A stretch of 33,000 nt of DNA, taken from positions 1,327,999 to 1,360,998 of the forward strand of contig RDEW01000010.1 of the NCBI GenBank assembly GCA_011109175.1, given 5' to 3'. Position numbers and translations under genes: made by a program. This document shows, piece by piece, positions 1-33,000 of the stretch. Each line of letters opens with the position of its first letter. Within the stretch, counting starts at the first letter, position 1. The DNA comes from Dicyema japonicum. Its lineage: Eukaryota > Animalia > Dicyemida. The notes below the pieces were generated by a model, which did not search any database, had not been told where the DNA came from, and saw only the letters and a list, made by a program, of their open reading frames with translations.

Positions 1-565
1 AACCTTGAAAAAAGGAGTAAATAATTGATAGATTGTCGAGCATAGTCTATATGTTTACGTTTTCGTACTCTGAGGCTTTCTTCTAGACGGCTGAGTTGAG
101 ATTTTCTTCCTTCATATCAGTTAGGGGAATAGTAGTAATTGATTTTGATGTTCCTCGTTTGGGCACAAATTTGGCAGAGGAGGCTATCCGGGAAGAGAGT
201 GGTCGGAAGTCTTGTTTCTTTTTGGGGAGAAACAATAACAACACCATGTATTTTCGTAATTGCAACATTTACCTGATAGGATAATCAGTTATTTTACCAT
301 TGTTCAATATTAACAGAATAAGTCTGGAAACTCAAGACCAACAACTTTTCCAGATTCTGATTTTTTCCATTCCTTCCCTCATATACAAACAATATATCCT
401 CCCAAATATCAAACACACATGTCCAGCATAAATTACACCGTTGTCTATATTCGCACAAAGCAAACTTGAATTTAAATCAATCTTCGAATTCTGCAACAAA
501 AAAACGCCTACCTTATTAAGGTGAACGATTAATGTTAAAACAGTGAACATTTGACGGACAAACAA
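1..565 (-). CDS. possible multi-exon gene fragment running off the window start; product unknown
   Basis: Short minus-strand ORFs (332-565, 83-268) are separated by GT..AG segments of micro-intron size (e.g. gtaggcgtttttttgttgcag). I could not build one consistent frame or recognise a domain. Confidence 0.25.
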
Positions 566-819
566 CGGAATTTTATTAAAAATACGAAATCGACCATAAA
601 GAATAGATACTTGTGTACATGGAATATTAATATATATTTGAAAATAAAAAATCTCCTCTCTGGAGGCTAATGAAAGACTTTAGACAACACCGAAATGTGG
701 GAAGAGACACCAGGATCACTTTAATTTTCTATTTTATGTTCCTGGGATTATAATTATAAGTCTGGAAACCAAATGTCACAAATCAACTATTAACAGAACA
801 TCAAATTATTATTAACTAC

Positions 820-985
820 ACGTGGATACTCCCGTGGTGTAAACGTTAGTGATGCTATGTGGAAGATTTATGGTTGTTTCTTATGTTCTTTTTCTAATAG
901 AATAGTGTGATCGACTCGTGTGGAAGGACTCTGTTAAGAGGAAACTGGATAAACTTAGTTGTTAACAAACTTATGTGAATAATGG
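820..985 (+). mobile_element. diverged fragment of the SINE family at 21159-21495
   Basis: ggaaggactctgttaagaggaaactggataaacttagttgtt (~923-963) aligns with ggatggactctgtagaagtggaaactggatacacttaattagttgtt in the 21159-21495 element. ctaatagaatagtgtgatc resembles ctattagagtggcgtcatgtgatc. Confidence 0.5.
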
Positions 986-1068
986 TAGTTAATATTTGTA
1001 ATAACATATTTTGTATGTTAAAATATACATAATACTGTTAATGATTAAATTAAATGTTTGACATCAAT

Positions 1069-3361
1069 TCATTTAATACTTTTTAACTTTTCGTCCAATT
1101 TATCCAGTGATTCCAACAAACGGTTCTCCTCTATTGAAAGAACTGATGGATCTGACTAATTAAACAATAATAACTGGTTTGTGGAGAAGATGCGGTACTC
1201 ACAAGTCTGTTCATCAAACTCATAGATAGATTGTCGTAGTTTACGTACTTTTCGGCTGCATTGAAGAAGGCTATACTGTCCAATGCTACTTAATCTCATA
1301 TTCAACTACTTGGGAGGGAATTGACTCTTGTATTCGATTTCTTTGGAATAGACGATGACTTGGGAGGATTAACCAAGTAATTGAGTGAATGAGATGATCC
1401 ATGTCTTTAATTGTATACCTGTATTACCTTCCACTCATTGTACAGGCAGGTCGTTTGTCAGAGGTTGGACTCGTTCTATTAAATACAGCTGTTTGGGGAC
1501 GTCTCTCACTAACTTCTCTCCCTGATAGAAGGCTTCCATCGAAATCAACGAGGTTAGGCATCCTCAATTGCTGGTTCTCATACAGTGGGTTGAGGAATGG
1601 TTTCTTGTCTATTATCAGAGGCACGTGGAATGGGATTTCTGTAACATCAACTACATTCCTTTACTTTTATATTTTTCTCTATAAGTTTGCACTTGTTTCA
1701 CTTCTTCCTTGGTTTGTTGTTCCATGGTATCTACATTTTCTGATGGTTCTAGTAAATGTTGAGCTTTTAGTAATTATACATTTACTTGTTTGTAATATAT
1801 TTTTTGATTGGACACGTGGAGGATGCTGATCCGCAAATCGAACAGATTTGACCTTCAATATTACAATAGTGGATACGTTCTCCTCAATGGTGGTCTTTGA
1901 ACGGACTTTCATTACTTCAATGCTGTCGAATATAACTGTTTTGGACTTTTTAAACTGTCCTGGTGATTTTTTTAAGATTCCTTTTATGATTTTACTACTC
2001 TGATTCTTTCAAGAATATTCATTACCTGCTCAGTCGTATTGCTCTTTGGATAATGTAGTCGAGGACTGAGGAATGAGTTATCACAAATGCCAAATTCTTT
2101 ATCGGGAACATTTTCTTCCAATTTTGGCTGTGTGTAGCTCTTTGTGAGACCAGTCTTTGGTTTATAAAACTTGTTTTGAGTTGTCGTTGGCTGAGTTTTT
2201 GACAGATCGGAAGACGGAATTACAAGATCAATTGATATGTCCTCGGGGATTTCTGTTATCAGTTCTGGCATCTTAGAAACATTTTTCGTGGGCCTTGATG
2301 ACTTTGGTCTCATTATTATATTTTTAACTTCTTCCTTAACAGTTTGTGGAATTTCAGACGTAGTTTTGATCAAATCGTTGGGATTCGATGACTTTGCCTT
2401 TTCATTCATAAGATGCGATGTCTCTGTTTTTTGATTACTGCAATCCTCGGGGCATGCTCGTTGAGTAACCGTGGTTGATTGAGGATGAGAAGTAATGAGT
2501 AACTGAGGACGTTGAAACATAGTTTGACTCAACGGACTTCGGGAATATGTTGATAGCTGATGATTTTTAAACTGTGGTTCACTTGCATCTGTTTTTCTCG
2601 TATTTTCTTTTAAAATATCGAATGTATCCTTTGGAGGTTGAAACACAGGAGATCTGATGATATGCGTGTTGGTCCTCATTGTAGGTTCAGGAGTACTCCT
2701 ATATCTCTTATCTTCCCAATCAGTTTTATTTCTCCTTAATCCGTTGGTTACTTCTTCTCGAATTTGTGCAATAGGACTATGGTGAAATGATCTTGTAGAT
2801 CTTTCACTCCCACATGATGAGGCCGAGGTTATTCTATAAACGTCATATTTTGCTGATTTGTCTGTAATACTAAACCAATCAGTACTGCTGGTATTCTGAA
2901 TTGGAATGGAATGTGAGGCCGAGGATATTTGACGTTGTGTATTAATCTTCATCATTCTTTGGGAATAAATCGATTTCAAATGCACTAAAATAATACTTTT
3001 GGAAAATCATTACGGAGCCTGGATGACGGCGTTTGTTGCCGTTTCTTAACGTACGTGGCCCTTTGGTACTTTTCCGTGATCTCCTGAATACGTTGGTGAC
3101 GTTCTGCCAGGACCTTCTTTCTGTACTCTTCTTCCTCGGCTTGTTGTCGGAGTTTCTTTTCTTCGTAATTTCTACAATTATATTCCATTAAATTAAAATT
3201 ATGTTAACGTTTAATACTTTTGCCGTCTCCGCGTTTCCAACTCATTGCGGTGGTCAAATCTCAGTGGAACACTTTGTGGGATCTCCCTTTGATTACTCCC
3301 ATAGAAATGTCTCTCAATGTTCTCTCTAAGCAAATAACATTAAACACTACAAATAGGACAT
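1069..3361 (-). CDS. CEP126: CEP126 (KIAA1377)-like centrosomal protein, ~682 aa, 10 exons
   Basis: Removing GT-AG introns at 3326-3350, 3172-3217, 2985-3013, 2000-2025 (or 2006-2025), 1764-1785, 1639-1664, 1405-1427, 1286-1309 and 1152-1174 gives one open frame from ATG 3361 to TGA 1069; all phases were checked. Blocks resembling CEP126, from memory: ETRRRQKNYEEKK...RKKVLAERHQRIQEITEKYQRA, KGILKK...DSIEVMK, KSVRF, DSIAFFNAAEK and C-terminal LSIEENRLLESLDKLDEKL. Confidence 0.75.
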
Positions 3362-3779
3362 TTTACATCATTTCTGAATGGAAACCTTGGTTTTTAATAT
3401 TGTCATTTGAATCCAGAAAATTAATTAAAATAATTAATTTAAATATGCATTTTTAATTATTCTTAAAATTGATCATTTCCGTGTTTTTATCGACAGCCGT
3501 TGACAACCAAAATCTTAAAAATCATTACATGATATAATTTTAGTCTCAAATTATATTCAACAAATTTGAATCATACAGTTTTAACTTTTGTGTGGAAAAT
3601 TTAGATTTTTGGATATTTTGTGATTAAATTCATCAAAATGCATGGTGTCGAAGTAGTCAAAACAGTCAAAATATAATTTTTGTGAAAATTGATAATTTCA
3701 TATATTTTACGAAATTTCAGCGCAAAAGTTCGATTCGGAATTATTATATATACGGAAATGATGATTTGGAGACGTGTAA
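3362..3779. promoter_or_regulatory. short AT-rich divergent intergenic region, putative bidirectional promoter
   Basis: 418 bp between the head-to-head start codons of the CEP126-like gene (-) and the POU gene (+). Inferred from position only. Confidence 0.4.
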
Positions 3780-4682
3780 ATGGATTATCCACACAATTAT
3801 GATCTCGACAATGGTAACAAGCCGGAAAACCAATTCTCCAGCCAATATGGAAATCCAAAGTTATTTTACAACAATTTCTTTTACCCATCTGAACCCCCAA
3901 TAAATAATGATGATGTATTCGGACTCATCCGCAACCAAGATTACTACCCTAGACTGTATGAGATCCCACATGGGGGAGGGGAGGACTATTGGAATTCGTA
4001 CCAAGTAAATGAAATAAATAATTTTAACTTTTTGTGTCACACAAAACCACAAATGGAAGATCAAAAGTTCAACATTGTAACACTGTGCAGTGATAAAAAT
4101 ACTTGCAATGAGGAATATGTTAAAATCACCTCAGAAGAACTTATTGAGTTTGCAAACAAATTCAAACAAATCAGAATTAGAAATGGATACACTCAGGCTG
4201 ACGTGGGGAACTCATTGGGGAATCTCTATGGAACCTTCCTCTCCCAGACGACCGTGTGTCGTTTCGAATCCCTGCAACTCTCCTCAAAGAATATGTGTAA
4301 ACTGAAACCCCTAATGGAAAAGTGGATAAAGGAAATCACGTTCAATAATGTTGATTTTAATGGATCAGAAAAACAGTTTATATTGGGAAGTAAACGGAAA
4401 AAGAGGACTCCGATCGACAGTTCCGTGAAATATATGCTTGAAAAGTACTTCTCTCAAAATCAAAAGCCTGGATCGTTGATTATCCGCCAGATTGCTAATA
4501 CCTTAAAACTCGACAAGGATGTAATTCGAGTCTGGTTTTGTAATCGTCGACAGAAAGAGAAGAGAAACTTAGGATACAACCATTCCTTACCGGGCGAAGG
4601 GAATTTTTCCTTGGACAATCCCTTCAGTGAAACCAGGGAGGATCCCTTATATTACGGAATGAATGGTAGTCGACATGTTTAA
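3780..4682 (+). CDS. POU3: POU domain class III transcription factor (Brn1/2/4, vvl-like), intronless, 300 aa
   Basis: POU-specific domain EELIEFANKFKQIRIRNGYTQADVGNSLGNLYG...SQTTVCRFESLQLSSKNMCKLKPLMEKW. POU homeodomain KRKKRTPID...VIRVWFCNRRQKEKR. The LQLSxKNMCKLKP and KRKKRT signatures, and the lack of introns, match class III. Confidence 0.93.
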   Translation: MDYPHNYDLDNGNKPENQFSSQYGNPKLFYNNFFYPSEPPINNDDVFGLIRNQDYYPRLYEIPHGGGEDYWNSYQVNEINNFNFLCHTKPQMEDQKFNIVTLCSDKNTCNEEYVKITSEELIEFANKFKQIRIRNGYTQADVGNSLGNLYGTFLSQTTVCRFESLQLSSKNMCKLKPLMEKWIKEITFNNVDFNGSEKQFILGSKRKKRTPIDSSVKYMLEKYFSQNQKPGSLIIRQIANTLKLDKDVIRVWFCNRRQKEKRNLGYNHSLPGEGNFSLDNPFSETREDPLYYGMNGSRHV

Positions 4683-5559
4683 TTATTTTCATGCTTTATT
4701 GGAGTTTTACAAGTTAATAAATTATTATGTCAATCAAAACGTCCACTCGACAGTTTGTATTTATAGTGTTAGGTAATGAATATTCACTTGTGACCACACG
4801 TTTGCGACACATTGTGCATAAATTATTGGAAAACAGGTGTATCTCATTAAAGAGGTTAAGTAATAAAATTATTTTTACATTGACAGGTCCCTCGTTACTT
4901 AAAACACTGATTAACCGGGTAAAGTTTACAAATTAAGTTATTACCATTCATAGCTTAATTGACAAAATACATCATGTTCACACTATAATCACACGATCGG
5001 AGGTATCCACGGTTTTAGAAGACCTCCGTGTCATTCTCCTGTTTTTGATGGTCTTGGTTATACCTCTAAGTTCGACCTAGATTTTGTTTTCGTTGAATGA
5101 GCTTTCAAAAATTTATTAACCAGGGCAAAAACCCGGAAGTGATGGAATTGTGTTTCTTAAAGGCTTTTTTCTCGAAGGATTTCCTTCTGCACTTTTTAAC
5201 GAGAGGCTGAGGATCCTCGATTCGTTCTTGTGGAAAAATTATCTATTCATCCACAAGTTAATTTTTGCTCTTAGGTGCTTGCTTGCTTTCAGGCACTGTA
5301 AACACCGTCGATTTAACCTTAAAATCCTTAGTGGAAGATGTTATAAATGTCATGATCGTGGATGTAAAAACTCCACACTTTTAGCAATAGTCAACATAGC
5401 AATCACTTGACACTCTCTAAAGCGAAGGAATGGAGAATAGTAGTCGTGAAGATGCCTACCCAATTTCTGAGATGAGGACTCTGCTCAACAACGAGAGCCC
5501 TCTCATTGGCATCTCATGATGTCTGTGAGACTCCACATTCACTTCTGCAAGAAAAGTTC

Positions 5560-5940
5560 TGGAAGATTTTCCAGCTTGCGGCCCTAAATGATATTATTAA
5601 ATATGCTCTTGAAGGTGCTGGTTTCCCTTTTATCATTGAACCTGTTGTACTTGATGTGACCAGAAGGATGGCAATCTTTTCATTTCCAAGGATGTTCTCT
5701 CATATATGATGTTACTTGTGTTTATACCTTTTCCATGACTAATATATACTCAGACTGCGTTTGGGGCCTTTCTGTTTTGTCCTAATAGCATTTGAGACTT
5801 TGAATGTGGGCAGGCCTGTCACCAGAGGTGCTCTTGGAAGCACAATCTCGTTCAGGTTTGGGAATTCTCGGAGCAGTGTTGGTCGTGCGAACGTCTTAGA
5901 AATTCCATTGCTTGCCGCACTGTCTCTTGGTAGTTAATAC
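5560..5940 (+). mobile_element. degraded 3' fragment of a CRE-like RLE retrotransposon
   Basis: AALNDIIKYALEGAGFPFIIEP, YDVTCVYTF and PIAFET blocks match the intact C-terminus at 11036-12074. Frameshifts and stops are present. Confidence 0.7.
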
Positions 5941-6358
5941 CTGATTCGCTTCTTTTGTAAAATAATGATGATTTTTATATAAAAATCATAATTAGAATAT
6001 CTGTTTAACAATTGATATTTCTCTCAAGGATGAGACTATAACTTTGAGTCTTGGTGTATCCAACAATATCAATATACAAATTAGTCGTATTTGTTTAGTC
6101 CACTTTAGACTTTAACGAGAGTTATATTTTTTGATTTAAAACGTCAAAAATCAAGTATTTATATTGATTTCCATTTTTGTCTAAATTAAACTAATTTCAT
6201 TAAGTTGGCCTGACAATAATGATCGGTAGTGTTGTAGCTCACAGAATTATATTTCATTATACAAACTAAATGCATATAAAAATAAATTAATATATCCAAA
6301 AAATAAAGTTATTAACGTTTTATTGTATTGAGTAAAGTTATTAACTTTTATTTTTTAT

Positions 6359-6430
6359 AATTTTCGATGTGTTCACCTTTACGTGGAGAAAATTGGATAC
6401 CAGTATCAATCTGGCAACTAAAAGAACCAC
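6359..6430 (+). ncRNA. candidate HDV-like self-cleaving ribozyme at the LINE 5' end
   Basis: P1 AATTTTC(6359-65)/GAAAATT(6388-94). J1/2 GAT. P2 GTGTTC(6369-74)/GAACCAC(6424-30), with one bulge. P3 ACC/GGA, with one mismatch. L3 TTTACGT. GG follows P1'. P4 CCAG/CTGG. C6418 is followed by TAAAA. The element order is that of the HDV double pseudoknot. Confidence 0.72.
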
Positions 6431-6551
6431 AATTATTCCCCTGTCAACCTTTTCAACGACCTCTGGGAAGTCGGACTGGATGATGGTTGCTATTGAGCGG
6501 GCGCGTAGCTTTCGCTCCCAAAGATCGGATTGGCTACTCCTAATCCTTGCT

Positions 6552-6578
6552 GGGGACATCAAACAGAACCCCGGAACC
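6552..6578 (+). other. 2A/StopGo-like peptide GDIKQNPGT (degenerate) preceding the APE domain
   Basis: LLLILAGDIKQNPGT versus the consensus D(V/I)ExNPGP, in frame and about 8 codons before the APE motif IMQFNING. Confidence 0.7.
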
Positions 6579-9500
6579 CAAAAGAACGGGAAAATCCTCA
6601 ATATCATGCAATTCAACATAAACGGCCTCACACACAAATCAAATGAACTTTTTGCATTTCTAACTTCCCACAAAATAGATATTGCCATGCTACAGGAAAC
6701 GAAACTATCAAGAAAGTCAACGCTTCCACACTACAAAGACTACTCAATCGTCCGCCATGGTCGACCAAATTCAAACAGAGGAGGCGGTGTTCTCATACAC
6801 AAATCTATTCCATTTTCCGATACTTTCGCTCAGACACAAGCTCTGTTTGAAGATGACGATCACATCGAACTTACTTCCGTCTTGGTGAAAATAAACCACA
6901 CAAGGTATACATTTGTAAATATCTACATCCCGCCACCAAGTCCCAGTATGAAACATTACTCCCAAAACTAACCGAATTGCAAAAGATTGAAAATGTGATA
7001 ATCTGCGGACACCTAAATGCAAAAGATCCTATCTGGCTAATCGGCCAAAAGATTAATGGAAGGGGGCTTCAGGTCCTCTCTCAACTAGAACAATTAGTTA
7101 TCCTCAATGACAGGAAATCACACACTCGAACAGCTTTTAGACCTGAAGACTCTAATACATCACCTGACTTCACACTATGTTCTCCATCACTATCTTCGAC
7201 GATATCTTGGAGAATTGTATATGACCTACACTTGGACCATAATCCAATTCAACTGTCAATCGAACTACTCTCGCCTATTGTTAGGCATCGGAAAACTATA
7301 ACGAATTACAAGCGTGCAAAATGGGATTCATTCAGAAAAGAAACAGAAAAATTTCTATCCGACTTTTCCGTTGAGAATTTCAAATCGCTTGACGCCGCAA
7401 TGAAATTTTTTAATGAGGTCATCCTCAGTGCCGACAAGAAGTACATTCCAAGAGTACTCATTGCAGAATATAATCCCAATTTCACTATGGAAATTATCGA
7501 AAAGATTTACAAGACGGCGACTCAAAAAATCAAGAATTTATACGGCCGAACTATCCAACCTTAATAGCGATATTACAGAATTAATCAACAAGAGGAAATT
7601 GGACCGTTGGAACAATTTCATCACAAAAATTAACCACCGAACAAAACTAAAAGATTTTTGGGGCACTTTACGTGGAATTCAGTCGAAACAAAATAGAATG
7701 GAGACAACCCAGGCCACCAGTATTGACAAGAATCAAACACCACGTGATTTCACTCATCAGGCAAATGTCATGATGGACCACTACTCAAAAGTGAGTCACA
7801 TAGATATGAACAAATACTCTCGTCCATGCAAATTGAAAAACGTTCAAACTCCTCAAAGAAAAACCAATTGAAATTAGTACGTTGGATGTCGTAAAACTAA
7901 TCAAAAACGCCAAAAACTCTCCTTCCAAAGGGCTTGATGGAATCTGCATTTAAAGCACCTGGGAATGCAAGGACTTAAATCAATAACAGACATAATTTCT
8001 GTGTCCATCTGCAGAATTCCTGCACTATGGAAAAATCCAAAATAATCCCAATCCTGAAACCCAAGAAAGATCCTTCGGATCCGGGATCTTTCAGACCAAT
8101 TTCACTACTATCTGTAGGATCGAAAATTGTCGAATGTGTTGTACTGAAACTAATATCGAAGTATCTTTTCTTCCCTGATTTTCAACATGGCTTTCGTCCA
8201 CAATACTCAACATTAACACATCTCTCTACCTTAACTCAATATCGCTGATGGTTTTAACAATTATAATCCTTCAAAACGGACTATCCTTGCATCGATCGAC
8301 CTAACCAAGGCGTTCGATCGAACATCAAGGCGCGTGATAAACAACAAAATTCTTGTATCTGGAATTTCTCCACGTCTTCAGAATTGGTTAACAAATTTCC
8401 TCTCTGGAAGAATTGGTCGAGCTGAAATTATGTCATGTCTATCTTATTACAGACTCCTTCCAAATGGAGTTCCCCAAGGCTCCGTTTTATCACCCACCTT
8501 ATTCAACTTACACCTAAGCGACATTCCAATCAATTCCAAGACACTTCTCCTATTGTATGTGGATGACATGATTGTTGCCTCTAAAGACATAGTCGTCAAC
8601 GAAGCAACGAAGGATGTTCAGATCCACTTGAACACTCTTAAAGAGTGGCATGGAGCTAACCACCTATCCCTCTCTCCATCGAAATCCACCGTCACTGTAT
8701 TCACGTCCAACCGTCGCCAACTAAATTTTCAACCTATTTTAACAATCCATGGACAACCACTCACCTTTACGAAACATCCCAAAATACTTGGAGTTATTTA
8801 TGACCAACTACTAACCTTTTCTAAACATGTGGAGGAACAATGTACAAAGGCCTTTCAAAAGATTAACATACTTAAAGCTGTGTCAGTCCATTCCTTTGGT
8901 CAAAGCAAAAAAGCCCTAACCATCATAAACAATTTATTCGAACAACTATTAACTATGCAAGCCCTTGCTGGTCGACCTCTGCCTCTCTTACTTCTATTGA
9001 CAAACTACAAAAAGTACAAAACATCGCGCTCAGGATAATTACTGGATGTCTCAGATAAACTCCTGTCGATCATCTACATTGGGAGTCAAAGATCCTTCCA
9101 ATTGGAGACCATCTGGAAATGAGAGCCCAGCAGTTCCTCTCTCAAGCCTACAATCTAGAACATCCCTGCCAATCCCTATGCAAGCAGCAAAACAAAAGGA
9201 AAATTATTATGACAACCAGTGATTTGTCTCGAATGTTATCATCCATTCCTTCCATCCCCAATGACAGGAGTCGTCTGAAACAGATACACGATTTTGTTTC
9301 TACGAGAAGCATCCGAAGACTCGGAGACAATAAAATACTACAGCGACCCCCTCCTCCAATAGACCAATCAGAATATTCTTTTTCAAGGGACGTGCGAGTA
9401 AACCTGCCTCGTCTACGATGTGGGCACCACCCATATCTACCAACATATGATGTACTCTGCCCCTTTTGCAACTTCCATGTGCTGACAACAAATCATCTAT

Positions 9501-9919
9501 TTCAATGTCATGAATTGGCACAACACTTCTCCACAATGCCGGAACTGACCGATCTATGGGAGCGACCAACATCTGCTGCGTCCTACTTAATAGCTGCTGG
9601 CCTCCTACAAGTTAGTGAGACTGGGGTTACTTAACTAACTAACTTTTATTGTATTGTTGGTTGAGGTTGTGACGTCCCTCTTCTGTACTATGTCTAATGC
9701 ACACACTAGAAAACTCGTGCTAATAACATTCAATGTGAGAGGGATTGCAACCTCACTAATAATAGATAAAACTTGAGTAAGTAGTAACTTTAAAATATAA
9801 CTCAATGTGTTTCATGTTGCTAGTAACATTAGAATAGTTCATTTTAGTAAAGGCATAATGATTTTGGTCTAAGAAATTGTGTATTTACTAGCAAATAATA
9901 ATAGTGGATAAATCATCCC

Positions 9920-10420
9920 TTAGAGTATTATTACGACTACTGAAATGAACATGGTAGAACAAAGAATGGATAAGATTCTCTTAAAATGGAGAATTCTCAA
10001 GACAAACCGTAGGAAGAAGTTAATCATTGAAACCACTGAATTAGCTGATAACTCTTATCTTCTTTTTGTGGTTCTCGTGGTTAATAGATAACAAATCAAA
10101 GTTAGGATTACATTGATAAATCCCCAAAGTAAAGGAATTAATAAATTATTCCAAAGATCAAAGGAAAAACCATACTAATTCCTTTATCCTGACCCCTTGC
10201 AATAGAACCCTCACCCAAGCATAGTAATCCAGAGGACGTTGTCCATGAAGATGATGTCGTTTCCAGAACTCGTCGCCAAAGAGTGAAATTGTCTCCCGGT
10301 GGAGTTAATCTGCCGATCAGACAATAGGCGCCCCCGAGTAAGGTAGATCTAACGACAGCACCAGAGAGAAGGAAGAAAAACTTTAATCAATTAGCCACAT
10401 GGCAATGGTCAATTTAACAT
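9920..10420 (+). CDS. possible micro-intron-containing gene or pseudogene; product unknown
   Basis: The frame EPSPKHSNPEDVVHEDDVVSRTRRQRVKLSPGG continues as APPSKVDLTT... once a 24-nt GT..AG segment containing a stop is removed. No domain recognised. Confidence 0.25.
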
Positions 10421-10559
10421 AATTCTAAGGAATGTTTTATAACTATGTAACCAGTTTATTTTACAAAAGTAATGTTAATAATTTAGTTAGAAATATTTCC
10501 TTTTTTTAGCAAAGACGTCTTTTCTACGAGCAATTTAGTATTTGGGGTTCTCCAACACA

Positions 10560-10965
10560 CTCTAGATCATCCACAAATTTCGGTTCTGAGCAGACCAAAT
10601 TACTTGTTCCGTCGTCCTGAGAGTCTTTGTTATCTATTCTCGTTTCCTTGTTTAGCTCCTTAGTTCTCTCACAAAACCCGTTTTATTCCTGTATGAAACA
10701 ATCATCGACTCTAAAGTTTTACGTATAACCAATGATTGAATATACGTATAGGTTCTTTCGCTTATGTTCAGAGATCTGGAATGTTCCCACGAGTGTTACC
10801 AATCCATCCCAGGTCAGTACTATTGAGACAATCCTCACTTTCGCATGGTGTATTGATTCCAGTTCTTTCGATAAAAAATCATACTTTCTCAATTTTTCGA
10901 ATTCTACTTGTTGGAGATTTTGGGTTGATGTAATACCCACTTCAAATGTTTTATTTATTATTAAT
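10560..10965 (-). mobile_element. 3' fragment of an R4/Dong-like RLE retrotransposon
   Basis: FEVGITSTQNLQQVEFEKLRKYDFLSKEL...VRIVSIVLTWDGLVT, then after a frameshift SLNISERTYTYIQSLVIRKTLESMI. This is the end of a PD-(D/E)xK RLE with the K..KY motif. Confidence 0.75.
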
Positions 10966-11035
10966 TCAATGTATATATTAAACTTTGAATGTCGTTTTTT
11001 ATCTTTGTACTTAAAATAGTAAATAAACATAAAAT

Positions 11036-12122
11036 GGAATACTCTGATTGCCTCAAAAGATGTACTGAATTCGTACTTAACGTTTCTCTTGACACCCCTG
11101 GATGGATACAGACTCAATTACCGATATCATTGGGTGGAATCGGTCTTACTACTCCCTGCCAAATTGCTGGCCCGGCGTATTTTGCCTCAAAACTTTCATG
11201 CAAAAACCAAGTGGACTCAATTCTTTCAAAGCTTCCATCTCGGAAACTGTCCAATGACTTGGTTGAATACATGGACGTGTGGCGAAGTGAAGGGCTTAGC
11301 GAGCCGCGTAACCCAGACCAACAATCGTCTTGGATGATCCATAGATGGAATGCTCTGGCATCCAACCTAGTCAGCCGGCTCTCTGGACATCGCCTGGATT
11401 GTTTCCAAAATTCGAGGGAGGCGGTTGATGGATCTTGGCTTGGGGTTTACCCATGTCAAGAAGTTGGTGGATTGTTGGATGATGACTCACTTCGTACAGC
11501 TGTATGTCTACACCTCGGATTGCCTGTTTGCACCAAATCGAAGTGCAAATGTGGCTGTCTATCGGACGAACTGGGTCTCCACCTCCTCTCATGCCGGAGC
11601 GGAATTGGCAGATCTTCTCGACATTCGGCAATGAACGACATCATTAAGAGGGCATTAGAATCGGCTGGATTCCGTTGCCGGATCGAACCGACTGGTCTAT
11701 TTGACAACGGAAGACGCCCTGACGGCATGACCTCCTTTCCTTTTGAGCGAGGGCGAAACCTTGTATGGGATGTGACCTGTGTCTGCTCTTTCGCCCCAAG
11801 CAAAAAAAATAATTCACCAGGCAGACCTTCTTCTCAAGCAGAGGAAGTAAAAAACGCTAAATATTCGGATATCAGCGACAGGTACATTTTCGCACCTGTC
11901 GCGATTGAAACTTCGGGGAACTTTGGCCCTAAAACGCTGAAGTTCCTGAACCATTTGGGAAAATTACTCACTGACAAAACTGGTGATCTTCGTGAGACGA
12001 GATGGCTCAAGGAGAAGCTCTCGTTGGCTGTTGTCCGTGGGAATAGCTTGTGCATCTCCCAACAGCTGAATTAACTATTCTTTTTCCTTTTCCTTATAAT
12101 AATAATGAGTTAAAAATAAAAA
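11036..12122 (+). mobile_element. 5'-truncated CRE-clade-like RLE retrotransposon with an uninterrupted C-terminal ORF
   Basis: 15-bp TSD aaataaacataaaat (11021-11035 and 12123-12137). QLPISLGGIGL, CKCG...H..SC zinc finger, RH..MND, RPDG...WDVTC and K..KY...PVAIETSG RLE motifs. TAA/A-rich tail. Confidence 0.9.
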
Positions 12123-12329
12123 AAATAAACATAAAATTGAAGATCTAAATATAAACGAAATATCAACAAACGACAAATAATAAAGATTTATTAAACTTCC
12201 AAAGTGTTACTACTAAGCAGCCCTTGTCAGTCCATCCTTGTAGGATAGGAGCAGTGTAACTCTTTTCTTTAAAATATATCCAGTTTGGTGAGTTATATTC
12301 AACCAACCACAAAGCACTTTTTTCCTTTT

Positions 12330-12398
12330 TTTAACCCCACCAGACTCGTCCTCTCCTTTGTCGGTCTGGGATCACTTAGTTAGTTGAGAACTTTTTAT
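12330..12398 (+). mobile_element. isolated LINE 3'-end fragment
   Basis: ctgggatcacttagttagttgagaactt is nearly identical to the reverse complement of 30991-31020, the 3' end of the LINE at 30960-31840. Confidence 0.6.
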
Positions 12399-13918
12399 TT
12401 CTTTCTCTTTGATAGTGATCCTGAAGGTAATAATAATACTAAGCAGCCATCCTGATTGCAAAAGCTTTCCCCTACGATTTCCATAGAAATGCCCTCAATC
12501 AACCATCCCTCTTCTCAGCTGTCTCTCTTTTTGCTACCAACGATCTGTGAAAATAGTGAACTATCCTTTTACAAGATTAAATGTCTGTGAACTAAAACTG
12601 CGACTATGTGATAAATTGTTAACTAATGAGTCAATTGTCTAGTAATGACTGTTGATGATATCACTTCGTTGTATTCTGCAACCATCAGTCCCAATGATAG
12701 TCCTGATAATACTATTTTTACTATTTCCATAAATTTCTTGCATTCTCGTCCTGCCTTCCTTTGGATTATTTATAGTAGAGTCTTCTAAACCAAACATTCT
12801 AATCAACAAAATTTACCTTATTCCTAAAACATTTTATAGCATTTTTCCAATGCAAGCTTTTCTCCCTCAATGAACTCTTTAATGGACTCAAACTCACCAG
12901 CAACCTTCATTGATTCTGTAAACTACTACATTTTTATATTTAGTGGGAAAGCCTGAGGAATTGTAAATATGGTTAATATTACCTCAAAAACATAAATTTT
13001 TGTTAGCCCAATTAATAAAATATTTCCTACAAAACTAAATTTGTGGAAATTGGTTATCTCTATTTGTGACCACAACACTGCAGATATTAACAATAATCAT
13101 TAAATATGTACTTTATCATTTGGTTATCAATTAACAGTTCACACCAATCTATCTTATGATATACATGGCCCTCATCACCTCTACTTAGTATTTGATACTT
13201 ATCTACACCCCACTTAGGAGTAGCAAACTGAAAGCGTAAGAGGAATACATTCACTATACACACCAAGGTCTATTCAACCAGTCTGACAGTTAACCAACCA
13301 AAACCGCTATAAAGTAGATTGGTCTTCTGGTTGATGCACTCACCACTGAGGTCACCAATCAATCACACGTGACCTATATTACCAAATAAACCAAATTATA
13401 TAACATTAAACAAAAGACATGTTCAATAATAAATTTAAAGGTTAACGTGTGAGGGTAACGAATTCTTTGTTCTATTTTTTTAATGCCATGTTTTTTAGGG
13501 CTTCAGACAAACTAGATGAGTAAACCGGACTGTTGTTGTGGACTCCTTCCACGTGGAGAATATTGGAATAACGGAATAAGTCATCGGTTGAGTCTTTTCC
13601 CTTTATAAATCAGAGAGGCTTTCTATTGCTTGAAATGAAATGATACTTCAATGATTCCAATTTGATCGCTCTAACAATTCCCGAGATTTGATCATCACCA
13701 GCACCTGTAGAGCCACCAAACCTATATATCATATATAGTTCCCTCAATTCCTTCTCCTCTTCCGTTCATTCAAGTAAATTGAATATTTACCAACATAATG
13801 GTGATGTTATATCGTATCAATTAATTTGGTTCGCCAATAAAAAATAATATTATAATTTTAATAATACATTTTAATATTATAAAAATAATTTTTATCTAAT
13901 TCAATATTTATTCAAGTA

Positions 13919-14557
13919 GATCCCTGCTTGGTGATAAAGAAGACATCATTGCACGGAAGATTAAAGCAAATACGGCCTTATACAACTTGAGAAGAAATTG
14001 GTTTCTAAGAAAGAAGGGCTTGAATCGAGAGATCAGAACTCGACTATACAATTCGTTAGTCAAACCAATACTCCTATATAATGCAAGTTCTTGGTCATTA
14101 ACCCTAAATGACATTGAAAAACTAAACTCCTTCCATCGGGGACAACTACGGAAGATTCATTCGTGCTGGGACCGTATGAGAACAAAAAGTCAAGAACTAT
14201 ACTCTATTACGTCTTCTAAACCGATTTCACTAGACATCATGGAATTTCGTTGGAGTTTATTTGGACACATCCTACGGGGAAATATCGAAACTCCAACTAA
14301 TATTGCCATGGAGGAATACTTTCAAACCGAGGAGGTGAATTTCCGAGGACGTCCGAGAGCATCACTGGCCACGACACTGAATGAAGACCTGAAAAGAATA
14401 GGATTATCTCTAACTACGGGAGATGACCTGGATTACTCGAGGGATTTGGCTCAGGATCGTGGAAGTGGAGAAAATTAACTAAAAAATTAATGTTTGGTAC
14501 TGCACTGGTTTTGTCATTTCCAATGGCAAGACGTTGTGCTTTATAATAATAATAATA
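13919..14557 (+). mobile_element. 5'-truncated RTE-like LINE
   Basis: 9-bp TSD attcaagta (13910-13918 and 14558-14566) and a (TAA)n tail. RLYNSLVKPILLYNASSW, RWSLFGHILR and RGRPR motifs typical of the RTE C-terminus. Confidence 0.85.
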
Positions 14558-14754
14558 ATTCAAGTAAATTTTTATGTCAAAAATAAATTAACGTCAGTTT
14601 GCCAGGTTTCTACATATTAGCGAAACTTGGTTAATAATTTAATTTAACGCCAGTTTTTATTAAATCGAGTTAATTTTGTCAATTTTTAAATATTTTCAAT
14701 AATTTTAATAGTTGACCTTGTTTAAATTGATTTTCAAATGCCCGATGTTAATTT

Positions 14755-14990
14755 ATACGGACGAAACCTGATCTGGGACGCGACATGTGTCGATACTTAT
14801 TCCCCGTCTAATTTGGTTGCTTCTGCTTCAGACCCAGGACATGCTTCAAAGCAGGCCGAGGAACGAAAGAGGAGGAAGTACCAGAGAATTTCGGAGGAGT
14901 ATCTTTTTGTTCCATTCGCGGTGGAAACGTCAGGAATCCTTGGCCCCCGATGAGTTGGTTCGTAAGATCGCCATTCAGATGCCTTAATTT
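14755..14990 (+). mobile_element. CRE-like RLE 3' fragment
   Basis: GRNLIWDATCVDTY...AEERKRRKY...FVPFAVETSG. Confidence 0.8.
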
Positions 14991-15054
14991 AATTTTTATA
15001 TTTATGACTTATTTTATGTAATTTAATTTTGTGATTAATTTTTTAAAAGTTTTT

Positions 15055-15390
15055 ATACACCACGCAGAGGTCAAGATTGTCCCGATTGTAATCAGTTGGG
15101 ATGGACATTCGTGGAAGTATGCCAGATCTTTGAATATAAGTGAAAGAACGTATGCGTATGTTTCAATCGCTGGTAATCAAGAATACTTTGGAGAGTATGA
15201 TTGTATCATAAAGGAATCAAGTCGAAGTTTCGCGGTGCTATGATCAACTTAATGATGGGATAAAGGATATTCACTTTCGGTCTGATTAGAAAGAAATCCA
15301 AGAGAAGAGTGTGAGCGAAGTGATGACAATATATATTGAGGAAAAGGAATGTAGTTGCTCGAAAAGGAAACGAATTGGATAGACAACATT
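15055..15390 (+). mobile_element. second R4/Dong-like RLE 3' fragment
   Basis: HHAEVKIVPIVISWDGHSWKYARSLNISERTYAY parallels the fragment at 10560-10965. Confidence 0.7.
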
Positions 15391-15489
15391 TTAATTAGAA
15401 TTAACTTTTAAGAAAAAGGGAATAATTGTTTTATTTTTAAAAAGTTAATTAAATTTTGCGGTTTTTCTTCAAAGCCTTTATTTGATAAT

Positions 15490-17640
15490 AAATATATTCA
15501 GAAATTTAATTGCTGTCATGATTGCAAGCGAGATTCTCTCAAATAACCAGCAGCGCTCACGGGGGTCTCCTGATCGTGTATAAATCCGATTCCCTAGACG
15601 ACTCAAGAATTCCAGAGTCGCAGGCGCAATGAACCAGACGTCTCAACGGCGATCGGAACGAACAAAAAATCATTGAGTAGGATCGTGTACTTTGCAAGTT
15701 TCAACCTCTCGGCCTCTTCAGTGGCAGAACAGGCTCAAGAGGCACTCTGGAGTAGGTCGCAAGGGCAAATGTGTTGGTGCAGGTGACGTTCCAGGCGGTT
15801 TCAAGAAGGAAGATTGTCATCCCATCTGGTCTTTTTCCGTCACACCTGCAAAGACCAACTAGTTCAAGCATCGAAGAGTATCCGGCAGCATCCAAAGCTC
15901 ACCTAACGACTTTGTTCAAGGGCATGTGTCTGCACTTTCCCTTAAGGAGAAAGGGTGTAGACCAAAACAGTAGACCTGGTCTCCGCATTGGCAAGGATGT
16001 GGAAAAAAGACTTTTAATCCCAATACGGAGGTATTTAACATCAAGTAAGGTACCCAAAACACGATTGGGAATGGCGTTGAGCTAGGCACCGCTCTCGGAA
16101 GACGCCCCCGACAACAAACAGGCACGTCGATGTTGGCTAGATGACATTAGTAAATCTTCAAAAGAATTCCAGCATATAGCATCGTCCAGGCCCCGCTGAG
16201 AGAACGCGGAAGACTGGGAAAGCCGATAAGTAAGGCTCCAGGCCTCACGAGGCTAATCGGTGTTTTGGTCAATAGAGAATTTAGGGAGGGAATGTAGAAT
16301 CCTCTTGACAAGCCTGCTACAAGCCATTAGCGAAAGTTTGGTGATTTTCTCTATTGCAAGACAAAACAAAAGAATCCAAAAGGATCTTCCTGTTGCAAGT
16401 CGGAATACGAAGGAATTAAGTAGTTCCCGAAAAGTAAGGATAAAGGTAGACTGTATGACTGATTCACAAATTCGAAAATGTTAGGCATCTCTCAATACAC
16501 GCCTCCAGGGTATTGTCTCTCCTTAGACAATTGAAGGCGTTCTTGATGTCCAGTTTTACCAGGACATGCCTCCGGGAATCTTTTATACTGCGGTTTAGGA
16601 GTGTCCTCACTGAATGGACAGCGGTCTCGCATCCCAGGTGAGCTCAAGAATTTTGTGACGAGTGAAATAGAATGTCTGGAGGAAATTTTAGCAGCCAGTC
16701 TTCTGAAGACAAACCCGACCTCAACAGGTAGTACTCTGCCGCCTTTTTTATTGAAGGCTATCAAATTGGCGGATATCTACGGGAAGTAATCCAAACAGGA
16801 TCCGGTTCATAAGTGAAGTTCGTAAGACGAAGTCCCTGGTCGCCTACGGATAAAGAGGTTAGATTTTTCAGATAGCCAGGTCTCATTCCATCGAGCCCGT
16901 CACTGCTAATAATAATAACAGCCTATTTCACGGAGCCATGGTATTAGCTTCGCATAGGCAGGACACACACTTTATTTAAGTAAAGAACAGTTAATTTTAA
17001 CTAATCGTAGAACCAAGGAATGATCTTCATTTTTTTTTTCTTTTTCTTGTGTGTGGGTCCTTTTCTAGACAATCCAGTTCCGCAGTGAGAGTTCACTGAT
17101 GACGGCGTCACTCGTAAAGCCTTTTCAGCATCGTAGATGCGTGGAACCTTCCACCAGGTGAACAGCAGCGAGATTTGAACCCGTAACCTAAGTCACTTTA
17201 GCCCGACACCTAACCACTATCCCACCCGGCTGCTACTAGGGCCAAAATTCCGTATTGCGAGGAGAACTTCATCGTTCGATGCAGTCAGGGGACTCCCTCC
17301 GAATGGGGGAGCGACTAGACGTAGGTTGTGGGGTGGCAGAGGATTCTTGTTCAATAAAATATTGTAGGTGTCGGTCCACTTAAGGAAAGCGCCTTGATGG
17401 CTGCGCGTACCATCTTCGATTAACTTCGACCGAACAGTTCTTTTGAGACGGAGCAATTCGACTTCCTCGTTCAAACTACGTGTCTCCCGCGTACGGTTTG
17501 AAGGTGTGGGGCAACTGGGGATGTGGGTTCTTCCCATAAAAGAACAAATGTTAGTCTCCATGGTGGTAGAGAGAGACTCCTTTCTGTGACCGTCTCGATC
17601 AAGTCCCAGTGCGGTGCACCAATCCTATACTGCGTTAGTC
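15490..17640 (-). mobile_element. decayed CRE-like RT-RLE retrotransposon interrupted by a SINE
   Basis: AIRNFGPSSS|DGLDGMRP (split by the SINE), LIAFNKKGGRVLPVEVGFVFRRLAAK, KLDIKNAFN, CQCG and KRPDGMT...WNVTCTNTFA. Many frameshifts. Confidence 0.85.
16909..17229 (-). mobile_element. tRNA-derived SINE, ~321 bp
   Basis: The head GCCGGGTGGGATAGTGGTTAGG...GGTTCAAATC carries Pol III A and B boxes. (TTA)n tail. 6-bp TSD ctgcta (16903-16908 and 17230-17235). Removing it restores the CRE RT frame. Confidence 0.85.
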
Positions 17641-18569
17641 CTATTGGTAGATGACAAAAATGATAGGGGAGAAACTGGAAGGGTAAGTGTTGTTGATAAG
17701 AAATTTGAAGTAAATTCTATAATTTAGACTGTTAGTAGTGGGTCTCTACCAATAAGCAGTTCATTTTAATTAATTAGAAAAGCCCTTTATGAGATTTATG
17801 AGCATCACTTTAAGTCCTACTATACATTTATTATATTTTTGGCATAAAACCTTAGACTGTATCTGCTCAACCGCTCTCCTGCAGTTTACTTATTCTATTA
17901 TCCCTACAGTTTCCAAAACATTTTTTTGATTTTGAGAATTATTCTGATACACGTTTTTGGTGCTAGGCAGTTATCGTTTATTATTTTTTATATCACTAAT
18001 CACTGTTTGTGCAGATTTGTTATGAACTATTGTGTTTTCCAGCCTTTTACCTTATAATTTATTTGACTTTTAACATTTTAATTCCAATCTTATATTTATC
18101 GACTTGTTTGATCTGTTTGTTGTCTTTTTTTACATCTGGTCTTTTCTAACTCTTGATTTCCGCAGAAACAGTGGACAACCAGTAACTCATATTAATAATC
18201 AGCGTGTTCATTTGTAATTTCAAATTCGTTTTTATAAAAATAAGGATAATATTTCTTTACTGTTGTACTTACTAATTTGGTGACAGTGTTTATCAAAGCA
18301 GTTTGCTTCATTGCGAGTTAACATCTCCCCACAAATTTCTTGCTTTAATGTTGTGTCAAATTTTACCAATCCTTTTCAGTAATCATCCTTGTTTTCTTAT
18401 ATACAATTGTCTTAAGAAGCGAGTAATTACCGATTTATGGTCACTGAATGTTTCAACATCATCTATAAATGTTATAAATGACCATGAAATAAATAATGAA
18501 TAGAATTTGCTTAGCGTTCCTTGTAAGGTAAATCACATGATCATTCTTGGGAATTAAAGAAATAACCAA

Positions 18570-21090
18570 AAAGTTAATTATAAAAAAGACACCAGATGAA
18601 CCCATCTTCTCTCAGAGGCGTCCTCATCCTCTCTAGATCCAACAAAGTCTCGATAGGTACGTTGCTCCAGTGATTTCCCACGTAAGATGCACGCGACGTG
18701 ACCTCTTTACAAGGTCCTCGAAAGAGATTTCCAGTATTATAACGCTTGTTATTCAATAAATAGACTGGTTAACGATGTTCCCATCATGTAGATATATGGG
18801 AGAATGTTGGGCCAATAATAGTCTTTGATGCCTTTTGAATAGTTGATGGTCGATGTTCTTGAAACAAACAAAGACCAAGCCTCACTTGCATGGGGCAACG
18901 TCGGCTGGACAAACTATTTGTAGATCATCTGAAAGCATCTAGCGTCACTTCTGAGAGCCTTGAAACGACTTTTAATAATCGTCATCCTTTCAGTGCAGCC
19001 GTTACTCGGTTATCCAAATGCTTTGGGAAATAGAGTCCTTGGTCGAGTGTCACTCCAAGTATATTTGGTGTGTAATTGATGGGAATTACTCTGTTATTGA
19101 GAGAAATGTTAGGTTTCAATAAATAGTCCCTCTTGCACGTTGTAAATAGAATAATGTAGGATTTTGTAGGGGAAGCTTCAAGAGGGAGTTTCTTAAGCTA
19201 AGAAATTAAATTGTTAAGCATGTTCTGGGCAATCGTGGTAGCAGACTTTTTTTCCTTTGCAGCGATAATGATATCGTCCGAGTATGATAGTAGAAGACAA
19301 TTTTCGTAGTGCGGTTTCGGAATGTCATTGATGTACAGGTTGAAAAGGGCTGGCGATAGTGGGGATCCTCGAGGGATTCTATTTGGTAGGAGACGGGATT
19401 TTGACTTTATGTTATTGCAAATCACTTTTCCACGTCTCCCACTTAAGAAATTGGCAATCCATAGTTTTATGTTTGGGTGGATGCATGTATCGTAAATTTT
19501 CTCAGTAAGGAGTTTTCTTGAGACTGTGTCGAAAGCCTTTGTTAAATCAGCAGAGACCAAGACTGTTCGTTGGTCTGGTTTAGTGTAATTGAATCCCTCC
19601 GCAATGAACTGGCACAGGGACGTTAGGTATGTTGCTGTGGAGTGTTTAGCCCGGAATCCACGTTGGAAAAGAGAGAGCAGGATGTAGTCTTTGATATTTA
19701 AAAAAACTAATCTTTGGAGTATTCGGGAAAATGAACATAGGATCTAGATTGGTCTATAGGAAGAGGAGTTATTTTCGGATTTTCCTGGCTTCAAGATCGG
19801 TTTGATGTATGATCTCTTCCAGACATCCGGAATAATGTTCCTATTTATTGATATTGTGAATATGTAAGCAATTAAATCTAAAACAAGTGGTTCTAGATGC
19901 ATTAGTTCCGTTGTATAAATATTTTCTGGACCTCGGGCTTTGGAGTTTCGGGCCTTTGATATTGCTCACTGGACGTCCTTCGCCGTAAATATGGTCCACA
20001 CATATGATCTTTTCGGTTTTATTCTGTTTAAGAGTACTTAGTGTTCTTTGGAGTAGTTTTTGTGTGCTATGGAAGCATAGTATTTCATTAAGGTGTTTGG
20101 TTTTAGTGATATCCCATTTCATCTAAAGACCTTTTGATAGACTTGATTTTGTTCCAGACCTTCTGTACCGACGGATTTTCTGTTAGGACTTTGATAGTTC
20201 TGTCCAGCGTTTCTCGTTTGTTTTACTAATATATTTGTTGATCTCCTTGTTTAGTGTACGAATTCTTATTATATCCTCATTCGACGGTATGTTCTTTTTC
20301 TTTAAATAGTTTTTCTTTGACTAAATGTTTGGTTGTTGAATTGAATTGCCTGTTTGTCGGTTGACTTCCCATTGGAATTTATATTTTTCTAGCTTCTTGA
20401 ATTAACGTGAGCTTTATAATGCTGTTTAGTGATGAGGCATCATGTAGTTTTGATGACTTGATCTGCATGTCAATAACTCGCAAATCTTGTCCAGTCAGCA
20501 AGGTTATAGTTTATCAAAGTATGGAGTGACCTTCGATAAGTTGATCTTGTTTTTATTTGTAAAATGATCGGATTATGATCACTCAGAGTTTCGTATTTCA
20601 CGCTCCATGAAATTGAAGAAGCCAGATTGGGAGACGCGATTGAAACGTCAGGGGATGACAGTTTATCATTTTGTCTTGAAGGGGTTCTTTTGTGAAAGTT
20701 AGGGTCGTTTAGGATGCAAAAGGTTCCCAAGTCTTCGATTAGCATATCTCCCCGCCTGTTTGACGTCTGACCTCTCAGCAATAGCGGATATTTTGTATTT
20801 AGATCATCGCAAATAAGAACGTTCTTGAGCTGATCGACGAAAGTTTTAGGCAATTGGCTGATGATGAAGGAGTAGATATGAATTGATCAGAGGGAGTTGG
20901 ATTTTTGTGTACAGAATTTCGATACTTTCATGGTTTTGGAGATGGTTGTAGACGTATTTGGTGATATCTTCATAAAGGATCCCGTTTCGTATGATAATTA
21001 GTAAGCCTCTCCCAAGTTTTCCACGTCTATCTCTGCGGATAACTGAGTATCCAGGAAATTTTGAAGTTGTGTTCGCACTTCTGAGTTTAA
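18570..21090 (-). mobile_element. 5'-truncated, decayed APE-RT LINE of the same type as 6331-9643
   Basis: ICDDLN, SSPDVS, SDHNPI, QRGFR, ADLTKAFDTV, IPRGSPLSPALFN, YSDD and NILGV motifs. It begins inside the APE domain. Confidence 0.88.
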
Positions 21091-21158
21091 TTTCTATTCA
21101 TTTTTAAATAAATGTTAGACCCTTCACAATTTATTTGGAAGCCGCTATGAAGGAACTT

Positions 21159-21495
21159 CAAAAAGGAAAAAACATCGAAAAAGCCGCGTGGCGCATGTGG
21201 TGCTGCGTGGTTAATTGGTTGAAGTTTTCCGCTTGCTTGTCTGTTCCTCCTCTCTCTTCCTATTAGAGTGGCGTCATGTGATCCACCTGTCTAGGTGACG
21301 CCCAGTGTCAGGCCGGCACGAAAAAGGATCATTTGCTCTTCCCCACTCCAGTGGAGGGGTTTCCACAACTGCATGTAATGGACGTCTTACCTTTTATGCT
21401 GATTCCGGATGGACTCTGTAGAAGTGGAAACTGGATACACTTAATTAGTTGTTTACTTTAACTTCTTTCTCGGTGTATCCGGGGTTAATAAATAA
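21159..21495 (+). mobile_element. 337-bp non-autonomous retroelement (SINE-like) carrying an HDV-like fold
   Basis: 12-bp TSD atgaaggaactt (21147-21158 and 21496-21507), a (TAAA)n tail, no ORF and several hairpins. Confidence 0.85.
21270..21331 (+). ncRNA. candidate HDV-like ribozyme inside the SINE
   Basis: P1 GGCGTC/GACGCC. J1/2 ATG. P2 TGATCC/GGATCA. P3 ACC/GGT. L3 TGTCTA. P4 GTGTC/GGCAC. C21319 is followed by GAAAAA. All stems pair, but P1.1 is non-canonical. Confidence 0.6.
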
Positions 21496-22409
21496 ATGAA
21501 GGAACTTAGACCGTTATACCAAGGAAAGACGAAAGAAGTGATCTACGCGAACGATGTATACCTAATTTCTGAAGACAAAGTGGTCCTGGAAAACCTATTA
21601 GAAAAAGCACCAGATGTACTAGGAAAATGGTTTCTTACTGTGAACAGAATGAAAACAGAACTCACAGAGATAAGAAGGATGAGTAACGTCCTAGAAGAGA
21701 AGTGGCGACAAGTAAAGAAACTCGGTTCACTTATGGGAGATAGCGAAGATATCTTACGTAGGAAAACTCTAGCCAATGCTGCGTTATATAAACTGAAGAA
21801 AATATGGCTTTATCAAAGAGGTATCGACACGAAAATGAGAATCCTATTATACGACTCATTCATAAAACCCGTACTTTTATATAACGCTGGAACTTGGGCG
21901 ACCTCATCAGCGGATATGGAATAACTAGACTCGTTCCACAGAGGTCAGTTGAGAAAAATAACAGAACTACTTGGACTACGAGAATATCGAGAAATGCTTT
22001 ATATAAGAGATGCATTACTAGACCTATCAGCTTAGAAGTACTGGAATCCCGATGGATGCTCTTCGGACACGTACTGAGGATGAAATTAAATCCCCACCGA
22101 ACATATCTATGGAAACATACTATGTTAGTCAAGAAGGCAGCTATCGTGGAAGACCTAGAACAACACTGCCAATAGCCTTACAAAAAGACCTGGTCAATAT
22201 CAAAAGAAATCTAAAAAATGCCGACGACCTGGACAACATGAGAGCCTTGGCTAGGAACAGGGGAGCATGGAAAAGGATGACATTTAACCTTGTTTCTTTT
22301 GCTGCACATAATTAGTATGGCTCTCGTGAAGTGCTTAAATAATAAATGTTAGACCCTCATTATTAATCTAATTTATTGTATAATTTTTAAATAATTAATA
22401 TTCATTGTG

Positions 22410-22974
22410 ATGTCATTCTCATCGTTTTGGAAAAGCTCAGTAAAAGAAACTTACAGAATATTTGACGTTGTTGAACGGAATTTTAGTTCAATCTTAACAT
22501 CTGAGGCTTTGGTAATCAAATTATTAACAAACAGGAAAAACTAAACAACGACAAACGCGTGCGACTTCTCTCCCGTTCAAGCGGTATGTTCTTGAGAATA
22601 ATAAGGACTGATAATGCTGGACTTGCCATTGATTTGACGGTAGAAGAGAAGGACGCTGTTTTGTGGGAGGTCATCAACTTTGGAAGAAATGTGGTGGCTT
22701 TACATAACAACAGCAACTATTTGTGTATGAGAGAGGGATCCCTGATTGTGATAAACTTTGTAATTTTTGATTACTCACGCTTTAGGGTGGTGAATGTCGA
22801 ATACCCCCGTCGTGTATGTTTTTGGGCAGATCTACTAGTGGGAAGTTTGTGTCATTCGAGAATGAAGGATACAAGAAATCATTCATGGGAGTACTTCCTC
22901 ATGGACAGTTGAAAAATGGATTTGCTGGGCATAAAGACGACGCTGATTGTCACTTTTCTGTTATTTCCGAATAA
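22410..22974 (+). CDS. beta-trefoil (FGF/fascin-like) protein, 171 aa, 3 exons
   Basis: Introns 22512-22534 (23 nt) and 22760-22785 (26 nt) give a clean ATG-to-TAA frame. VRLLSRSSGMFLRI, VALHNNSNYLCMREG, CMF and VSFENEGYKKSFMGVLPHG...CHF form a three-repeat beta-trefoil pattern. No signal peptide is evident. Confidence 0.72.
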
Positions 22975-22999
22975 TATTATTTATTACTTAATCATGACA

Positions 23000-23230
23000 A
23001 TAGCATATTGAGAACCACATGAATACACTAGTATACAAGACCTATGGGACTATGAACATTATTTGCCTTGCCGCTAACACACACCTTGGAATGCGACAAC
23101 GGACTGCTGGAAACATGTCACTGGGCCACCCAAAATCGTTATTACTGGCAAAACAACAACGAGAAATATGGATAGAGTCTAAATACGAGCTGAAAGAATT
23201 ATTATCAAAAATTATGAATTGAGAAAAACG
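23000..23230 (+). mobile_element. highly decayed RTE-like 3' fragment
   Basis: Weak similarity to RTE C-terminal blocks. Boundaries are uncertain. Confidence 0.3.
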
Positions 23231-23479
23231 GAGAATGTCAACTGAGAACTATGGACCTGTATAGATCTGTATTAGCTGGATAAACTTGAGATGATTTCTA
23301 AAACTGTCAGTCTCTAAGTGCTGCTGTCACCCAGTTATCTATTCGCCAGGCGAAAGATAGTCTTTGATTGAATATAACTGCCAGAATGATAGCCACGCAG
23401 TCAGGGCAAAAACAAAATGAAGTAAAAATGTATAAAAAAATAATCATTTTGTCCAAATTAAAATATAAAAGAATTAATA

Positions 23480-23806
23480 TTAAACTAAGGATAATAGAAG
23501 TAAGGATGGTAGTAAGTAATTTAGGAATCTATTGGGTTTTTCAGAAGATGATTTTATATCAGTTTCAGCATTTTCCAGATGCATCATACTCATAATAAAA
23601 TCAGAAATTATTGGAATTGTGGTGAGTTTTTCTGTTGTAGTGGTAGTCGTGCTATTAATGGTTGTAGTAGTTTCTGGTTCTGATCCTCCTGATGGTGGGT
23701 TAAAAATTGCATCAGCTGTAAGACTGATAATAATTCCTGCGATTATAGTTCCTGATGAAGAAGGACAAAATAATAAAAAGCCTATGTTAACTTTAAATTC
23801 TACCAA
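23480..23806 (-). CDS. Thr-rich stalk plus hydrophobic C-terminus; possible last exon(s) of a surface protein
   Basis: ETTTTINSTTTTTTEKLTT...FLNYLLPSLLLLSLV*. Upstream exons were not resolved. Confidence 0.35.
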   Translation of the reverse strand: MVEFKVNIGFLLFCPSSSGTIIAGIIISLTADAIFNPPSGGSEPETTTTINSTTTTTTEKLTTIPIISDFIMSMMHLENAETDIKSSSEKPNRFLNYLLPSLLLLSLV

Positions 23807-23896
23807 TTAAAATTGTACTCATCATTTTATTACAAAAATAAGTGACTATTATATATTAAATGAAATATTATAATATTCAATTTAATTATATTTCAA

Positions 23897-23962
23897 TTAT
23901 TAAATTATGTAATTTCATCCCCATATTATTAAATTATGTAATTTCATCCTCCATATTATTAA
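23897..23962. repeat. ~29-30 bp tandem duplication
   Basis: attattaaattatgtaatttcatcc(t)ccat occurs twice in tandem. Confidence 0.8.
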
Positions 23963-24249
23963 CCGGTTGCTTTGACTTTGTCTAAGGTGGTTTATAGAGA
24001 TATGGTTTTATTAAAATCATTTTAATTACTTTTTCTTGCCCTCCCCGTTGTTAGTGTCAGGACCTTGATGACGATACTGTCCGCACCTGTATCTCCATCA
24101 GACTTGGACTGAAGATTTGTCAGACTCACAGGTGCTGGTGTGGTGGACCTCTAATACACTGTAAACGGTTGGGATTTGAATTTAAAAAAATATATTTATA
24201 TTTCGAAGAAAACAGAGAATAGTCGTAGAGCGAGAGATAACTCCACCAT

Positions 24250-24490
24250 ATCAACTAATTTATTGGAGACATTCTGACTGGACTATCCAACAAAAGACCT
24301 GACAACTATCTTCCTATGGGAAAGGGGTAGTCGCCTTGGATGCCAACTGTGTGGATGGATTGCATTTCCTCCTTCAGCCTTTCGTATACGGAACTCACCC
24401 AGGGTCGGAAGAGTCGATATCCTTAGGAAAAAGAAATACAAAAAATCTCGACAGTTCATATTCTAGCCAGTCTCCTCGAAACATCAGAAT
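24250..24490 (+). mobile_element. decayed CRE-like RLE fragment
   Basis: Remnants KRPDN, ALDANCVD and RKKKY in the same order as the CRE RLE motifs. Confidence 0.5.
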
Positions 24491-27428
24491 ATATTTTTGT
24501 TAACTTGAATATTCCAAGTGAATTATTAAAGCATAGTAATTAAATATATTTATCATTTGGATTTATAGAGTAATTGGGTATGCCACAATATCCCCCTACA
24601 AAATCCACTGGTGAAGATTACCATTATCCAAACTCTTCCGTCATTAATGGTGATCTCCGGAAAGGTAGGGCGTGTGATGAAAATGCAAGAGGGCGACCAA
24701 CTTGACCTCTCTTCGGAAGCCTGTAATGGAATATGAAAGATAAATCGGTCGACACAAAAATAAATTCTCTGAGTTTTTTCCTTGGACCATTTTTTTGAAA
24801 AAATAACAAAAAAATAAAAAATATTAATAATTTATGACAGTTTGTGGGGTACAAAAGATAAATGAATAGAATAACTGCCAGAATATGGAATTGCAGCTAT
24901 TATTCAGAAATATATTCAAAATTCTTTATTTTCAAATTGTATTCCAATGATCAGGAGACGAGCACGACAACGAAAAGATGGAGAAGACTAACGGAAAGGA
25001 TAGTCGAAAACATGGTATAAGGGAAACCATAAACAGTGTTTACTGGTAACGCGGATGTGCTTTAACTAACTATTCCAATGATTATTCAATTGATAAAATT
25101 TTGTAATAAAAAACAATTAAATACAGTAAACCACATTAATGAATCGAACTTTAACGATGATTCCATAAAACAGGCTTCAATAAACCTGAAACTGAAATCC
25201 GCAGTCCGAATGACATTTATTATTATTGAAACCAAAAATCACCGACAAATTAAATAAATACATATCCGTCAGGTGATTCCGGTCGCCTCGACTAGCCATC
25301 TCATTCTTGCTCGGTGTTCCTCCAAGGATCCAACGCATTTCCCGATCGGGTGGGGGTTTCTATCTTTTTTGGGGGTAGTAAGGCTCCGATTTTCCTCACT
25401 AATTCCTCAAATGGTGTAGGGTTTAGAGGTTATTGGGAAAACCTTTGCAGAGCCTTACTGGCCGTTTTTTGGAATGTATGGATTTTTTTCATATTCGCGT
25501 TTGATAGTGTGGTTCCCCATGCAGCACACCAGTAAGTTAGAGACGGTTGAATATACTGCACGTAAAGCGAGTCCAAATTTGAGTTGAAACACCCCTTATA
25601 TTGTCCAAGGAGTGTTTTAATAGAATTTAGCTTCATTGTGTGGTGACAGTGAGATCCCTGAAGGACCTTGATCATCGACCTAGTTTTTCACTCTTCCTCT
25701 TCTTCCATTTAGAAAATTAGCATCCAGATTTTCAGGTTGTTTGGGATTTTTGACGTGAAGATCTTCCTTATCAAAAGCTTTCTTGAGACAGTGTCGAAAG
25801 CTTTTTCTATATCGATGGGGCATATCAATGACTTCTGATGAGGTTTGCGTTTTAGGCCATCCTTGATGAAATTTGTAAGGCATGTAAGATACGTTTCTGT
25901 AGAGTGCCCTTTTCTGAATCCGTGTTGAAAAGGTGCATCCAAATGGTTTGATTAGTTCAAGAATCAGCTTTTCCAAAATTTTTGATGTAACACATAGGAG
26001 AGATATTGGTCTGTATGAGGCTGGTGATCCCTTTGGTCGCCTGGGTTTCAGCTTCCATATAGTAGGAATACAATTTTCGTTGATTGAAAAATTTGGTGAG
26101 GTCTATGATAGCAAGGGGCCTATATTTTTCAGAACTATTGCAGGGATTCCGCCCGGACCGCAGGAATAAGTCGACTTTTGACCCTTAACCAATTTCTGCA
26201 CGTTCTCCACAGAGAGGATAATCGGGGAGGTGGCTTTTTTAGGTTTGAGGGCTAGGATGGGTGGACCTTCTAATTTCTTGTGTGGGATGAAACTCGTGGA
26301 GGAGTAGTACTTCATAAGTTTGTTTAGGAAGATCTTGTTTCCATTTCTTCACGTGCGGCCGGGTTGTCAGCGTTAATAAAGCTTCTAAGTGTTTTCCACA
26401 TTTTTGTAAGGGAGTTCTGCTTGTTTAGATTGGACATGAGGTTTTTCCAAACTTTCTCTTGTTTTTTTTGCATTGTTCCTGATCTCTCTTTCTAATTTAC
26501 GAATTCTCAATCTTGTTTCCCAGGATTGTTTTTGGAGGCTTTTTAGGTAATTTCTTTTTTTATGAGTGGATCGGCTCTGGGAGAAGGCATCTTTCTTGAA
26601 CTCAGTGGCCTTCTTTTAATACAAATTTTCATTCCCTCGCGTACCACTCTATTAAAATAGTGTAGTGCTTTATCGATGTTGAAATTAGATAAATGAAAGT
26701 CAAATACATAATAGTCGACAAAATTTGATAAATTTTCCAGTCGACATTTTTGTAGTCGGTAAAAATAACAGGTTTCTTTACAATTGACACTCTTCCTTCA
26801 AACGTAATCATAACGGGATTATGGTCACTGCTGGTCTCGTATAGCACTGTCCATTTTGTTAATGTTGAGATGTTTGGTGAGGCAAGAGTGAGATCGGGGG
26901 ACGATGTCTTGTCATTCGCTCTGTAAGGGGGAGTCCTTGTATTGAATAGAGTTGTAAAATATTACCAGGTCATCCAGATTTGATAACAATTTTTCCTCTG
27001 ACATCGCATGATTGGTTCTTGAACCATGTCGAATGCTTTGCGTTTAGATCTCCACAAAGTAACATATTTTTTGATTTGTCTTCGAAAGAAACTGAATTCC
27101 TTGGGGCATGAGTTAGGGTGGAACATACACATTCAAAATGTTTATGTTTCCGATACTTGTCTGACTGAAATACCAATATATTCGACGGGAGACATGAGAT
27201 TGACAAAAGTTTCGTTTGCGTACGGAATTTCTTTTTTGATAAGGTAAGCAGTCCACCCCCGCCCAGCTGGGCGGTCACGCCTGAAGACGGGAGTGGAAGA
27301 AGACGTAGTTTGTCTTGTTTCTTGGAGTAGGCAAATGTCAGTATTATACTTTTTAAGAGGTTTCTAAATTCGATGATTTTCCCTTTCACTCCATTTATGT
27401 TTAGTTGAATAAAAATAAGGGGTTTTAG

Positions 27429-27455
27429 AGGTCCAGGATTAGGGTTTACATCGCC
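27429..27455 (-). other. 2A/StopGo-like peptide GDVNPNPGP preceding the APE domain
   Basis: ggc gat gta aac cct aat cct gga cct is in frame with LKPLIFIQLNING. Confidence 0.75.
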
Positions 27456-27547
27456 GGCAAAGCATTAGGTGGGCTTCCATCAAGACAGGAGAGAGGTCAG
27501 TGGGCGACCGTCCGAGAAGGACATTCCTCTTGGATTGAACGTAGTGC

Positions 27548-27616
27548 ATGGTTCTTTTGTCTGGGATATATAGTCCACAGTTTACGTCACCAAAAACAGC
27601 GTACCACATGACGAAT
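27548..27616 (-). ncRNA. degenerate HDV-like ribozyme at the LINE 5' end
   Basis: P1 core CGTC/GACG. P2 GTGGTAC/GAACCAT, with one mismatch. P3 GCT/GGT. P4 CTG(T)GGA/TCCCAG. C is followed by AAAA. An ATG overlaps the P2 3' strand. Confidence 0.55.
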
Positions 27617-27699
27617 AATTAAAATTAAAAATTTCAAATTAATTTATTTTGTGTTTATTCTACATTTAAACGGATTTACATTTTAAATTTAAAATTTTT

Positions 27700-27920
27700 C
27701 AAAAATCGTCGCGTGGCGTTATGTGGTGCTACTTTTTGATTATTATTATTATTCTTATATATGAATACAAATAAATTACAATGAATTTAGTATATTTATT
27801 CCCTTCACAATCTAAAAGGCATCGAAATTTGTTTTGTTTGGAATAATGAGGGTTTACTGGGATTACCTAAATGTCTGACTTTTTCTTTCTTTCTCGGTCA
27901 TCCCGTGGTTCTAAATAAAT
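27700..27920 (+). mobile_element. rearranged remnants related to the 21159-21495 SINE
   Basis: Shares the 5' block cgcgtggcg.atgtggtgct and the 3' block ttctttctcggt..atcc.g.ggtt..aataaat. Confidence 0.5.
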
Positions 27921-28246
27921 GATGAATTACTGCATTGCAAGTTATGCTAATTATAAAGTTCTGCTAATAAATTATGAAAATGCTAATAAATTCTAATTAA
28001 TCGAATTTCAATGACTATTTTATGCATGAAAGGATAAACCTATACTGGAAATACTTTCGGATGCCTATGATCCCCCAAGTTTGACTGCTACTGAATATCC
28101 TCCTGGTTATTGATTATTTATATTTTAAAATATATTAATGAATTTATTTAATTAATTTAAACTGGGTTATTGAGAGTTATTCTTTGTGTGGTTTGTCTCC
28201 GGTTTTTAACATTTTATTACAATCTGTCTTATTTGTACTATAGAAG

Positions 28247-28693
28247 ATGCCTACAGCGAGAAAAAGCAGTAGACCCCGAGTTCATTCACGTCAAATCCCT
28301 AGAATAGAGCAAACCCCACAAAGACATCGATTACAGTACATTTCTGTCGGAAGTCTTTCATTTTTTGTGAATGTCTTGGAAATAAATTCCCCATTCGTAG
28401 TTTTGTAGTAAAATTTGTAGCATAGACCTCTCACACGGAAGAAAATATTGGAGAACTTCAAGATTGTATACCTGCGTACCCTGAGGCCAGATCTGAACCC
28501 AAAGGAAATGGGATGTTGTTCTATTTGTCTGAAAGACCTGTTACCGAGATCCCAAGTCATTGAATTGGATGTAAGCACTACTTTCATCAATTCTGTATTT
28601 GCAAATGGCTCACAGTAACCAATCTCCTTATTGTAGGTTCATTATACCCCTGAATGTCCCGTCTGTAGAGCCCACGTGGATATTCTTAGTTAA
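28247..28693 (+). CDS. RING-H2 zinc finger protein with a 1-nt frameshift (pseudogene or assembly error)
   Basis: Introns 28397-28420 (24 nt) and 28615-28636 (22 nt). CSICLKDLLPRSQVIEL-/-CKHYFHQFCICKWLT|VHYTPECPVC gives a complete C3H2C3 motif, but one base is missing near 28567-28570. Confidence 0.78.
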
Positions 28694-28849
28694 ACCTATA
28701 GTTTATTATGTTTTTTCTTAATGAATAATTTGTTAGTTATTGTAAGATTGAGAGTTTGTTGTGGGTCTCTTATTGAGATTAGTAAGATTGATTTATACTA
28801 CGTATATATTATGGAAGGTTCATTTTCAGATTTTAATATATGAACATAG

Positions 28850-29460
28850 AGGACTGGACAGATGGAGGAATATGCAGTCATTCCTTAGAATCGATGACTC
28901 CGACAGGGAAGTGAGAAGGTAGGGTCTGTTCGACTCTGTAAAATGTGTAGTCCTGTTGTGTAAGGAGCTAATAAGTTAATAGCGCACAGTTTATTACGTG
29001 AGACTGTCACAATATACCTGAACTACCATGATCACCATGGAGTGGGAACTGTTCCCACAAGTGATATCATCAGCATAGGATAAAATTAATGTTTGTGAAT
29101 AGTCAATATGTTGGAGAAGGAACAAATTAAATAATTTGCGGCAAGTCCTATAAGACTCCATATGGAAAAAGTCAAGATCTTGACCTGCTGTTACCCAGGT
29201 ATACTCTCCCACGTTTGTCGGAATAATAGGGATGATGTTGGAGTCAAAAATCTTTTCTGTAACGATATGTCCTTAAGACATAGTTAACTCTTTTTGAACA
29301 TGAATAGAAGTCAACCCTTGTGCATAGGGGGATTTAGAACATTAAAGGTGTCCATAATAAATTCCGATAAAGTTGTCAAGTGCGTTGTAGTAGATCTACT
29401 AATTTGGAAGTGAACAGATAGACCCGGCAGGTCGAGAATAATCGTCATAAGAACTGGAGG
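28850..29460 (-). mobile_element. decayed APE-RT-type LINE RT fragment
   Basis: YRPAGSICSL, DFYSCSKRV (an eroded D.SKAFD), LFNLFL...ILSYADDIT. Confidence 0.6.
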
Positions 29461-29699
29461 GTGTTCATATTAACTGATAAGTTGTATACACACGTATTTA
29501 ATCCATCAATGCTTCAGGTGAATTGAAGACACTTTTTCGAGGAAACAGAGGAATTTCATAGAAAGCCAACTGTCTTCTTGCTCTGCAGTAAAAAATGCAT
29601 AATGAATTGGAATTATGTAACAAAACAATCAAAGTAATCCAACTGAGATAATTGACTGCTTGTTTCCCCTGCCAACTGCCAGAGAAATCCTTTAGAACA

Positions 29700-30040
29700 G
29701 CCACACGGTTTCCTAAGAAATATATCCTAAGTCACGGTATAAAGTAAAAAGCCGCAATTTCTGTCGAATAGAGTTCCCCAAAATCCTTTCAACTTGTACA
29801 TAATATGATTTTCTTGTTTTATTACGCCGACAACATTGTCCATGCTTCCAGACATCAAGACTATTAAGTTGCCATGGAGTTGTCCAGACATGTTACATCA
29901 GCTAACACATGCTCCTTCCAAATCGTTTATGACACTTATCACTACGGGCAAAACACTTTCATATCCAATCAAATATCCTACTCGATAACTACACTGTCAA
30001 CTGGGGACCTATGGGCAGACGGTTACATTTTTTACTTTGA
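29700..30040 (+). mobile_element. decayed LINE RT fragment
   Basis: NRVPQ...FNLYI...YYADNIV remnants. Confidence 0.5.
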
Positions 30041-30959
30041 AAAGGTAAATTCAAATAACTTTAAATTTTATTTTTTATAGTGACAACCATAAATATCTAG
30101 TTTGATTTCCAGCGTGATTCAGAATATTTTTTGTAGTGGCTTCCTACAGAGGTTTCGTAAAAGATAGTTTGGAGTAAGAAATTTTGAAAGATGATGTGCA
30201 AAATAAATTCCCTGAACATATTACGAGGCAAAGAAAATATAATGAAAAATAATGTAATTATCAGAAAAGTCACTCGAAAATGTAAAGTTTGTAAATTTTC
30301 GTATCCATTAAAAATTTTGATTTTTTTAAATTGTGGATTAGACATATAAATCACCATATTTTTGCTTCTTGGACGAATGAAAGATTAAACGAAAATCATC
30401 GTATGTACGAACGTTCCGGAATTCACCCCCTGACAGGTAGGGAGCTAATTCCTATACTTTGGTTCCATACTCCCCGTAAACCCAATATGAAAGATTTTTT
30501 ACATGTTATTTCTAGATAACAGAATAGATCTTAGCAGTCATTGACATAGTATGCTGGTTTTTTATTTATTTTATTTAACAACCCAAAACCACTATAAGAC
30601 GAAACTAATTAACACGTGATACATTCCGACAGCGACCTCGTCTTTAAATAATTTTAATAGATTTGCATTTGTCAGACCACTCTAATAAGTTTGCAAATAA
30701 ATTTTGTGAAAACTTAAGATCTTTATTTTTTGAATTGTTCGACTCCTGAGCAAATAAGAGATTCAAAGAATTGTTCGAAATTAGATAAAGATTCCAAGGG
30801 GAAATATGGAATGTGGGAATGGTAAGAATTATAATGGTTAATTTAATTACTAAAATTTTTATTTTAACTTTATAAATTAATTAGTAAATTAAACTTAGTT
30901 GAAGGTTCAAAGATAGAAAATCACAAAAATTGATAAAACAGACATTTTTATTATTACTC

Positions 30960-31840
30960 CCATGATCAATGTGTCATAAGACATAAATCAAAGTTCTCAA
31001 CTAACTAAGTGATTCCAGGCAAACAAGGGCGAGTACGAGTCCAGCGGGGTCGAAAATTATGTACAACTCTTTATATCGGACATGGCTCATTGATAAAAAA
31101 AATCTGGTCATTTTCATGTTATTTTGTTTTTCTTCGATCATCATAAAAAATCTATAAATTTTCATTTTCTAATTATATCCTGATTAGTTTGGCTGTCTTT
31201 TTAATCATGTTGTTTTCTAGTGACATAAATTCAGGCCTTAATTCTGATTTATTTCGTCTACTAGACAGGTTGCATTATCTTTGGTAGAATGCCTACTTGC
31301 AATAATAATATGTTGATTATTGTTCCACATTGTGGTCCCAGCATACGTATTGTTTTTATTTTTGTTCCACATTGTGGTCCCAGCATACGTATTGTTTTCC
31401 TTTGCAGTAAGTTTAGTTTTTGGATAGTGGCCTCTGATAACGCGAGTCTCGACGCAGCATAGGCATATTTCACGGCCAGCGCGATTGTCTGGCGCTATAT
31501 GATTTTGATTGCTTTATTCATATTCACTGGGGTCTTCTGGATGAGGTGATGACCTGTTTGGCATGGTAGGTAAAATTAAGCAGCCTGTTGTATGTCACTC
31601 CCAGGATTGAAAGGTTTCTTGTGACAGGTATCCGATTATGTCCGATGAAGATTTCTGGTTCTTCTTTGAAGCCGATACCGAGAGACGGTTAGTTATCAAT
31701 CAATCGTGGATACAATCCACTTTCTTCCGTGCGAGTTAGACTGCTTCTGATGTCGAACTGCTTCTTGTTGCAATGATGATGTCGTCAGCATAAGAACGCA
31801 GTAGGAAGTTCTTGTCAATGTCTGCAGGCAGGTCCGGAGG
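30960..31840 (-). mobile_element. 5'-truncated LINE (RT C-terminal half plus 3' UTR)
   Basis: SYADDIIIAT, ILGVTY and YSARQSRWP/KYAYAA blocks. The 3' end matches 12330-12398. It contains an in-frame 42-bp tandem duplication at ~31320-31400. Confidence 0.75.
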
Positions 31841-31890
31841 AACTAAACCATTATGGCAAGGGGATAAGTGCTTATAATAATAATAATTTA
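31840..31890 (+). mobile_element. RTE-like 3' terminus
   Basis: atggcaag...gtgcttataataataat matches the ends of the RTE copies at ~14522-14557 and ~22315-22340. Confidence 0.5.
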
Positions 31891-33000
31891 TATTAATAAT
31901 TATTATAAAATAATAAAAGATAACCTATAAATGACTTTATTCTCATGTGGATGTGAATTATTAATTATTTTAATAAACCGTGCAATTCTATATCAAACGG
32001 TATATACTGATTTGAACACGAATCATTTGAATAACTATAAGAGTGTATGCCATCCTATAGAATCAAAATCCATTAGTTGGAATGTAAAAAATGAATCATT
32101 TTTATATGCGAATATAAATGTAAATTATAAAAAAGTCGTATTTTACTTTGAATTATTAGATAATGAATTATATGTTGAATAATGAAAATGCAAAATTGAG
32201 TAGAATTTCATTAAAACATAAAATTGTCCTTGTTTTGTCATCACAAGAGTGTAATGTGTATTTTACATTTTGTTTGTTGTCTGGTAGACAATATTACCTT
32301 GAAAAGATAGAACTATCTATTTGTAATTATAATTATTTATTCGTAGATAATATTAATTATACGATTACTCTTAATAGACAATTGATTCATTATTTAAATG
32401 ATTATACTTGTCAAATAATTTTTAAAAGGTTTTCTTTTGATGTTTCCCTCAATATTTCTTGTTTAAAAACCATAATAATCTATGGTGAAGGAACCAATAA
32501 ATTCCGTAACAGTTTTTATTTATTTTAGTGGGATTTTGTTCAAATTCGTCTCATAATATTGTCTCTCCAATTAAAAGTAAATCACATAATCGAACAGTGA
32601 TAATCGTCAGTATTATTATAATATTTATTATAATCATGCCATTGTTTATTTCAAAAGAGAAGGGAAACCTAGAACTTAGTAGATCAATATTACTTAATTT
32701 TTAATATTTATTTTAAATTTTTTCATGGTTTATTCTGCTGTCATCTTGTTATTAAAATTGGGTAAGTAATGTTAAAATAACCATAAACAGTAAACCCTCG
32801 CAAATCGCAAATCTTTAAATTGTCCATTTTTTTTAAATTTTCTAAAAATCCTATTCACTTATTAATTGGCCAGTATTTTTAATTTAGTTTTTAACACAAA
32901 TTGGAAAAATAATAATTTTATTGGTACGTCTTTCAATGATTCATGTCTTTTAGTTATACAAGGTCGACATCCTTTTCAACAGATGACAAATGATCGTGGG

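What the first reader, a model, noticed from the sequence alone, without database searches (positions are those of the whole stretch)
6359..6430. HDV-like ribozyme at the 5' end of LINE 1 with a lengthened J4/2
A perfect 7-bp AU-rich P1, then P2, P3, L3 TTTACGT, GG and P4 occur in HDV order. L3 recalls the ACC-TCAACGT-GGT core of the L1Tc ribozyme, from memory. The putative catalytic C6418 is followed by TAAAA rather than the usual ~3 nt. The other two copies also have long linkers (CGAAAAA, CAAAA), suggesting a family-specific variant that strict descriptors would miss. The reading frame is open from inside the fold.
Basis: partly seen in the sequence, partly recalled or inferred. Interest (0 to 1): 0.8.

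Follow-up and report, generated by a model that had tools for sequence, protein, structure and literature searches.

The report
HDV-like ribozyme at a LINE start
The first 73 bases of a decayed jumping gene (a LINE retrotransposon) fold like the self-cutting HDV-type ribozyme that related elements carry at the same place; this is a known way for such elements to trim their own RNA, so it is a solid but fairly ordinary find.

Summary

Three independent results support it.
- DNA contigs of the same organism show that full-length copies of this highly repeated family begin within 1 nt of 6359, the predicted cleavage site.
- Covariance models built only from the 5' regions of related LINEs, with no window sequence, give 6359-6396 as the top hit in the whole window (18.3 and 18.9 bits, E about 0.02; next real competitor 9 bits).
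- Across 13 loci P1 and P3 covary strongly. The P2 pseudoknot and a C-AAA-N J4/2 recur. Relatives reach 23-31 bits against Rfam HDV families.

Weak points:
- This copy has an A:A mismatch in P3, only U:G options for P1.1, a 9-nt J4/2 and a bulged P2.
- It scores 13.9 bits in Rfam (gathering score 44).
- It sits in a frameshifted element, and no RNA data exist.
- The claim about two other copies in the window is not confirmed.

Verdict: a real homologue of HDV-like LINE ribozymes and a new member of a known kind. Activity of this copy is untested.

The parts
6346..6352 (+). Upstream copy of the target-site duplication (TTTTATT). 6353-6358 are six extra junction bases.
   Evidence: The same 7-mer directly follows the element's 3' end at 9644-9650. 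Inference.
6359..6365 (+). P1 5' strand (AAUUUUC). The predicted cleavage site is 5' of A6359, the first base of the element.
   Evidence: Pairs perfectly with 6388-6394. The family 5' boundary lies within 1 nt. Model positions 1-7 of R2/R3 and RF02682 align here.
6366..6374 (+). J1/2 (GA) and P2 5' strand (UGUGUUC, 6368-6374).
   Evidence: Complementary to 6424-6431 with C6428 bulged. Spacing is the same as in L001 and L006.
6375..6387 (+). P3 5' (ACC), L3 (UUUACGU), P3 3' (GGA).
   Evidence: L3 fits the UNYACGY consensus of 12 relatives. P3 covaries in relatives, but here the outer pair is A:A.
6388..6394 (+). P1 3' strand (GAAAAUU).
6395..6399 (+). GG (candidate P1.1 partners of the L3 uridines) and J1/4 (AUA).
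   Evidence: Read from the sequence. GG in this position also occurs in L066, L009 and L085. Only U:G wobbles are possible here.
6400..6414 (+). P4 hairpin (CCAG / 7-nt loop / CUGG).
   Evidence: present in the MFE fold.
6415..6423 (+). J4/2 (CAACUAAAA) with two candidate catalytic cytosines, C6415 and C6418.
   Evidence: Relatives have C-AAA-N between P4 and P2. Rfam aligns C6415 to the model's C.
6424..6431 (+). P2 3' strand (GAAC-C-ACA).
   Evidence: Aligns with the P2 3' strand of L001 behind the same AAAAG junction.
6480..6578 (+). First in-frame ATG (6480) and a degenerate 2A-like peptide (6534-6578, ending NPGT instead of NPGP).
   Evidence: Translation of the frame of ORF 6369-6971.
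6597..9643 (+). Body of LINE 1. The APE domain lies in the ORF pieces 6369-6971 and 6977-7564, and the RT domain in the piece 8334-9038. Frames are broken. The 3' tail is (TAAC)3, ending near 9643.
   Evidence: Pfam hits. 3' boundary and copy-number profile. Other copies carry +C after 6960 and +A after 8030.

Best explanation
Bases 6359-6431 are this LINE family's copy of an HDV-like self-cleaving ribozyme.

Proposed mechanism (inferred):
- The element is transcribed as part of a longer host or read-through transcript.
- The nested double pseudoknot (P1/P1.1/P4 stacked, P2/P3 stacked) forms co-transcriptionally.
- A cytosine in J4/2 (C6415 or C6418) catalyses scission just 5' of A6359.
- The element RNA therefore starts at its own first base. 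That end is copied by target-primed reverse transcription, so every full-length genomic copy begins there.
- Translation then runs from within or just after the fold (frame open from 6345, first ATG at 6480).
- A 2A-like peptide (6534-6578) would release the APE-RT protein from the leader.

Shown here: the fold elements, their homology to the 5' elements of related LINEs, covariation of P1 and P3, recurrence of P2 and J4/2 in relatives, and the coincidence with the family's 5' boundary.

Inferred: cleavage itself, the identity of the catalytic C, and the translation step.

This copy lies in a frameshifted element and deviates in the core (A:A in P3, U:G-only P1.1, 9-nt J4/2, bulged P2). It may be weak or dead even if the family's source copies are active. 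I give about 40% that this exact sequence cleaves measurably in vitro.
For: - Family boundary. Contigs of the same organism pile up about 100-fold from about 6371 onward. Their unaligned 5' parts share AAATTTTCGATGTG and then diverge, so full-length copies start at 6358/6359. The 3' boundary is 9641-9644.
- Model R2, built only from L006:124-161 and L001:1534-1571, gives 6359-6396 as top hit in the window: 18.3 bits, E 0.016, gapless. The next hit is 9.4 bits.
- Model R3, built from 10 relatives, gives the same top hit: 18.9 bits, E 0.025.
- On the 13-sequence alignment, 93.8% of cells pair against 62.8% in shuffles. 9 of 10 pairs show compensatory changes. The covariation score is 0.883 against 0.24 (0 of 500 shuffles reach it), and slid controls give about 0.1.
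- A P2 pseudoknot of 6 bp or more adjacent to P3 occurs in 7 of 13 loci, against 8% in cross-locus controls. J4/2 is C-AAA-N in most.
- Rfam HDV families hit the relatives: L066 30.9 and 29.5 bits, L009 23.7 and 23 bits, L085 14.4 bits. The window gives 13.9 bits end to end at 6359-6424.
- In 17 of 18 loci the element is followed 186-532 nt later by a 2A-like peptide.
- Of 11 R3 hits in non-seed loci, 9 are on the coding strand, upstream of the APE domain.
- HDV-like ribozymes at LINE 5' ends are established for R2, R4 and L1Tc (PMC3774820, PMC3185411).
Against: - Rfam score is 13.9 bits against a gathering score of 44, with no hit at gathering thresholds. Junk hits of similar E-value occur in control regions.
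- P3 has an A:A mismatch, and L3 lacks the cytosines that usually form P1.1.
- P1 starts with A-U instead of the usual G:U and is almost all A-U.
- P2 alone (4 contiguous bp) is not distinguishable from chance once bulges are allowed.
- The MFE fold prefers a competing hairpin (6367-6371 with 6380-6384), and its stability is not unusual (z = -1.15).
- A single-sequence model from L009 did not find the site.
- The seed L001 was picked partly because it looked like the window by eye.
- The family boundary consensus has one extra A upstream of 6359.
- No RNA run exists.
Confidence: 0.75

Rival explanations
1. The 5' structure is conserved in this LINE clade but is not a ribozyme. It could be a binding site for the element's protein, a translation-initiation structure or an internal promoter. 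In that case the element's 5' end would be set by transcription initiation, not by cleavage.
For: - Covariation proves structure, not catalysis.
- Many relatives lack a GG after P1 for a canonical P1.1.
- L026 has a complete fold yet no Rfam hit.
- In L1Tc the same 77 nt act as both promoter and ribozyme (PMC3383444).
Against: - The topology is specifically the HDV double pseudoknot, with a C-led A-rich J4/2 in the right place.
- Members of the same alignment reach 23-31 bits against HDV families and no other family.
- P1 starts at the very first base of the element, as cleavage predicts.
Confidence: 0.13
2. Chance resemblance: an AT-rich stretch that happens to satisfy a permissive HDV descriptor.
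For: - Loose descriptors hit about once per 500 nt of this window.
- They show no strand enrichment in relatives.
- The Rfam E-value is 3.3.
- The fold's z-score is insignificant.
Against: - Models trained without the window rank this site first, with about 9 bits of margin.
- The start coincides with the family boundary.
- Combining E of about 0.02 with a positional window of a few nt in 66 kb gives about 1e-6.
- The 3' half also aligns to L001 (p about 0.016).
Confidence: 0.04
3. It is a different self-cleaving class (for example a twister variant, as in Perere-3 of Schistosoma mansoni), or a hammerhead.
For: Twister variants sit at LINE 5' ends in another invertebrate (PMC8501958).
Against: - No twister, hammerhead or other ribozyme family is found in the window, either at gathering thresholds across it or in the relaxed scan of 6250-6550.
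- The conserved twister motifs listed in PMC8501958 are absent from 6300-6480.
Confidence: 0.01

Closest known systems
HDV-like ribozymes of non-LTR retrotransposons (R2/R4 ribozymes; Rfam drz-agam-1 RF01787, HDV-F-prausnitzii RF02682, HDV_ribozyme RF00094)
   Same: - Order P1-J1/2-P2-P3-L3-P3'-P1'-(GG)-P4-J4/2-P2'.
- 7-bp P1 starting at the first base of the element.
- 7-nt L3 with the conserved U...CG.
- C at the start of an A-rich J4/2.
- Variable P4.
- Tolerance of P1/P2/P3 mismatches, as described for R2 (PMC3774820).
   Different: - A-U instead of G:U at the base of P1.
- A:A in P3.
- No cytosines in L3 for P1.1.
- J4/2 of 9 nt (relatives 5-7, usually about 4).
- Score far below every Rfam gathering threshold.
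- Host element is not rDNA-specific.
L1TcRz of the Trypanosoma cruzi L1Tc element
   Same: - The ribozyme occupies the first ~77 nt of the element RNA.
- P1.1 is reduced to one pair.
- A 2A-type peptide lies downstream, in the N-terminal region of the single ORF (PMC3185411, PMC3708506).
   Different: - The host is a metazoan (probably a mollusc), and the LINE is only distantly related.
- Promoter activity of the 5' end is unknown here.
Twister-variant ribozymes at the 5' end of Perere-3 (Schistosoma mansoni)
   Same: - A self-cleaving RNA defines the LINE 5' end next to the target-site duplication.
- The 3' end is a short tandem repeat (PMC8501958).
   Different: The fold and catalytic core are entirely different. 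None of the twister motifs is present here.

Membership tests
HDV-like self-cleaving ribozyme | Nested double-pseudoknot topology: P1 and P2 interleaved, with the P3 hairpin between P2 5' and P1 3', and the P4 hairpin between P1 3' and P2 3'. | tested here: met
   All elements are present in this order at 6359-6431. The same topology occurs in relatives.
HDV-like self-cleaving ribozyme | P1 of about 7 bp whose first nucleotide is the cleavage site and 5' end of the product. | tested here: met
   Seven Watson-Crick pairs. All 7 P1 positions covary across 13 loci. The family 5' boundary lies within 1 nt of 6359. Cleavage itself was not observed.
HDV-like self-cleaving ribozyme | 3-bp P3 closing a ~7-nt L3 with the conserved U and C-G positions. 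| tested here: inconclusive
   L3 (UUUACGU) fits the UNYACGY consensus of relatives. P3 is only 2 of 3 pairs in this copy (A:A). P3 covaries in relatives. A P3 mismatch is tolerated in one active R2 ribozyme (PMC3774820).
HDV-like self-cleaving ribozyme | P1.1: one or two pairs between L3 and the nucleotides just 3' of P1. | tested here: inconclusive
   GG 6395-6396 is in place, but L3 offers only uridines (U:G wobbles). Many relatives lack the GG.
HDV-like self-cleaving ribozyme | P2 of at least 5 bp forming the outer pseudoknot. | tested here: inconclusive
   The window has 4 bp, a 1-nt bulge, then 3 bp, which is not significant on its own. In relatives, 6 bp or more occurs in 7 of 13 against 8% in controls.
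HDV-like self-cleaving ribozyme | Catalytic cytosine at the start of J4/2. | tested here: inconclusive
   There are two candidates, C6415 and C6418. The positional homologue in relatives and in the Rfam alignment is C6415. Function is not testable here.
HDV-like self-cleaving ribozyme | G:U wobble at the base of P1. | tested here: not met
   The pair is A6359-U6394. It is also variable among relatives (UA, CG, UG, GC), so it does not define this clade.
HDV-like self-cleaving ribozyme | Score at or above the gathering threshold of an Rfam HDV family. | tested here: not met
   13.9 bits against 44. The relatives are also below threshold: L066 30.9, L009 23.7, L085 14.4, L026 no hit.
HDV-like self-cleaving ribozyme | Divalent-metal-dependent self-scission giving a 5'-OH product. 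| not testable with these tools
   No RNA runs hold this stretch. A bench assay is needed.
APE-type non-LTR retrotransposon with N-terminal 2A-like peptide (reported for the Rex1, Crack, L2, L2A, CR1 and Ingi clades) | APE and RT domains in one ORF, a 2A motif GD(V/I)ExNPGP upstream of APE, and a short tandem repeat at the 3' end. | tested here: met
   - Pfam Exo_endo_phos and RVT_1 hits.
- GDIKQNPGT at 6552-6578, degenerate.
- (TAAC)3 tail.
- The clade was not assigned by phylogeny.

The most novel reading that the evidence does not exclude
The window's element and its metagenomic relatives could form a distinct, so far undescribed subgroup of HDV-like ribozymes. Its features would be an extended A-rich J4/2 (C-AAA-N or longer) and a weak or unconventional P1.1. 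It would be hard-wired to a downstream 2A peptide as a promoter-less expression module for single-ORF metazoan LINEs. In that module the ribozyme both trims the co-transcript and forms the start of the translated leader.
Probability: 0.3. Interest if true: 0.6.

Novelty: new member of a known kind. Interest (0 to 1): 0.45.

Why it matters
It adds a probably molluscan, highly repeated LINE family to the elements that define their 5' end by HDV-type self-cleavage.

The comparison set shows the same ribozyme-then-2A layout in many uncultured marine relatives. That would explain how single-ORF LINEs without their own promoter can be processed and translated from host transcripts.

Practically, it shows that Rfam HDV models miss most of these elements (scores of 0-31 bits). 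Genome annotations therefore under-count them. The small covariance model built here from the 5' half (P1, P3 and L3) finds them.

Tried and rejected
- Rfam at gathering thresholds over the window gave nothing.
- Self-BLAST showed no DNA similarity among the three LINEs of the window, so there was no within-window comparison.
- The word-indexed protein searches with the APE and RT pieces found no close paralogues (none for the APE piece, 42% at best for the RT piece), and the exhaustive APE search reached only 48%. The family consensus of the ribozyme could therefore not be obtained.
- The search of earlier findings was not open.
- Hand-written HDV descriptors were too permissive. They gave as many or more hits on the non-coding strand.
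- MAFFT could not align full-length ribozymes of different loci, so only the 5' half (P1-P3-L3) could be modelled. P2, P4 and J4/2 were checked by script.
- A single-sequence model from L009 found neither the window site nor most relatives.
- A bulge-tolerant P2 test lost all discrimination.
- The R3 hit at 13999-14069 was rejected because it lies inside an RT-coding fragment.
- A twister-type ribozyme was considered and rejected.
- The LINE 3 5' region was folded by hand. P1 needs a bulge, and no P3/L3 core is present.

Full report
**What is in the window.** The window comes from an animal genome. An intact POU plus homeodomain ORF lies at 3780-4682. Its best homologue, at 66% identity, is an Octopus POU class 3 protein, so a mollusc is likely; this is an inference. 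Two further LINE fragments lie on the minus strand at about 18961-21090 and 26725-27620. They are related only at the protein level (35-42%) and share no DNA similarity with LINE 1.

**The observation.**
- P1 is 6359-6365 with 6388-6394, seven Watson-Crick pairs, six of them A-U.
- P2 is 6368-6374 with 6424-6431: 4 pairs, the bulged C6428, then 3 pairs.
- P3 is ACC with GGA. Only two pairs form, and the outer position is A:A.
- L3 is UUUACGU.
- GG is at 6395-6396.
- P4 is CCAG with CUGG around a 7-nt loop.
- The linker 6415-6423 (CAACUAAAA) is 9 nt long and holds C6415 and C6418.

The frame is open from 6345. The first in-frame ATG is at 6480. A degenerate 2A-like peptide (ending NPGT) lies at 6534-6578.

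**Rfam.** At gathering thresholds Rfam finds nothing in the window. In relaxed mode the only hit in 6250-6550 is RF02682 (the HDV ribozyme of F. prausnitzii). It aligns end to end at 6359-6424, at 13.9 bits and E 3.3. That score alone is at noise level, because control scans of the other LINE 5' regions give unrelated junk at similar E-values. The predicted MFE fold is not unusually stable (z = -1.15) and prefers a competing hairpin.

**Is 6359 the 5' end of the element?** Contigs of DNA runs from one sample of the same organism were laid on 6000-9900.
- Depth rises about 100-fold inside the element and climbs further towards the 3' end, the usual pattern of 5'-truncated LINE copies.
- The 3' boundary is sharp at 9641-9644, after (TAAC)3.
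- At the 5' side, the unaligned parts of contigs entering at 6371 share AAATTTTCGATGTG in all three runs that list such contigs (X1, X3, X4), and are unrelated further upstream. Full-length copies therefore begin at 6358/6359, within one base of the predicted cleavage site.
- In this copy a 7-nt target-site duplication (6346-6352 and 9644-9650) flanks the element, with six extra junction bases.
- Other copies carry an extra C after 6960 and an extra A after 8030, so this copy is frameshifted.

**Relatives.** An exhaustive protein search with the N-terminal piece gave relatives at 41-48% identity at best. Many of them carry an N-terminal 2A peptide. I fetched 87 loci.
- L085, locus of the second-best hit in the exhaustive APE search (44% identity), has a textbook HDV-like fold at 136-216: P1 of 7 bp, P2 of 7 bp, P3 ACC/GGU, L3 UUCACGC, UGG after P1, P4, and J4/2 CAAAC. 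It scores only 14.4 bits against drz-agam-1.
- L009 scores 23.7 and 23 bits against two HDV families.
- L066 scores 30.9 bits (RF02682) and 29.5 bits (RF00094).
- L026, with a complete fold, gets no Rfam hit.

Rfam scores in the teens are therefore normal for true members of this group.

**Independent test.** A covariance model of the 5' half (P1, J1/2 with P2 5', P3, L3, P3', P1') was built from two relatives only, L006 and L001.
- Searched against the whole window with filters off, its top hit is 6359-6396 on the plus strand. The hit is full length and gapless, at 18.3 bits and E 0.016. The next hit scores 9.4 bits.
- The same model found further elements on the coding strand upstream of APE in L016, L026, L007, L020, L085 and others.
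- A second model, from ten relatives without the window, again ranks 6359-6396 first, at 18.9 bits and E 0.025. The runner-up, at 13.6 bits, lies inside an RT-coding fragment and is chance.
- On non-seed loci, 9 of 11 hits are on the coding strand upstream of APE.

Caveats: the E-values are rough. L001 was chosen partly because it looked like the window by eye.

**Covariation.** These counts come from the 13-sequence model-based alignment that includes the window.
- 93.8% of cells pair, against 62.8% in shuffles.
- 9 of 10 pairs show changes on both sides.
- The covariation score is 0.883 against 0.24, and 0 of 500 shuffles reach it.
- Sliding the partner by 1-3 columns drops the score to about 0.1.

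The alignment is fitted to the structure, which inflates these counts somewhat. Even so, the P1 sequences are wholly different between loci yet complementary within each.

**P2 and J4/2.** By script, the P2 pseudoknot adjacent to P3 is 6 bp or longer in 7 of 13 loci, against 8% in cross-locus controls. It is preceded by C-AAA-N in most loci: CAAAU, CAAAC, CCAAG, CUAAA, and CCGAAAA in L001. The window's own P2 is not significant alone. Its 3' half does align to that of L001 behind the same AAAAG junction (p about 0.016).

**Layout downstream.** In 17 of 18 loci a 2A-like peptide follows the element by 186-532 nt. In 9 of them the frame is open from the element's first base.

**Interpretation.** The 5' end of LINE 1 is homologous to a structured element that related LINEs carry at the same position. 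That element has the HDV double-pseudoknot topology, with a C-led J4/2. Some members score significantly against bona fide HDV ribozyme families.

Together with the boundary result, the best explanation is an HDV-like ribozyme that sets the 5' end of the element RNA, as established for R2, R4 and L1Tc (PMC3774820, PMC3185411). The linker really is longer than usual, and most so in the window and in L001.

The catalytic C remains ambiguous. C6415 is the positional homologue in relatives and in the Rfam alignment. C6418 fits the C-UAAA pattern of L066.

**Limits.** Cleavage is not shown, and no RNA run exists. This copy deviates from the clade consensus at P3 (A:A) and at the L3 positions that would form P1.1. 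It sits in a dead element with a spoiled 2A motif, so it may be inactive.

The family consensus for the ribozyme could not be obtained. The reads tool lists only the best-supported differences, and no paralogous proteins are in the searchable collections.

LINE 2 is 5'-truncated. CGAAAAA near it lies on the opposite strand. LINE 3 gives no hit with any model.

**Novelty.** HDV-like ribozymes at LINE 5' ends are known. 2A peptides in CR1, L2, Rex1, Crack and Ingi LINEs are also known (PMC3708506, which does not mention ribozymes). The combination of the two is documented for L1Tc. This is a new member of a known kind. Its modestly interesting clade-level feature is the A-rich extended linker and the ribozyme-2A module.

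Noticed in passing
window 3780-4682 (+): Intact ORF with POU and homeodomain. The best homologue, at 66% identity, is an Octopus sinensis POU class 3-like protein, which suggests a mollusc or cephalopod genome.
   Followed up: partly
window 6305-6358 and 9644-9660: The LINE 1 target lies in a ~29-nt tandem duplication. The TSD TTTTATT flanks the element, and six extra bases (TTTTAT) sit at the 5' junction.
   Followed up: partly
window 6534-6578; L-loci: A 2A-like peptide (LLxxGD[VI]ExNPGP) follows the ribozyme-like element by 186-532 nt in 17 of 18 related loci. In the window copy the final P is T.
   Followed up: partly
window 21170-21205 (-) and 27695-27725 (-): A shared ~30-nt motif (GCACCACAT..CGCCACGCG..TTTTT) lies upstream of both minus-strand LINE fragments. 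Origin unknown; it may be the end of another repeat.
   Followed up: no
window 18961-21090 (-) and 26725-27620 (-): Two further LINE fragments. LINE 2 lacks the APE N-terminus. LINE 3 keeps a 2A-like AGDVNPNPGP (about 27425-27455) but has no recognisable HDV-type 5' core.
   Followed up: partly
window 13987-14478 (+): ORF encoding a C-terminal RT fragment of yet another LINE. A weak model hit at 13999-14069 lies inside it and is chance.
   Followed up: yes
L066 1711-1777: Canonical HDV-like ribozyme (RF02682 30.9 bits, RF00094 29.5 bits) lying downstream of an APE fragment, with no 2A peptide after it. It may be the start of a second, nested element.
   Followed up: partly
window 12328-12394 and 30990-31056: 67-nt inverted repeat, 82% complementary, with arms 18.6 kb apart.
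   Followed up: no
window 6960 and 8030: Many other copies of the family carry an extra C after 6960 and an extra A after 8030, so this copy has at least two frameshifting deletions.
   Followed up: partly
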